46,908 nucleotides of DNA from a virus (lineage: Duplodnaviria; Heunggongvirae; Uroviricota; Caudoviricetes). Numbering within the stretch: position 1 is the first letter of the stretch; each line of letters opens with the position of its first letter. Shown piece by piece: positions 1 to 46,908 of the stretch. The notes below the pieces were generated by a model. It saw nothing but the letters and a program-made list of their open reading frames with translations. It did not search any database and was not told where the DNA came from. The position numbers and the translations under genes are program-made. The stretch lies in the IMG/VR virus record IMGVR_UViG_3300008255_000105, one strand, 5' to 3'.

Positions 1-167
1 CAACACCAGGGGAAATTGAAACATTTGGACCAGAATTAGCCGACGCCCCAGCAATAGATCCAAATGATCCTTTTAAACGAAAATCATCTTCATCTTTTTC
101 AGACAATGATTTAGTTATTTTCAAAGTTGGCGAAAGAATTGATTATGCTCCTGGGTATTTGTTCAAA

Positions 168-824
168 TCATTTAACTTTTCTTAGAATTGAATAGTCAAC
201 CATTCCAAGCCCATCAAAATGAAGTGCTTGACTTGCGGCTGGATTTAGATCCCAAATTCTTTCTCCGATGTATGGGCCTCTATCTGTGATCCTTGCGATT
301 ACTCCATGGCCGTGATATCTAAATTTAACGAAAGTTCCTAATTCATGATATTTATGTGCAACAGTTGGGATTCTGTTTTTGTAGCTTGAAAATTTATGCC
401 AATTTGTGTGCCCCATCCAACTGAAATGATACAATTTTCTTCTTGAATCAACCCAACGATTTAGATTAAAATCCCAATAACCATTGCTGTTTCTTCCGTT
501 CGCCCAAGCCGTTAGTGCTCCTGTTGAATATTCAGAAGTTAATCCACTTTTCCATTCAGTCTCAACATAATGATGACCAGCTAAAACAATAGAGTTTGTT
601 TTTGGATGTTCTTTGGGCTTCGGGGCGGGGGCAGGGACAGGGAGCGTGGTTATTGGGTTTGATCGAATTGATTTTGATTGATTTGGTTCTAATTCAAAGG
701 TTAAGATGTCACAATTAGAGACAGACTTAATTGGCGGCGGAAAAGTAAGATGTGGATTTTGTGTGTTTTCAGTTGGGATTGGACCAACAAAAATCAAAAA
801 TAATATTGTGTTAAAAACCATCAT
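168..824 (-). CDS. RlpA-like double-psi beta-barrel lytic transglycosylase with hydrophobic N-terminus and Pro-rich linker
   Basis: C-terminal ARITDRGPYIGERIWDLNPAASQAL matches the RlpA DPBB pattern (V.I.DRGP....R.IDLS..AA..L). Confidence 0.8.
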   Translation of the reverse strand: MMVFNTILFLIFVGPIPTENTQNPHLTFPPPIKSVSNCDILTFELEPNQSKSIRSNPITTLPVPAPAPKPKEHPKTNSIVLAGHHYVETEWKSGLTSEYSTGALTAWANGRNSNGYWDFNLNRWVDSRRKLYHFSWMGHTNWHKFSSYKNRIPTVAHKYHELGTFVKFRYHGHGVIARITDRGPYIGERIWDLNPAASQALHFDGLGMVDYSILRKVK

Positions 825-882
825 AGGTCAGCCCTCCTTCGGCTTCTTCGCCCCCACGGGACGCAACGAGACGCCACGGGAC

Positions 883-911
883 ACTCTAACAGCCCCCGGA
901 GGATCTGTCAA
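883..911 (-). promoter_or_regulatory. sigma70-type promoter for the RlpA-like gene
   Basis: TTGACA (911-906), 17 bp, TAGAGT (888-883). Confidence 0.75.
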
Positions 912-926
912 GCGGTCACAAAACAA

Positions 927-1189
927 CTAAAAATCTAATTCATTAAATAAAATCTTTTCTTCTAATTCTGGAGTTTCTTTTCCATTAATGTCCCATTTTT
1001 TAATCCTCGGGGGTATTCAATTGCTGGCCCATCTTCTCTGTAACGTTTCTCTTCGAAGAACCATTCTTTTGTCCCGCTTATCCATTCAATTGCTGGCCCA
1101 TCTTCTCGATGAAACTTGACATCGAGAATCCAAACTGTTGCACAACCTTTTAGGGCTATGCAAGTCGGTTGTTCTTTTTTGTCACTCAT
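927..1189 (-). pseudogene. Short HRxDGPA-repeat protein, frameshifted near its 3' end
   Basis: Two repeat units (HREDGPA, YREDGPA). Frame 0 stops at 962, but the -1 frame after an A6 run continues WDINGKETPELEEKILFNELDF to TAG at 927, resembling the paralogues' C-termini. Confidence 0.6.
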
Positions 1190-1221
1190 CTGTGGCTTCC
1201 TTCGAAGAAATCAGTCAAAGA

Positions 1222-1866
1222 TCAAAGAATAAAAAAATCTTCTTTTAGTTCTTTTGGTTGTAATTTTTTGATTCGTCGGTTAAATTCTGATTCTGACAAC
1301 GACTTCCCATTGACCCACCATTCTTTTAAGCCATCAGCTTCTTCAATGGCTGGACCATTAAGGCGATGGCGTTGACCGTTGACCCACCAAGATTTTGACC
1401 CATCAGGCCATTCTCTTGCTGGCCCGTCTTCTCTGTGACGTTTCCCTTCGAAGAACCATTCTTTTGTTCCGTTGGCATTTTCAACGGCTGGCCCATCTGT
1501 TCGATGAAGTTGACCGTTGACCCACCAAGATTTTAAACCATCAGCCCATTCAATTGCTGGGCCATCAAGGCGATGGCGTTGGTCGTTTTGGAACCAAAAT
1601 TTTGTTCCGTCCAACCTTTCAATAGCTGGCCCGTCAAGGCGATGGCGTTTACCGTTGACCCACCATTGTTTTGACCCATCAGCTTTTTCAACGGCTGGCC
1701 CATCTTCTCGATGAAGTTTACCATTTTGGAGCCAAAATTTTGTCCCATCATCTTTTTCAACGGCTGGCCCATCTTCTCTGTGAAGTTGACCGTTAAACCG
1801 CCATTCTTTTGAGCCGTCGTCATCTACATAAGCAACAGGAATTGGATCAACCAATTTATTCTCCAT
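1222..1866 (-). CDS. HRxDGPA 23-aa tandem-repeat protein (7 units)
   Basis: Repeats of LHR(E/L)DGPA(V/I)ExxDGxKxWxxNG. Confidence 0.85.
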   Translation of the reverse strand: MENKLVDPIPVAYVDDDGSKEWRFNGQLHREDGPAVEKDDGTKFWLQNGKLHREDGPAVEKADGSKQWWVNGKRHRLDGPAIERLDGTKFWFQNDQRHRLDGPAIEWADGLKSWWVNGQLHRTDGPAVENANGTKEWFFEGKRHREDGPAREWPDGSKSWWVNGQRHRLNGPAIEEADGLKEWWVNGKSLSESEFNRRIKKLQPKELKEDFFIL

Positions 1867-2413
1867 TTAAAAGATAAAGCCCATGAATACTTATATATTC
1901 TTCAACATTTCTATCTAGCTCATGTGTTTTAAATCCTTTTGATATTTTCTCTCTGATACCTGTCGAAGAAATTGTATTTCTTGGGGAAACAACAATTTTC
2001 AAAAGATTCATTAGCTCTTTATAGGAAACCCAAGTTTTAAAATTTTCCAACTGGTCTGAACCCATCAAAAAGAATATTTTTGCATTTGGATTTATTTCTT
2101 TTATTTTTTGGATAGATGAAATTGTAAAATTGGGTTTTGGAAGAAAATCCTCTAAATCAGATACAAAAATCCCTTCTGTTTTCTGAATAGCAATTTGGCA
2201 CATTTTTAATCTATGCTCAAAAGATGCCATACCTTGATAACTCTTTTGAGGATTTTCAGCAGAAGGCATAATAAAAACTCTTTGAATTTTTAAATCATTT
2301 AATGCTGAAAGAGCAACACCTAAATGTTCAACATGAATCGGGTCAAAATTTCCACCAAAAATAGCAAAAGAATCTAGACCAATAAACTCTGCCCCGGCTT
2401 CTTTTGTTTGCAC
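1856..2413 (-). CDS. nadD: Nicotinate/nicotinamide mononucleotide adenylyltransferase (NadD-like)
   Basis: GGNFDPIHVEH (HxGH-type motif), FLMGSDQ, ISSTGIRE; GTG start with GGAG upstream. Confidence 0.85.
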   Translation of the reverse strand: MQTKEAGAEFIGLDSFAIFGGNFDPIHVEHLGVALSALNDLKIQRVFIMPSAENPQKSYQGMASFEHRLKMCQIAIQKTEGIFVSDLEDFLPKPNFTISSIQKIKEINPNAKIFFLMGSDQLENFKTWVSYKELMNLLKIVVSPRNTISSTGIREKISKGFKTHELDRNVEEYISIHGLYLLNGE

Positions 2414-2514
2414 CCGTCTCCATCCTTCACGTCATCAGGCACACTTATGTTAGCAGTCCTCAAACCTATTCTGCCCCAGATGCCGCATCCGTGGCAGGTG
2501 GAAACAAAAACTAA

Positions 2515-3561
2515 CTAGATCCAATCTTCTTGCAGAATCTTCTCTATCAATTTATAAGCATCTTTAAAATCAATTCTTTTTCTTGAATAACTTTTTGTAG
2601 ATTCCCTAAAATTTGTTAAAAAAATTGAATTATATTTTTCTCTAAAAAATTCAATTATTTCATTAAATTTTTGACAAAGAGATTCTTGTTGTTTAATTGT
2701 TAAATCTTTATTTAAGATGATGTTTGCAAAAGTTCTATCTGTTTTTTTAAGATATCTTTTATTTTCTGAAAGAAACAATCCTATTCTACCATTTTGGCTT
2801 CCAGTGTCAATTGCTCTTAAAACAATCTTTGAATTAATCTCCTGTTCTGTTTTAGCTCTTCTGACTCTAAATATTGGTTCAACATCTATCATTTGATAAA
2901 AATCATTAGCTATCTGATAATTATCAGATAGTGTTAAATTAATTTCTTTGATTAATCCTTTTGGTTTAAATTCAAAATTTATAGTTTGATTTGAACAGTC
3001 AAATTTTTCATTCTTTTGAAAAAGGATAACACAGATTGTGTAACCTGTGTCGTCAAAAACTTGCTCTTCAAAAACTCTAACTTTTAAAACTTTAAAATTT
3101 GAAATAAATCCAATTCTAGATTGTGGGTTTTTTGTACTAGAAAAGAAGTTCAATGGAAGAATTATCAATCCACTAGATGGATCGTTTCTGATAATTGAAA
3201 GAAGTGCAGATTTGTATAAATCGTCTGTTTGATAAAGTTCAAATGGTAATTTTGATTCATAGTTTTTTTCAGTTTTATTTTTTCCTAGAAATGGTACATT
3301 TGTCAAAATGTGTTGATTAGAATAATTAGGTGGATTGAGGATGCTATCTCTTAATTCTGTTTGTTCATTTCTTGGATCAAGATCATATCCTTTAACTTTT
3401 TTGTTTCCTTTAACCAAATTTAGAAGATCCCAATTCCCAGCAAAAGGATCAACAACAATCCCGTCTTCTGGGACAAGATCTAAAAAATCTTCCAACAATC
3501 CATCTCCAAATATTTTTTCTGCATTTGTTGTAAAAAATTGTCCAAGGTTTTTCTTTTTCAT
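2515..3561 (-). CDS. Orphan N6-adenine-type DNA methyltransferase
   Basis: Motif I-like DPFAGNWDL, motif IV-like ILTNVPF, GLIILPLNFF; no adjacent endonuclease recognised. Confidence 0.75.
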   Translation of the reverse strand: MKKKNLGQFFTTNAEKIFGDGLLEDFLDLVPEDGIVVDPFAGNWDLLNLVKGNKKVKGYDLDPRNEQTELRDSILNPPNYSNQHILTNVPFLGKNKTEKNYESKLPFELYQTDDLYKSALLSIIRNDPSSGLIILPLNFFSSTKNPQSRIGFISNFKVLKVRVFEEQVFDDTGYTICVILFQKNEKFDCSNQTINFEFKPKGLIKEINLTLSDNYQIANDFYQMIDVEPIFRVRRAKTEQEINSKIVLRAIDTGSQNGRIGLFLSENKRYLKKTDRTFANIILNKDLTIKQQESLCQKFNEIIEFFREKYNSIFLTNFRESTKSYSRKRIDFKDAYKLIEKILQEDWI

Positions 3562-3575
3562 TTATCTATCCAAAG

Positions 3576-3605
3576 TTATGCCCCGAAAAGATTTTCGGGG
3601 CATAA
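3576..3605. terminator. Hairpin terminator
   Basis: TTATGCCCCGAAAA-GA-TTTTCGGGGCATAA near-perfect inverted repeat between genes. Confidence 0.7.
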
Positions 3606-3629
3606 CTCTTTTTACAGGTCACTTCTTTT

Positions 3630-4340
3630 TCAATTAACTGGAGGCGGGACAGGGTTAGAAGTGACCACAGGCTGTAAAGGGCGGGGATCCCGCCTTTCGC
3701 TTGCTACCAATCTAACAGAAATAACAGTTGTAAACTGTTCATCATAATTAAGATGAGAGACATTGTAAAAACTCTGATTACTTTGTCCAGAAAGTCCAGT
3801 CCCACCTGCTGAACGACTTATTGTTTCAGAGTTTTCACCAATAAGACCTCTTGAAGAGCATGAATATTCACAGCTTGTATAATCAAGAGTATCAGTGTTG
3901 CTATTTGTGCTTAAATCATTTAATGACGCTGCACTCCCCCAACTTGGCCTATGATAATTAGGAGTCCAAGTAGAAGTGTAAATCCAAGTTGTTGGTATTT
4001 GAGAATTAACTTGAATTTCTGGTTTAAATGTCACTTGGACAAGACCAAGTTCCTGTTTCCCAATTCTGTTTAACTCTGATTTTTCACCCTCTTCGCTATC
4101 AAGCTTATAAAAAGTGAATTTTCTATCATCGTTAGATGGTCTTTCAAGTCTAATTGAACTATTAGGACTTATCCTAAATGTTCCGACATCTTTCCCATCA
4201 ATTGAGACTTGAGCATCACATCTCACAGGGCGATCATTTCTCAAGTTTAGGGTGTAGTGTTTGCCATGCTCTAATTCAACATAGCCAGATTCTTTTTCAC
4301 GACCTTCGTTGATTCGAAGGCTGAAACTATTTAAGTACAT
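3630..4340 (-). CDS. Hypothetical protein (ORF track starts 4376; ATG 4340 has AGGAG RBS)
   Basis: Long ORF with beta-rich N-terminal half and Ser/Thr-rich linker. Confidence 0.7.
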   Translation of the reverse strand: MYLNSFSLRINEGREKESGYVELEHGKHYTLNLRNDRPVRCDAQVSIDGKDVGTFRISPNSSIRLERPSNDDRKFTFYKLDSEEGEKSELNRIGKQELGLVQVTFKPEIQVNSQIPTTWIYTSTWTPNYHRPSWGSAASLNDLSTNSNTDTLDYTSCEYSCSSRGLIGENSETISRSAGGTGLSGQSNQSFYNVSHLNYDEQFTTVISVRLVASERRDPRPLQPVVTSNPVPPPVN

Positions 4341-4462
4341 TTTATTTCTCCTTTTGCAAGTTATGAGAATTTTCATATTGCAAGTTCGGATATTTTGACA
4401 TGCTCGCTTTTTAAGAAAAGTTGCTTCTGCAAAACTGCAAAGGCTTGTCTTGCCTTGTTTTA

Positions 4463-4468
4463 ATTATA
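4463..4468 (-). promoter_or_regulatory. -10 box
   Basis: TATAAT in the intergenic gap upstream of the 4340 gene. Confidence 0.45.
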
Positions 4469-4487
4469 TAACAATTTTCAACAAAAA

Positions 4488-4856
4488 TCAAAGTTTTTTA
4501 GTAGAACTGTAAAAACGATTTGATGATTTCCAAGATTCTTTCCAATCCCATTTATCTTCAATCCAACATCTATAATTATTTTGAGTTAAAACAACAGATT
4601 CTTGTTTTGTTATTTCAAGCATTGAAATAATAGTATCATACTCTTCTAGATGATTAGTTGGTGGATTCAAATCTAAATGACGATTGGGGATATTCCCAGA
4701 TTGGATCCCCTCAAGAGTTTCAGTTATCTTTTTTTCAACTAAAACACGCCAAGCTAAAACAGCTTCTTCATATTCTTTTTTATGAACTTCTCTGTTCCTT
4801 TTTAGCTTCAAACACAAAGTTGTTGTCTCAACAGAAATCTCAAAATTATCATTCAT
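4488..4856 (-). CDS. Hypothetical protein
   Basis: 122-aa ORF co-oriented with neighbours. Confidence 0.7.
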   Translation of the reverse strand: MNDNFEISVETTTLCLKLKRNREVHKKEYEEAVLAWRVLVEKKITETLEGIQSGNIPNRHLDLNPPTNHLEEYDTIISMLEITKQESVVLTQNNYRCWIEDKWDWKESWKSSNRFYSSTKKL

Positions 4857-5128
4857 AATAATTCTTTCCTTTTTTATTTATTCAAAATCATGAAGAACAC
4901 AAGATGTTTGTTTATCTGATTTCTCAACAATAACACTTTCAGCTTCTTCTACTCTTAAACTCATTGTTTTTCTCAATAACTATTTCAATCTACTTCTACT
5001 ATTAAACTCTATGAATTGATAGATCATAAATTTGGATTTGCCCATCATTTTAAATTAACTATAAATCAAATTCATAATCCTCAAAAGAAATACCTTGACC
5101 TGCAATCATTTTTACTTTTAACATTTTA

Positions 5129-5527
5129 TTACTCTTCTCCTTTTCCATTGTCATTGTCGTCTTCTGGCCCCGACTCTGACTTTTTATTATTTAATCTTTC
5201 TTTTATTTTATTCATTGGTATTTTATCTAAAATATCTATATTCCCAATTGGGAACATTTCATTTTCATCTAAATCGTTTTCATCTAAATCTTCAAATTCT
5301 TCTCCAAGCATTTTATCATGGATATTATCAACTGCATTATAAATATTTTGTTCCACAAAAGTGCAAACATCTTCTATTTTTAATGATTGAAGAATATTTA
5401 TTGAAATATGATTTATGTTGGATGAAATACAGTCAATAAGTATAGATTCTATTGTATTTCCACTGGCAGCACTCAAAGTTGAAATAACGGACGAAATGTG
5501 TTCTGGAAGTTCTATTTCTATTTTCAT
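5129..5527 (-). CDS. Hypothetical acidic protein
   Basis: 132-aa ORF with RBS-like purine tract. Confidence 0.65.
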   Translation of the reverse strand: MKIEIELPEHISSVISTLSAASGNTIESILIDCISSNINHISINILQSLKIEDVCTFVEQNIYNAVDNIHDKMLGEEFEDLDENDLDENEMFPIGNIDILDKIPMNKIKERLNNKKSESGPEDDNDNGKGEE

Positions 5528-5565
5528 AAATATTCTTCTTTAAAAAACAAAGATTTAATTCACAG

Positions 5566-5597
5566 GGCCGCCCTGGTATTTTAACTCCAGGGCGGCC
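5566..5597. terminator. GC-rich hairpin terminator
   Basis: GGCCGCCCTGG-N10-CCAGGGCGGCC, 11-bp perfect stem downstream of the 5622 stop. Confidence 0.7.
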
Positions 5598-5621
5598 AAA
5601 GGAGAAACAACAGAAATCAAT

Positions 5622-6068
5622 TTAAACAGATGTTCTTCGTTGCTTTTTAAGAACATCAAGTTGCCGACGAAGAGCACATGTGACTGTGTAATCCGTTGAA
5701 CTATTGATTTCGTTAATCAATTCATTAATTCTAACATTCAAATTAGAGACTGAATGATTCTGGACGAATGGAACGAAACCAAGTTGCCCAGAAACTTCTG
5801 CTTGAGATAGAGCCGGTGAAACAGAGGAGACGGGTTCAGAAAGTTCAGAAAGTTCAGAAATATATTCCAAATCTTCCTCTATGACTTCTACCTGAGAAAC
5901 AACATCGTCTAAATCACAAGCAATGTTGCTAACCTCTGTACCAATTTCTTCAAGTTTAGAAACAATCTCGTCAACCCCTATCATCTTCTCGTAAACATCT
6001 TCCCGTAATTCACGAATTGAATCAAGAGATTCTTTCAACACCGATTTTAGTTTTTCTAGCTTTCCCAT
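5622..6068 (-). CDS. Hypothetical coiled-coil protein
   Basis: Heptad-rich acidic N-terminal half; AAGGAG RBS. Confidence 0.7.
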   Translation of the reverse strand: MGKLEKLKSVLKESLDSIRELREDVYEKMIGVDEIVSKLEEIGTEVSNIACDLDDVVSQVEVIEEDLEYISELSELSEPVSSVSPALSQAEVSGQLGFVPFVQNHSVSNLNVRINELINEINSSTDYTVTCALRRQLDVLKKQRRTSV

Positions 6069-6198
6069 TTTAGCTGCTCCTTGTTTAGCAATTTAAACCG
6101 CATCAGGCATCTCAGGCCATGCGTAACTCAACACTTCAAGTATACTCCAACACCAGACTCCTAATATATGGATTTAATTATCTTATTGATCAATCAAA

Positions 6199-6648
6199 TT
6201 AAGCAGTTTTGATTTCTTTCATTTTAATGTCTATAATTATTTCATTTAACATTTTGTTTAAATTTTCTATTGTTTTATCTAAAGAAAAAGAATTTCTATC
6301 TTTAAATTTATTTTTTTCGTAAAAACAAAAATCATGACCATTTAAGAATTTATGTTCTTTTCCATTAACAACGATATCAATTGCTGGATAATACTCAAGT
6401 CCAATTTGTCTATATTCTTGTTCGTTTAAATAATTTAAAAACAAAACTAGATTATTTATTTCTGGAAAAATTCCATTAAAATCTTTAACAAAACTTTCAA
6501 TTTTTTCTTTTAATAATCTACTTGGTGGCCAGTCGTGTTTGTTGAAATAAATCAAAGTCACACCTTCGAAATTTTTTATGAAATTTTCATAAGTAACTGG
6601 GTAAAAATGATAAAACTCACTCACATTTAAAAGGTTTTCTTCTGACAT
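6199..6648 (-). CDS. Thioredoxin-fold-like protein lacking CxxC
   Basis: TLIYFNKHDWPPSRLL aligns with Trx vxF.a.WC.PC; YYPAIDIVVNG matches the cis-Pro strand. Confidence 0.4.
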   Translation of the reverse strand: MSEENLLNVSEFYHFYPVTYENFIKNFEGVTLIYFNKHDWPPSRLLKEKIESFVKDFNGIFPEINNLVLFLNYLNEQEYRQIGLEYYPAIDIVVNGKEHKFLNGHDFCFYEKNKFKDRNSFSLDKTIENLNKMLNEIIIDIKMKEIKTA

Positions 6649-6687
6649 TCTCTTCTCCTGAACTCCTTGGACTGCTGATCAAAAAAT

Positions 6688-7062
6688 CTAAAAATCTAAT
6701 TGATCGAATTCATAAATTTCATTCTCATTTTTACTATTAAAAGATTTTAATAAACTAATAGATCTAAAAAGTATTAATTTTAAAACTTCTTCATCTAAAT
6801 TTAAACTATTTATTACTTCTTGCGCTTTTTTATTTTTGAATTCTTCAAATAATTCAGATAAAGACATTTTATTTGCTGTTTCAATAATAACTTGTCTTAA
6901 AACAGTTTTGTTTGCTTCAATTTTTAAAAAAATATTTAGAAACAAATGAAGCTCTTCTTTTGAAATATCCCCACAAATAAAAGAATCAATAGAGGCAAAA
7001 AACAGATCTGAGTTTTCTTCTTTTAAATTAATGAACTTGTCAAAAACATCTTTCTTGTCCAT
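6688..7062 (-). CDS. Hypothetical protein
   Basis: ORF; ATG 7062 preferred because the track start overlaps tRNA-Asp. Confidence 0.65.
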   Translation of the reverse strand: MDKKDVFDKFINLKEENSDLFFASIDSFICGDISKEELHLFLNIFLKIEANKTVLRQVIIETANKMSLSELFEEFKNKKAQEVINSLNLDEEVLKLILFRSISLLKSFNSKNENEIYEFDQLDF

Positions 7063-7085
7063 TGTTCTCTTTTCTTTCCACAAAA

Positions 7086-7157
7086 CGCCCATAGGGGGAA
7101 TTGAACCCCTCCATTATAGCTCGACAGGCTATCGTGTCACCACAACACTTTATGGGC
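7086..7157 (-). tRNA. tRNA-Asp(GTC)
   Basis: Acceptor GCCCATA/TATGGGC, anticodon arm ATAGC-CT GTC GA-GCTAT, T loop TTCAATT; no encoded CCA. Confidence 0.9.
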
Positions 7158-7164
7158 AATCACT

Positions 7165-7599
7165 TCATTTTAATAGGAAAAAAACAATTGGTTTAGATTT
7201 TTGTTTTAATTTTATATATTCAGGATTAGTTTTTTCTATTTTTTGTAAAATTTTAGAAGTAATTTTCTGATTATCAATTGTGCCCCACAAAAATAATTTA
7301 AAAATAAAAATTGATAACAACATTAGCAAAAATAATGGCCAAAAAACAATACATGCAAAAACCAACGGCCATTCTTTAAAAACATCAAAGCTATTTTTTT
7401 CAGAAACATAGACAATATTTCTTTTCAAACCTTCTTCATTAACAATCCCTTCCTCCTTGAAGTTAATTGCATATTCTTTAAAGATAGAATTAAATTCATA
7501 GATATTTTTAATTTTCAAAATAATGATTAATATCAGAAAAATAGCAGCAGCAACATAAATCCATATTTTAGCAATTAAATTTATTTCTTCGATAGTCAT
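7165..7599 (-). CDS. Hypothetical membrane protein (2 TM segments)
   Basis: ATG 7599 (MTIEEINL); hydrophobic stretches. The track's extension to 7785 overlaps tRNAs. Confidence 0.65.
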   Translation of the reverse strand: MTIEEINLIAKIWIYVAAAIFLILIIILKIKNIYEFNSIFKEYAINFKEEGIVNEEGLKRNIVYVSEKNSFDVFKEWPLVFACIVFWPLFLLMLLSIFIFKLFLWGTIDNQKITSKILQKIEKTNPEYIKLKQKSKPIVFFLLK

Positions 7600-7648
7600 T
7601 GAACAATTCGTTTTTTTGTGTTCATGCTTTTCTTTTTCATTCAAGTTA

Positions 7649-7739
7649 CGGAAGGCGAGGGAATCGAACCCCCAGCCCGCTTTTGACGAGCAACCGATTT
7701 CCAATCGATCACGGCTCGGCCAATCTCCGTCGGCCTTCC
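7649..7739 (-). tRNA. tRNA-Ser(GGA)
   Basis: GGAAGGC/GCCTTCC acceptor, ATCGA-TT GGA AA-TCGGT, long variable arm, G73. Confidence 0.9.
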
Positions 7740-7751
7740 TTGTTTTCTCCA

Positions 7752-7825
7752 CAGGCCCGACAGGAATTGAACCTGCACCTAACAATTTTGGAGACTGTCG
7801 CTCTAGCCAATTAAGCTACGGGCCT
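7752..7825 (-). tRNA. tRNA-Trp(CCA)
   Basis: AGGCCCG/CGGGCCT acceptor, ACAGT-CT CCA AA-ATTGT. Confidence 0.92.
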
Positions 7826-7863
7826 AAATTTCGTCAAATATCTTTAAATTTCTCATTAGATGC

Positions 7864-8196
7864 TTATCGCCGGAATCTATCCAACTGTTCGTGAAGCATC
7901 ACAACAGCCGCCTTCAAACTTTCTGGAATATCTATTTTCACTTGATGATGAGTTTTTCTACGAGTTACTTCTATGTCAGCAGGCCAATCTGTTGGATCAT
8001 CAAGATCGTAACCATATTTTCTAGCCGCTCCTGTGATTTCATTAAGAAAAAGATTAACACATCTCTCTTTAACTTTTTTATCTAATCTTTCAAAAACGTC
8101 TAACAGACAATCAAGCCCCCTGCTCATTTTTTCGCCCTTTTCTTCAAGTAACTTTTCAGCAGAAGCCCTAATTTGCGAACTGGACTCTAAACTCAT
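7864..8196 (-). CDS. Hypothetical protein
   Basis: 110-aa ORF between tRNA genes. Confidence 0.65.
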   Translation of the reverse strand: MSLESSSQIRASAEKLLEEKGEKMSRGLDCLLDVFERLDKKVKERCVNLFLNEITGAARKYGYDLDDPTDWPADIEVTRRKTHHQVKIDIPESLKAAVVMLHEQLDRFRR

Positions 8197-8230
8197 AGTT
8201 CTATCTCTATCATTTATTCATTTCAAGTCA

Positions 8231-8304
8231 AGCGGAAGACGGGGATCGAACCCGCAACCCTCAGATTGGAAATCTGATTCTCTACCAAATTGAGATACTT
8301 CCGC
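8231..8304 (-). tRNA. tRNA-Gly(TCC)
   Basis: GCGGAAG/CTTCCGC acceptor, TCAGA-TT TCC AA-TCTGA, U73. Confidence 0.93.
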
Positions 8305-8312
8305 TTTTAAAA

Positions 8313-8435
8313 TTTGCGAGAATTATCGAAAACTGGGTTTTTGGTTTCTACTGGAATCGAACCAGTAACATATTGATTAATAGTCAATTGATCTACCTTT
8401 GATCTAAGAAGTAACAGTTTTCTCGACTACGCAAA
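8313..8435 (-). ncRNA. Scaffold-family element copy A, enclosing a tRNA-like body
   Basis: TTTGCG/CGCAAA terminal stem, GAAAACTG/CAGTTTTC inner stem, GTAGTC-N11-TACTTC. Confidence 0.6.
8342..8413 (-). tRNA. Degenerate tRNA-Asn(ATT)-like element
   Basis: Intact D arm, anticodon arm ATTGA-CT ATT AA-TCAAT and T arm ACTGG-TTCGATT-CCAGT; outer 3 acceptor pairs mismatched (TACTTCT/AGAAACC). Confidence 0.6.
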
Positions 8436-8451
8436 ATCTTTTCAATAAATT

Positions 8452-8718
8452 CTATTTATCTTCTTTGGGGAAAATTCCCTTCATCATTTTTTTAAAATTT
8501 TCAATACAAGAGCCATCTACCATAAAATCATACGCATAATTTTGAGTGTAATCACATTTTGAACAAATCCATCCATCTTTTGTTGGAATTAATTTTTCTC
8601 TGCAAACACAAGTAAATGGATGCATTGGTTCAAATTCTTGAAACTCTTTTAAATTTTGGACCTGTTCATCAGTCCAAGGAGCAAAAACATCTTTCATTGT
8701 TTTAATTCCAGGTTCCAC
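8452..8718 (-). CDS. Small putative Zn-binding protein (alternative ATG at 8697)
   Basis: HPFTCVC...WICSKC Cys/His pattern. Confidence 0.65.
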   Translation of the reverse strand: MEPGIKTMKDVFAPWTDEQVQNLKEFQEFEPMHPFTCVCREKLIPTKDGWICSKCDYTQNYAYDFMVDGSCIENFKKMMKGIFPKEDK

Positions 8719-8825
8719 AAACTTAGTAAAACTTACCGAGTTTATATCAGGTCTCCCAAGGGATTCCCTTGCCCGAGAAAACCTAGTAACTCGGGACTTG
8801 GCAACGCCGAAGACGGCGTTGCCAA
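8715..8825 (-). ncRNA. Candidate structured RNA: three tandem hairpins plus 20-nt anti-motif tail
   Basis: 12-bp stem 8798-8825, CCCGAG/CTCGGG 8772-8795, CAAGGG/CCCTTG 8757-8771. Confidence 0.5.
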
Positions 8826-8900
8826 CTTAAAACCTCTTCATCTGTCATTAGAAAATCTTTTCCAATTACCATATTGATTACCTTTTAATTCAATTTCGAT

Positions 8901-9308
8901 CTAATGCCATTTATATGGGCGTTCAGCCGGCCCAATGATCTTGTCAACAGGGAAATATCTTTCCCGTCCCCATCCTTCTGCACCATAAACGATAACATTT
9001 TGAACACCAATAGTTTGAATTCTAAAAATATCACCTTCAACTTCTTTATCTATGTCGGTGTCGGAAATGTCAATCTTAACAAAATCATCACAAGAATAAA
9101 TAGTCTCACCTTGTTTGCATCCATCTAGAAAAACAATTTGGATGCAATCATCACAAATGTTCCCTTTAAAATCTACCATGTCAAAACGACTACCAAAACC
9201 AGGTCTAAAATTGAATTGATGGTTCTCTGGAATTTCCACCTGATGTTCTTTCCCACAGATCGTACATTTAAGGGTTTCCATTTCTTTCTCTTTCTCTTTC
9301 TCTTTCAA
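8901..9308 (-). CDS. Hypothetical CxxC-containing protein (alternative ATG about 9281)
   Basis: CTIC ... ICDDC motifs. Confidence 0.65.
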   Translation of the reverse strand: MKEKEKEKEMETLKCTICGKEHQVEIPENHQFNFRPGFGSRFDMVDFKGNICDDCIQIVFLDGCKQGETIYSCDDFVKIDISDTDIDKEVEGDIFRIQTIGVQNVIVYGAEGWGRERYFPVDKIIGPAERPYKWH

Positions 9309-9380
9309 TGGGAAGAGCAGGAATTGAACCTGCGACGCCCGCTGCTTCGAAGCGGCGCTCTACCCCTGAGCTATCTCCCC
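9309..9380 (-). tRNA. tRNA-Phe(GAA) with atypical anticodon loop (C33, G37)
   Basis: GGGGAGA/TCTTCCC acceptor, CCGCT-TC GAA GC-AGCGG, canonical spacing. Confidence 0.8.
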
Positions 9381-9466
9381 AAAACAACTAACCAAACTTC
9401 AACTTCTTCTTCAATTATAGAGTTTAAATTTTTCCATTATTCTAATGAAAAATTCTAATCAGTGAC

Positions 9467-9514
9467 AAGATTTACTAAATTCGTGGCTATCGTTCATGGC
9501 CACCGTCCTGTTCC
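9467..9514 (-). ncRNA. Small RNA copy 1 (paralogue of 11401-11447)
   Basis: Begins 7 nt after an extended -10; GTGG/CCAC hairpin and conserved 3' module. Confidence 0.55.
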
Positions 9515-9520
9515 ATCCCT

Positions 9521-9531
9521 ATTATACCACA
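9521..9531 (-). promoter_or_regulatory. Extended -10 promoter
   Basis: TGTGGTATAAT. Confidence 0.7.
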
Positions 9532-9931
9532 CAGCGACAGATTCTTAATTGGAATTTTTGGAAGAAAAAATTTTATTTTTTAAATCAATTATACATAAAC
9601 CATCTGTTGCTTTTGCTCTTTCTCTTAAAGAAATAGGTCATGGTTCTGCTTGCCTTGTTTCAAAGAAATAAATATAATCATTAAAACTAACAACCAAATC
9701 GGGATGTTTAACATGTTTCCCTCTCTCCCTCAAGGTTCTTTTATACAAATTTTTATTCATCTGTTCAAAAATCTAATATTTCATCCTAAAAAAAGATAAA
9801 AACTTTTTACATGTTCTCCTTTTGCTTCTTTGAAAATCTTGGTAAATCTTCTTTTTCTATTTTCATTTAATTTTTCCCAACTTAAATGTTGGGCTTAATT
9901 TTCTGACAAATTTTCCACCATATTTAATCAT

Positions 9932-10234
9932 TCAAGTTTTTGTTTCTTCTTCTGCTTCAACTGTTTTACCTTCATGCCCCTCGACATATCCATATTGATC
10001 TAAACAGGCTATGCCGACTGCAACAACTTGAACAATTTCTGAAAGCATATCTTCTGAAACATCTTTTGTTGGTCCTTGGAACCAAGCCTCTTTTGCTTCT
10101 TGAAGTTCTCTTTCCATGATTGTAACCCATTCGAGAATTGAATGGGGATTTTCTTCAACACCACCCCATTTTTCGTCTTGAAAATCTCTTTCACGATTCA
10201 CAGCACCGTAGATATCATCTCTTTTGAATCTCAT
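9932..10234 (-). CDS. MazG-like NTP pyrophosphohydrolase-fold protein
   Basis: EWVTIMERELQEAKEAW ... SEIVQVVAVGIACL pattern (ExxE ... EhhQhhAV). Confidence 0.6.
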   Translation of the reverse strand: MRFKRDDIYGAVNRERDFQDEKWGGVEENPHSILEWVTIMERELQEAKEAWFQGPTKDVSEDMLSEIVQVVAVGIACLDQYGYVEGHEGKTVEAEEETKT

Positions 10235-10254
10235 GTTTAACTCCTTTTGTTAGC

Positions 10255-10650
10255 TCAATCTTCACAATCTTCGCAATTTTCGTCTTCTCCACAACAACAT
10301 GAAAATTGATTTTTACAAGCTTCATCAACCCAATAGGGAACCCATTTCATCCCTAAAGCATTTGGTAATTCATTTTTCACAAATTCAACAGATTCTGACC
10401 ACTTAATGTTTTCAACAATAACTTTTCTCCCAGCCAAGAGAGCCATAAAATAACCCAAATCATCTTCATCTTCTGTCCAAGCTGGTTGTGTTTGGTCAAA
10501 TTCATTAACTGATGTAAAATAAGAATCCTCTATATCATTTTCACTTAAATAATTGAGATACTCTTGTTCTTCCAAACCTTTTTCTTCTGCTTCTTTGGAG
10601 AATCTCTGTGATTCATCCAAAAACCGTTGAACCTTCTCTTCTTTCGTCAT
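10255..10650 (-). CDS. Hypothetical acidic protein with Cys-rich tail
   Basis: 131-aa ORF, CCCGEDENCEDC C-terminus. Confidence 0.65.
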   Translation of the reverse strand: MTKEEKVQRFLDESQRFSKEAEEKGLEEQEYLNYLSENDIEDSYFTSVNEFDQTQPAWTEDEDDLGYFMALLAGRKVIVENIKWSESVEFVKNELPNALGMKWVPYWVDEACKNQFSCCCGEDENCEDCED

Positions 10651-11012
10651 GGCGCTTTCCCTTCTTCTAGGATTTTTTCCAGTTCAAAATCAAACTCTTC
10701 ACCTGTCATCTTTTTAATTTCCAATTCTAAATCTTGAATTCCATCTTTGTGTTCTATTAAAAATCTTATATTATCTGAAACTTTATTTATTTTTTCTAAA
10801 TTCTTTTCTTTGTTTTTTTCATTAAAATAAGAACCTAAAAGAAAAAAACAACCAACAGGGCCTAAAATCACAACACCTAAACTTGCGAGGAAGATAGTAA
10901 AAAAGACAGAATCATAAAACACATTTTTAACAATGAATGATGAAATATCTTTAAAAACAATTCCAAGAACAAAGGCCCCTGTCAAAAACCAAGTGATATC
11001 AGTTGGATGCAT
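10647..11012 (-). CDS. Hypothetical membrane protein
   Basis: Two hydrophobic helices; ATGA overlap with the next gene. Confidence 0.7.
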   Translation of the reverse strand: MHPTDITWFLTGAFVLGIVFKDISSFIVKNVFYDSVFFTIFLASLGVVILGPVGCFFLLGSYFNEKNKEKNLEKINKVSDNIRFLIEHKDGIQDLELEIKKMTGEEFDFELEKILEEGKAP

Positions 11013-11106
11013 TGTGTTCTCCTAATCTTTCCCTTCTTTTAGAATCTTTTCCAACACAATTCTTGGCCAATCTTTAAAGACAAGCTCGCTATTCAATCTC
11101 CATTTT

Positions 11107-11334
11107 TCATCTTCTGGAATGTGTGAATTCTCTCTCACAAATTGAAGCCGGTCGAATTTCCTCAAATGTGAACGGGGATGTTATAGCATTCTCGACTTTC
11201 TGGAGCCATTCATTAAATTGTTCAAGATCGGGAACTTCATCGAGAGTGGAATCAAAAAAGATTTCTTCTCCGTCCTCAGTGATGAAGGATTCCTTGGTTA
11301 TTTTCACGACTGTCATTTTATTTTCTCCGTTCAT
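11107..11334 (-). CDS. Hypothetical protein
   Basis: 75-aa ORF; internal ATG with GGAG RBS. Confidence 0.55.
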   Translation of the reverse strand: MNGENKMTVVKITKESFITEDGEEIFFDSTLDEVPDLEQFNEWLQKVENAITSPFTFEEIRPASICEREFTHSRR

Positions 11335-11400
11335 ATAGTATACTTCTAGTATTATATGAAAAACTACTTCAATTCGGCAATATTTTTACCGATATTTTTC

Positions 11401-11447
11401 AAGATTTACTAAGTTCGTGGCTATCGCTTGTAACCACCGGAACAGGA
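11401..11447 (-). ncRNA. Small RNA copy 2
   Basis: AAGATTTACTAAGTTCGTGGCTATCG is 25/26 identical to 9467-9492; same GTGG/CCAC hairpin. Confidence 0.55.
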
Positions 11448-11574
11448 GCAACCCAGACTTGGAATAAAAAAATGTCTAATCTTCAGTTGAAGGAGTCAAG
11501 GGAATCAAAATAGATTCTTTAAATTTATCTATCTTTTTCTTTGTTATAATCCCATTCTCTCATTTTGACTCCAA

Positions 11575-11940
11575 TTAATCCCACCAAAATCTAACCACAG
11601 TTTCAGGGACTTCATTGCCTTGGTCAGAAGATACTAGATCAACCCAATCAAATTCATCTGGTCTAGAATGTTTAATTAATTCCATTGCGTTAATAAACAA
11701 AGAGGCATTTTCAACCGATACACTTGGATCATTATTTATTTCAAAAACAAAAGTGTACTTGTCATTAACCCAACCACCGATTTTTGAGTCTTCATCAATC
11801 AAATCTACAGGAATAATAAATTTTTCTAAATCTAATTCTTCTAAAAGACGAATAAATTCTTTTCTTCCAAGAAAAGAATTAAATGGAACTCGTTCTAATT
11901 CAATTTTAGCATCAATAGTTTTTGCATTTGCTGGATTCAT
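11575..11940 (-). CDS. Hypothetical protein
   Basis: 121-aa ORF with RBS. Confidence 0.7.
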   Translation of the reverse strand: MNPANAKTIDAKIELERVPFNSFLGRKEFIRLLEELDLEKFIIPVDLIDEDSKIGGWVNDKYTFVFEINNDPSVSVENASLFINAMELIKHSRPDEFDWVDLVSSDQGNEVPETVVRFWWD

Positions 11941-11994
11941 TTTTCTTTCCTAATTCCCAATCAACATCTTCATTTATTTTGTCATGTTCCTCTT

Positions 11995-12555
11995 CTATTG
12001 AAGAATGAACTCTAATTCGCTGACCAACCAATGAAGAATCATTAAATGAAGTTCCTGGGTTATTGCCGTCCTTTGGCTTGGAACTTTTATAAAATGATCA
12101 TCTTCTTCTTTACATTTCTTTGATGTTAAGACCCAATAACTAATTCCTAATTTTTTACATTCTTTAATTGCATTTTGAATATTTTTAGAAGTTCCGCTTG
12201 TTGTAAAAAAGATACAAACACCACAAACTTTTGAAAAGCTTTTGATGTTTCTTGAAATTGAATTTTCGTAACCATAATCATTAGATATTGCTGAAAGCTC
12301 TGCTAAATTTGAATTTAGGTTGATTGCAGGATAGCCATCACGATCCTCTTCAAATCTACCTGTCAATTCTGCAATAAAATGTTCTGATTGTGCTGCTGAT
12401 CCACCATTCCCAGCAGAACAGATAATTTGATTGTTCTCATAAGCACTCAAGCAATCGGATAACATCTTTCCCAATTGTTTGTTTATTTCTTCGTCGTTAA
12501 GAAGTTGAAGAGAATAAGAACAAATAGCCCTAACTGATATCTCTAATTTTTTCAC
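11995..12555 (-). CDS. gmhA: Phosphoheptose (sedoheptulose-7-P) isomerase, SIS domain
   Basis: SAGNGGSAAQSEHFIAELTGRF, ISNDYGYE, TTSGTSKNI, TQELHLMILH; GTG 12555 overlaps the upstream TGA. Confidence 0.9.
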   Translation of the reverse strand: MKKLEISVRAICSYSLQLLNDEEINKQLGKMLSDCLSAYENNQIICSAGNGGSAAQSEHFIAELTGRFEEDRDGYPAINLNSNLAELSAISNDYGYENSISRNIKSFSKVCGVCIFFTTSGTSKNIQNAIKECKKLGISYWVLTSKKCKEEDDHFIKVPSQRTAITQELHLMILHWLVSELEFILQ

Positions 12556-12863
12556 GAAATCTCCTCTTCGTTGCAAAATTCACAAATCCAAACAAAGATA
12601 TCTTTGTTTGGATTCAGGAACCAAATGATTTTTTCTAGAAAATTCAAACCCTTGGGTTTAATTGGATTTTTCTTTTTCAGATATGTTTTAGAGTCACCAC
12701 AATGAACACACTTTTTAGAACCAGAGGGGTGTGAAACGATTAAAACCTCACGGCCAACACAAGGTCCACCGATGAATTCCTTTTCTATAAGGCTAAAATA
12801 ATCCAAAGTGGGGAACATATCTACGATGTTCCCCACTAAACACTTTGTATTTCCTAAATACAT
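12552..12863 (-). CDS. Hypothetical Zn-ribbon protein
   Basis: CVHC ... CEFC. Confidence 0.65.
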   Translation of the reverse strand: MYLGNTKCLVGNIVDMFPTLDYFSLIEKEFIGGPCVGREVLIVSHPSGSKKCVHCGDSKTYLKKKNPIKPKGLNFLEKIIWFLNPNKDIFVWICEFCNEEEIS

Positions 12864-12901
12864 TTATTTTTCCCCTTGTTTTTTCGATTCTGTCTGATCA
12901 G

Positions 12902-12975
12902 TCCGGGTGACTCGATTTGAACGAGCAACCTCTATCTCCCAAAGATAGCGCCCTACCAAATTGGGCTACACCCGG
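12902..12975 (-). tRNA. tRNA-Pro(TGG)
   Basis: CCGGGTG/CACCCGG acceptor, CTATC-TT TGG GA-GATAG. Confidence 0.93.
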
Positions 12976-12979
12976 GAAT

Positions 12980-13018
12980 GGTCGATCCCCCTGCCTGGGA
13001 ATTCCAAGCATATCGACC
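12980..13018 (-). other. Two-tier hairpin immediately 5' of tRNA-Pro
   Basis: GGTCGAT/ATCGACC outer stem, GCTTGG/CCAGGC inner stem; extended -10 TGTTATACT at 13042-13050. Confidence 0.5.
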
Positions 13019-13098
13019 AATTATTCCAAATTGAATAAATGAGTATAACAAATTGGACTTTTTAACGCTGGATTCGCTAATTTTTTCAAAATATTTTC

Positions 13099-13154
13099 GT
13101 GAGAATAATCAACATGAGTGATTTGTCAAGAAGTAACTCCCATTTTGACTTCAC
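13099..13154 (-). ncRNA. Scaffold-family copy B
   Basis: GTGA/TCAC ends, GAGT/ACTC inner stem, GAAGTC-N11-TACTTC. Confidence 0.65.
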
Positions 13155-13171
13155 AAAAAATCTCAATTCTA

Positions 13172-13247
13172 TGCCCCTGGCAGGAATCGAACCTGCGGCC
13201 CCGACGCTTAAAAGGCGTGTGCTCTAATCCAACTGAGCTACAGAGGC
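13172..13247 (-). tRNA. tRNA-Lys(TTT)
   Basis: GCCTCTG/CAGGGGC acceptor, loop CT TTT AA. Confidence 0.9.
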
Positions 13248-13266
13248 GAGTGTTTTCTCAATTCTA

Positions 13267-13341
13267 TGCCCCCGGCAGGAATCGAACCTGCGACCTAACG
13301 CTTAAGAGGCGTGTGCTCTAATCCAACTGAGCTACAAGGGC
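13267..13341 (-). tRNA. tRNA-Lys(CTT)
   Basis: GCCCTTG/CGGGGGC acceptor, loop CT CTT AA; near-duplicate of the neighbour. Confidence 0.9.
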
Positions 13342-13353
13342 GAAATTAATTCC

Positions 13354-13426
13354 TGCGAGAATAATCACAAACAGAGTTTTTGTTTTTTCACCTAAAGAAA
13401 GAAGTATCTGTTCACTTGACTTCGCA
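13354..13426 (-). ncRNA. Scaffold-family copy C
   Basis: TGCGA/TCGCA ends, AACAGA/TCTGTT inner stem, GAAGTC-N11-TACTTC. Confidence 0.65.
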
Positions 13427-13448
13427 AAAACATTTCTAAAATTGATAA

Positions 13449-13530
13449 TTCTGAGAATAAGCAACAGGAGGGGGAGCGAATCATTTATTGGTTTGAAATA
13501 TCAGAAGTATCTCCTATTTTGACTTCAGAA
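13449..13530 (-). ncRNA. Scaffold-family copy D
   Basis: TTCTGA/TCAGAA ends, AGGAG/CTCCT inner stem, GAAGTC-N11-TACTTC. Confidence 0.65.
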
Positions 13531-13531
13531 A

Positions 13532-13601
13532 TAGCCGAAAATGGGTTTGAGCCACTATCTCCCAACGATCTGCTGGGTGATCTTCTTTGATCTATTCGGC
13601 C
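13532..13601 (-). ncRNA. tRNA-like cloverleaf with non-canonical loops (nominal anticodon GAT)
   Basis: GGCCGAA-TA-GATC AAAGAA GATC-A-CCCAG CAGATCG TTGGG-AGAT-AGTGG CTCAAAC CCATT-TTCGGCT-A. Confidence 0.6.
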
Positions 13602-13629
13602 GTGTGGTGGTTGTTTGCTTTTATGGTTC

Positions 13630-13850
13630 AATGAGCTTTTTCCATCTTTTGCATTGCCGCTCATTTTACAAGGCTTCCACCAAGCCTCTCTCGCCTAACG
13701 GTTGTATGCGAGAGCCTCCGCAATCTTCGCTAGATGATCTTTGTGAGCAACATGGGGCATTGTTAACATCTTTAAAAAGTACAAGTCCTTTCGACATTTC
13801 TTTGACCTATACTCCCAATGCCATGTAATCATCCCCAGCTTCTAGGGGCA
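13630..13850 (-). ncRNA. Candidate multi-hairpin RNA
   Basis: Stems 13630-13665, 13671-13687, 13688-13714, about 13751-13825, 13833-13848; no credible ORF on the transcribed strand. Confidence 0.45.
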
Positions 13851-13881
13851 AAGATTTATGCAATGCTGGAATCAATCTAAA

Positions 13882-14103
13882 AACCCGAGAACAATTGGTA
13901 TGAGCAGGATTTTAGGACTTCCTTAAAACTAGTTCGTATGGTGAACCAGACCGGGAAACATTTTAACGTCTTGACCTTGACGGTTGTTTTTTAGTGCAAC
14001 ACCACTGATAGGTTTTCATTTTAAGTCGCCCTATCAGTGCGACGCCAATCACAGAGTCCATTGAAGTTAATTTTGAAGTAACTCACATCTGCGACTTCGG
14101 GTT
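13882..14103 (-). ncRNA. Scaffold-family copy F with large multibranch cargo
   Basis: AACCCGA/TCGGGTT ends, TGAG/CTCA inner stem, GAAGTC-N12-TACTTC. Confidence 0.6.
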
Positions 14104-14245
14104 CTTACATTCTTTTTGTTTTCAAGGTTCTTGAGTCTGTCTTTCGCTTTCGACCTTTTTATTTTTCGACCTAGCTAAAAGCAACAACTCAAAATGCGAT
14201 TTCTCACTCAAACAAATCTTTTCGTTTTGGTCAAATTTTATAAAA

Positions 14246-14311
14246 ACCGAGAATTAGCAGCAAGGGGGATTTTTTCATTAATAGTGAAGTATCCCTCACC
14301 TAGACTTCGGT
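14246..14311 (-). ncRNA. Scaffold-family copy E
   Basis: ACCGA/TCGGT ends, GGGAT/ATCCC inner stem, GAAGTC-N11-TACTTC; starts 7 nt after TATAAT. Confidence 0.65.
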
Positions 14312-14317
14312 ATTTTA

Positions 14318-14323
14318 ATTATA
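14318..14323 (-). promoter_or_regulatory. -10 box heading the ncRNA/tRNA cluster
   Basis: TATAAT; predicted +1 about 14311. Confidence 0.55.
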
Positions 14324-14397
14324 CAACAATTTTCGAATGTAATTAAAGTTTTTCTCAACTAATTTCAAATATCCTCTAATTTTCTCAAATTCTTTTT

Positions 14398-14450
14398 GTC
14401 GCTTTGAGGAATGACCCCAGCCACCCTCTCTCTGCGACACAGCCATTATA
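14398..14450 (-). other. -10 box followed by a ~41-nt hairpin RNA
   Basis: TATAAT 14450-14445; GTCGC/GCGAC stem starts at about +1 (14438) with inner GAGGG/TTCCTC and TGGC/GTCA pairings. Confidence 0.45.
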
Positions 14451-14635
14451 CACCAACCGAACACCTCCCCAAAAATTCCTTAAAGTATTTTTTGGAATTT
14501 TTTAGTTGGCTGAATCGAATTTAAATCAACATCTTTAAATTTAGATTCCATTTTAACAATTTTCTCTTTACATAAAGGATCAACTTTTTTAATAATTTGT
14601 AAAAGCCTATTTGTAAATTCTTTTTCTTTATTCAT

Positions 14636-15610
14636 TTATTTTCTCTCAACAAGACCTGGGACTTGGCTCCAATCATTTGGGATTGCATTTTGTTTTCCAT
14701 AATCACCATAAATATCTTGAACCGTTTTTGAATCCTCTAATGGTTTGGTTGTTTTTGCTTCACCAAGCCTAGAGAATAAGATAATCACAAAGAAAATTAA
14801 AATTAACCATCCAATTGTTTTTGTTAACCATGTAACTCCACGATGAGCAGGATGCTTACCGCTTGTCGGATCCCCCAATTCTCCACGACCTCTTCTTCTA
14901 TCTTTAATTCTATTTACCTTCTCTTCAATTTTATCCGCCACCCCATCGGCGATATCTGCTATCTTCAAACCAATCCGACCTACCAGAGTTGCCTCTAAAG
15001 CTTTTTCCGTCCACCAGGGCATAGCAAATTTATCCATCTTTTGTGTTTCTGAAAACTTATCAAAATTAACAATTTTTAATAATTCTCTTGGATTTATTTT
15101 TAAAAATTCTTTGGTTAATGGACCAATCTCATTTTTAACTGATGCAAATAATTGCTCTGCTGAATTTTGAACATTTGTTAAAATTTCAGATGTTAATGTT
15201 TTAGCATCTTTGTCTTCTAATCCAAGTGAGTTAATTCCATTTGATAGTTGACCAACCAGTGTTTCTTTTAATTGGTTGGCAGATGATAATTGATTTTGTC
15301 CTAAAACATCTTCATAATTATCAAATGGTTTAAATCCCTTTATCATTTCAAAAATATTTGGTAAGAAATTTTCACCATAATTTCCTAATTCTTGAAGGGG
15401 ATTTTCACTCGTTGCCTCTTGAACAGGTTGTGCTTCTTGGCCCCCTGGTTGTGTTCCTTGATTGCCCCCAGATCGAAGAATCCCTAAAATAGCTTGAATA
15501 GCTTGTTGATCAAATCCAGATGCTTGATCAAAATAGCCATTTTGATCAAGGACGTTTGCTTTTTTAATGCATTTCTCTAAATTAGAATAAAATCTACTCA
15601 TAGTTGTCAA
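14636..15610 (-). CDS. Hypothetical protein with C-terminal TM helix
   Basis: 324-aa ORF; TIGWLILIFFVIILF segment. Confidence 0.75.
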   Translation of the reverse strand: MTTMSRFYSNLEKCIKKANVLDQNGYFDQASGFDQQAIQAILGILRSGGNQGTQPGGQEAQPVQEATSENPLQELGNYGENFLPNIFEMIKGFKPFDNYEDVLGQNQLSSANQLKETLVGQLSNGINSLGLEDKDAKTLTSEILTNVQNSAEQLFASVKNEIGPLTKEFLKINPRELLKIVNFDKFSETQKMDKFAMPWWTEKALEATLVGRIGLKIADIADGVADKIEEKVNRIKDRRRGRGELGDPTSGKHPAHRGVTWLTKTIGWLILIFFVIILFSRLGEAKTTKPLEDSKTVQDIYGDYGKQNAIPNDWSQVPGLVERK

Positions 15611-15651
15611 TTTCTCTTTTCAGAATCAGAATTCCTTCAAAAGAAATACTA

Positions 15652-15831
15652 TCAATTTTTTAAATTCATTTTTTTAGATTTTTCGGCTTTAAGAATTTGC
15701 TTAAATATTTCAACGTTCTTTTTTGTTGGCAAACAAACGCATCTCATAACCAGACAAAATCTTGCTGCTAATCCTGCAACAACTGCCGTGCAAATCGTAC
15801 TGAATGTCGTCAGAACCGTCACGGTTTCCAT
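15652..15831 (-). CDS. Small hydrophobic protein
   Basis: ATG 15831 (METVTVL); hydrophobic N-terminus, basic tail. Confidence 0.5.
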   Translation of the reverse strand: METVTVLTTFSTICTAVVAGLAARFCLVMRCVCLPTKKNVEIFKQILKAEKSKKMNLKN

Positions 15832-15865
15832 AAGTAACACCTTTTCCCTTCAAATTAAGGGTCAA

Positions 15866-16063
15866 ACAAAAAATGGGCGACTAGGACGCTTTCGGGGATT
15901 TGTCTGCATTAAGGTCACGTTGTCGCCCAAAGGAGAAGTTTGACTCAGTAGCGCAACGACAAACCGTTTGATGGTGGTATCCATCATCACAAGTCCCGGC
16001 TTTCCTGATACCCCTCATTTGAGGTTTTTTGGTCGAATGGTTTCCATTCATCCACTCAACCAA
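15866..16063 (-). ncRNA. Candidate structured leader RNA with alternative terminator-like pairing
   Basis: Follows extended -10 TGTGGTATAAT (16078-16068); stems 16029-16063 and 15922-15929/15874-15881 followed by U6. Confidence 0.45.
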
Positions 16064-16135
16064 AGATATTATACCACAAGTCTTCCAAAAACTCCTACTG
16101 GAATTAATGTATTTTTATGAATTAGATATTTTATT

Positions 16136-16486
16136 TTAATATCTTTTTGCAGTTGGTGGAGAAATCGGAATATTTTTTGGTAATTGTTGAATTTGTTTTT
16201 CTTTTTGTGGTTCCTGAAAATCTTGTTTTTTATTCAAAATATAATTAATCTTTTCTTTACTTGGCCAAACAATGCTAATTTCATTTTTATTGCACCAAGG
16301 CATCCCTGCCCATCCTGATGGGTCTGGCGATTTTTCTCCAAGAAAGACATGGATACCGATTATTTCTGCTCCATCAAGATCATATCTTCCTGTCCTAAAT
16401 TTATTATTTTCATGTTCAAATTCAATCCAATTGACATTATTTAAAATTTCATCCCAATTAGGATCTGTATATTTTTCTGTTATCAT
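16136..16486 (-). CDS. Hypothetical protein
   Basis: 116-aa ORF. Confidence 0.65.
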   Translation of the reverse strand: MITEKYTDPNWDEILNNVNWIEFEHENNKFRTGRYDLDGAEIIGIHVFLGEKSPDPSGWAGMPWCNKNEISIVWPSKEKINYILNKKQDFQEPQKEKQIQQLPKNIPISPPTAKRY

Positions 16487-16507
16487 ATTTTTAATCTTTC
16501 TTAATTT

Positions 16508-17518
16508 TTATTTTGGATTTATTACTTTATTCCCACCGAAATTAGAACCTCCGACACCTGTTTGCGTATCTCCTGGTAATTTTGTCCCTGTCCCTGGAAT
16601 TGGGCTTTGATTATATCTATCTCTGTCAGTTCCCAAGAATTGCCCTAACTGAATTGGATCATCCCAATATTTAATGTTCCCATTTTTATCAACTACAACA
16701 TGTGGTTTGCCATTATCATCATAAACAACCTTTGGAATCCCAGATCCCGGCATACCTAAACTACCAACAGCATCTGGTCCTAATCCTCTTGATTTTCCTT
16801 GTGCTGTCGGATACGCATATCCATAACCTTGCAACAATCCTGCTAACCAAGGTTGAGATTCAACTTTTGAAGTCGATAAAGATGGGGTTGCTAATGCTGG
16901 TGTTGGTTCTTTTAATTGTTTTGGAGATTTTTTCTTTCCTTTTTCTATTGACCACTCATCAGAATCTGGTTCAATAGCATAATAACTTGAATGGTCTCTT
17001 GGATTTTTAGCAGCATCTGGCATCATAACCTCAAGCTCTGGTGTTAATCCCTTTGTTTTCTTTAAAAGATCTGAAACAGCATCTCTCATTGTCCATTCTT
17101 TAATTAAATCCATTAAACCAATATCCCAAGCCCCTCTTCCAAATCCATATTTATCTGGGTGAAGAAAATTTATTCCACCAGAAACTGCATTTCCTACAGC
17201 GCCTTTTAAACCACCTCTTAAACTGAAATAAGGAGAAGTTGGTCTTGGACCTGTCAGTTTACCACCACCTTGAATATATGGATCTTCAAGAATTTCACTT
17301 CTATGATCCCACATGGGAATTTCTTGACCAGATGGCAAAACAGAATCACCTGATGCAAGTTTTTTTAGAGTTTTTCCTGATAGAACTTTTTTATATATCT
17401 TTTCACAAAGAATATTTATTTTGTCAGATGTCTCATGATCCCCATATGAATCAACATATTCTGAAAAATCTAAAACTTCTTTAAAATTATCAACAGTTTT
17501 TTGGTAAACATTTTTCAT
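16508..17518 (-). CDS. Hypothetical Gly/Pro-rich protein, possibly virion-associated
   Basis: Long ORF; ATG 17518 (track start TTG 17533). Confidence 0.7.
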   Translation of the reverse strand: MKNVYQKTVDNFKEVLDFSEYVDSYGDHETSDKINILCEKIYKKVLSGKTLKKLASGDSVLPSGQEIPMWDHRSEILEDPYIQGGGKLTGPRPTSPYFSLRGGLKGAVGNAVSGGINFLHPDKYGFGRGAWDIGLMDLIKEWTMRDAVSDLLKKTKGLTPELEVMMPDAAKNPRDHSSYYAIEPDSDEWSIEKGKKKSPKQLKEPTPALATPSLSTSKVESQPWLAGLLQGYGYAYPTAQGKSRGLGPDAVGSLGMPGSGIPKVVYDDNGKPHVVVDKNGNIKYWDDPIQLGQFLGTDRDRYNQSPIPGTGTKLPGDTQTGVGGSNFGGNKVINPK

Positions 17519-17589
17519 TTTATTTTTCCCCAACCTTGTAGGAATATTATTGATTAAAGATGAATATTCCTACAAGGTTGGTTTTAAAA

Positions 17590-18228
17590 ATGTCTAATAT
17601 AAGAAAAATAATAAAAATAGCAGAAGATTTTGATAAAAAAGGTGATTTTCAAAAAAGTGATGCTTTGATGAAGAAAATTGTTGAATCAAAAAAGAAAACA
17701 ACACCTGGAATAGATTATTCTGATATTAGATCTTGGAATCTTCCAGGATTCAACCCAACAACCAACCCATTAGCTAGAATTTTAAACTTAATTCGTGGAT
17801 TAACCCCTATTGATATTTCTACTCTATCTTCTACTTTTCCAATTTTAAATAGAAGATTTTGGAGAACACTTGAACAAAACCCAGAAATGATGAGAATGAT
17901 GGAAAGAGTTTTAGAAAATATGGCTATTTCAAATGATCAACAAGATGCTATTTGGCCAGGAATGAATGCTGCTGGGATATCTACTGGATTAAGAAGTAAA
18001 GAACAAGCAGAATCTGATGCTATGACTTTTGGTGGTGGAGAAGGTGATCCAAGATATAATTGGACTTCAATGGGAAGCCCAGATTTGATGTCCTTGGATT
18101 ATAGAGAAGATGAACAAAATGATATGGATAGATTAAGAACTGAAATGGAAATGAAATGGCCTCTTGGTCTTTCTAACCTGTTGGCAAGGCCAGGAGTTTT
18201 GACGGACAGAGCCGTTCCAGCAATGTAG
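17590..18228 (+). CDS. Hypothetical protein
   Basis: ORF 17560-18228; ATG 17590 plausible. Confidence 0.7.
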   Translation: MSNIRKIIKIAEDFDKKGDFQKSDALMKKIVESKKKTTPGIDYSDIRSWNLPGFNPTTNPLARILNLIRGLTPIDISTLSSTFPILNRRFWRTLEQNPEMMRMMERVLENMAISNDQQDAIWPGMNAAGISTGLRSKEQAESDAMTFGGGEGDPRYNWTSMGSPDLMSLDYREDEQNDMDRLRTEMEMKWPLGLSNLLARPGVLTDRAVPAM

Positions 18229-18311
18229 CCTCAAAGTTATTCCAAGCCAACTAACCAACACCATCTATTAGGGTCCAAATTTTAGGACTCGAATCGCTAG
18301 GTTTAGGTTTT

Positions 18312-18322
18312 TGTGGTATAAT
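18312..18322 (+). promoter_or_regulatory. Extended -10 promoter
   Basis: TGTGGTATAAT upstream of the 18374 ATG. Confidence 0.7.
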
Positions 18323-18332
18323 CAAATTCATC

Positions 18333-18366
18333 CTTCCAGCCCATGAAAGCTTCCAGCCCATGAAAG
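18333..18366 (+). repeat. 17-bp perfect tandem duplication in the 5' leader
   Basis: CTTCCAGCCCATGAAAG x2. Confidence 0.9.
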
Positions 18367-18373
18367 AAAATAA

Positions 18374-19069
18374 ATGAAAAATTTTGAAAAAATCAAGAAA
18401 AACGAGACCAATAAATCATTCCCATCAGAGGTTTTAGAATTAACAAAAAATGATTTAAATATTTTGATGGAACAAAACAATTTGAAAGAAATTATTATGC
18501 CTTCCGAAGATATCAGAGAAGATATCGCTTGGAAAGAAAATAATGGTTTAATTATTCCATCACATAAAGATAACTATCTTTCTTGGCCAAGAGAAACTGA
18601 TGAGAAAGAATTAACTATAACTTTTCATTTAAAAAGAGCTAATGAAAGAGAAGAATATTGGGGATGCTTAAAACATTCTGATGAATTTGGTCCTGCTGTT
18701 TATTTTGAAAATGTTCTAGAAGATTCCCTTCAATGGATGACAATTAATTTAATTCCTGATTTTTCTATTGAAATGGAAATTTATAAAGAGATTCAATCTT
18801 TCATAAAAAACAACATCATGAAAGATTGTATTCATTTTGTAGATCAATTAGAAATTGGTTCAAGGATTGTTGAATATACAATTAAAATTGAAGGAATGGC
18901 TTATACTTATTTAGACATGGGATTAAAAGAAAATCTTTCTAGATATATAGAAAGATTTTTTGCAAAAATGAAAGCACTATCTCTTCAAATCATTTTAAGA
19001 AATGCTATTTCTTATTTAGAATTAGATTTTGATAGAGATGTTTTAGAATACATCCCCGAATTTAACTAA
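18374..19069 (+). CDS. Hypothetical protein
   Basis: 231-aa ORF. Confidence 0.75.
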   Translation: MKNFEKIKKNETNKSFPSEVLELTKNDLNILMEQNNLKEIIMPSEDIREDIAWKENNGLIIPSHKDNYLSWPRETDEKELTITFHLKRANEREEYWGCLKHSDEFGPAVYFENVLEDSLQWMTINLIPDFSIEMEIYKEIQSFIKNNIMKDCIHFVDQLEIGSRIVEYTIKIEGMAYTYLDMGLKENLSRYIERFFAKMKALSLQIILRNAISYLELDFDRDVLEYIPEFN

Positions 19070-19883
19070 TTACTGAAAATCCTAGTGTTTGAAGATAGGT
19101 ATCAATTGTTTGCCAATCTGGATATTCAGGCTGAACAGAAACTTCTGCATTTGTTCTCAATGTAGCAAGTTCTATGTTTACTAGCATTTGATCCCACTCA
19201 TTTCTTAAAACATTAAAAATTTTTCCATATCCGTTCTTTTTCATTAATTCTAAATCTCCATCATAATCGATTATAGCTTTTGATGTTGATTTTGTACCCC
19301 AACCTTTTAACCCTTTGATATTGTCAGATTTATCACCAACTAATGCTTTGTAGATAGGAAAGTGTTTTGGTTTAAACCCATATTGATCAATAAACCAAGC
19401 TAAATCAATATCTATAATTCTTCCATTTTTACCATATCTGATAATTGAAACACCTTCTCTAATTGCCCCTTCAAGATCTTTATCATTTGTGAAGATATAA
19501 CAATCATTCTCTGTCGCATAACTTGCTATTAAATCATCCGCTTCATATCCTTCTACTTGCCAAATTGGCATATTCCCAACTTTTAACATTTGAACAACAT
19601 CAATCCATTGTTGTGAAAAAGATTCATCTTCTATCTGAACTCTATTCGCTTTATAGTTAGAGTCTATGTCTTTCCTAGTCGGCCTGCCACCCTCAAAAAC
19701 AAAAATTAATTTAAAATCACTACTATTTGTTAAAGCATCGTATTTACTAACACGCCTAATCATTTTTTGAAATAAAAATGTTGTTCCAGTTTGTTTGTTG
19801 TTATATGACAAATTAGGTGCAACATAATAAGCTCGATAAAAAACATTTGCAAAATCGATTAAGATAGGTCTTGTTCTTTCCAT
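19062..19883 (-). CDS. 5'-3' exonuclease / flap endonuclease (Pol I N-terminal, T4 RNase H-like)
   Basis: ILIDFANVFYRAYY, YKANR, GYEADDLIA, TNDKDL, ALVGDKSDNIKG. Confidence 0.92.
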   Translation of the reverse strand: MERTRPILIDFANVFYRAYYVAPNLSYNNKQTGTTFLFQKMIRRVSKYDALTNSSDFKLIFVFEGGRPTRKDIDSNYKANRVQIEDESFSQQWIDVVQMLKVGNMPIWQVEGYEADDLIASYATENDCYIFTNDKDLEGAIREGVSIIRYGKNGRIIDIDLAWFIDQYGFKPKHFPIYKALVGDKSDNIKGLKGWGTKSTSKAIIDYDGDLELMKKNGYGKIFNVLRNEWDQMLVNIELATLRTNAEVSVQPEYPDWQTIDTYLQTLGFSVIS

Positions 19884-20053
19884 AGAAATATCTTCCTTCT
19901 CTTCCTTGACACTGATGGTAGAACCATCGCAGTGTGAGTATACTCCCCATCGAGAACACCCAAAAATATTTTTGGGTAAATATAAAAAAAGGAAGGTAAT
20001 ATCAATATGAAAAAAGAATATTTTAACAAAGCTATTCTTTTGGGAGTATATTA

Positions 20054-20563
20054 ATGTCTGATAGAAAAAATTTGTTATTTTTAGGAGATGACAATTTGCA
20101 CAGCGAAAAGGTAATAGAAGCTTTAACTAAATCTTCTGGTTTAGAATTTGAAGTTTTTTTAGAAAAAGATTATTGCTCTGGTCTCGACAAAGCTGCATCA
20201 AATAAATTTAATCTTATCATAGTAGATTGTAAATTTAATAGCCATGGTGGAATTAAATTCATAGAAGAAGCAAGATTAAATGGATGTGATATCCCAATTA
20301 TTATCTTTATTGATGAAGAAAATAAAAAAGATTCTATTAGAATAGAAAAATCAGCATTTGATGCTGGGGCGGCCAATTCATTAACCCCACAAAACATTAA
20401 AGATGAATTTACCCATGATATAATAAATTTTTCGATTGAAACAAATACTTTTTTATCAAAATCAGAACAAAGTTATTTAGTTAATAGATTAAAAGATAAA
20501 TCTCCAAAAAATGATGATTTTAATAAAAATCTTGCTGATGTTTTTTCAGTTAAGTTAGTCTAA
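20054..20563 (+). CDS. Orphan response-regulator receiver-domain protein (atypical)
   Basis: LLFLGDD, LIIVD, DIPIIIF, GAANSL; conserved Lys of the KP motif absent. Confidence 0.7.
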   Translation: MSDRKNLLFLGDDNLHSEKVIEALTKSSGLEFEVFLEKDYCSGLDKAASNKFNLIIVDCKFNSHGGIKFIEEARLNGCDIPIIIFIDEENKKDSIRIEKSAFDAGAANSLTPQNIKDEFTHDIINFSIETNTFLSKSEQSYLVNRLKDKSPKNDDFNKNLADVFSVKLV

Positions 20564-20597
20564 TCAAATCTACTAAAAAAAGAAAGAGAGTATTGAT

Positions 20598-21215
20598 GTG
20601 AGGATTTTGTGTTTTTCGGATGTCCATGAAAATTTTGAGAAAATGTTTGAATTGATTTCAAATTCTAAAGCAGATTTAATTCTATTTTGTGGTGATTTGT
20701 GCTTAAATGGTGGCAAGCAAGAGTCTGTTAGTTTTTCAACACATGATTTACTCTCACAAATTTCTATCCCATTTTTTTGGGTCCATGGCAACCACGATGA
20801 CAACAACTACCTGTCTTCTCAAAAACCTAAAAATCTAATCAAACCAGGAAAAATAGTCGATTTTAACGGATTGAAAATAGCAGGTCTTGGTGGGAATTTT
20901 TCACCAAAGAAATTCGACATCAAAAGAAACATAATTGAAACAAGATTTTATCATTTCATCCTAAAAGAAGATATTGAAAAATTTAAAGAATCAAATATAG
21001 ATATCTTTCTTTCTCACGATTCACCAAAAGCTTTGAGAAAAGAAGGTTGTTGTTTGCTTGATGATTTGATCAAAAAAATGCATCCAAAACTGTGCCTTTC
21101 TGGTCATCATCATCAATTCAAGACACTTGAGAAAGATGGTGTTATTTATCTTTCTCTCCCTGCTGTTGTTGATGGTGGGGCAATTTTAATGGATGAAAAT
21201 TTAGAAATAATCTAA
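20598..21215 (+). CDS. Calcineurin-like metallophosphoesterase
   Basis: SDVH, GDL, GNHD, SHDSP, GHHH. Confidence 0.9.
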   Translation: MRILCFSDVHENFEKMFELISNSKADLILFCGDLCLNGGKQESVSFSTHDLLSQISIPFFWVHGNHDDNNYLSSQKPKNLIKPGKIVDFNGLKIAGLGGNFSPKKFDIKRNIIETRFYHFILKEDIEKFKESNIDIFLSHDSPKALRKEGCCLLDDLIKKMHPKLCLSGHHHQFKTLEKDGVIYLSLPAVVDGGAILMDENLEII

Positions 21216-21310
21216 AATTAGCCAAGAATTCTTGCAACAGAAAAAACTCCACTTTTATTTAGATCTATGATTTTTGCCATTGAAGCTCTCCAGTTTTATT
21301 TTGATTAATC

Positions 21311-21550
21311 CTAACCAGTTGTGTTAAACAAATCGCTTCCTTCTGGTTCTTTAATCAATGCAATCTTCTCTGCAACTCTTGTTTGCAATGTGTCATCAAC
21401 TTCTGAAAGAAGTTGTTTCCTTTCTGAATCGAGGACACAATTTCTGATTGCCTCAACAGCATAAACAACTGTTTGAGTTAAATACGAATCATCAACATAA
21501 AACTCATAAAGCTCAACATCTTCTGCTGTTAAAATCTTAATCTTTGCCAT
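21311..21550 (-). CDS. Hypothetical protein
   Basis: 79-aa ORF, AGGAG RBS. Confidence 0.7.
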   Translation of the reverse strand: MAKIKILTAEDVELYEFYVDDSYLTQTVVYAVEAIRNCVLDSERKQLLSEVDDTLQTRVAEKIALIKEPEGSDLFNTTG

Positions 21551-21583
21551 TTTATCTCCTCTTTGTGTTGGTATTTAAATTAA

Positions 21584-21907
21584 TTAAATTGCAATCAGTT
21601 TCAATAAAATACTTATTATACCAATTCCAATTCCTATGATAGATAAGAGCAGTGCTAAACTGTCTTTTTTATTCTTGTAAAGACTATCTAATTTTAGATC
21701 AACTTCATTTTTTGTGGCATAGGTCTGCGTAGCATCACGAAGACTTTCTCTGAATTCGTTCATCGAGTCCAGGCGTTTTTCCATTACAGCGTTTGCAACA
21801 TAGACAGCTTTGTTCATTGCTTCCAAACGAGACTCCATATATTCTTTTAGAGAAATATTATTTTCATTTTTTTTATTTTTTTCTGTCAATATTTTAATCT
21901 TTGCCAT
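21584..21907 (-). CDS. Coiled-coil protein with C-terminal TM anchor
   Basis: Helical body then LALLLSIIGIGIGIISILL. Confidence 0.7.
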   Translation of the reverse strand: MAKIKILTEKNKKNENNISLKEYMESRLEAMNKAVYVANAVMEKRLDSMNEFRESLRDATQTYATKNEVDLKLDSLYKNKKDSLALLLSIIGIGIGIISILLKLIAI

Positions 21908-21927
21908 TTTATCTCCTTTTAGATAAT

Positions 21928-23187
21928 TTAGACAATACTTGTAACAATCCCGTTTGTGACAGTAACCGTCTTGCCATCGACTGTTGTAAATGTTCCAGAA
22001 ACGCCGGCTGTTGCCCCAACTGAAAAATTATCTGCCGAGAATCCGTCATCTGTTTTGAGGGTGTTTGAGGCAGAACGGTATAGGTTGGTATCATAACCAC
22101 CAGCACCATCTCCGAATTCAATTCCAGATGAACCATAATACACTTTTAATTTACCAAGTCGATCAATTCTGATTTTCTCAACTGCATCTGTTGCAGATGC
22201 AGTTGAGAAAATCAAATCAATCCAGTTAGCGCCATCGACACCTGATTGAATAGCATGAATACTTGCTTTGCGATTACTTGCCGCTGATGGTTGAAAAAGA
22301 ATGCCAGTAGCTGTACCTGCATTGGAACTCGAATTTATCAAGTTTATTAGATTCGTTTGTACCCCGACACTGGTATTGGTAAGAGTCGCCAACGAGGCGC
22401 TTAGTGTTGAAGCAGAAAATCCGTCATCTGTTTTAAGTACATTTGCGGCACTACGATAAAGATTAGTATCACCACTTATTCCAAATGTGATTCCACCAGC
22501 AGCAGTGGTTGGATTAGTTGCGTTACAAAGCCACATTGTATATGTAGAAGAGGCACTGATTGCAAAACCATAGTTGCTTGACCCTTTGGTTTGTGCATCA
22601 ATCATCATCCCATATTGTGCAGTTATTTCCGAACCAGCACCTTTAGTTTCAATGTCCAGAATCCTCAAACCAATTAAACTTTCTGACGTAAAAACGGAAG
22701 CCGCAGTAGAAGGAGGCTTAACAATTATACCATAACTGTCAGAAGTTGCTGTTGCTGGAATGGTATAAACATTGTAAGCACCACACAACGATGTGCCAGT
22801 TGAAGGATGAATCCCACCGATATTAAAGAGATAAGAACTATTTATAGTTGTGTTGATAGCAGATTGTAGCCCAGCAATAAACCCATCATCTGTTTTTAGT
22901 GTGTTTTCAGCAGAACGATAAAGATTGACATCTGCACCGAAAAGAATTCCACCAACTTCTGTCCCTGATGTTGAGGAAAGATTCAAAGCAGAGGCAGAAC
23001 CAGCAGCAAGGATTAATCCATTAGTTGTGTCAAAAGTTAGATTCGCAGAATCAACAAATAGTCCACCTGTTGAAACATATGGAATTCTTGTAGAAGTTAA
23101 GTTAGAAACTGTTAAATCACCAATGATTTCAACACCATCTGATCTTTCTATAATTTTTGATCTTTTAATTGTTGGATATGTAGGCAT
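21928..23187 (-). CDS. Tail-fibre/receptor-binding-like structural protein
   Basis: Gly/Ser/Thr-rich beta composition, three D(V/T)NLYRSAxNxLKTDDGF repeats, terminal GKTVTVTNGIVTSIV. Confidence 0.65.
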   Translation of the reverse strand: MPTYPTIKRSKIIERSDGVEIIGDLTVSNLTSTRIPYVSTGGLFVDSANLTFDTTNGLILAAGSASALNLSSTSGTEVGGILFGADVNLYRSAENTLKTDDGFIAGLQSAINTTINSSYLFNIGGIHPSTGTSLCGAYNVYTIPATATSDSYGIIVKPPSTAASVFTSESLIGLRILDIETKGAGSEITAQYGMMIDAQTKGSSNYGFAISASSTYTMWLCNATNPTTAAGGITFGISGDTNLYRSAANVLKTDDGFSASTLSASLATLTNTSVGVQTNLINLINSSSNAGTATGILFQPSAASNRKASIHAIQSGVDGANWIDLIFSTASATDAVEKIRIDRLGKLKVYYGSSGIEFGDGAGGYDTNLYRSASNTLKTDDGFSADNFSVGATAGVSGTFTTVDGKTVTVTNGIVTSIV

Positions 23188-23196
23188 GAAATTTCC

Positions 23197-24171
23197 TTAG
23201 CTAATTGCATTAATTAATGGAAGAATTCTTACAGCATAAAATGTTGGTGGTGTTGAAATATCATCAATCCCAATTCTAATCCATTTTCTAGGTGTATCAT
23301 CAAGTGGTGTTCCTGTTGTTATAGGATTCCCTCTTGTCGCCCAATCAGAAGGTGGAGAGAAAGAGATAACCCCAGGATGCGAAAACGGATAAGAATCACC
23401 AGAAGAAACAGCGTCGGTGTTATCTTGAACAGTTAATGTCCCCCATGTTGCATCGTTTTTTAGATACTCAACTGTTAAATCTGTTTGTGTCGAATTTGCT
23501 GTCGCAACATCAAAGAACATTTTGTTAAATGTTCTCCAAGCACCAATATAAAAATATTGATCCCCGCTTGCTTCGGTTACTAAATAAAATTCAGCATTTG
23601 CTGTTCTTGCATAAAGATGATTTCTACATTCACCGCCGAAATTGGTCCATGTTTCTGCTGAAACATCATTTCTCCAAAAAGCCTTCCATGTGTCGGGGTT
23701 ATGGTCGTGGTTGAAATAATTATCATAATCTTCTATGCTCTGGCCCCAAGCTCTAATTGTGAAGGTAGTTGCATCTGAGACACCAGCTTCTGCTTCTAGA
23801 TAAAGATGAAAACAATTTCCTAATGTCCCATCTTCATAGTAAAACCCATCATCATAAAAAATCTCATCGACTTTCCATGTTGGAGAAGGAGAACCGACAC
23901 CAGTATCATTGTTTGTTGCAACTAAAACCTCAAGTTCATCATCTGGGGGTGTGGCAGCACGATACGCCCCTGGATTTTTAATTATTTTCCAATCAATAGG
24001 CCCAGAGACGCCATTTGTATCAGCAATTATTTGAAGTCTTTTCAGATATGCTTTATTTGACCAGCCACGGAATGAAGCAAAAACATAATTCCCGTCAACG
24101 TTCCCAAGCTCTAATGAATTGCCTTCTATATACAAATCACATTTATTATTTACTGTTGAATATCTTGGCAT
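23197..24171 (-). CDS. Putative virion structural protein
   Basis: Beta-rich acidic ORF adjacent to the fibre-like gene; similar MPxYxT start. Confidence 0.55.
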   Translation of the reverse strand: MPRYSTVNNKCDLYIEGNSLELGNVDGNYVFASFRGWSNKAYLKRLQIIADTNGVSGPIDWKIIKNPGAYRAATPPDDELEVLVATNNDTGVGSPSPTWKVDEIFYDDGFYYEDGTLGNCFHLYLEAEAGVSDATTFTIRAWGQSIEDYDNYFNHDHNPDTWKAFWRNDVSAETWTNFGGECRNHLYARTANAEFYLVTEASGDQYFYIGAWRTFNKMFFDVATANSTQTDLTVEYLKNDATWGTLTVQDNTDAVSSGDSYPFSHPGVISFSPPSDWATRGNPITTGTPLDDTPRKWIRIGIDDISTPPTFYAVRILPLINAIS

Positions 24172-24239
24172 TACAAAGTCCTCCTAAAGTTATTTAACAT
24201 CTTCTAGGAGGACTTTAACTTTTCCTACTTTTTGATCTT

Positions 24240-24974
24240 TTATATTTTTGAACTTGTTTTTAACATTAAATCTGTTATATCAAAATCCTTTTGTTCCAAT
24301 TCTTGCTCAATTTCTGGTTTTTTGATGTTAGATCCATTAAAAGAAGTCATAACAAAGATAACTTCACCATATTTATCTAATCCAGCTTTAGCATTAACTG
24401 GATCAATTAAATCTCCACGGACATAGATACAAGAACCATGAACAAATTCTTTGAGCTTTGCAATTGGATGGGAGGCATCCAAGCGAATTGCTGATGGGAA
24501 TGGGTTTTCACTTTGAAGCAGATTCTCTTTTAATTCTTCTAAAAGAATTGAATCTGATAAATTATTTATTTTTTCATTATTTTTAAAATCGTCTTCGATT
24601 TCAACGTCTTCTTCAAATTTAACATCTTCTCCAAAATCATTTAAAATTTCTTTTAGATTGACGCCATATCCACGACTAATTAAAATACCAAAAACACACC
24701 AATTTATCATATCTTTAAATTCAGATTCTATTCCCTCGGCTACTTTTGATTTTTTACCAGATTGTTTAAGCTCAATTAGTCTTTCAACTCTTAAACATCT
24801 TTCTTCAAGTTCGTCTCGAATTGTTGCTACTTTTCTTCTTCTCCAAGAATTCCAGTAGTCGCTATTTTTTGAGTAAAAAACCTGCCTAGCTTCATCAATT
24901 ACATCTTCCCAAAGCTTGTGTGCAGGTGTGATTTCTATATCATCTGGTATATCGACAGTTATTGTGTACTCCAT
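24240..24974 (-). CDS. DUF1599-like (nucleotide-modification-associated) domain protein
   Basis: FYSKNSDYWNSW ... EFKDMINWCVFGIL resembles KNxDYGxSW ... DhhNY. Confidence 0.55.
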   Translation of the reverse strand: MEYTITVDIPDDIEITPAHKLWEDVIDEARQVFYSKNSDYWNSWRRRKVATIRDELEERCLRVERLIELKQSGKKSKVAEGIESEFKDMINWCVFGILISRGYGVNLKEILNDFGEDVKFEEDVEIEDDFKNNEKINNLSDSILLEELKENLLQSENPFPSAIRLDASHPIAKLKEFVHGSCIYVRGDLIDPVNAKAGLDKYGEVIFVMTSFNGSNIKKPEIEQELEQKDFDITDLMLKTSSKI

Positions 24975-25011
24975 CTAAATCTCCTTTCCCAATATTATAC
25001 ACAATTTTGAA

Positions 25012-25782
25012 TCATTCAAGCGATAAACAGTAAATAGCCTCCATCATTCTGTCTTCACATAAAAACTCATCATAAATGTCCGAGATTTTTCCTAATTCAT
25101 CTGCTCTTGAAAGTAGAACAGCACCGACTCTAACATTCCTTGAGCTATCTGGAAACAAATTCTTCATAAAATCTTGAAATGTCATTTCAAGTGGATTAAA
25201 CCCAAGTTCATCTGCTTTATATAAAATAGATTCTGCTTCATTGGCCCCTCTTGTAGTTGAAAAATCCACATGCAACATTGCGTGGACAAGAGAATGCCAC
25301 CTAACCATTAATCTTATTTCTTCTCTTGAAAGGTCGTCTTTGATGCCTATTTTATCTAGAATTGGGAATAAATATTCTTTGCTACCACCAACTATTTCAT
25401 GTCCATGCCAACCATGTTGAAGAACAATATCAATGGGAAGCTTTTGTTTACATTGATAACAATGTGTATTTCTATGTGAATTTGGCCTATAACATCTTTC
25501 GCAAATTTTTCTATATTTTTCTGTTATTGTGTCTGGTTTAGCAATATCATGGAGTTTTACTCCCCAATGAGTTACTTTTTTAGCATGATCATCTAAAAAT
25601 TCAGAAAAATTTGGCAAAGACTCTGTAAATTCATCATACACCATGTTGATATGATCCCACATGGTTTCAAGATGATATTGAGAAAGAGTCTTTATTGGTT
25701 CATCTTTTTCATCAAAAAAATGTTTAAAAATAGTTCCCTTCAACTCCTCGATAGAAGAATCAAACCTTGGTTCGCTGTCCAT
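25012..25782 (-). CDS. HD-domain phosphohydrolase with Zn-ribbon insert
   Basis: VKLHDIAKP, HGHEIVG, VRWH, RADELG; CERC...CYQC insert. Confidence 0.75.
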   Translation of the reverse strand: MDSEPRFDSSIEELKGTIFKHFFDEKDEPIKTLSQYHLETMWDHINMVYDEFTESLPNFSEFLDDHAKKVTHWGVKLHDIAKPDTITEKYRKICERCYRPNSHRNTHCYQCKQKLPIDIVLQHGWHGHEIVGGSKEYLFPILDKIGIKDDLSREEIRLMVRWHSLVHAMLHVDFSTTRGANEAESILYKADELGFNPLEMTFQDFMKNLFPDSSRNVRVGAVLLSRADELGKISDIYDEFLCEDRMMEAIYCLSLE

Positions 25783-25801
25783 GTTTTCACCTCAAGTTGA
25801 G

Positions 25802-26836
25802 CTAGATACCCACAGAATCTTTTACTTTCTTCATCAAAACAGAAATTTCAGCACCGACTCCTAATTCTGATTTAAAAATTAAATCATCTAGATCAGAATC
25901 AGAATATTTAGATAGTTCCAAATATCTCTCTCTTTGTTCTTTAAAGAAAAATAAAAATTTTTCAAATAATAATTGCTTACTTTCCATATACCCTATTTCT
26001 CCATTAAAATAAAGTTTTTCTAGATCATTTATTTCAGAGCTATTTGAAAATAATCTATGTAAAGAAAAAATTGTACAATTAGATGGTTTCAATGATTGGC
26101 CTTTTGGAGTCCCGTCTGTTTTTATTTGTTTTATTTTTGTCATCAAAGATTTTTCAGTCTCAAAAATACCTAAATAATTATTATAACTTTTAGACATTTT
26201 TTGTCCATCAGTTCCTGGTATTTTTTCTGCTCCTAAAATAATTTTTGGATCTGGAATTTTCAAAACATTCCCATATTTTGAATTAAATCTAGTAGCTAAT
26301 TCTCTTGCTATTTGAATATGTTGCAATTGATCTTCTCCGACAGGAACAGAATCTGCTGAGATTGAGAGAATATCTGCTGCCATTAAAACTGGATAACAAA
26401 AAGTACCGACATTGATTGTTACTCCGACATTTGCAGCTTCATTAAACTTACCTCGATTTTGGAGTTCTTTTCTTTTATTGTCAGCTTCAAATTCTGCTGC
26501 TTTATAAGCATGTGATCTTAAAAGAGTTCCCATAGGGACAACACAAGACAAAATCCAAGATAATTCACAAATTTCTGGGAATTTACTTTGTCGATAAATA
26601 TGACAAGATTCTGGATCTACTCCTAATGATAAATATTGAATTATCAATTCATGAATGTTATTAGAAATTTCTATTTTGTTATTTAATGTTGTTAAAGCAT
26701 GTAAATCAGCTATAAAAATATAAACATCATCTGATTCGTCTTGATTTATAATTATTGGATTTATTGAAGAAAAATAATTACCTAAATGTAAAAAGTTGCT
26801 CGTTGGCTTAACCCCTGTCATCATTCTCATTTTCAT
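25802..26836 (-). CDS. trpS: Tryptophanyl-tRNA synthetase
   Basis: MTGVKPT, LHLGNY, IADLHALT, YPVLMAADIL, VPVGEDQLQH, KMSKS. Confidence 0.95.
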   Translation of the reverse strand: MKMRMMTGVKPTSNFLHLGNYFSSINPIIINQDESDDVYIFIADLHALTTLNNKIEISNNIHELIIQYLSLGVDPESCHIYRQSKFPEICELSWILSCVVPMGTLLRSHAYKAAEFEADNKRKELQNRGKFNEAANVGVTINVGTFCYPVLMAADILSISADSVPVGEDQLQHIQIARELATRFNSKYGNVLKIPDPKIILGAEKIPGTDGQKMSKSYNNYLGIFETEKSLMTKIKQIKTDGTPKGQSLKPSNCTIFSLHRLFSNSSEINDLEKLYFNGEIGYMESKQLLFEKFLFFFKEQRERYLELSKYSDSDLDDLIFKSELGVGAEISVLMKKVKDSVGI

Positions 26837-26851
26837 CTCTCCTTTTTGGTT

Positions 26852-26860
26852 ATTATATCA
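26852..26860 (-). promoter_or_regulatory. Extended -10 directly upstream of trpS
   Basis: TGATATAAT followed by AGGAGAG RBS. Confidence 0.55.
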
Positions 26861-27147
26861 TTAAAGGATTTTTTCTATAAAAATTAGAAAACACCCTTGA
26901 TCCTAATCATTTGGTTTAATTTTAAATTAGGATCGGTAGAATCGATAAATATCAAAATTATAGTATAAATGTAAAAATAGAAAGTAATGAATAGTATTAA
27001 ATAGTATTAGGAAAGTTCTTTAAAATAAAAAGGAAAGCGTGTTAAGTCAGTGAGGAATTTGTGTTTTAACAGATTTCAATAAGGAGCTATTAAACAGATA
27101 GGGTCTGCACGAAATTGAATTATTCAATAAGGGTTGGGTTGCCCGAA

Positions 27148-27194
27148 AACAGCAGAAGCCGATGGAAGTATTTTCTCCATCGGCTTCTGCTGTT
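27148..27194. terminator. 19-bp perfect hairpin (terminator-like or part of a larger RNA)
   Basis: AACAGCAGAAGCCGATGGA-N9-TCCATCGGCTTCTGCTGTT. Confidence 0.7.
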
Positions 27195-27275
27195 CGTGGG
27201 GGGGCTCACTGGTCTGCCACGATGCCACCACAGGGCCACAGGACGCTCTGAGAGCGCCGTGGGGGAACTCCCCGG

Positions 27276-29174
27276 TCATTCCCCTGTAAAATTCCCCTCG
27301 GGTATATTTAAGCCGGTTTTGCACCTTTTGTTAAATTCTTCTTCTGAAAGTTGTTTGCCATTGATCCACCATTCTTTTGATCCGTCGGCAAATTCAATTG
27401 CTGGCCCGTCTTCTCGATGGAGTTGACCGTTTTGCCACCATTCTTTTGTCCCATTTGCCCATTCAATAGCAGGCCCATCTTCTCGATGAAGTTTGCCATT
27501 TTGGAGCCATTGTTTTGTTCCATTTGCAGATTCAATTGCTGGGCCATCAAGGCGATGGCGTTTGCCATTTTGGAACCATTCTTTTGAACCATCGGCTCGT
27601 TCTTTTGCTGGGCCATCAAGGCGGTGAAGCTGTCCATTTTGCCACCAATGTTTTGAACCATTGGCAAATTCAACGGCTGGGCCATCAAGGCGATGAAGCT
27701 GATCATTGACCCACCATTCTTTTGTCCCATTTGCCCATTCAATAGCAGGCCCATCTTCTCGATGAAGTTTGCCATTTTGGAACCATTCTTTTGTCCCATC
27801 GGCTCGTTCTTTTGCTGGGCCATCTTCTCGATGAAGCAAGCCGTTCAATCGCCATTCTTTTGTCCCATCTTCAAAGGTTTTAAGAGTTGATTTTTCTTTT
27901 GGTCCTTTTGATGGTAATTGTTCGGTTCTTTTTTTAAATTCTTCTTCTGAAAGTTGTTTCCCATGGATAAACCAATATTTATTTCCGCTGATCACTTCAA
28001 TTGCTGACCCATCTTCTCGGTGAAGTTGGCCATTTTGGAACCATTCTTTTAAGCCGTCGGCTTTTTCAACGGCTGGGCCATCAAGGCGATGAAGTTTGCC
28101 ATTTTGTAACCATTCTTTTGAGCCGTCGGCCATTTCAATTGCTGGGCCATCAAGGCGATGAAGCTGGCCATTTTGCCACCATTCTTTTAAGCCATTGTCT
28201 CGTTCAATTGCTGGTCCATCAAGGCGATGAAGTTTGCCATTTTGGAACCATTCTTTTGAGCCGTCGGCCATTTCAATTGCTGGGCCATCAAGGCGATGAA
28301 GTTGACCGTTTTGCCACCAAAATTTTGCCCCGTCGGCAAATTCAACGGCTGGCCCGTCTTCTCGATGGAGTTGACCGTTTTGCCACCATTCTTTTGTCCC
28401 ATCGGCTCGTTCTCTTGCTGGTCCATCAAGGCGATGAAGTTTGCCATTTTGGAACCATTCTTTTGACCCATCGGCAAATTCAATTGCTGGCCCATCTTCT
28501 CGATGAGGTTGACCATTGATGAACCATTTTTTGAACCATTTTTTTGGCCCATTAGGAATTTGAACTATAGTAAAACGTTCTCTTTCATTTGTCTCTTCGT
28601 GGCCGTGGCTGTGCTCTTCGGGGCCGTGGCCGTGGCTGTGCTCTTCGGGGCCGTGGCCGTGGCTGTGCTCTTCGGGGCCGTGGCCGTGGCTGTGCTCTTC
28701 GGGGCTGTGTTCTTCGGGGCCGTGGCTGTGTTCTTCGGGGCCGTGGCCGTGGCTGTGCTCTTCGGGGTTGTGACCGTGCTCTTCTTGGCCGTGCTTGTGT
28801 GCGGCGTCGTGCAATTCCTCCCAAGCTTCTTCAATCTCGTTTATTTTCATCACAGTAAATTCATGTGAAAGGATAAGATAATCACCGAAATCTTCATCAT
28901 AAACGACGACTGCTACTTCTTGTGGGGGACCGAAATCAATAATTTGTTGTGCCAAAACAAGAGAAGCACTGAGGTGTTCTTTTTCATCTTCACAATTCAC
29001 GGGAACAATTGATTGCATCATACCGTTTGCCAATGGTCCATTAGCAGACAAAAGATTCTTTTTGCCGAAAAACCATCGGTATCTGATCGCTACTTTTAGT
29101 TTTTGGTTTGTTTCAAATCCTGGTGTTCCACCATTAACCAAATTGCGAATATCCTCTGGATTGAAAACGCACAT
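27276..29174 (-). CDS. Multidomain protein: unknown N-domain, His-rich repeats, 15 HRxDGPA repeats in two blocks (8+7)
   Basis: ATG 29174 with GAGGAG RBS; repeats counted in the translation. Confidence 0.85.
   Translation of the reverse strand: MCVFNPEDIRNLVNGGTPGFETNQKLKVAIRYRWFFGKKNLLSANGPLANGMMQSIVPVNCEDEKEHLSASLVLAQQIIDFGPPQEVAVVVYDEDFGDYLILSHEFTVMKINEIEEAWEELHDAAHKHGQEEHGHNPEEHSHGHGPEEHSHGPEEHSPEEHSHGHGPEEHSHGHGPEEHSHGHGPEEHSHGHEETNERERFTIVQIPNGPKKWFKKWFINGQPHREDGPAIEFADGSKEWFQNGKLHRLDGPARERADGTKEWWQNGQLHREDGPAVEFADGAKFWWQNGQLHRLDGPAIEMADGSKEWFQNGKLHRLDGPAIERDNGLKEWWQNGQLHRLDGPAIEMADGSKEWLQNGKLHRLDGPAVEKADGLKEWFQNGQLHREDGSAIEVISGNKYWFIHGKQLSEEEFKKRTEQLPSKGPKEKSTLKTFEDGTKEWRLNGLLHREDGPAKERADGTKEWFQNGKLHREDGPAIEWANGTKEWWVNDQLHRLDGPAVEFANGSKHWWQNGQLHRLDGPAKERADGSKEWFQNGKRHRLDGPAIESANGTKQWLQNGKLHREDGPAIEWANGTKEWWQNGQLHREDGPAIEFADGSKEWWINGKQLSEEEFNKRCKTGLNIPEGNFTGE
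28595..28800 (-). repeat. 27-bp tandem repeat encoding (HGPEEHSHG)n
   Basis: GGCCGTGGCTGTGCTCTTCGG units on the + strand. Confidence 0.9.
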
Positions 29175-29241
29175 TTTCGTCACTCCTCGCAGGTATCTTA
29201 GCTCGAAGCTAAGAATAGCACACAGAGACGGGAGAGCAGAG

Positions 29242-30747
29242 ATGGAAGTAAACAAAATCCAAAAGAGAAAACTTAATATTCTATCACAGAATGAACCTGA
29301 TTTAAGTCAGTACAGAACAACTGTTGAACAGGCTAAAGATCTTAAAGATAAAAATACAGGCATAGATGTAACACCAGATATGTTAAGAGATTTTGGCCCT
29401 TCTCAATATCCTCCATACAATCCTGTTGTTAACCCAGAAGATCCTAAAGATGAACCTGGAAAAGCTTATGAAGAATCAATGACACAAGAAAACCAAGATC
29501 AACAAGCAGCTAATGCTGCTTTAGCTGATTTAGGGACATCTGTGGTTGATATGATAGTAACTTTTTCTGGAAGTGAACAAGCCCCAGAAGGATCTGTTGC
29601 AGCCGGTGAAACACAAGGTTTAGTTAAACTCATTTATAACTATTTTGGTGATCTTGTTAAAGAGAAAAGGAATCAATTTGATGTATCTAAAAAAGAAAAG
29701 GCAGAATTAGAACCATACACAGACCCAAGAGAATTTTATATGAAAAGACACACACCAGATTTTGGAACTGGTGCTGCTGGTGCTGGTGCTGCTGCTGGGC
29801 AAGTTGTTGGGAGGGGGATGCAAGGTGGAGACCAAAAAATAGGTCCAGCCCATCAATCAACAGGCAACCCCTTTACCAAACAAAATCTTCACGACACCAT
29901 TTTCTCAACACCAGGAGCACTTGAAAAAGCAATAACAGAATGGTTGAAAGATTGGCATCAACGAGGTGGTGGTGCAGACAACTTTTCACTAAAAGATCCT
30001 ATTAAATATAGTCCTCTTGTTCCATATACAAAACAACAAGAAAGACAAGTTGAAGAGGTTCTTAAAAATATGCCACTTGCTTTTCGTGAACATTATAGAC
30101 ATTTTGTGAATGGAGTTAAATCACCAAGTCAAATGGGAGAACCCGGAACGGTTGACTATAACAATTGGTTATATCCACAATATGCATATCGATCTAATCC
30201 CTGGGAAAGATATCTTGTAGCAGGTGGCAGAGTCCAAGGTTTGCCGGAAGACTGGAATATTGCCGGGAGTCAAATTGCAAGAACTGCACTTGGAGATTAT
30301 TGGCGTCCAGCTAACAGTATGGCCGCTGTTAGAAGACAATATGACAAAATGTATAACCTTGAAACTCCACATTTTAACCCCATCGGATTTAGATGTTTAA
30401 TGTGGATGTTCAATTATTGGAAAGAAAAATATTTAAATGAATATGGTGGTACAAAAATAACAGCGTCTAACCTTCCGAGTGATGTTCCTTCTATTGATCA
30501 AGCTGATCGATACTACAATTCAATTTTATGTCAAGCACAAAGAGAGTTGGGGTTCACATTGGCAAGTTTATTGAAAACAGCAGTTGTTAGAATGGCCCCA
30601 CTGATTTATAGAAGGATGGCTCAAATAGCGTTTAGACAAGGTTTACCAATTGGTTTCGGACTTGGCATCGGTGCTGGATACGCATCAGGAAGGCTTCCAA
30701 GCCCTGCCCCCGAACTGATGGTTGCTCCGCCACCTACAACGCCTTAA
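29242..30747 (+). CDS. Hypothetical protein
   Basis: ATG 29242 with GGGAG RBS (track start 29062 overlaps the divergent gene). Confidence 0.75.
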   Translation: MEVNKIQKRKLNILSQNEPDLSQYRTTVEQAKDLKDKNTGIDVTPDMLRDFGPSQYPPYNPVVNPEDPKDEPGKAYEESMTQENQDQQAANAALADLGTSVVDMIVTFSGSEQAPEGSVAAGETQGLVKLIYNYFGDLVKEKRNQFDVSKKEKAELEPYTDPREFYMKRHTPDFGTGAAGAGAAAGQVVGRGMQGGDQKIGPAHQSTGNPFTKQNLHDTIFSTPGALEKAITEWLKDWHQRGGGADNFSLKDPIKYSPLVPYTKQQERQVEEVLKNMPLAFREHYRHFVNGVKSPSQMGEPGTVDYNNWLYPQYAYRSNPWERYLVAGGRVQGLPEDWNIAGSQIARTALGDYWRPANSMAAVRRQYDKMYNLETPHFNPIGFRCLMWMFNYWKEKYLNEYGGTKITASNLPSDVPSIDQADRYYNSILCQAQRELGFTLASLLKTAVVRMAPLIYRRMAQIAFRQGLPIGFGLGIGAGYASGRLPSPAPELMVAPPPTTP

Positions 30748-30749
30748 AA

Positions 30750-31055
30750 TCAAAAAGAAATATCTTTTTTAGGTATCTCTTCTTCTTCCCACAAATTTCT
30801 ATCCCAATCAGGGGCAGATTTAGATTCATGCCTTTTTTTCACAACCTGTTCAATGTCTTCAAAATAACTTTTTTGTTTTTCAGAAAGACTTTTCCCGCTT
30901 CGGGCTTGTTTAAATAAACTCTTTAAGAATAGTTTTCTATTATCTTCTTCATCCATTCTGTCTAAACAAAATCCTATTCTATCTACTAATTCATTGCTTT
31001 TGTTTTGTTTGAATTCAGATAATTCTTTTGTTTTTTTAATTTGGGACCAACTCAT
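30750..31055 (-). CDS. Hypothetical protein
   Basis: 101-aa ORF in a tightly packed operon. Confidence 0.7.
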   Translation of the reverse strand: MSWSQIKKTKELSEFKQNKSNELVDRIGFCLDRMDEEDNRKLFLKSLFKQARSGKSLSEKQKSYFEDIEQVVKKRHESKSAPDWDRNLWEEEEIPKKDISF

Positions 31056-31520
31056 TTATTTTTTCTCCTGTATCATTTTTTCTAAATTATCACATGGTAT
31101 TACAAAATTTGGTGTAATCAAACCTTTTTCTCTAGCATATTCTGTTATTAAGAAGTTACAATATGGACAATAAAACAAATATCTATCTGCAATTTTAGAA
31201 ATGCCATCAAGTTTAGTAGATCTTTTTGAAAAAGGTATTGCTTTCTTTCCAGAAATGAAAAGGACAGCCTCTTCATCACGATACCTTCTAGGACCTGAGA
31301 TACAATAACCACACCCCAATGCCGCTAAAGATCCATTTTCTCTAATGTAAGCAATCGGTGAAGAAAAAACATCATCCATTTTAATCATAAAAAATAACCA
31401 ATTTCTATCATAATCATTTGGAATCAAATTTAGAACTTGATCTTGAAATTTTATTGATTTTTCATTAATCAATAAAGCTTCTTTATTTAGTTGTTTTTCT
31501 CTAATATCTCTTTTGCTCAT
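31056..31520 (-). CDS. Hypothetical protein with CxxC pairs
   Basis: CGYC, CPYC. Confidence 0.7.
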   Translation of the reverse strand: MSKRDIREKQLNKEALLINEKSIKFQDQVLNLIPNDYDRNWLFFMIKMDDVFSSPIAYIRENGSLAALGCGYCISGPRRYRDEEAVLFISGKKAIPFSKRSTKLDGISKIADRYLFYCPYCNFLITEYAREKGLITPNFVIPCDNLEKMIQEKK

Positions 31521-31912
31521 AGTTCTTGTTCTAATTGTTGTTCATCATCTTTTATCTCAATTTCTTGTTTCTCATTTTGGAATTTAATTTCAAAATCTTC
31601 TCCTAAAACTTGTTTAATGATGTCGTGTGTTAAATCTTCTTTCCCATTAACAACACTTAAATAAATTAGAAGTTCTTCACAATCTTGCAACATATAGACA
31701 CAAGAATTATATAAAATCAATTCTGATGAAGTCATTGAATTAGATATGGATAATGAAGACAATATACTTTTTATTGTTTTGAACTTAATAACAGATTCGT
31801 AAATAACATCTTCAACTGGTGTTTGAATACGTTTTTCTATTTCTGAAATAATTCTTTGTTTTGCTTTTTCAACATGTTCATTCATTTTTTTATTTCCTCT
31901 TTTTCTAATCAT
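31517..31912 (-). CDS. Hypothetical protein
   Basis: ORF; internal ATG about 31885 has an RBS. Confidence 0.65.
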   Translation of the reverse strand: MIRKRGNKKMNEHVEKAKQRIISEIEKRIQTPVEDVIYESVIKFKTIKSILSSLSISNSMTSSELILYNSCVYMLQDCEELLIYLSVVNGKEDLTHDIIKQVLGEDFEIKFQNEKQEIEIKDDEQQLEQEL

Positions 31913-31960
31913 CTAATTGTGTCAATTATACATCAATCTGTTGGGGCCAATAGGTTGGAA

Positions 31961-32566
31961 TTAAACTATCCATTGATCAATCACATGACCACTGTTTTTA
32001 TAGTGGAATAAAATCAATCCAGATCCTAGTTTTTGTTTTGTAGGAATTGGATATCCAATATGAATTTGCAATTTCGTCCAAACATCTAGAGAGATTTTTC
32101 TATTTCTTGCAGGACAAATATCTTTGTCTTTTACAAGTTCTTTTTTCAAGGTTGGGAGATTGTAGCAAGATAAATTCGATTCAATAAAATCTGTCCAAAT
32201 TTTATCCATGTATTGAACCAAATCCATTCTATTTCTTGCAGCTTCGTCTTCAAAGAAATAGTGAATTTCTATTGGTGCTTTGAAAGAGAATAGTTCTGTA
32301 TTTATTTGTGCTGGTTGTCGCCCATGACCTCGCCTTTGTCTTCGCCTTGGGACTATTTGTGGCGCTTCTTCTAATTGTTCGAAAATTTGCTCTTCTGCAT
32401 TTTGTTCAACTAAAACAAAACCATTCTGAAAAAGATTCCATTCTTCTGGTGGAAAACACTTTTCCATCAAATTGCCAACAACAATTCCAGGGCCTTCCAA
32501 AAGAACAACTTCGCAATTTCCTAAAAGATTTCCACGCTCGTCAGGATTTTCACGATCTTCTCTCAT
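31961..32566 (-). CDS. Hypothetical protein
   Basis: ATGA overlap with the ruvB stop. Confidence 0.7.
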   Translation of the reverse strand: MREDRENPDERGNLLGNCEVVLLEGPGIVVGNLMEKCFPPEEWNLFQNGFVLVEQNAEEQIFEQLEEAPQIVPRRRQRRGHGRQPAQINTELFSFKAPIEIHYFFEDEAARNRMDLVQYMDKIWTDFIESNLSCYNLPTLKKELVKDKDICPARNRKISLDVWTKLQIHIGYPIPTKQKLGSGLILFHYKNSGHVIDQWIV

Positions 32567-33636
32567 TGATCTTCCTCTTCATCCAATGGTAGGCCCCACC
32601 GATCATCATCTTTCATAGCATAATATCCTTTTTCAGTAATACTTCGTCCACCTTTTGATATAGTGCAGAAATTATTATGAATCAGATAAGGTTCGATTTC
32701 AAATTGAACTTCTGCTGAATCATCATAATTAAGAGCTTGTGCTAATGAATCTAATCCGATTTTCGAAGTTGCGAGATTCTTAAACAAAACCTGAAGATAT
32801 CTTCTATCCCTATTTTTTAGGCCATATCGATCAAGACCTTGCATCTTCAAGCAATTCAAGGCGTCTTTTACAGAAATTCTTTTTCTTCCATCATTATCTG
32901 CAAAATCTATACATAGCCCAAGAGATGATTTGGCTATTCTCGGTGTATTCCTTGATCTTGACGCAATAATTCTAGCTGCCATTTCATCAATTTCAAAACC
33001 AATCCTTTGTGTCGATGTTTCAACAATGCCTAACAAAATATCAACGCTATATGGCAATAATTCCACTTCAACTTGGAATCTGTTCAAAAAAGGTCTTTCA
33101 AGCATTCCGATCCTAGTTGTTGCACCGATAATAGTAAATGGTTTTGCAAACCCAGAGATAGAGGCTGCTTGCAAATCCTCAATCGGGAATTTGTTGCTTG
33201 TTCTAATATGGATCCACAAGGTCTCCATCAACGGGAAAAGATATTCTTGAATATTTGCATTAATTCTATGAATTTCATCAATAAATAGGATATCACCTTC
33301 ATTCATTGATATCAAAGTTGCAGCAAGAGCATCTGCACGGTTCAATGATTGACCAGATTTAATATGAAATCCATTATCTAATTCGATACCCATTTCACGA
33401 CAAATAATTTCTGCTAATGTTGTCTTCCCACACCCTGATTGACCATGAATCAAAGTGTGGGGGAGAACTGTCCCCCTTCTCTTTGAAGCTGTCATTCTGA
33501 CATTAAGAACTTCAAGTTGCGTGTCTTGACCTTTAAATTCTTCGATTGTTTTTGGACCAAATTCAGCTAATGAAAAACTATTCAAAACCTCTTCTTGAAC
33601 AGCAACATCTTCATCAACTGGCCCTAGATGCCTCAT
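32563..33636 (-). CDS. ruvB: Holliday junction branch-migration helicase RuvB
   Basis: HGQSGCGKTTLA, LFIDEIHR, TIIGATTRIG, RSRNTPRIA, EIEPYLI, KGGRSIT. Confidence 0.93.
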   Translation of the reverse strand: MRHLGPVDEDVAVQEEVLNSFSLAEFGPKTIEEFKGQDTQLEVLNVRMTASKRRGTVLPHTLIHGQSGCGKTTLAEIICREMGIELDNGFHIKSGQSLNRADALAATLISMNEGDILFIDEIHRINANIQEYLFPLMETLWIHIRTSNKFPIEDLQAASISGFAKPFTIIGATTRIGMLERPFLNRFQVEVELLPYSVDILLGIVETSTQRIGFEIDEMAARIIASRSRNTPRIAKSSLGLCIDFADNDGRKRISVKDALNCLKMQGLDRYGLKNRDRRYLQVLFKNLATSKIGLDSLAQALNYDDSAEVQFEIEPYLIHNNFCTISKGGRSITEKGYYAMKDDDRWGLPLDEEEDQ

Positions 33637-33652
33637 GCATCATACCCTTTCC

Positions 33653-33746
33653 GTGGGGTTGCTCTGCCCTACTTCGCCACCCGCCATCAAGCGGCCCAGC
33701 AATGGCAAATAGCGCCGCTGTCAGGCGGCGCTGTCGGCTGTCCCAC
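33653..33746 (-). ncRNA. GC-rich structured RNA / ruvB 5' leader
   Basis: GTGGG/CCCAC closing stem from predicted +1; 8-bp hairpin 33711-33732; second long hairpin. Confidence 0.55.
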
Positions 33747-33752
33747 ACAGCT

Positions 33753-33781
33753 ATTATAGGGTCTCAAGGGGGCTGTGTCAA
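33753..33781 (-). promoter_or_regulatory. Perfect-consensus sigma70 promoter
   Basis: TTGACA (33781-33776), 17 bp, TATAAT (33758-33753). Confidence 0.9.
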
Positions 33782-33793
33782 GCCCGGCGAGGG

Positions 33794-34075
33794 TCAGGGG
33801 GGCGAGGTATTCTCTTTGAACTTTATTTTTATAAAAAGAAAATCATCTTTTAAAAAAATCTCAACATTCTTTGGATCGATTGTGAGATAATCACTTGTGA
33901 CTGTTTTACCAGAAAGAATTTGCTGAATTTCTTCCCTCTCGTTTTTGAGCCTGTTGGTCCCAAGGTACAACAGAGAGGATGGTAATGCAAAAATGAAAAA
34001 AATAGCTAGAATTCTTGCAAAAATTGGAGTTTTTTGAGCATTTTGAATGGTTGCTCTTCTAGTTTCATTTGCCAT
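33794..34075 (-). CDS. Small membrane-anchored protein
   Basis: ILAIFFIFALPSSLLYLG helix. Confidence 0.65.
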   Translation of the reverse strand: MANETRRATIQNAQKTPIFARILAIFFIFALPSSLLYLGTNRLKNEREEIQQILSGKTVTSDYLTIDPKNVEIFLKDDFLFIKIKFKENTSPP

Positions 34076-34076
34076 T

Positions 34077-34271
34077 TTATTTACCTAATAATTTTTTAAT
34101 AACCTTTTCTTTTTGTTGTTTGATGTAATCATTTAAAGCATCAGAAATAGGTCCAGAAATTTTAGTTTGATCATCGTCAGTAGAATTTTCTCTATTCTCT
34201 TCTTCTCTGAGTCTATCATCTCTTTCTTTAACCCATTTATAATATTTTATTACATCCCAATCTGTATCCAT
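34077..34271 (-). CDS. Hypothetical protein
   Basis: 64-aa ORF abutting the next gene. Confidence 0.6.
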   Translation of the reverse strand: MDTDWDVIKYYKWVKERDDRLREEENRENSTDDDQTKISGPISDALNDYIKQQKEKVIKKLLGK

Positions 34272-34295
34272 AATATTAGTTATTCTATAGAATAA

Positions 34296-34889
34296 CTAAT
34301 TTACCTTCTCTATCGCACCAATATATTCAGTAACCATTCTAACTCTTTCTCCAACACTAATTGCTGGTAAAGATAGATAATTAATTTTATGTATATCAAA
34401 AAAAGATGTTATCGAATTATGGATATCTTTAACATCTTTTTTTGATTGGAATCTTAATCCATCATCATCATATTCAAGTGGTTCACAGTAAATAATAAAT
34501 GAATAATCAAAAAGAGATTTTAGTGCATTCTTATAAAGCTCTGATAAAACACCAAGTTCTGCTTCTCTTCTGTCTGTCCTACACAATAGTTTTGATGCAT
34601 AGAACCAAGACAAGAATCTTGGAGAAGAGCAGATTGCGACTTGATAAATAGATCTTATTTCATTCTCTCTTTCAAATTGTTTTGAGTAAATTACATATTG
34701 TTCAAAAATGCTTTTGGGTGGGCCATACTTCTCGACATATTCACGAGCATATTCATGGACCTTGTTGCTCGAATTAATTAAGACAGAATTTAAAGAATCT
34801 GCCAAGGTGTCTTTCCCGCTACTTGGTGGCCCTGCAATTCCTATGAAGATTTTTTCTTCACTGGTTAGATAATAATGGTTGCATTTCAT
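34296..34889 (-). CDS. NadR-like / AAA_28 P-loop kinase
   Basis: IAGPPSSGKDT, VHEYAREYVE, DDGLR; ATG 34889. Confidence 0.7.
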   Translation of the reverse strand: MKCNHYYLTSEEKIFIGIAGPPSSGKDTLADSLNSVLINSSNKVHEYAREYVEKYGPPKSIFEQYVIYSKQFERENEIRSIYQVAICSSPRFLSWFYASKLLCRTDRREAELGVLSELYKNALKSLFDYSFIIYCEPLEYDDDGLRFQSKKDVKDIHNSITSFFDIHKINYLSLPAISVGERVRMVTEYIGAIEKVN

Positions 34890-35196
34890 TTCGTTTATCA
34901 CTTTCCCATGTATAAATATTAATTTTACAATCATAAGATTTTTCACAAGCTCTAATAGAAGCAGAAATATCAGGCAGATACCCCCTATCAGAAGCAGCAA
35001 TGATAATGTTATCTGGATTTGATTCTTTAATTTTAGAAATTAAAAAAGTACAGATATCGTCTGCTTCAGAAATACTCATACCAAATTTAGAGATTATAAA
35101 AAAGAATTTATTTTTAAATAGAACATCTGGATTAAAATTAATCCCAGATGTTATTATAATCATAGTCTTTTCTGGATTTAATTCTTTTAAATGCAT
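34858..35196 (-). CDS. Hypothetical protein
   Basis: ATG 35196 (track start TTG lies in the terminator). Confidence 0.55.
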   Translation of the reverse strand: MHLKELNPEKTMIIITSGINFNPDVLFKNKFFFIISKFGMSISEADDICTFLISKIKESNPDNIIIAASDRGYLPDISASIRACEKSYDCKINIYTWESDKRNEMQPLLSNQ

Positions 35197-35212
35197 AATA
35201 AAAACTCCTAGC

Positions 35213-35251
35213 AAAAAAAACAACCAGGAGAAATTGCCCTGGTTGTTTTTT
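35213..35251. terminator. Bidirectional intrinsic terminator
   Basis: A8-CAACCAGG-N9-CCTGGTTG-T6. Confidence 0.75.
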
Positions 35252-35336
35252 CTTAATTCTTTAGTTTAAATCTGATGAAAAAATAATTTTCACCTCCTTG
35301 CTTTATCTATTTGATTTAAACTAAATAAATGAGTGT

Positions 35337-35693
35337 TTAATCTAAATACTCATTTGCTTGATCTTTATCTTCTTCTTCAAAGATTGGAAGGTGTGGTTTA
35401 ATCTTTTTTAATCTTTTCATTCTTCTTTTAAATTTTTTACTAACTCTATGCTTTTTTTCACTTTTTGAAATATGATAATCATTAATACATTTTCTTTTAC
35501 TTTTTAAAACATTTGAGACATCTTCTAGCATTTTCTTCATTTTTTGTTCATGCCCCATTTTACTATAATCTGGTTTCAAATATCTTTTGACATAATCATC
35601 AAATGTCATATTAAAATCACTATTCCCATAATCTCTTTTATCTCTCTGTTGCTTATTTCTATTGTTTTTGTATTTATACATTTTACAAAACAT
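35337..35693 (-). CDS. Basic protein, weakly ribosomal protein bS21-like in its C-terminal half
   Basis: QKMKKMLEDVSNVLKSKRKCINDYHISKSEKKHR resembles bS21 (A.RRFK...gil.e.r.re.yeKPSekRkR); by-eye match only. Confidence 0.35.
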   Translation of the reverse strand: MFCKMYKYKNNRNKQQRDKRDYGNSDFNMTFDDYVKRYLKPDYSKMGHEQKMKKMLEDVSNVLKSKRKCINDYHISKSEKKHRVSKKFKRRMKRLKKIKPHLPIFEEEDKDQANEYLD

Positions 35694-36261
35694 CCTTAAT
35701 CATTTTAATCACAAATTCCCACTCTAACCTAAAGATGTTAGAGCTATGTATTTCTTTAAGATATTCATTATGTTTCATCGGTAACAAAAATGAATAATCT
35801 ACTACCGTTGCCATTGATAAAGCAACTATTGCCCTATCATCTATATGTGCTCTTATACCGAATTCTTTTGCAATTTTATATTTATTTCTCGAAGTCTCGA
35901 AAAATATTTTTGGGTTGTTGAAGAATTTTCCCAGGCTTTCTGATGTTACATCAGAAAGACTTTTCATTCTAGCTGTAATAAAACAAATCTCTAATCCAGA
36001 TTCTATTAAATAATTTATATCATCAACTCTTGTTTGTGAAATTAGATCTAAATTTCTAAAAAAATCCTCATTTAAAATTGATAAGTCAATTTCTGGATCC
36101 CATCCAAAATGGTCTTTGACATGAGGGCAGGTTATATCATTGGAATGAATGTTGTCTGGAATTTTTCCAGATTCTTTTAATTTTGTTAACATAGATTCCA
36201 TGGTGTCAAAAACGACATCATCTAAATCTATACTAATATCGTATTTTTCCATTTTGATCAA
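35683..36261 (-). CDS. HAD-superfamily 5'(3')-nucleotidase-like
   Basis: IDLDDVV, FITAR, K, HIDDR. Confidence 0.8.
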   Translation of the reverse strand: MIKMEKYDISIDLDDVVFDTMESMLTKLKESGKIPDNIHSNDITCPHVKDHFGWDPEIDLSILNEDFFRNLDLISQTRVDDINYLIESGLEICFITARMKSLSDVTSESLGKFFNNPKIFFETSRNKYKIAKEFGIRAHIDDRAIVALSMATVVDYSFLLPMKHNEYLKEIHSSNIFRLEWEFVIKMIKDVL

Positions 36262-36446
36262 CTAGATCCTTTACCATAATCGTTTGAGTGGAACCCAGAA
36301 CCTATGAAACGAGGTGAGAAGGTTTGTAAAACCCGCTTATACTCTTTGCCATTTTTCTTAATAATATATTTCTCTTTGATATTTTTCCAAGAATCAATCA
36401 ACTCAATTGTGTCTCCATCTTTTGACTTATAAATATATACAGGCAT
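36258..36446 (-). CDS. FmdB-like small protein lacking the Cys ligands
   Basis: MPVYIY start and FIGSGFHSNDY end typical of FmdB family; no Cys. Confidence 0.5.
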   Translation of the reverse strand: MPVYIYKSKDGDTIELIDSWKNIKEKYIIKKNGKEYKRVLQTFSPRFIGSGFHSNDYGKGSS

Positions 36447-36481
36447 AACCTCTCAACCTCCGTTAGTATACTCCATCAATA

Positions 36482-37042
36482 TCATTTTCTTAGGATGGAT
36501 ATATTCTTTATGAAATTTTTGACACATAGATCTAATTTGTCTTCTTCATTTCTTAAAACTATATCAGCTAATTTTTTGTTCTGCATCTCTTCCGAGACTT
36601 TTAAAATTCTATCAGAAACATCCTCACCAGTTAAAGAGGCTCTTTTTTTCAACCTCTCAATAATATTTTCTGGTTCAATAAAAATAGAAAAAATATTAAA
36701 TTTATCACTAAAAATCTCTTTAATTTTTAAGACACCATTAATATCTACGATCATAATTATATCTTTTTGTAGAGGAGTTTCTTTGATTTCTGAAATCAGT
36801 GTTCCATAGTTGCAACCATCATAATTCGTTGTTTCCAAAAATTGATTATTAGCTTTTAATTCTTCAAACATTTCTTCTGAAATGAAATTATATGCATTTT
36901 CAGATTCGCCTAGCCTAATTTTCCTAGTTGTACATGTCTTTATCTTTTCAAGCCAATTAATTTGTTTTAAAGCTTCCTCAACAATCAATGTTTTTCCAGA
37001 TCCAGATGGGCCATAAACAAGGAAAATATTATTTTTATTCAT
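36482..37042 (-). CDS. gmk: Guanylate kinase
   Basis: GPSGSGKT, TTRKIRLGE, YNFIS, FLETTNYDGCNYGT, DINGV. Confidence 0.9.
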   Translation of the reverse strand: MNKNNIFLVYGPSGSGKTLIVEEALKQINWLEKIKTCTTRKIRLGESENAYNFISEEMFEELKANNQFLETTNYDGCNYGTLISEIKETPLQKDIIMIVDINGVLKIKEIFSDKFNIFSIFIEPENIIERLKKRASLTGEDVSDRILKVSEEMQNKKLADIVLRNEEDKLDLCVKNFIKNISILRK

Positions 37043-37043
37043 C

Positions 37044-37235
37044 CTAACCAGTTCTTTCTTGTTGATTTTGAATATCTTCAACGACGTAACCAAAAGAAGT
37101 TTGACTCATAAATTCGTGTTGACAATATGGACATTTTATTTTTAATTCTACCATTAACATAATGGTTGGAAGACCCTCTTTTTTTGGAATCATTCTGATT
37201 GGTTTTTTACAGTATTCGCATATCATAATTTTCAC
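37044..37235 (-). CDS. Small Zn-ribbon protein
   Basis: CEYC ... CPYC. Confidence 0.65.
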   Translation of the reverse strand: MKIMICEYCKKPIRMIPKKEGLPTIMLMVELKIKCPYCQHEFMSQTSFGYVVEDIQNQQERTG

Positions 37236-37284
37236 CCAAATAACTATTTCTCAAAATTAATACTCAATACCTTCCTATAACAAC

Positions 37285-37989
37285 CTATAACAACCTAATT
37301 AATTCCATGAATTTTTCTGGGATTATTCCATATCTAAAAAACTTTCTTTTTGAATTTCTGCTTATCTTAAAATTAGAATTTTTGTAAACATTTGATCCCT
37401 CAATAAGATTAATATCTAAAAAGCATCTAAATAAAGCCCATTCAAAAATATATTCAAAAATATTATAATTATCAAAGCTTTGATCTATTTTTTCAGAACA
37501 ATAAAAAATATCCTTATCAGGTAAATAAATTATATCTAACTCTTTCTCAAACCTTGAGGTTAATGCGTTCGTTAAATATCCCAATTGTTCTTTTGTTAAA
37601 ACAATGTCTATTTTAAAAAACTCATCTTTTGCAAAAACACTTATTCTACGAGACATATTTACTTGGTAGTTGTATGATGTTGTAGGCCCCCAAACTAAAT
37701 ATGGATTTCTCATTAAATATTTATTTGTTTTAAAATATAAATTCCTTATAAAGAATGATAATTCACCACTATCCAACAAATTGAAATATTTTTTACCATT
37801 ATTTTTATTTATAAATTCATCAAGCAAAATGTTGTCATTTTTTACTTCTTTTTTTTCATCACAAATATCTAAATTATCAAAAAAAGGTAGATATTTATTT
37901 TCTCGCAACAAACTATAAGGAACTACATCTTTTATTGTTCTATTAACAATATCGCCTGTTTTATTTTGCTGGTCGTCTCTTGACATCAT
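37285..37989 (-). CDS. Hypothetical protein
   Basis: ATG 37989 with GGAG RBS. Confidence 0.7.
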   Translation of the reverse strand: MMSRDDQQNKTGDIVNRTIKDVVPYSLLRENKYLPFFDNLDICDEKKEVKNDNILLDEFINKNNGKKYFNLLDSGELSFFIRNLYFKTNKYLMRNPYLVWGPTTSYNYQVNMSRRISVFAKDEFFKIDIVLTKEQLGYLTNALTSRFEKELDIIYLPDKDIFYCSEKIDQSFDNYNIFEYIFEWALFRCFLDINLIEGSNVYKNSNFKISRNSKRKFFRYGIIPEKFMELIRLL

Positions 37990-38035
37990 TGTCTCCGAAC
38001 CTCCGATGAATTTGAGAATAGCCCCTAACCAAAGC

Positions 38036-38065
38036 AATATGAGCTAGAAAAAACTAGCTCATATT
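38036..38065. terminator. Hairpin
   Basis: AATATGAGCTAG-A6-CTAGCTCATATT, 12-bp perfect. Confidence 0.6.
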
Positions 38066-38372
38066 ATTTCATATGCCACATGATTTTTAGTCCTTTCCTT
38101 TCTGCCCCCACTTGAAGGAGACATATTCGGATGGCCTACAAACACTCAAACATTTTAATGTAAATTAAAAAACAATATATTCAAAAACCTTTGATCTTCT
38201 TCAAGCATTTAAATTTTTCAAGATCAAAAGTAGCTTTTCGACTCTGATTATAAGTAAGAGCCTATTCAGCCATTGACACCATTTCCTAATGATGATTTAA
38301 TCATTAGCTTTTATGGCGCACCTCCATTATACCCCAACGCATCAACTTCGATGAAAGGAATTTTGGAAGAAT

Positions 38373-38813
38373 TTATATAATAAGATTATTAAAATCGTTG
38401 TTGGATATTTTTTCTTCAACAAAAGGGATATCATTAATTTTGTTTTTACCAATTAGAATTTGGTTTGACATCAATTTTATAAAAATCAAGTTTTCATAGT
38501 TGTTGCATTCTTCTATCTCAAATTTATATTCCTTAAATAAATTGCTTAAAAAATTACTTTCTTCGAATTTCCATAATTTAACATTAAAAGTTGGAATTAT
38601 TAAACAAGATTCTTTAATTTCTTTAATTGTTAAATTAATTATAATCCTATTTTTTTCTATTGATTCAATTTCTATAGGGGTTTGACCATTTTTTGTTTTT
38701 ATCCATTCTTCAAAAATGACCCAATTAATTTTAGATTTTTTAAAATCACTTATTTTATAATCTAAAATTTCAAATTTTGATTTTTTTGTTGAAAAATGTA
38801 TATTCGTTTCCAT
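38373..38813 (-). CDS. Hypothetical protein
   Basis: 146-aa ORF. Confidence 0.65.
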   Translation of the reverse strand: METNIHFSTKKSKFEILDYKISDFKKSKINWVIFEEWIKTKNGQTPIEIESIEKNRIIINLTIKEIKESCLIIPTFNVKLWKFEESNFLSNLFKEYKFEIEECNNYENLIFIKLMSNQILIGKNKINDIPFVEEKISNNDFNNLII

Positions 38814-38884
38814 GGTGTTTAACCTTCATTGGTTGATTATACTTCGAAAAGACAGGTCTTGGGGGTGGATTTTTAGTTATTTAA

Positions 38885-39061
38885 TTATTTAACAATTGAA
38901 ATATAATCTTCTAAACGAAAATCTGTGTTTTCATTTGATGTAGATATATCTTGAATAATATTATCTATAATTTTTGATGAGGCAAATTTACCCAATGATT
39001 TACATTGATCTGAAAGAATTTTCAAATCATTTACTAATTGTTTTTTAGAATTTTTTCCCAT
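38885..39061 (-). CDS. 58-aa protein absent from the ORF track
   Basis: MGKNSKKQLVNDLKILSDQCKSLGKFASSKIIDNIIQDISTSNENTDFRLEDYISIVK; ATG 2 nt after the upstream stop. Confidence 0.6.
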   Translation of the reverse strand: MGKNSKKQLVNDLKILSDQCKSLGKFASSKIIDNIIQDISTSNENTDFRLEDYISIVK

Positions 39062-39063
39062 TT

Positions 39064-39699
39064 TTATGTTCCGAGGCTAAAATCGGCTCTTGTTCTACAA
39101 TCGCCCTCTTTATTAACTGCTTCAAGGAGTTTATTCCCTGGTTGAAGTTCTCTTCCAATATTTCCGATTAAAACTTCTCCGCCCTCTTCATAAGGGTCTG
39201 GATCTAATGAGTTAGAGGTATATGCTTTTGCATCTTGGTCATATTCTGCATCTTTATAAACTTCATAAGAATCATTATCAAAACACATGCCACTTTCTTG
39301 TGGTTCTATAGCTTGGTGATATTGATAAACTATTTGATCATTTTCATAATCATGATCACCAACAACTGGAACTTCTCTATCTAATTTTGCGGTTTTAATA
39401 TTGAAAACATCCAAAAGATCAGAATCATCATCCGAGAGAGAATTTTCTAATTGATTCCATCCGTAGTATCCATTATCTTCTCTTAAAGAACTTTCTTTTT
39501 CTAAATCATCATCGATCACATCCATAACAGCTTCAATTATTTTCATGCTATTTTTATCAGAATTATCTTCTGTCACTCCAATGTTTGAAAGTTTTACAAT
39601 AGCCCTTTCTGCAATGCTACTTTTCATCTCTTTACTAGCATGATTATAGATATCTTTGATGATTTTATTTATATTGTCTCTTAAAACATTTTTCGGCAT
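39064..39699 (-). CDS. Hypothetical acidic protein
   Basis: 211-aa ORF, GGAG RBS. Confidence 0.7.
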   Translation of the reverse strand: MPKNVLRDNINKIIKDIYNHASKEMKSSIAERAIVKLSNIGVTEDNSDKNSMKIIEAVMDVIDDDLEKESSLREDNGYYGWNQLENSLSDDDSDLLDVFNIKTAKLDREVPVVGDHDYENDQIVYQYHQAIEPQESGMCFDNDSYEVYKDAEYDQDAKAYTSNSLDPDPYEEGGEVLIGNIGRELQPGNKLLEAVNKEGDCRTRADFSLGT

Positions 39700-39848
39700 A
39701 ACAATATCTCCCTATATCTAATCGTTTTCTCCCTCAAGTTCATTTTATCCTTTCTTTCTCCTAATTTCATCTAATTAATTAACATCTGTATATATTATTC
39801 AAAAGGTTTATGAAAAATTCCTGCGAATATTCAAAAGAGGTGAATTAA

Positions 39849-40169
39849 ATGAGTGAATTTATTATGATTTATGGAATTAAAGTCCCCTTCGAAAAAGCTT
39901 GTGATATTTATCATAATTGGTCTCATCGTAAAAGTAAAATTAGAAAAATAAGTGATTTTAATGGAAGAATGACAAATGCAAACGGATTGGTTTTTATGAA
40001 CTTTGATAATGAAAATGTTTTAATAGGAATTTTCGCACCAAAAGATCCATATAAAATCCCATTATTAACAAAAGAAGAACTAACAAAAAGGCTTATGGAG
40101 TTTGATCACTCCATAAGCCTTTTTGTTGTCAATTATTTTAATTTAAATCAAAATATAGAATGTGTGTAA
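39849..40169 (+). CDS. Hypothetical protein
   Basis: GAGGTG RBS, 106 aa. Confidence 0.6.
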   Translation: MSEFIMIYGIKVPFEKACDIYHNWSHRKSKIRKISDFNGRMTNANGLVFMNFDNENVLIGIFAPKDPYKIPLLTKEELTKRLMEFDHSISLFVVNYFNLNQNIECV

Positions 40170-40897
40170 CTAACACCAACAGTCGGTTTGACATAACTAT
40201 CTCTAATGTTATAGCTTGCGCCACCCCACAGAGATAAAGCGTTGTTGCTATCTGCCCATATTTTGTAGTCTAACCCGACAATCGGATTAACAGTTGTCAT
40301 ACCATTGGGGGAGACAACAAGCAACCCAGGGGCAAACCCTAGATCACCGGCTAGAGGCACAGTCCACGTCACACCAGCCCCGAGACCATCGTCAAGGGAG
40401 TAAGCCCCAAGAACGCCGAGCCCTTTGTTAGAGAGCCTGTCAGCCTCCTGTGAATACAATCTTGCACCGGGCGCTTGGGGGCTTGCAAACAACTTCATCA
40501 AATCAACACTCGCACAAATCCCATAACTAAATGAAGTTTTCGCATTTGAAGCATCTAGATTTTGAAGGACACCAACCATTGGTGTGATTCTTAGATAATC
40601 CAGATCTAAAATGCGATAACCCAAGAACGGACCCGTTGCAACTGCATTATCGCTTAAATCATAAACAACAGCCATGTTGAATGTTAGTTTTTGATTAAAA
40701 GCAAATGGCATTTCCCAGGTTAATCCTGGTTTCCCACTTCTTCCATCTTGAAGATAAGTCAACCCATAAGTTGAACCATCTTTGACGATTGAAATGGATT
40801 CTGCGGATGGTCCTCTTGAACCATCTGAATCATCTGCGAAAGACGCAGTTGAGAACAACATCAAACATGCTAAACAAAGCGCTTTGAGCATTTTCAT
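40148..40897 (-). CDS. Secreted outer-membrane beta-barrel-like protein
   Basis: Signal peptide ending ASFA, amphipathic Gly/aromatic strands, C-terminal VGVSYTHSIF. Confidence 0.6.
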   Translation of the reverse strand: MKMLKALCLACLMLFSTASFADDSDGSRGPSAESISIVKDGSTYGLTYLQDGRSGKPGLTWEMPFAFNQKLTFNMAVVYDLSDNAVATGPFLGYRILDLDYLRITPMVGVLQNLDASNAKTSFSYGICASVDLMKLFASPQAPGARLYSQEADRLSNKGLGVLGAYSLDDGLGAGVTWTVPLAGDLGFAPGLLVVSPNGMTTVNPIVGLDYKIWADSNNALSLWGGASYNIRDSYVKPTVGVSYTHSIF

Positions 40898-40913
40898 TTT
40901 CTTTTCCTTTCAA

Positions 40914-42218
40914 CTAAATCCCACGTAGATATTCTTGTGGAATTTCGAACGATTTCCCATACTTTTCTTCTATTTTTGCTCCCCTTGGAGTAAGTATCCA
41001 AAACCATTTTTTAGGATCTATTTTTGAGGTCGAAGGGCTTCCCCCATAACCATCTGTTAAAACAAATACAACATCAAAATCTTCTTTATAATCATTAAAA
41101 ATGAATTTTGTTAGATTAGCAAAAGAAGTTCCTCCACGACCATAAGCATAATGAGATTTAATATCAAATGGATGACATCTTGTATCAAAAAATAAAGCTT
41201 TAACATCAAAATCTGTTGAATGATTTCTTGCAATTGCTACAAATTCGTTGATTAATCTAGGTGAAATTGAACTAGACGTGTCAATTGCAAACAATAGAGA
41301 TAATTTAGATTGTGCTTCAGAAATTGTAATATAGGGTAAAATAATTTCAGGATAAACATAACTTAATTTTATGTTATATCTTCTCCAATTTTCATTAAAT
41401 TCTTCTTCAACTCTTTTACCAACTACTTTTTTAATTAAATTACGAAGAGAAAATTTATTCTCTTTCTTTTGAATTAAATGTTTTCTATTCCCTGGACCCA
41501 ACCCTCTTGATTTTAAGCTGTCGTTTAATTCCTCCATTTCTTTTTCTAATTTTTCCCAAATCTCTTCTGGAATATCTGACATAGAATCATGTTGATCATA
41601 AACTTTCGCTCCATTCACCTCAACAGATTCTATCTTGCCATCTTCTCCAACTTTTACAACGATTTCTCCACTTGAGCCATCAGAATTTGAAAAATTAAAA
41701 GATTCGCCACCAGATAAAGCTTTTTGAAACAAGATATCATATACTTTATCAGCAGACATTTGGTTGCAATTATACCCCAAAATCTTTTTCCCAGAATAAG
41801 CTCCTTCTGGAACTTTTATCTCTTTAAAATTCATAGTAATAATATCATTAACAACAATATCAGCAGCAATATTGAACAACTTTTTATCTTCAACAACATT
41901 CATAAATTGAGCATGATTTAACAATATATGAAAACTTTCATGCATTGAGATGAATTTAACTTCGCTATCATTCATTCTATCAAAAAAATTACTATTCCAA
42001 ACATATCTTATGCTATCAATAATTGGATCATATTCTATTTGTGCTGTTGGGCAATAGCTTGCATCATCAATGAAATATGGAGTCCCTGAATTATACACAA
42101 TATGTGAAAATTCGCTGTATGTTTCTCCTATTTCATCTAATAGATCAAAATATCTATTTCTTCTTTGAGTGTTTTTAAAAAGATTTTCTTCTGAAATTGG
42201 TTTTTCTTCTTCACTCAT
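40914..42218 (-). CDS. Metallopeptidase-like (HExxH) plus VWA domain protein (DUF2201-like)
   Basis: HESFHILLNH, NIAADIVVN, AIDTSSS, GRGGTSF, VLTDGY. Confidence 0.85.
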   Translation of the reverse strand: MSEEEKPISEENLFKNTQRRNRYFDLLDEIGETYSEFSHIVYNSGTPYFIDDASYCPTAQIEYDPIIDSIRYVWNSNFFDRMNDSEVKFISMHESFHILLNHAQFMNVVEDKKLFNIAADIVVNDIITMNFKEIKVPEGAYSGKKILGYNCNQMSADKVYDILFQKALSGGESFNFSNSDGSSGEIVVKVGEDGKIESVEVNGAKVYDQHDSMSDIPEEIWEKLEKEMEELNDSLKSRGLGPGNRKHLIQKKENKFSLRNLIKKVVGKRVEEEFNENWRRYNIKLSYVYPEIILPYITISEAQSKLSLLFAIDTSSSISPRLINEFVAIARNHSTDFDVKALFFDTRCHPFDIKSHYAYGRGGTSFANLTKFIFNDYKEDFDVVFVLTDGYGGSPSTSKIDPKKWFWILTPRGAKIEEKYGKSFEIPQEYLRGI

Positions 42219-42230
42219 TCTTAACCCCTA

Positions 42231-43229
42231 TCATGCAAATAAAATATCCATTGATTTTTTATTGTATTCCATTAAAATAGTTGGATTTATTCTAAATAGT
42301 TCTTTTCTAATTTCTTTATTATCCATTTGTCTAAATAGAATTTTTACAATATAATCATTTGGCATTTCAAATACAACATCTATGATATTAGCTAATTGAT
42401 TTGCGTTCAATGAATTTATAACTCTAACAGTATCTTGAAACTCTATACTTTTTTGTTTTGAAGAAGATAGAATTTCTTTGAACTTGTCTTTTTCTTTGAC
42501 AATATCACTAAATTTGACGCTACATCTTGCTGTTGATATAGAATCGGACAATTGTTTAATTGGTAATTTTACATCAAATGGATTTATATATGTTAGAGAC
42601 ATATTGTTGAAAATAGATTCTGTGATATAATCTAATCTTCTTGGAGAACAAGAAGCTTTTAATGAATCACTTAAACTATTCCACCATTCATAACAAACAA
42701 TAGATGACGCTGGATCATATTTCGATTCGAAATAGTTTGCATTAACATCATATGGAATATCAATTTGGATTGGGAATCTATCAAGCAAAGCTGGGTCTAA
42801 TTTTTCCGTCTGATAACTATCACTATCCCAAGGGTTAACAGCAGCCCAAACCATCTTCAAATTTGGTAGTATCTCACCATTCAAAGATTTGAACTGAATT
42901 ATCTCAAAAACAGCATTCATAACTCTTTTGTGAGCACGGTTTAATTCGTCAAAAAACATAAATTCTGCTTCGTTGATATCATCAGAACGAAGATATTTAA
43001 GCTTTCCATTAGTTGGCGCTGGGATCCCAACTAAATCTGCAAATGGATCGAGAGTAGAAGCAGAGAAATACTTCAGTCTGTAACCTTTATTTTTGGCTAC
43101 ATCAAGAACCATATGTGTTTTACCAGTTCCACACTCTCCCCTGAGTAAAACATTCCAATTATTTTCAGCCGATTCATCTAGTTGATTAGCGATATTATTA
43201 AAAGATTTTTTTGATGATTGAATAGACAT
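42231..43229 (-). CDS. MoxR-like AAA+ ATPase
   Basis: GECGTGKT, FFDELNRA, WAAVNP, LDPALLDRF. Confidence 0.85.
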   Translation of the reverse strand: MSIQSSKKSFNNIANQLDESAENNWNVLLRGECGTGKTHMVLDVAKNKGYRLKYFSASTLDPFADLVGIPAPTNGKLKYLRSDDINEAEFMFFDELNRAHKRVMNAVFEIIQFKSLNGEILPNLKMVWAAVNPWDSDSYQTEKLDPALLDRFPIQIDIPYDVNANYFESKYDPASSIVCYEWWNSLSDSLKASCSPRRLDYITESIFNNMSLTYINPFDVKLPIKQLSDSISTARCSVKFSDIVKEKDKFKEILSSSKQKSIEFQDTVRVINSLNANQLANIIDVVFEMPNDYIVKILFRQMDNKEIRKELFRINPTILMEYNKKSMDILFA

Positions 43230-43242
43230 ATTTTAAAACTCT

Positions 43243-44076
43243 CTAACCATTTGTTCTATCTTTTTTAGAATTTTCTAAAAAATTAACACCGATTTCTATA
43301 TCAGAAACTAAATCTACTAAATCTTCGTTTTCTTCTTCAACTTCAATGTTGTATTGAGAAATAACAAGATCTTTAAGTTTTTCAAAATTATATTTATAAA
43401 AAATGAATGAATTAACATCTACCTCTTCAATGATCGGAATTTGTAATGAATTTTTGGTCACAACAATTTGAAAAAGATCCAACCTTTGGAGTTGATCTTT
43501 TGTGTAGACTCTGTTCTCTCCATCAATTAATTTATCAAAATGGCTTAATTTTAATTTCGAAAGAGAGTTGTTAAAGATATGAGCTAGAATTTCAAAAGTG
43601 TGACTTCTTTTAGAAGTTAAAAAAACTTTATCTTTTGAAAGATCAAAGTTAAAGCCTCTCATGTATCTATTTAAAAAATAATTTAGACTTGCACACTCTT
43701 TTTCGTTTGAAGGAATAACTTCATATACTTTTTTGTCTACTAGTTTTATACTAGATATTGCGATATAGTTTAATAATCCAATTGTTGTCGCAGACCACTC
43801 TAAATAATCCGCACGATAAGAATTTGATTGATATTGATTCAAAACCTCTTGTGGGAATGTAAATGGGAAGATAGTATTCCCCCTTATATTTGTCGACCCA
43901 GATCGAACAACAATATCTTCTTTTAATTTAGGTTTTTGATTATCTTTGAATTTATATTTTCTGTTACCATAAGGTTCAGGTTCAATTCCATACTCTCTTT
44001 TTAAACATGATTTAGGAATATTTATTTGGTTTGATTTTAAAAAGAATTGTTTTCTTTCTTCAAGAAAAAACGACAT
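43243..44076 (-). CDS. Hypothetical protein
   Basis: 277-aa ORF. Confidence 0.7.
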   Translation of the reverse strand: MSFFLEERKQFFLKSNQINIPKSCLKREYGIEPEPYGNRKYKFKDNQKPKLKEDIVVRSGSTNIRGNTIFPFTFPQEVLNQYQSNSYRADYLEWSATTIGLLNYIAISSIKLVDKKVYEVIPSNEKECASLNYFLNRYMRGFNFDLSKDKVFLTSKRSHTFEILAHIFNNSLSKLKLSHFDKLIDGENRVYTKDQLQRLDLFQIVVTKNSLQIPIIEEVDVNSFIFYKYNFEKLKDLVISQYNIEVEEENEDLVDLVSDIEIGVNFLENSKKDRTNG

Positions 44077-44197
44077 ATTTTTCTCCTAGTTTGAATTTTC
44101 AATGTTTTTAATTGAAAAAATCGGTTGCGGTTGCATTATACGCACAGGTCACAGCAAAGGCCAAAAGAGGCACCTGGGGAAAGGTAGACAAAAAGTC

Positions 44198-44548
44198 TTA
44201 CTTGTTTTTTCGCTTGTCGCTTAATCTCTTTTTTATTTTATATTTTTTCTCTTGTTCTAGCCTTTTTTGTTCTTGCTTCTCTTGCTCTATTCTTTTCAGA
44301 TTCTCTTGATTTTCATTCTTTTTTTGTTCTTGCTTCTCTTGCTCTATTCTTTTCAGATTCTCTTGATTTTTTCTTTCTTTTTTCTTTCTTACAACATCTT
44401 TAATTGTATCTTTTGAAACATCTGTTAAAGCATTAAGAATAGCATCTATTGTATTATTAACAATCTTTTCTATTATCTTTTTGATTATTGTTTCTTCTGG
44501 CTTTTTGGGCTCTTCGGGTTTTTCTGGTTTTTCAGGATCGAAGATCAT
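44198..44548 (-). CDS. Lys/Glu-rich protein with a 19-aa internal duplication
   Basis: NQENLKRIEQEKQEQK x2 (57-bp period). Confidence 0.6.
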   Translation of the reverse strand: MIFDPEKPEKPEEPKKPEETIIKKIIEKIVNNTIDAILNALTDVSKDTIKDVVRKKKERKNQENLKRIEQEKQEQKKNENQENLKRIEQEKQEQKRLEQEKKYKIKKRLSDKRKNK

Positions 44549-45929
44549 CTTTTATCCTATCAGAAACGAGTTTTGCGTGTGCTGCTGCGCCGGCAAGGCT
44601 TCTTGTCCAAGCACTACAATCACCAACAGGAAAAATATTTGGGTTCCCCATATAATTGAGCCTTTTTTCATCAATTATTGCTTCATTAGCATACATTTTA
44701 ACTTCTGGGAAATACATCAATCCCTTTGAAACACCAGGGAAAACTCCTTCAAGTTGTTCAATAAATTCTGCAATTCCAACCATTTGTCGATAAGGAATAG
44801 CATAACTCAAATCACCTGGGACAACATTTTCTGTTAATGATGGTGAAACACCATTCTCAAAAATTCTTTTCCAGGTTGATCTTCTTTTCTTGCAAAAATC
44901 AGCATAGCTTTGAACTAAAACACCGCCACCAGCAAGTGTGTTTGCTGTTTGGCAGATGCTTTTGCAATATCCATATGGATCTTTGAATGGTTCTGTGAAC
45001 TGAGTTGTTACTAAAATAGCAAAATTAGCATTTCCTGATTGTTTTTCGTCGCTGTTTTCAGAAAAACTATGGCCATTGACACAATCAATTCCAAGATGTT
45101 GATACTCTTCTAATGCAACAACGCCATTTTTCAAACAGGAGCAGAAAAGTCTAACACGCTCGTCAAAAGAACTTCTAATTGAAATTTTCGGTTCGTAACT
45201 CCATTGATAAAATTCTTCAAAGACATCATTCTCACACTCATATCTAATCCCAATGTCATTTGCACCAGCTTTGAACGGCAAAACAACATCTTTTCCATCG
45301 CCTAAAATCGGACCCATTTCTGATGGGTATTTATAAACACTATCTATCCAATCCGCACCACTTCTTCCGACTGCGATGATTACATAATCAAAAGCATTTA
45401 AAATTTGATTAAATAAAACTGAAATTCTCTCGCCTGAAAGAATATGGAAAAAATTATTGACAGAAGCCTCGGTTATAATTTTAACATCATCTTTTATATC
45501 TTCAATTATATTTTCGATTACCTTGCGACCGACATCGGTTCCCCAATGTCTCGTTTGGCCCTGAATTAAAGAAAACCCATTTGCACGACAATCACGCTTA
45601 AATTTCTCTGGAAATTCGCTCTTTTTTATTGTTTTTGAATCAGCACCGTACTCAATGAATATTTTATCAACTGTGTTTATAGCATCTGCGACTTCTTGAA
45701 CAGGAAGTATTTCTGTTAATCTGTTGCCTATGTATGGAGATAAGTTAAATTTCCCGTCTGAAAAAGAACCAGCACCTCCCAATCCTTCTGTTATACTCGT
45801 TCTTTCTTTTAATCCTTGTCCTCGTTCAAAGATTGTCACTTCTGCTATATCTTTAAGCTGATGAGCACAGATCAAACCCGCTGGCCCACCCCCTATGATT
45901 GCTATTTTTTTCATTCCAAATCCTTTCAA
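44532..45929 (-). CDS. FAD-dependent oxidoreductase (COG2509-like)
   Basis: IAIIGGGPAG, GLGGAGSFSDGK, CVNGHS, NFAILV, PEVKMY, VGDCSAWTRSLAGAA. Confidence 0.85.
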   Translation of the reverse strand: MKGFGMKKIAIIGGGPAGLICAHQLKDIAEVTIFERGQGLKERTSITEGLGGAGSFSDGKFNLSPYIGNRLTEILPVQEVADAINTVDKIFIEYGADSKTIKKSEFPEKFKRDCRANGFSLIQGQTRHWGTDVGRKVIENIIEDIKDDVKIITEASVNNFFHILSGERISVLFNQILNAFDYVIIAVGRSGADWIDSVYKYPSEMGPILGDGKDVVLPFKAGANDIGIRYECENDVFEEFYQWSYEPKISIRSSFDERVRLFCSCLKNGVVALEEYQHLGIDCVNGHSFSENSDEKQSGNANFAILVTTQFTEPFKDPYGYCKSICQTANTLAGGGVLVQSYADFCKKRRSTWKRIFENGVSPSLTENVVPGDLSYAIPYRQMVGIAEFIEQLEGVFPGVSKGLMYFPEVKMYANEAIIDEKRLNYMGNPNIFPVGDCSAWTRSLAGAAAHAKLVSDRIKDDLRS

Positions 45930-45942
45930 TTGTTGATTTTAA

Positions 45943-46134
45943 TCATCCCACCAAATAGAAACACGAGACATATATGTTGCCTATTTTTGCTATTGTAGTT
46001 GACCAATAAAAATCTTCCCACAATGGTAACAACTCAACAAAAATTTCTATTTCATCATTTTCAACAACAGGATAATTTAATGGTCTTACTTTAATTAGAT
46101 TTTTAGATTCAATTATTAGATTTTTATTTTCCAT
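45943..46134 (-). CDS. Hypothetical protein
   Basis: 63-aa ORF following the upstream stop. Confidence 0.5.
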   Translation of the reverse strand: MENKNLIIESKNLIKVRPLNYPVVENDEIEIFVELLPLWEDFYWSTTIAKIGNIYVSCFYLVG

Positions 46135-46140
46135 TTTTCA

Positions 46141-46764
46141 TTATCCTTTGCAGAAAACAACCGTTCCCAAAACGCTGCGGTTGGTTCCGGTGCCATTATA
46201 CACATAAACTTGGTTATCCGACACCCAACCTCGCTTTTTGGCGTATTGGAATTGTGGATATCTTGAAAATAGACCAAATATTTCTTCTGCTGATGATTTA
46301 TTTTGCCTAGCTCGAAGAACAAAATTTGCGATCAACATGATTTCTTCTTCATCTGAAAGCAAAGATAAAATTTTTGCTACAAATTGGACCCCCTGTGAAG
46401 GCATAACCATCAAATCACAATTTACAATTCCTGGATTGAAATTGTTCCCGTTTTGAGCTTCAACTAACATCTGATAAAAATCACCAAGATGCCAATTAGC
46501 TCGGGGGATTGCGCTCCTGTTCGCTTCAATTATTTCAGGGATTATGTCAACCCCATGAAATTGTTCTGGTTGAATTAAACCTGATTTTAGAATTTGGTCA
46601 AATTCAGACCCCAACATAACAACACCATCTCTTGCACAAGTTGCACACATTGTCCAATATTGCTTTTCTGGCGGAAGTTGTCTTTGAAAATTGTGTCTAT
46701 ATTGAGAAATGATTGTTTTAAATCTAGCCCTTTTCTTTTTAGGGCAGGATTCGTAGGTTTTCAT
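46141..46764 (-). CDS. Hypothetical protein, possibly SAM-dependent methyltransferase-like fold
   Basis: FHGVDIIPEII, GDFY, GIVNCD resemble MTase strands; canonical GxG motif not seen. Confidence 0.5.
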   Translation of the reverse strand: MKTYESCPKKKRARFKTIISQYRHNFQRQLPPEKQYWTMCATCARDGVVMLGSEFDQILKSGLIQPEQFHGVDIIPEIIEANRSAIPRANWHLGDFYQMLVEAQNGNNFNPGIVNCDLMVMPSQGVQFVAKILSLLSDEEEIMLIANFVLRARQNKSSAEEIFGLFSRYPQFQYAKKRGWVSDNQVYVYNGTGTNRSVLGTVVFCKG

Positions 46765-46907
46765 TTGGCTGGCCTTTCATTCCCGAGATAATCATACCAA
46801 TCAATCCAACCTTTATTTTTATAAGCAAGATTAGGATTAACTGATAATCTTAATTCTTTTCCTTCATTTCTAGCAAATTCTTGATATTCTGCTGAAGACT
46901 TAAAATT
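46761..46907 (-). CDS. 3' end of a gene carrying an integrase-repeat-unit-like motif (truncated by the window)
   Basis: NFKSSAEYQEFARNEGKELRLSVNPNLAYKNKGWIDWYDYLG matches P..YK..GW..W.D.LG; ATGA overlap with the next gene. Confidence 0.6.
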   Translation of the reverse strand, partial: NFKSSAEYQEFARNEGKELRLSVNPNLAYKNKGWIDWYDYLGNERPAK

Positions 46908-46908
46908 A

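What the first reader, a model, noticed from the sequence alone, without database searches (positions are those of the whole stretch)
8342..8413. A tRNA-Asn(ATT)-like body grafted in as the cargo of scaffold copy A
D, anticodon and T arms are intact, but the 5' acceptor strand is the scaffold's conserved UACUUCU, so only 4 of 7 acceptor pairs form. The anticodon is ATT (A34) rather than the usual GTT for bacterial Asn. Inference: the element is unlikely to be chargeable and may be a decoy for anticodon nucleases or tRNA-sensing defences, or a display of a tRNA elbow. Alternatively the whole scaffold family arose from tRNA flanks. Large phage RNAs such as GOLLD are reported to sit near or embed tRNAs, but this scaffold is far smaller.
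Basis: partly seen in the sequence, partly recalled or inferred. Interest (0 to 1): 0.72.

Follow-up and report, generated by a model that had tools for sequence, protein, structure and literature searches.

The report
Ro60-partner RNA with acceptor-less tRNA head
This is most likely not a broken tRNA but a recurring small RNA of large phages: a tRNA-shaped head that cannot carry an amino acid, on a conserved "handle" that in other phages and some bacteria sits beside the gene for the RNA-binding ring protein Ro60, although no such gene was found in the part of this phage that could be read.

Summary
Observation confirmed: D, anticodon (ATT) and T arms are intact, and only 4 of 7 acceptor pairs form, using the scaffold's UUC.

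It is not a one-off graft or a decaying pseudogene. I found 37 distinct RNAs of this build in other large phages and two Prevotella-binned contigs. They keep a 3-5 bp acceptor stub (pair 7:66 G-C 25, U-A 11) and covarying arms, but carry 19 different anticodons and almost never a CCA.

The scaffold is a Ro60-linked handle. A handle-only model gave 155 hits in 74 of 96 Ro60 loci, all on the Ro60 strand, against 1 hit in 100 control loci. The same handle also carries YrlA-like permuted tRNAs, whole tRNA bodies or no cargo.

Best reading: a Y-RNA-like Ro60 partner that displays a non-chargeable tRNA shape. ATT is incidental. Binding and expression are untested. No Ro60 was found in about 155 kb read of this phage (at least 225 kb), whereas relatives keep it within about 14 kb.

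The scan found this handle family before on other DNA (e1-5364018, e1-5364033).

The parts
8311..8437 (-). Copy A: whole predicted RNA (about 125 nt), handle plus acceptor-stub tRNA head
   Evidence: (48.8 bits with handle-only model); intergenic
8425..8435 (-). 5' strand of the terminal helix and conserved GUAGUC (GAAGUC in the five sister copies); candidate Ro60-binding strand
   Evidence: Sequence; terminal helix paired in 101 of 105 cells across 15 homologues, register chosen for pairing; motif likeness to GNCGAAN0-1G from PMC4201824 is partial
8415..8422 (-). Second handle helix, 5' strand (pairs with 8328-8335)
   Evidence: Pair probabilities 0.67-0.98; varies in sequence but stays paired in homologues
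8408..8414 (-). Near-invariant UUACUUC of the handle; its last three bases double as acceptor positions 4-6
   Evidence: Invariant columns in A1, A4, A5
8407..8410 (-). Acceptor stub 5' strand (tRNA positions 4-7); pairs with 8346-8349
   Evidence: alignment; 3-5 bp stub in 35 of 37 homologues, pair 7:66 G-C 25 / U-A 11
8390..8404 (-). D arm
   Evidence: 98% of cells paired, 3 pairs with two-sided change
8372..8388 (-). Anticodon arm; ATT triplet at 8379-8381
   Evidence: all 5 pairs change on both sides across homologues; triplet not conserved
8350..8366 (-). T arm with canonical loop
   Evidence: 100% of cells paired
8342..8349 (-). Stub 3' strand followed by ACCA (internal; not conserved, probably chance)
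   Evidence: CCA within 1 nt of the stub end in only 2 of 37
8313..8335 (-). 3' strands of the handle: second helix, internal loop, conserved UUCUC and terminal helix
8230..8305 (-). tRNA-Gly(TCC) starting about 8 nt downstream; its 5' processing would set the 3' end of copy A (inferred)
13094..13159 (-). Sister handle copy without tRNA cargo, directly after tRNA-Lys(TTT)
13350..13430 (-). Sister handle copy without tRNA cargo, directly before tRNA-Lys(CTT)
13446..13533 (-). Sister handle copy with short cargo
13880..14105 (-). Sister handle copy with 183-nt non-tRNA cargo
14242..14315 (-). Sister handle copy with short cargo

Best explanation
Copy A is a Y-RNA-like partner RNA of a phage/Bacteroidota branch of Ro60. 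It is transcribed with neighbouring tRNAs and trimmed at tRNA-Gly (inferred). Its 5' and 3' ends pair into a two-helix handle (shown by covariation) that Ro60 binds (inferred from gene neighbourhood). At the far end it presents an unpermuted D-anticodon-T tRNA body closed by a 4-bp stub in place of an acceptor stem (shown by covariation). With no free 3' end, no conserved CCA and no conserved anticodon it neither charges nor decodes (inferred). The head most likely works by shape, as the effector module that ties the Ro60 particle to a host factor that handles tRNA-like or structured RNA (PNPase as in Deinococcus and Thermus phage phiLo, or tRNA cleavage/repair enzymes), helping the phage protect its RNAs. 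In this phage the Ro60 is either in the unread part of the genome or supplied by the host.
For: A DNA pattern for scaffold plus tRNA, blind to Ro60, hit 2 viral contigs; both encode TROVE proteins over the Pfam cut-off, and the branch's profile matches solved Ro60 structures 9KOP, 1YVP, 9NEN. Of 20 metagenome hits, 17 are real by inspection and 12 have Ro60 in the fetched stretch. The 5' handle motif occurs 23 times on the Ro60 strand within -3.5/+1 kb, 0 on the other strand, 0.65 in shuffles. Handle-only model: 155 hits in 74 of 96 Ro60 loci, all on the Ro60 strand, 1 hit in 100 control loci; in whole-record searches of 10 phages every hit lay within about 14 kb of Ro60. The handle also carries T-closed acceptor-D permuted heads, the YrlA topology (weak Rfam YrlA match, 18.4 bits), and cargo-less copies lie just upstream of Ro60 in Lewinella and Neolewinella. 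Head: 95.9% of cells paired, 13 of 18 pairs with two-sided change; 15:48 complementary in 28 of 37; 19 anticodons, four of them complementary to stop codons. Known Y RNAs are modular, tRNA-mimicking and tRNA-co-transcribed (PMC4201824); a phage Ro60 with its RNAs binds and dampens host PNPase (PMC12135203).
Against: No Ro60 in about 155 kb of this phage, including about 49 kb on one side of copy A and about 100 kb beyond the cluster on the other, unlike every relative with enough context. Copy A has CGUAG, not the CGAA motif shown to matter for phiRo60 binding (PMC12135203); only 3 of the 6 window copies have CGAA. The handle model does not detect the known YrlA locus of phage Bxz1 and Rfam YrlA does not hit copy A. 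No expression, binding or processing data. The effector partner is borrowed from other systems. Homologues are related to each other, so covariation counts overstate independent events.
Confidence: 0.68

Rival explanations
1. The head is a shape-level decoy or bait for host anticodon nucleases or tRNA-sensing defences. The handle (with or without Ro60) only stabilises it, and the anticodon changes as part of an arms race.
For: The anticodon arm is kept as a proper arm although the triplet is free: 5/5 stem pairs in 33 of 37, U33 in 33 of 35, purine 37 in 33 of 35. Close relatives differ in the triplet (L237 GCT vs L239 GAT; L145 TAT vs L242 TTT). This phage carries much tRNA-upkeep gear (TrpRS-like ORF, HisRS, PolyA_pol/CCA-type enzyme, Thg1, 2H phosphoesterase).
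Against: Many triplets match no normal substrate (ATT, ATC, AGA, AGG, TTA, TCA). One copy per genome is a poor sponge unless highly expressed. Sister heads on the same handle lack an anticodon loop altogether (permuted type). Neutral drift explains the variation equally well.
Confidence: 0.17
2. Orphan relic: this phage lost Ro60, and the six handle RNAs, copy A included, are leftovers without current function.
For: No Ro60 in about 155 kb read. The window has no permuted or full-acceptor copy, which most relatives have. Copy A's stub is not favoured by folding energy alone.
Against: All six copies keep both handle helices despite very different sequences. Copy A keeps every arm pair, with two-sided changes relative to the family consensus at 7:66 and 11:24. 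About 70 kb are unread.
Confidence: 0.1
3. A real tRNA-Asn(ATT), or a decaying tRNA pseudogene that landed in a scaffold by chance.
For: Strong tRNA covariance score (51.9 bits); an internal ACCA follows the stub; one full-acceptor relative (L139) also has ATT.
Against: Only 4 acceptor pairs; the same truncation recurs in 35 of 37 homologues; CCA in 2 of 37; triplet unconstrained. Free-standing tRNAs in these loci have A34 in 38 of 987, mostly Arg(ACG).
Confidence: 0.05

Closest known systems
Deinococcus radiodurans Yrn1 Y RNA (Chen et al. 2014, PMC4201824)
   Same: Terminal stem from 5'/3' pairing; tRNA-like head whose D/T orientation differs from YrlA, with an anticodon-like arm between them; encoded among tRNA genes near Ro60 and made in a polycistron with a tRNA.
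   Different: Yrn1 has no full D arm, a 6-nt 'anticodon' loop and no V region. Copy A has a complete D arm, a 7-nt loop with U33/A37 and a V region, on a handle of different sequence. No sequence or model comparison with Yrn1 could be run.
YrlA/YrlB Y RNAs (Rfam RF02553; PMC4201824; bioRxiv 10.1101/312249)
   Same: Ro60-adjacent, same strand, modular; cargo-less and tRNA-mimic forms side by side; sister RNAs on this handle have the YrlA permuted topology; a YUAY-like word follows the stem.
   Different: YrlA is permuted, has a closed acceptor stem and lacks the anticodon loop. Copy A is unpermuted, keeps the anticodon loop and lacks most of the acceptor stem. The handle consensus is N-G-U-A-G-U-(C/A), not GNCGAAN0-1G; no cross-detection in either direction.
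Thermus phage phiLo Ro60 with Yrl1/Yrl2 (PMC12135203)
   Same: Phage-encoded Ro60 with stem-bulge-stem RNAs next to the gene; suggests the mechanism (capture of host PNPase).
   Different: Those RNAs carry CGAA and are not described as tRNA mimics; the Ro60 is a distant branch (E 4e-11 to this branch's profile).

Membership tests
tRNA (RF00005), functional | D, anticodon and T arms with conserved loop residues | tested here: met
tRNA (RF00005), functional | 7-bp acceptor stem with free 3' end for CCA | tested here: not met
   4 of 7 pairs; 3' side continues into the handle; ARAGORN no call; 3-5 bp in 35 of 37 homologues
tRNA (RF00005), functional | Anticodon conserved among orthologues | tested here: not met
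   19 triplets among 35
YrlA (RF02553) | Circularly permuted T-acceptor-D head without anticodon loop | tested here: not met
   Copy A is D-anticodon-T; no YrlA hit at E<=10. Met by sister RNAs in other phages
YrlA (RF02553) | GNCGAAN0-1G motif near the 5' end | tested here: not met
   Copy A reads UGCGUAG; three sister copies have CGAAG without the leading G at the consensus place
Y RNA in the broad sense (Ro60 partner) | Long stem from 5'/3' end pairing with an internal loop and a variable distal module | tested here: met
Y RNA in the broad sense (Ro60 partner) | Family encoded near Ro60 on the same strand | tested here: met
   (for the family as a whole)
Y RNA in the broad sense (Ro60 partner) | Ro60 gene in this genome | tested here: inconclusive
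   Absent from about 155 kb of at least 225 kb, so not adjacent; rest unread
Y RNA in the broad sense (Ro60 partner) | Bound and stabilised by Ro60; expressed as a discrete RNA | not testable with these tools
   Needs EMSA/co-IP and RNA-seq
GOLLD / large phage RNAs | Several-hundred-nt RNA matching the Rfam model | tested here: not met
   About 125 nt; no hit in Rfam scan of the window at E<=1

The most novel reading that the evidence does not exclude
This phage keeps six Ro60-type handle RNAs with no Ro60 gene of its own and uses them to capture or reprogram the host's Ro60; copy A then shows an acceptor-less tRNA head whose anticodon arm acts as exchangeable bait for tRNA-cutting defences.
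Probability: 0.12. Interest if true: 0.8.

Novelty: new variant of a known kind. Interest (0 to 1): 0.52.

Why it matters
What the tRNA-like module of bacterial Y RNAs binds is still open (PMC4201824). Here one handle carries four interchangeable heads (none, acceptor-stub, whole tRNA body, permuted), which gives a natural swap series to test what each part of the tRNA shape is for. The stub type keeps the elbow and a well-formed anticodon arm while dropping charging and decoding, the mirror image of YrlA. In practice, tRNA finders call many of these heads tRNAs (17 ARAGORN calls in my loci), which inflates phage tRNA counts and invents odd anticodons such as Asn(ATT). I found no paper describing this handle or the stub subtype in six literature searches of the held library, and Rfam lacks it; most subscription journals were not searchable.

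Tried and rejected
A loose three-motif pattern scan of viral contigs returned only chance matches; these later served as the control set. A tighter short-cargo pattern gave one chance hit. No whole genome is held for the window and its contigs are not searchable by handle; two of its proteins had no relative among the viral contigs and the neighbouring 110-aa protein has no homologue, so no true orthologous locus from a close relative was available. One pair count used a mis-registered structure string and was redone. A promoter scan near copy A gave no more sites than shuffles. Cultured Vibrio phage pv27 and gut phage csAssE-Sib, with more distant Ro60s, showed no handle; the 635-kb phage LR745206 did. 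Hairpin-ribozyme and theta-ribozyme likeness was considered from memory and dropped: no matching core motifs by eye and no Rfam hit. Two Y RNA reviews were not held.

Full report
Setting. The window is part of a large uncultivated phage. Its proteins are found letter for letter on contigs of 114 kb and 110 kb that overlap the window's two halves, so the genome is at least about 225 kb. Genes and eight tRNAs lie mostly on the minus strand. That these are Crystal Geyser groundwater samples is my recollection of the sample numbers, not a tool result.

The observation. On the minus strand 8346-8410 matches the Rfam tRNA model at positions 4-67 with 51.9 bits; ARAGORN skips it. D, anticodon and T stems are complete, the triplet is ATT (8379-8381), and only acceptor positions 4-7 pair. 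The 5' strand is the scaffold word UACUUC plus one U. The body lies inside a two-helix scaffold, 8311-8437, with five sister copies at 13094-14315. A covariance model built from cargo-less copies only recognises copy A at 48.8 bits. One caveat: a secondary-structure ensemble gives the stub near-zero probability in this AU-rich copy.

Relatives. A pattern for scaffold plus tRNA, with no reference to any protein, found two other large phages and 20 metagenome stretches, 17 of them real on inspection. Both phages encode a TROVE protein above Pfam's cut-off; in one the element ends about 170 nt before the gene. Twelve of the metagenome stretches hold the same protein. A profile of this branch matches solved Ro60 structures of Thermus phage phiLo, Xenopus and human.

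Ro60 link. I fetched 97 loci of this Ro60 branch. In 63 of them the strict 5' motif occurs 23 times near the gene on its strand, never on the other strand, against 0.65 in shuffles. The handle model gives 155 hits in 74 of 96 loci, every one on the Ro60 strand, and 1 hit in 100 control loci that already contained the three short motifs by chance. In whole-record searches of ten phages all hits lay within about 14 kb of Ro60 (that search scores only the top 150 candidates per record). Cargo-less copies sit just upstream of Ro60 in Lewinella and Neolewinella genomes.

Four heads on one handle. The cargo is either absent, a whole tRNA body with a 7-bp acceptor stem, a permuted T-closed acceptor-D body, or the stub type of copy A. 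The permuted type is the YrlA topology described in PMC4201824 and bioRxiv 10.1101/312249, and one example gives a weak Rfam YrlA match (18.4 bits; the known Bxz1 locus gives 32.5). The handle model does not detect the Bxz1 locus, so this is a separate handle family, not YrlA itself.

The stub type. There are 37 distinct examples. The stub is 3-5 bp in 35; pair 7:66 is G-C in 25 and U-A in 11; the anticodon stem is 5/5 in 33; positions 15 and 48 are complementary in 28. On a 15-sequence alignment 95.9% of cells pair and 13 of 18 pairs change on both sides, above all 500 shuffles and all slid controls (related sequences inflate this). The triplet takes 19 values among 35, including A34 triplets and four complementary to stop codons, and differs between close relatives. 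U33 and a purine at 37 are each kept in 33 of 35. CCA follows the stub in only 2 of 37. So shape is selected and identity is not. ATT in copy A is one draw from a free triplet, and the ACCA after its stub is probably chance.

How it most likely works. Shown: the fold, its recurrence, the Ro60 neighbourhood of the family, the free anticodon. Inferred: co-transcription with tRNA-Gly about 8 nt downstream, whose processing would set the 3' end, as for Deinococcus Yrn2-tRNA-Yrn1 (PMC4201824); Ro60 binding to the handle; no charging, because there is no free 3' end and the acceptor-T helix is 9 bp, not 12 (RNase P's need for a 7-bp stem is stated in PMC4201824). Borrowed from other systems: the head as effector module for PNPase or tRNA cleavage/repair factors (PMC4201824, PMC12135203). 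I put this reading at 0.68. A shape-level decoy role (0.17) is not excluded, because the anticodon loop keeps its geometry.

The loose end. No Ro60 was found in about 155 kb of this phage, reaching about 49 kb to one side of copy A and about 100 kb past the cluster on the other (HMM searches, with the distant Bxz1 protein as positive control). About 70 kb are unread. The gene may lie there, the host may supply it, or the RNAs may be relics (0.10). The handle strand of copy A also lacks the CGAA word that matters for phiRo60 (PMC12135203), as do most members of this family.

Novelty. It works like a Y RNA with a tRNA-mimic head, closest in layout to Deinococcus Yrn1. It is not a member of YrlA and not a functional tRNA. 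Rfam has no model and six searches of the held literature found no description. This scan has already reported the handle family from a 294-kb freshwater phage (e1-5364018, e1-5364033); that phage is my locus L175, whose four copies are of the permuted, whole-body and empty types. I had reached the Y RNA reading before seeing those notes. Verdict: real, a new variant of a known kind, interest 0.52.

Noticed in passing
window 13532-13601 (-): tRNA-shaped RNA with a 7-bp acceptor stem but non-canonical T and anticodon loops, directly 5' of a handle copy. It shares copy A's unusual GAUC/GAUC D stem and flanking bases at the same tRNA positions; not called by ARAGORN or Rfam.
   Followed up: partly
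window 13880-14105 (-): Handle copy with a 183-nt structured non-tRNA cargo; no match in Rfam. A few relatives also carry long non-tRNA cargo (L171, L170, L234).
   Followed up: no
L266:3895-5481, L270:4589-5344, L258:2652-4010, window 25802-26836: The phage encodes a PolyA_pol/CCA-type nucleotidyltransferase, Thg1, HisRS, a TrpRS-like protein, IF3, peptide deformylase, PTH2 and a 2H phosphoesterase: an unusually full tRNA/translation upkeep set.
   Followed up: no
L138-L254: ARAGORN handle-borne heads ordinary tRNAs, so phage tRNA inventories include these RNAs under false identities.
   Followed up: partly
L141:2799 and 9738, L188:10017, L248:297, L237:4121: Partial copies with only the 5' handle motif followed by an anticodon-like arm and a T arm, apparently without the 3' handle strand; a possible fifth head type.
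   Followed up: no
L274:7494-7569 (LR745206.1, 635-kb phage): Cargo-less handle about 430 nt upstream of Ro60 in a megaphage (38.3 bits).
   Followed up: partly
window 1222-1866 and 27276-29255 (-): Two proteins built of 23-residue tandem repeats (69-bp period); contigs from two samples end near the second one.
   Followed up: no

Follow-up and report, generated by a model that had tools for sequence, protein, structure and literature searches.

A 20-nt motif in two phage leader regions and its inverted copy ahead of a small zinc-ribbon gene: a possible same-strand RNA–RNA pairing module

The window analysed here is a stretch of 46,908 nt from a large uncultivated phage. It carries a 20-nt motif, M (CCACRAAYTTAGTAAAWCTT), in three copies inside 2.7 kb, one of them inverted. 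The genes and features that surround the motif are the following.

8452–8697, minus strand: orf81, the putative target, a protein of a phage zinc-ribbon family
8715–8734, plus strand: M copy 3 (CCACAAACTTAGTAAAACTT on the plus strand), 2 mismatches
8749–8835, minus strand: GC-rich four-way (cloverleaf-like) RNA, −46.3 kcal/mol, z = −5.5
8901–9281, minus strand: orf126, an orphan zinc-ribbon protein
9308–9381, minus strand: tRNA-Phe (GAA)
9467–9486, minus strand: M copy 1 (CCACGAATTTAGTAAATCTT), in the leader upstream of tRNA-Phe, 0 mismatches in the 20-mer search
11401–11420, minus strand: M copy 2 (CCACGAACTTAGTAAATCTT), 0 mismatches in the 20-mer search

Read on the minus strand, copy 3 becomes an anti-motif, M′, at the 5′ edge of the orf81 leader, and the pair formed by copy 1 and M′ brackets both orf126 and tRNA-Phe. 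The gene strand is the minus strand: every neighbouring gene is encoded on it, and so are the anti-motif and both M copies. The start of orf81 chosen by the gene callers, ATG 8697, agrees with 20 homologues. The initial annotation had placed the target across a GTG at 8718 and the leader of this ATG, which is borne out, with M′ ending 17 nt before ATG 8697. The AF2 model of orf81 (pLDDT 88) has no fold match in the PDB, and neither PHROGs nor Pfam yields a function for it, the Atlas giving unnamed viral clusters only. For orf126, the comparison with Zn_ribbon_Brz, a transcription-regulator domain, is weak and below the cutoff (E = 0.0044), and no real homologue was found among 1.84 billion representatives. 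Local duplications are numerous in this part of the genome and include twin tRNA-Lys genes, repeated scaffold sequences and paralogous C-termini of adjacent ORFs.

The arrangement of two M copies in one orientation and a third inverted, as first reported, was recovered by the 20-mer search, and dinucleotide shuffles gave 0 matches in 100 out of 100 cases. Copy counts refer to the window plus the fetched flank, ~86 kb of the same phage. No further credible copy exists within the window with up to 6 mismatches allowed, and none was found in the ~39 kb of flanking genome with up to 5. Three copies confined to 2.7 kb out of ~86 kb are what one would expect of a dedicated local circuit, not of a general promoter or terminator family.

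Relatives of the locus were sought in several collections. Neither a blastn search of phage records with the 3.6-kb region nor IMG/VR scans anchored on the orf126 and aaRS proteins returned anything. Single matches to the exact pattern numbered 1 in IMG/VR, 13 in JGI metagenomes and 8 in GTDB genomes, all in unrelated and mostly coding contexts. The 100-aa ORF and orf81 have homologues (about 50% identity) in operons that are not syntenic and lack both leader and motif; for orf81, whose homologues are in other phages, this counts against the pairing reading. Ten contigs from other samples are identical to the phage in these regions. The phage is present in JGI 3300025018, 3300025150 and 3300004210 and in ENA ERZ272933xx/934xx. 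As no related phage was found and the ten contigs are identical, the locus offers no covariation.

Between the copies, M is identical at 17–19 of its 20 positions. The hairpin arm and loop beside it differ at 6 of ~19 positions, and the flanks cannot be aligned. In the inverted copy, strong conservation falls on the 20 nt that would pair. Copies 1 and 2 have only ~40 nt in common, and copy 3 resembles copy 2 minus its 19-nt hairpin. Apart from TTAgTAA, M has no dyad symmetry. A second short module, E (GGAACAGGA-like), occurs only three times in ~86 kb, once beside each M copy. The flanks are built as follows.

9487–9514, minus strand: copy 1 flank, with module E (GGAACAGGA) at 9514–9506 and the hairpin 5′ arm and loop at 9504–9487
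11421–11473, minus strand: copy 2 flank, with the hairpin 5′ arm and loop at 11438–11421, E′ (TCCTGTTCC) at 11447–11439 and an upstream block at ~11473–11455
8695–8716, plus strand: copy 3 flank, the complement of the orf81 start codon through E′ (TCCAGGTTCC, 8707–8716)

The 3′ arm of the copy 1 hairpin is the CCAC of M itself. The orientation of module E flips between copies 1 and 2, and the block upstream of copy 2 is complementary to the SD/AUG part of the orf81 leader. The copy 3 flank resembles the sequence upstream of copy 2 if 35 nt are skipped, with a score of 12 that is equalled in 1% of 4684 background windows (empirical p about 0.01). A putative second leader RNA, RNA 2 (E′-hairpin-M), could therefore cover the whole 39-nt orf81 leader. 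Module E and the likeness of copy 3 to a hairpin-less copy 2 are new in this analysis, as are the −10-like site at the anti-motif and the long-range helix described below.

Other accounts of the motif were also considered. A coding explanation, in which one frame runs through all three copies, was rejected because the differences between copies are all non-synonymous and a start codon with SD is present in copy 1 only. M was likewise rejected as a promoter, −10 and −35 elements being absent from it on either strand. An AATTCCA box found upstream of the copies has 33 matches, too many to mean anything.

Several candidate promoters surround the copies, all on the minus strand.

9521–9548, minus strand: predicted sigma-70-type promoter TTAAGA-16-TGgTATAAT, with a predicted start at ~9516–9513, at module E
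9439–9468, minus strand: second promoter-like site TTGTCA-18-TAGAAT, ahead of tRNA-Phe
11351–11380, minus strand: promoter-like site TTGCCG-18-TATAAT, ahead of orf69/75 (11107–11334) and 20 nt downstream of M copy 2
8741–8749, minus strand: extended −10-like site TGaTATAAA, read from the sequence

Copy 1 sits 28 nt downstream of a predicted strong extended −10 promoter of the TGTGGTATAAT type, and promoters of the TGGTATAAT type also precede other genes of the same phage. The −35 of the TTGTCA-18-TAGAAT site overlaps the last 2 nt of copy 1. The TGaTATAAA site would put the 5′ end of the orf81 mRNA at A8734, the first base of the anti-motif; its hexamer lacks the conserved final T, and the site is absent from the list of the promoter scan. 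No intrinsic terminator is predicted between the M copy 1 and M′ arms, and the hairpin, with no U-tract after it, is not a convincing terminator. The proposal that copies 1 and 2 are two paralogous, discrete small RNAs was not confirmed, given the ~40 nt they have in common, the lack of a convincing terminator and the lack of an Rfam family. Searching Rfam, both at the gathering threshold and with E up to 5, returned only tRNAs and noise, and no tRNA-like or known RNA family was found for the hairpin-M units.

On the minus strand, copy 2 pairs with the target through 18 Watson-Crick pairs and 1 G-U pair, with 1 U-U mismatch, and copy 1 through 17 Watson-Crick and 2 G-U pairs, again with 1 U-U mismatch. 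The pairing of 19 out of 20 positions described at the outset therefore stands. RNAduplex gives −22.7 kcal/mol for copy 2 and −20.4 kcal/mol for copy 1 on this strand, and −18.4 and −12.2 kcal/mol on the plus strand. Such energies cannot tell the possible readings apart, since any inverted DNA repeat yields same-strand complementarity. The asymmetry of the G-U wobbles, previously taken as a sign of RNA pairing, turned out to be a weak argument: it comprises only two transitions (p = 0.25). With the two transitions of the hairpin included, the minus strand accommodates 3 of 4 (p about 0.3, not significant), and for the mismatch in the hairpin of copy 1 the plus strand is the more tolerant.

Folding places M and M′ in a structural context. 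As anticipated, the CCAC of copies 1 and 2 forms the 3′ arm of each copy's own local hairpin, with an unpaired probability of ~0. The central 12 nt of M in copy 1 have an unpaired probability of 0.7–0.96 in a 102-nt RNA. Against pairing stand the hairpin, which locks the first 4 nt of M, and copy 2, whose M is mostly paired locally. After local hairpin unfolding, the cofold ddG values were −8.6, −15.1 and −19.7 kcal/mol, compared with −5.2 ± 2.9 for shuffled targets. When an 837-nt read-through RNA was modelled, the M:M′ helix was part of the MFE structure, with 14 pairs at P ≥ 0.96. In this model, M:M′ is a long-range 20-bp helix with 1 mismatch that closes a 732-nt domain and encloses tRNA-Phe, orf126 and the cloverleaf-like RNA.

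As the best reading of the locus, we tentatively hypothesise that M and M′ form a functional same-strand RNA–RNA pairing module, acting in antisense or in processing, akin to the P4 CI and P1 C4 RNAs; this is a genuine possibility and not a firm conclusion. The interpretation offered in the initial annotation survives in part. Trans-antisense control and a stem bracketing tRNA-Phe are both viable in silico, and they are favoured by the gene-strand placement, the copy 1 promoter, the position of the anti-motif at the predicted +1, the ddG values and the read-through fold. The third option, a tracrRNA-like repeat/anti-repeat, finds no support: the window contains no CRISPR-like array and only three copies, and a search of three public collections for a CRISPR array of the M repeat gave single chance matches only. 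The window holds no gene of Cas size, in line with the initial annotation, which saw no Cas gene; the largest ORFs, of 659 and 561 aa, carry no Cas domains (Pfam on 20 proteins), and the neighbours within 5 kb are small orphans.

In the proposed mechanism, M would be carried in two leader RNAs, each partly masked by a short hairpin. The first leader would run from the extended −10 promoter into tRNA-Phe, and the second would lie ahead of orf69/75. M′ would form the first 20 nt of the orf81 leader. Pairing could take a cis route, in which a read-through transcript folds into the 20-bp long-range helix closing the 732-nt domain, or a trans route, in which the upstream leaders pair with the orf81 leader. 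By either route the RNA would become double-stranded 17 nt ahead of the orf81 AUG, and for copy 2 extra pairing could extend to the SD/AUG region. RNase III or another dsRNA nuclease might then cleave the M:M′ duplex, or translation might be blocked, or the stability of the mRNA altered. Expression of orf81 would thereby be coupled to transcription of the upstream units. The sequences, the strand they lie on, their confinement to this locality and the energies of pairing are shown; the promoters, co-transcription, pairing in vivo and what follows from it are inferred.

To our knowledge, hardly any work has addressed how huge phages control their genes after transcription. A real pairing would mean that the leader RNAs of two units, one with a tRNA and one with small genes, control a neighbouring message or set its 5′ end. 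The logic would resemble that of P4 CI and P1 C4, whereas the architecture would differ, with two hairpin-masked antisense copies and one target. The element also adjoins an unusual tRNA-like RNA and would be a compact example of long-range pairing around a phage tRNA gene.

The P4 CI RNA has its pairing partners, seqA and seqC, on the transcript that it comes from (PMC4825925). Like the C4 RNA of P1/P7, it is a processed leader RNA, and the C4 repressor RNA is a substrate of RNase P (PMC5499578). As in P4 immunity, antisense and targets lie here on the same strand of one transcribed region, the antisense is in an untranslated leader, and one of three related elements is complementary to the other two. 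Where such same-strand antisense calls for at least 8 contiguous complementary nt in one region, the locus provides 19 out of 20 pairs on the gene strand. However, P4 has one antisense against two targets and the phage here two antisense copies against one target; in P4, a few hundred nt hold all the elements and the outcome is premature termination, and there is no sequence similarity. The RNase P-type hairpin followed by RCCA, a trait of P4 CI and C4, is absent, and GAAY follows the hairpins here. With C4 the locus would share a leader-derived RNA, a same-strand downstream message and short complementary blocks near a translation start. Targets of such immunity RNAs overlap the ribosome-binding site or bring about termination; here, M′ ends 17 nt before the AUG, and only copy 2 has extra complementarity to the SD/AUG (p about 0.01). 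Whereas C4 pairs by two short blocks in a defined fold, the complementarity here is a continuous 20 nt, partly sequestered in a hairpin, and the Rfam C4 family model gave no match at E up to 5.

Long-range RNase III stems flank rRNA genes, and the early RNA of phage T7 has local RNase III sites. A helix of ~20 bp between distant segments would similarly enclose a stable RNA, tRNA-Phe, and set the ends of neighbouring messages, and the MFE structure of the 837-nt model contains such a near-perfect duplex. Unlike in those processing stems, an ORF is also enclosed here, and the second upstream copy is an alternative partner.

If the copies were only a relic of duplication, the finding would be ordinary. 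On this account, which we consider rather unlikely, local segmental duplication or inversion left at most a PeSL-like stem-loop/promoter cassette, and the complementarity is a by-product without pairing function. Copies 1 and 2 would each represent a stem-loop, an AT-rich tract and the start of a −35 at a gene-cassette boundary, and copy 3 a partial inverted copy. The many local duplications in the region agree with this, as do the orphan small ORFs nearby, the TTG of a −35-like hexamer directly after M in copies 1 and 2, followed by promoter-like sites, and the appearance of copy 3 as copy 2 without its hairpin, as expected of diverged copies of one segment. The layout recalls the PeSLs of T4-like phages, where an intergenic stem-loop, an AT-rich tract and a sigma-70-type promoter are likewise found among orphan genes and tRNAs of a large phage (PMC2839356, PMC4122927). 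PeSLs, however, are numerous and dispersed in each genome, co-oriented with transcription, and their stem-loop is a terminator (PMC2839356, PMC4122927), whereas this phage has three copies in ~86 kb, one inverted and lacking both a stem-loop and a promoter in its own orientation, and no U-tract after the hairpin. The PeSL one-unit layout fits copy 1, where TTGTCA-18-TAGAAT abuts M (0 nt), but at copy 2 the usable promoter is 20 nt further and copy 3 has neither part. Conservation is also far higher in M than in its flanks, a contrast not expected of neutral relics.

M, together with E, could instead be a DNA site that a protein of the phage or its host binds in both orientations, acting on nearby promoters, be it a regulator, a recombination or packaging factor, or an initiator. 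The intergenic location of 3 out of 3 copies next to promoter-like sites would suit such a site, and a two-domain binder could tolerate the varying orientation of the copies and the flip of E between copies 1 and 2. orf126, encoded between copies 3 and 1, has its weak, below-cutoff match to a transcription-regulator zinc ribbon. We nevertheless judge a DNA site unlikely: the dyad symmetry is confined to TTAgTAA, M has no constant place with respect to the predicted starts (about +1 to +20, −35 to −54 and −57 to −76), the copies lie 0.7 and 1.9 kb apart, which does not resemble iterons or cos/pac clusters, and no DNA-binding protein was identified, orf126 being an orphan. It is very improbable that the hairpin and M are a cis-acting leader element, such as a nut/put-like antitermination or stability signal, with copy 3 incidental. 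A conserved 40-nt hairpin plus linear motif is indeed promoter-proximal in two transcription units, but it has no boxA/boxB similarity and no Rfam match, and the inverted third copy with its E and flank similarity would be left unexplained. Copies 3 and 1 face each other over 732 bp holding one tRNA, one ORF and one structured RNA, and could in principle be the terminal inverted repeats of a 772-bp mobile or invertible segment with tRNA-Phe and orf126. This is extremely improbable, as there is no target-site duplication at 8714/9487, no transposase or invertase inside, and the same orientation in 6 out of 6 assemblies spanning both repeats; moreover, the right-hand repeat belongs to a 40-nt unit common to copy 2, which lies outside the segment.

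An extension of the RNA–RNA pairing hypothesis, which we rate as decidedly unlikely, joins the three elements of this huge phage into an RNA network with three nodes. RNA 1 (E-hairpin-M) would be a leader fragment freed as RNase P matures tRNA-Phe, RNA 2 would be the second leader RNA, and both would target the 5′ end of the orf81 message. The 9-nt E and E′ tails of RNA 1 and RNA 2 are exactly complementary, and pairing through these tails could lead to a sponge-like titration of one RNA by the other. The loop of the cloverleaf-like RNA may serve as a kissing site for the core of M: its second hairpin loop (8790–8779, UUACUAGG...) contains, as judged by eye from the sequence, an 8-nt partial M′-like stretch that is complementary to the M core.

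The initial annotation had described three copies of a 20-nt motif, here called M, and all were recovered exactly as placed, with 0 matches across 100 shuffles. The minus-strand reading of copy 3, M′, is complementary to M and lies at the 5′ edge of the leader of orf81, a zinc-ribbon gene (8452..8697, minus) and the putative target. The relevant features are:

9486-9467, minus strand: M copy 1, 20-mer match
11420-11401, minus strand: M copy 2, 20-mer match
8715-8734, plus strand: M copy 3, 20-mer match with 2 mismatches
28 nt upstream of copy 1: predicted extended -10 promoter, TTAAGA-16-TGgTATAAT
8749-8835, minus strand: GC-rich four-way, cloverleaf-like RNA fold (-46.3 kcal/mol, z = -5.5, folded alone)
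8346-8410: partial tRNA-like match, found by Rfam only, beyond the 8 ARAGORN calls

Scanning the window at up to 6 mismatches revealed no weaker copies, and about 39 kb of flanking genome, reached via the end genes, held none at up to 5 mismatches. The proposed search for further genome copies yielded none beyond the three; within at least 86 kb of sequence, M is restricted to a single 2.7-kb stretch. Copies 1 and 2 have a 40-nt unit in common, consisting of a hairpin, the remaining motif and a G, outside which their flanks are unalignable. As had been noted, the CCAC of M belongs to this hairpin (5-7 bp), forming its fully paired 3′ arm. M is much more conserved than the hairpin loop and flanks. 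The earlier description of two discrete small RNAs was not confirmed: the copies have only this unit in common, no terminators bounding such RNAs were found and no Rfam family matched them.

A second short module, E (GGAACAGGA or GGAACCTGGA), is present at three places in the window, each adjoining an M copy, and is absent from the extra 39 kb of flanking genome. Its complement, E′, directly abuts M in copy 3, whereas a 19-nt hairpin insert separates the two in copy 2; copy 3 therefore resembles a hairpin-less copy 2. In copy 1 the module is flipped, and the E and E′ tails of copies 1 and 2 are exactly complementary. To the left of copy 3, the 20 nt that extend as far as the orf81 start codon (in complement) are similar to a block found 35 nt upstream of the M of copy 2, with a score matched by only 1% of background windows. 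This similarity suggests that RNA 2, the putative leader RNA with copy 2, could pair across the entire 39-nt orf81 leader.

The minus strand carries every credible gene around the M copies. From a TGaTATAAA site, whose hexamer lacks the final T, transcription of orf81 would begin at A8734, where M′ also begins. Elsewhere in the phage, several genes likewise have upstream extended -10 sites of the TGGTATAAT type; TG(G/A)TATAAT-type promoters recur at 9529, 16076, 18314 (+), 21623, 22732 and 26860, several without a recognisable -35.

Energetically, the following figures speak for feasibility only, since any inverted repeat yields such numbers: minus-strand M:M′ duplexes pair at 19 of 20 positions, with energies of -22.7 and -20.4 kcal/mol (plus-strand equivalents, -18.4 and -12.2 kcal/mol); the cofold gain after opening local structure is -8.6 kcal/mol for RNA 1, the putative leader RNA with copy 1, and -15.1 to -19.7 kcal/mol for RNA 2, against -5.2 ± 2.9 for shuffled targets; and in a read-through model, a single 837-nt RNA that begins at the predicted start, 9516, and ends at 8680, M:M′ is part of the MFE structure, 14 of its pairs having a probability of at least 0.96. 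The domain closed by this helix comprises tRNA-Phe, orf126 (an orphan, putative zinc-ribbon protein, 8901..9281, minus) and the four-way structure. Most of M is paired locally in the predicted fold of RNA 2. The four-way structure was not recognised as a tRNA, and on neither strand does a U-tract follow its 12-bp stem; its second-hairpin loop holds UUACUAGG, the complement of the M core. The argument that G-U wobbles favour minus-strand pairing is weak: it rests on two transitions, the hairpin adds two more, one of them in favour of the plus strand, and the tally of 3/4 is not significant. No relatives of the phage were found by blastn against phage records or by pattern or protein-anchored scans of public collections, and the remaining assemblies with M regions are identical in sequence to the window, so there is no covariation. 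Comparable leaders are lacking from the orf81 homologues of other phages.

We tentatively favour M/M′ as an RNA pairing module, at somewhat less than an even chance. Every element is on the transcribed strand, M′ is found at the leader edge and the similarity to copy 2 extends across the leader. The strict local restriction of M, its conservation above the flanks and the co-occurrence of E argue against a general promoter/terminator family and favour function over neutral relics; copies that are a duplication relic or a PeSL-like cassette (PMC2839356, PMC4122927) are a possible but weaker explanation. The same three observations fit RNA pairing and an orientation-independent DNA-binding site alike. 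M lacks dyad symmetry and its positions relative to promoters are inconsistent, which favours pairing; a DNA site is unlikely. That hairpin and M form a cis-acting leader element is improbable, and that copies 3 and 1 bound a transposon-like or invertible segment is very improbable. A tracrRNA-like repeat/anti-repeat was rejected, as the window contains no array and, in agreement with the initial annotation, no Cas-sized gene.

Long-range RNase III stems are a known processing arrangement. Together with P4 CI RNA, whose pairing partners seqA and seqC lie on its own transcript (PMC4825925), and P1/P7 C4 RNA (PMC5499578), they are the nearest functional analogues of M/M′. The element itself belongs to none of these families: it has neither a C4 model match nor an RCCA-type RNase P hairpin, and sets two antisense copies against one target. 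If real, M/M′ would extend same-strand antisense or processing control by a new variant; otherwise, M is an ordinary repeat.

Several neighbouring features were observed. A 29-aa hydrophobic ORF (MLNIPIWLLVLMIIFISLK..., 9625-9714, minus) is preceded by a strong SD, GGGAGAGAGGG, and contains a plus-strand promoter-like TTGCCT-17-TATAAT (9650-9678), with a plus-strand terminator-like hairpin (9876-9893) about 200 nt beyond. The locus resembles a type I toxin-antitoxin system, in which a small membrane peptide would be paired with a cis-antisense RNA over its start. Long bipartite stems ("scaffolds") surround tRNA-like or other cargo at 8315-8435, 11480-11580, 13129-13531 and ~9590-9665; one lies immediately upstream of copy 2, and a degenerate one upstream of copy 1. 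The adjacent small ORFs 10647-11012 and 11022-11165 (minus) have a common C-terminal peptide, LEKIL(E/K)EGK, and a common 27-nt stretch (89% identity), a sign of local duplication. At 12585-12614, ORFs 12552-12863 and 11995-12576 contain, or have at their junction, a perfect 30-nt palindrome with GATATC at its centre. Palindromes of 34-52 nt occur at 17530-17581, between divergent genes, at 40082-40127, a bidirectional terminator in appearance, and at 22170-22214 and 3574-3607.

The window is AT-rich (~33% GC), and its sequence recurs across many metagenome assemblies, where the contigs reach ~130 kb. It has nine tRNA matches (eight by ARAGORN, one added by Rfam) and encodes a class I aminoacyl-tRNA synthetase, a RuvB-like ATPase, an HNH endonuclease and many orphans. 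Two ORFs (1310-1812 and 27366-28534) contain long 23-aa (69-nt) tandem repeats, the larger protein having MORN-like repeats and DUF6745. Roughly 5.5-6 kb ahead of the window, a flanking contig (L029, 16276-17037) encodes an Anti-Pycsar Apyc1 / metallo-beta-lactamase fold domain (Pfam), adjoined by a HisRS-like gene.

What the first reader, a model, noticed from the sequence alone, without database searches (positions are those of the whole stretch)
9506..11447. The two small RNAs have exactly complementary 9-nt 5' tails
Seen: just outside the shared hairpin, copy 1 has TCCTGTTCC (+, 9506-9514) and copy 2 has GGAACAGGA (+, 11439-11447), a perfect inversion at the equivalent position. On the minus strand copy 1 begins GGAACAGGA exactly at the predicted +1 (7 nt after TGTGGTATAAT), and copy 2 contains UCCUGUUCC. 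Inference: the two RNAs could heterodimerise tail to tail while each offers its 3' module to a target, forming a multi-RNA assembly or a mutual sponge. A micro-inversion after duplication is the mundane alternative.
Basis: partly seen in the sequence, partly recalled or inferred. Interest (0 to 1): 0.72.

Follow-up and report, generated by a model that had tools for sequence, protein, structure and literature searches.

The report
Complementary tails of twin phage RNAs
Two copies of a likely small RNA gene in a large uncultured phage carry exactly complementary 9-letter segments, but the one related phage fragment found lacks that segment while keeping the rest, so it is more likely a local sequence flip than a built-in way for the two RNAs to pair.

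Summary
Observation confirmed: 9506-9514 and 11439-11447 are exact reverse complements beside a 40-nt direct repeat (8 nt in strict register; chance 1e-5 to 2e-3 by null; 1 of 118 repeat pairs). Copy 1's segment starts at the predicted +1. New evidence: one orthologue of copy 2 (L063, 90% identical) keeps the core (34/39) and the 3' module but not the tail (1-4 of 9 identical, compatible with neutral drift at pS 0.34). It also breaks the 'shared hairpin' and instead shows a 10-bp stem from a 5' arm to the module, so the segment is an internal variable slot in copy 2, which has no promoter of its own. Predicted heterodimer energy (-7.4 kcal/mol) barely beats copy 1's homodimer (-6.7); module pairing to a third RNA is stronger. 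Best reading (0.45): an in-place 8-10-nt inversion in an unconstrained slot of a duplicated, undescribed small-RNA element. Functional tail pairing stays open (0.25): the orthologue's copy 1 is missing, so covariation is untested. Not noted by this scan on other DNA.

The parts
9521..9531 (-). Extended -10 promoter of copy 1; predicted +1 at 9514
   Evidence: consensus match only, not mapped
9506..9514 (-). Copy 1 variable slot, GGAACAGGA, the predicted 5' end of RNA1
9466..9505 (-). Copy 1 conserved core: GGUGG, short hairpin, CGAUAGCC and 3' module
9465..9470 (-). UCUUGU, predicted cis partner of the last six slot bases of RNA1
   Evidence: unpaired probability 0.04 or less for the last five slot bases; fold z -1.15, not significant
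11452..11460 (-). Copy 2 5' arm; pairs 7/9 with 11411-11419 here and 10/10 in the orthologue L063 (76-85 with 116-125)
   Evidence: chance 0.002-0.003 in L063
11439..11447 (-). Copy 2 variable slot, UCCUGUUCC, reverse complement of the copy 1 slot; not conserved in L063
11400..11438 (-). Copy 2 conserved core and 3' module (34/39 identical in L063)
8715..8734 (-). Main site complementary to the module, in a third structured segment (8700-8838): 19/20 paired, one or two G-U
8780..8789 (-). Second, 10-nt module-complementary site in the same segment
   Evidence: predicted mostly paired in cis in complexes
11107..11380 (-). Downstream promoter (-35 at 11380, -10 ending 11351) and 69/75-aa gene that anchor the orthology with L063

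Best explanation
Copies 1 and 2 are paralogues of an undescribed small-RNA element in the tRNA region of a large phage. Its conserved business end is the 3' module, which can pair with a third structured segment (8715-8734) or, in the copy-2 form, with its own 5' arm. Between the arm and the core lies a 11-13-nt slot that is not under visible constraint. The complementarity arose when 8-10 nt of this slot were flipped in place in one copy, at or after the duplication, by a short replication template switch. It is a by-product; the RNAs may pair weakly but nothing depends on it. Shown: the sequences, the orthologue's divergence, the stem in L063. Inferred: transcription, RNA identity, the inversion event and its mechanism, lack of function.
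For: Exact register: re-inverting 8 nt makes the copies identical over 14 nt, and similarity resumes beyond the slot (5/6, p about 0.01). The orthologue L063 keeps core 34/39 and spacer 61/66 but only 1-4 of 9 tail bases; at synonymous divergence 0.34 that is what neutral sequence does (p 0.16). No promoter makes the slot a 5' end in copy 2. Heterodimer -7.4 vs copy 1 homodimer -6.7 kcal/mol at 37 C, and -8.4 vs -9.0 at 17 C; the trimer with RNA3 is only additive. Short template switches can invert a fragment alone (PMC5453318; shown in apes, classical model from bacteria).
Against: No inverted repeat flanks the slot beyond one base pair, so the common spacer-flip route is not supported. Both slots must have stayed unchanged since the flip: 0.035 at neutral divergence, 0.27 at the core's divergence. 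Re-inverting does not bring copy 2 closer to L063 (score 16 vs 20), so direction and timing are unresolved. The slot of copy 1 begins exactly at the predicted +1. One orthologue only, from a 552-nt contig with a different upstream gene.
Confidence: 0.45

Rival explanations
1. The tails are a selected, lineage-specific lock and key. RNA1's free 5' end binds the slot of RNA2 (in trans, or in cis across a 1.9-kb read-through transcript). RNA1's module then takes RNA2's 5' arm, freeing RNA2's module for the third RNA, or the pair bridges its two sites.
For: +1 coincides with the tail. The module motif occurs exactly four times in 47 kb (0.73 expected), two in each orientation, all within 2.7 kb. 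Differences to the main site are G-U on the minus strand. The cofold forms all nine pairs plus arm-module pairs. Three alleles of the slot are unlike each other, as a specificity determinant would be.
Against: Tail absent in the orthologue; covariation of 5-8 of 9 bases within 10% overall divergence would be needed. No matching free toehold is predicted in both monomers. No cooperativity, and the second site is not used in the trimer fold. The motif count was made after seeing the motif.
Confidence: 0.25
2. Chance: a purine-rich 5' end and a pyrimidine-rich linker happen to be complementary, with no inversion and no function.
For: The slot is freely variable. With generous windows and fixed composition the chance is 0.002 per pair, and many features of a 47-kb window were scanned.
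Against: Exact register (about 1e-5); none of the other 117 repeat pairs shows it.
Confidence: 0.2
3. The 8-9-mers are inverted crossover cores of a 1.9-kb invertible segment (9515-11438). Flipping it would join the two cores' arms into one 88-nt near-palindrome, as in an attP-like site.
For: The geometry holds: the flipped junction folds as a 40-bp hairpin. BLAST homology to L063 starts at 11438, right at the tail.
Against: No flipped junction in 10 and 11 assemblies spanning the two ends (assemblies drop rare forms). The four genes inside run with their neighbours. No recombinase was recognised among adjacent genes. L063 shares the 5' arm upstream of the slot (p 0.008).
Confidence: 0.07

Closest known systems
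Short template-switch inversions (four-point model, PMC5453318; Ripley model for bacteria)
   Same: A short fragment replaced by its reverse complement between co-oriented homologous flanks, seen as a cluster of differences.
   Different: No flanking inverted repeat here; seen between paralogues of a phage, with no ancestral state available.
Trans-acting antisense sRNAs and sRNA sponges (general knowledge; e.g. RNA-RNA seed pairing of 8-10 bp)
   Same: A 9-bp seed at a 5' end and a 16-20-nt module complementary to another RNA near a start codon.
   Different: The partners would be paralogues of each other; the seed is not conserved; no expression or binding data.
GOLLD and ROOL RNAs (PMC12286853)
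   Same: Phage non-coding RNAs near tRNA islands that assemble by intermolecular pairing.
   Different: Those are single large RNAs forming homo-multimers with covarying bridges; these are about 55-65 nt, would be hetero-oligomers, and hit no Rfam family.
PeSL promoter/stem-loop cassettes of T4-like phages (PMC4122927, PMC2839356)
   Same: Intergenic direct repeats with a promoter and stem-loop among small orphan genes; homology with L063 changes upstream of the element.
   Different: Only two copies; the promoter is not part of the repeat; no terminator U-tract; primary sequence complementary to a third locus.
TIGR arrays (PMC12045711)
   Same: Variable segments of about 9 nt inside conserved flanks, in phages.
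   Different: No tandem array, no dual spacers in box C/D flanks, no Nop-domain gene recognised next to it.

Membership tests
Template-switch micro-inversion | Segment is the exact reverse complement at the homologous position | tested here: met
   8/8 in register
Template-switch micro-inversion | Co-oriented homology on both sides | tested here: met
   40-nt repeat on one side; 5/6 with a 1-nt offset on the other, p about 0.01; modest
Template-switch micro-inversion | Flanking inverted repeat (classical spacer flip) | tested here: not met
   one base pair only; not required in the generalised model
Template-switch micro-inversion | Outgroup shows the un-inverted state | tested here: inconclusive
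   L063 matches neither orientation well
sRNA-sponge / heterodimer pair | Complementarity conserved or covarying in relatives | tested here: inconclusive
   not conserved in copy 2 orthologue; its copy 1 unavailable
sRNA-sponge / heterodimer pair | Both RNAs expressed with the seed included | not testable with these tools
sRNA-sponge / heterodimer pair | Accessible seed and favoured duplex | tested here: inconclusive
   -7.4 kcal/mol vs -6.7 homodimer; seeds half sequestered
GOLLD / ROOL | Match to the Rfam model; several hundred nt | tested here: not met
PeSL cassette | Promoter plus terminator stem-loop repeated as one unit | tested here: not met
   promoter upstream of copy 1 only; no terminator-like hit at either copy
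TIGR-Tas | Tandem array of dual-spacer units | tested here: not met
   two copies 1.9 kb apart, none further in 67 kb; one isolated CCA-N9-TG
TIGR-Tas | Adjacent Nop-domain protein | tested here: not met
   no such Pfam/PHROG hit in neighbouring genes; remote homology not excluded
Invertible segment (shufflon / att-type) | Both orientations present; recombinase nearby | tested here: not met
   assemblies only, no reads

The most novel reading that the evidence does not exclude
A three-piece phage RNA device: two paralogous small RNAs recognise each other through a fast-evolving, lineage-specific 9-nt lock and key, which by strand exchange sets which module engages a third structured RNA in front of a gene.
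Probability: 0.15. Interest if true: 0.8.

Novelty: new variant of a known kind. Interest (0 to 1): 0.4.

Why it matters
If the best reading holds, the tail match is a small mutational curiosity, and the value lies in the element itself: a conserved small-RNA candidate absent from Rfam, with a module complementary to a third RNA. If the pairing is selected, it would be a hetero-oligomeric phage RNA assembly with a programmable partner code. I know of no described case, though my literature searches were few. It would be cheap to test in vitro.

Tried and rejected
DNA pattern scans found no further family members in viral (chance hits or none), metagenome (23, 54) or genome collections, nor in cultured phages. 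Protein routes to relatives failed: neighbours are orphans; P0003 and P0004 lie in unrelated contexts. All other contigs over this region are the same phage, identical at both tails. No whole genome is held. No Rfam match. A model of the three copies found no fourth copy in about 67 kb. Considered from memory and dropped on inspection, not formally tested: pistol, twister, hairpin and HDV-like ribozymes, attC, dif, sigma-54/-32 promoters, split tRNA, CsrA sponge (three GGA motifs around copy 1's start, none in copy 2). A DNA operator reading of the dyad is weakened because L063 loses the dyad. Fold z-scores of all copies are not significant. TAG is used as a stop, so no recoding.

Full report
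Context. The window looks like part of a large phage: nine or so tRNA genes between 7085 and 13341, many orphan genes, contigs up to 132 kb. It has no close cultured relative and uses extended -10 promoters. Its other assemblies are identical over this region.

Observation. The two 9-mers are at the stated coordinates and unique in the window. They adjoin a 40-nt direct repeat. Eight bases are in strict register; the ninth borrows the repeat's last G. Chance is about 1e-5 for exact register and up to 0.002 with loose windows and fixed composition. It is the only such case among 118 repeat pairs. So it is probably not chance, but chance is not excluded. Copy 1's segment starts seven bases after a perfect extended -10 element. 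Copy 2 has none within 460 nt upstream and sits between a stop codon (11575) and the next gene's promoter.

The orthologue. A cluster look-up of the 75-aa gene downstream of copy 2 gave a variant on a 552-nt contig from another sample (L063). It is 90% identical to 11438-11155. The core is 34/39 identical, the spacer to the gene 61/66, the gene 162/179, with synonymous divergence 0.34. So core and module are under purifying selection. The tail is not: 1 of 9 bases match ungapped, 4 of 9 with a 2-nt gap, which neutral drift allows (p 0.16). No 5-mer of the tail is present there in either orientation. Instead a 5' arm pairs 10/10 with the module region (chance 0.002-0.003). The window's copy 2 has a matching arm (7/9 identical, p 0.008) that pairs 7/9, with one U-G to A-U double change by my reading of two sequences. 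That fold is not the predicted minimum for copy 2 (-10.4 vs -15.3 when enforced). The element therefore probably extends 5' of the 'tail', which is an internal variable slot. In copy 1 the promoter occupies the arm's place, so RNA1 would be a 5'-shortened form. Caveat: L063 has a different upstream gene, so a recombination break at the slot's edge is possible.

The module. Bases 9467-9486 and 11401-11420 pair 19/20 with 8715-8734 on the same strand, the variable positions being G-U. The 10-nt motif occurs four times in the window, two per orientation. L063's module has two more mismatches to this window's site, so its partner would have to covary; untested. This pairing is predicted stronger than the tail pairing: -13.4 (RNA2) and -7.9 (RNA1) vs -7.4 kcal/mol. 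Ends of RNA2 and RNA3 are my guesses.

Tail pairing. All nine pairs form in the cofold, and RNA1's module can also take RNA2's arm. But the last five tail bases of RNA1 and four of RNA2 are paired in the monomers, with no matching free toehold. RNA1's homodimer is about as stable (-6.7; at 17 C -9.0 vs -8.4). The trimer with RNA3 is additive, not cooperative (-22.3 vs -21.8), and does not use the second site.

Origin. On the minus strand copy 1 reads GGGATG, slot, CGGTGG; copy 2 reads GGGTTG, C, inverted slot, CGGTGG. Co-oriented flanks around an inverted centre are what a short template switch leaves; the generalised model includes inversion of a fragment alone (PMC5453318). Against it: no flanking inverted repeat; both slots must be unchanged since the event (0.035-0.27); L063 does not polarise it. 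The same geometry can be read as a 1.9-kb invertible segment, but no assembly shows the flipped junctions and the genes inside run with their neighbours.

Comparison. No Rfam family matches. It shares a setting with GOLLD and ROOL but not size or architecture. It fails the PeSL and TIGR definitions. If functional it would work like a seed-pairing sponge; membership cannot be shown without expression or covariation.

Verdict. Real feature, interpretation unproven and weakened. Micro-inversion in a free slot 0.45; selected pairing 0.25; chance 0.2; invertible segment 0.07. One missing sequence, the relative's copy 1, would separate the first two. Interest 0.4.

Noticed in passing
window 14291, 14080, 13509, 13406, 13135, 8413 (minus; position of TACTTC): Six copies of a scaffold GAAGUC..UACUUC..AUUCUC with variable inserts among the tRNA genes; a viral scan gave only hits that look like chance.
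   Followed up: partly
window 8700-8838 (minus): GC-rich three-hairpin segment that can close as a four-way junction, followed by the module-complementary site 18 nt before the ATG at 8697.
   Followed up: partly
L063 381-552: The 69-aa gene is cut short and followed by a MerR-type HTH gene start after two TTAACA repeats; resembles an IS607-type left end (from memory).
   Followed up: partly
window 7127-7135 (minus): tRNA-Asp shares ACGATAGCC with copy 1's core; in L063 the same stretch is followed by a loop-like CU-CUA-AC, but no anticodon stem forms.
   Followed up: partly
window 8346-8410 (minus): tRNA-like body found by Rfam but not by ARAGORN, inside a scaffold copy.
   Followed up: no
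window 14390-14440 (minus): Promoter at 14451-14445 followed by a GTCGC...GCGAC-closed small hairpin RNA candidate.
   Followed up: no
window 12585-12614: Perfect 30-nt palindrome inside the 103-aa gene.
   Followed up: no
window 9625-9714 (minus): 29-codon hydrophobic ORF with a strong Shine-Dalgarno sequence just upstream of copy 1's promoter.
   Followed up: no
window 960-1822 and 27325-28539: Two genes built of related 69-nt tandem repeats.
   Followed up: no
window 25802-26836; L066 14571-17037: The element encodes a class I (Trp/Tyr) tRNA synthetase, and nearby a His-tRNA-synthetase-like and an Apyc1-like gene.
   Followed up: no
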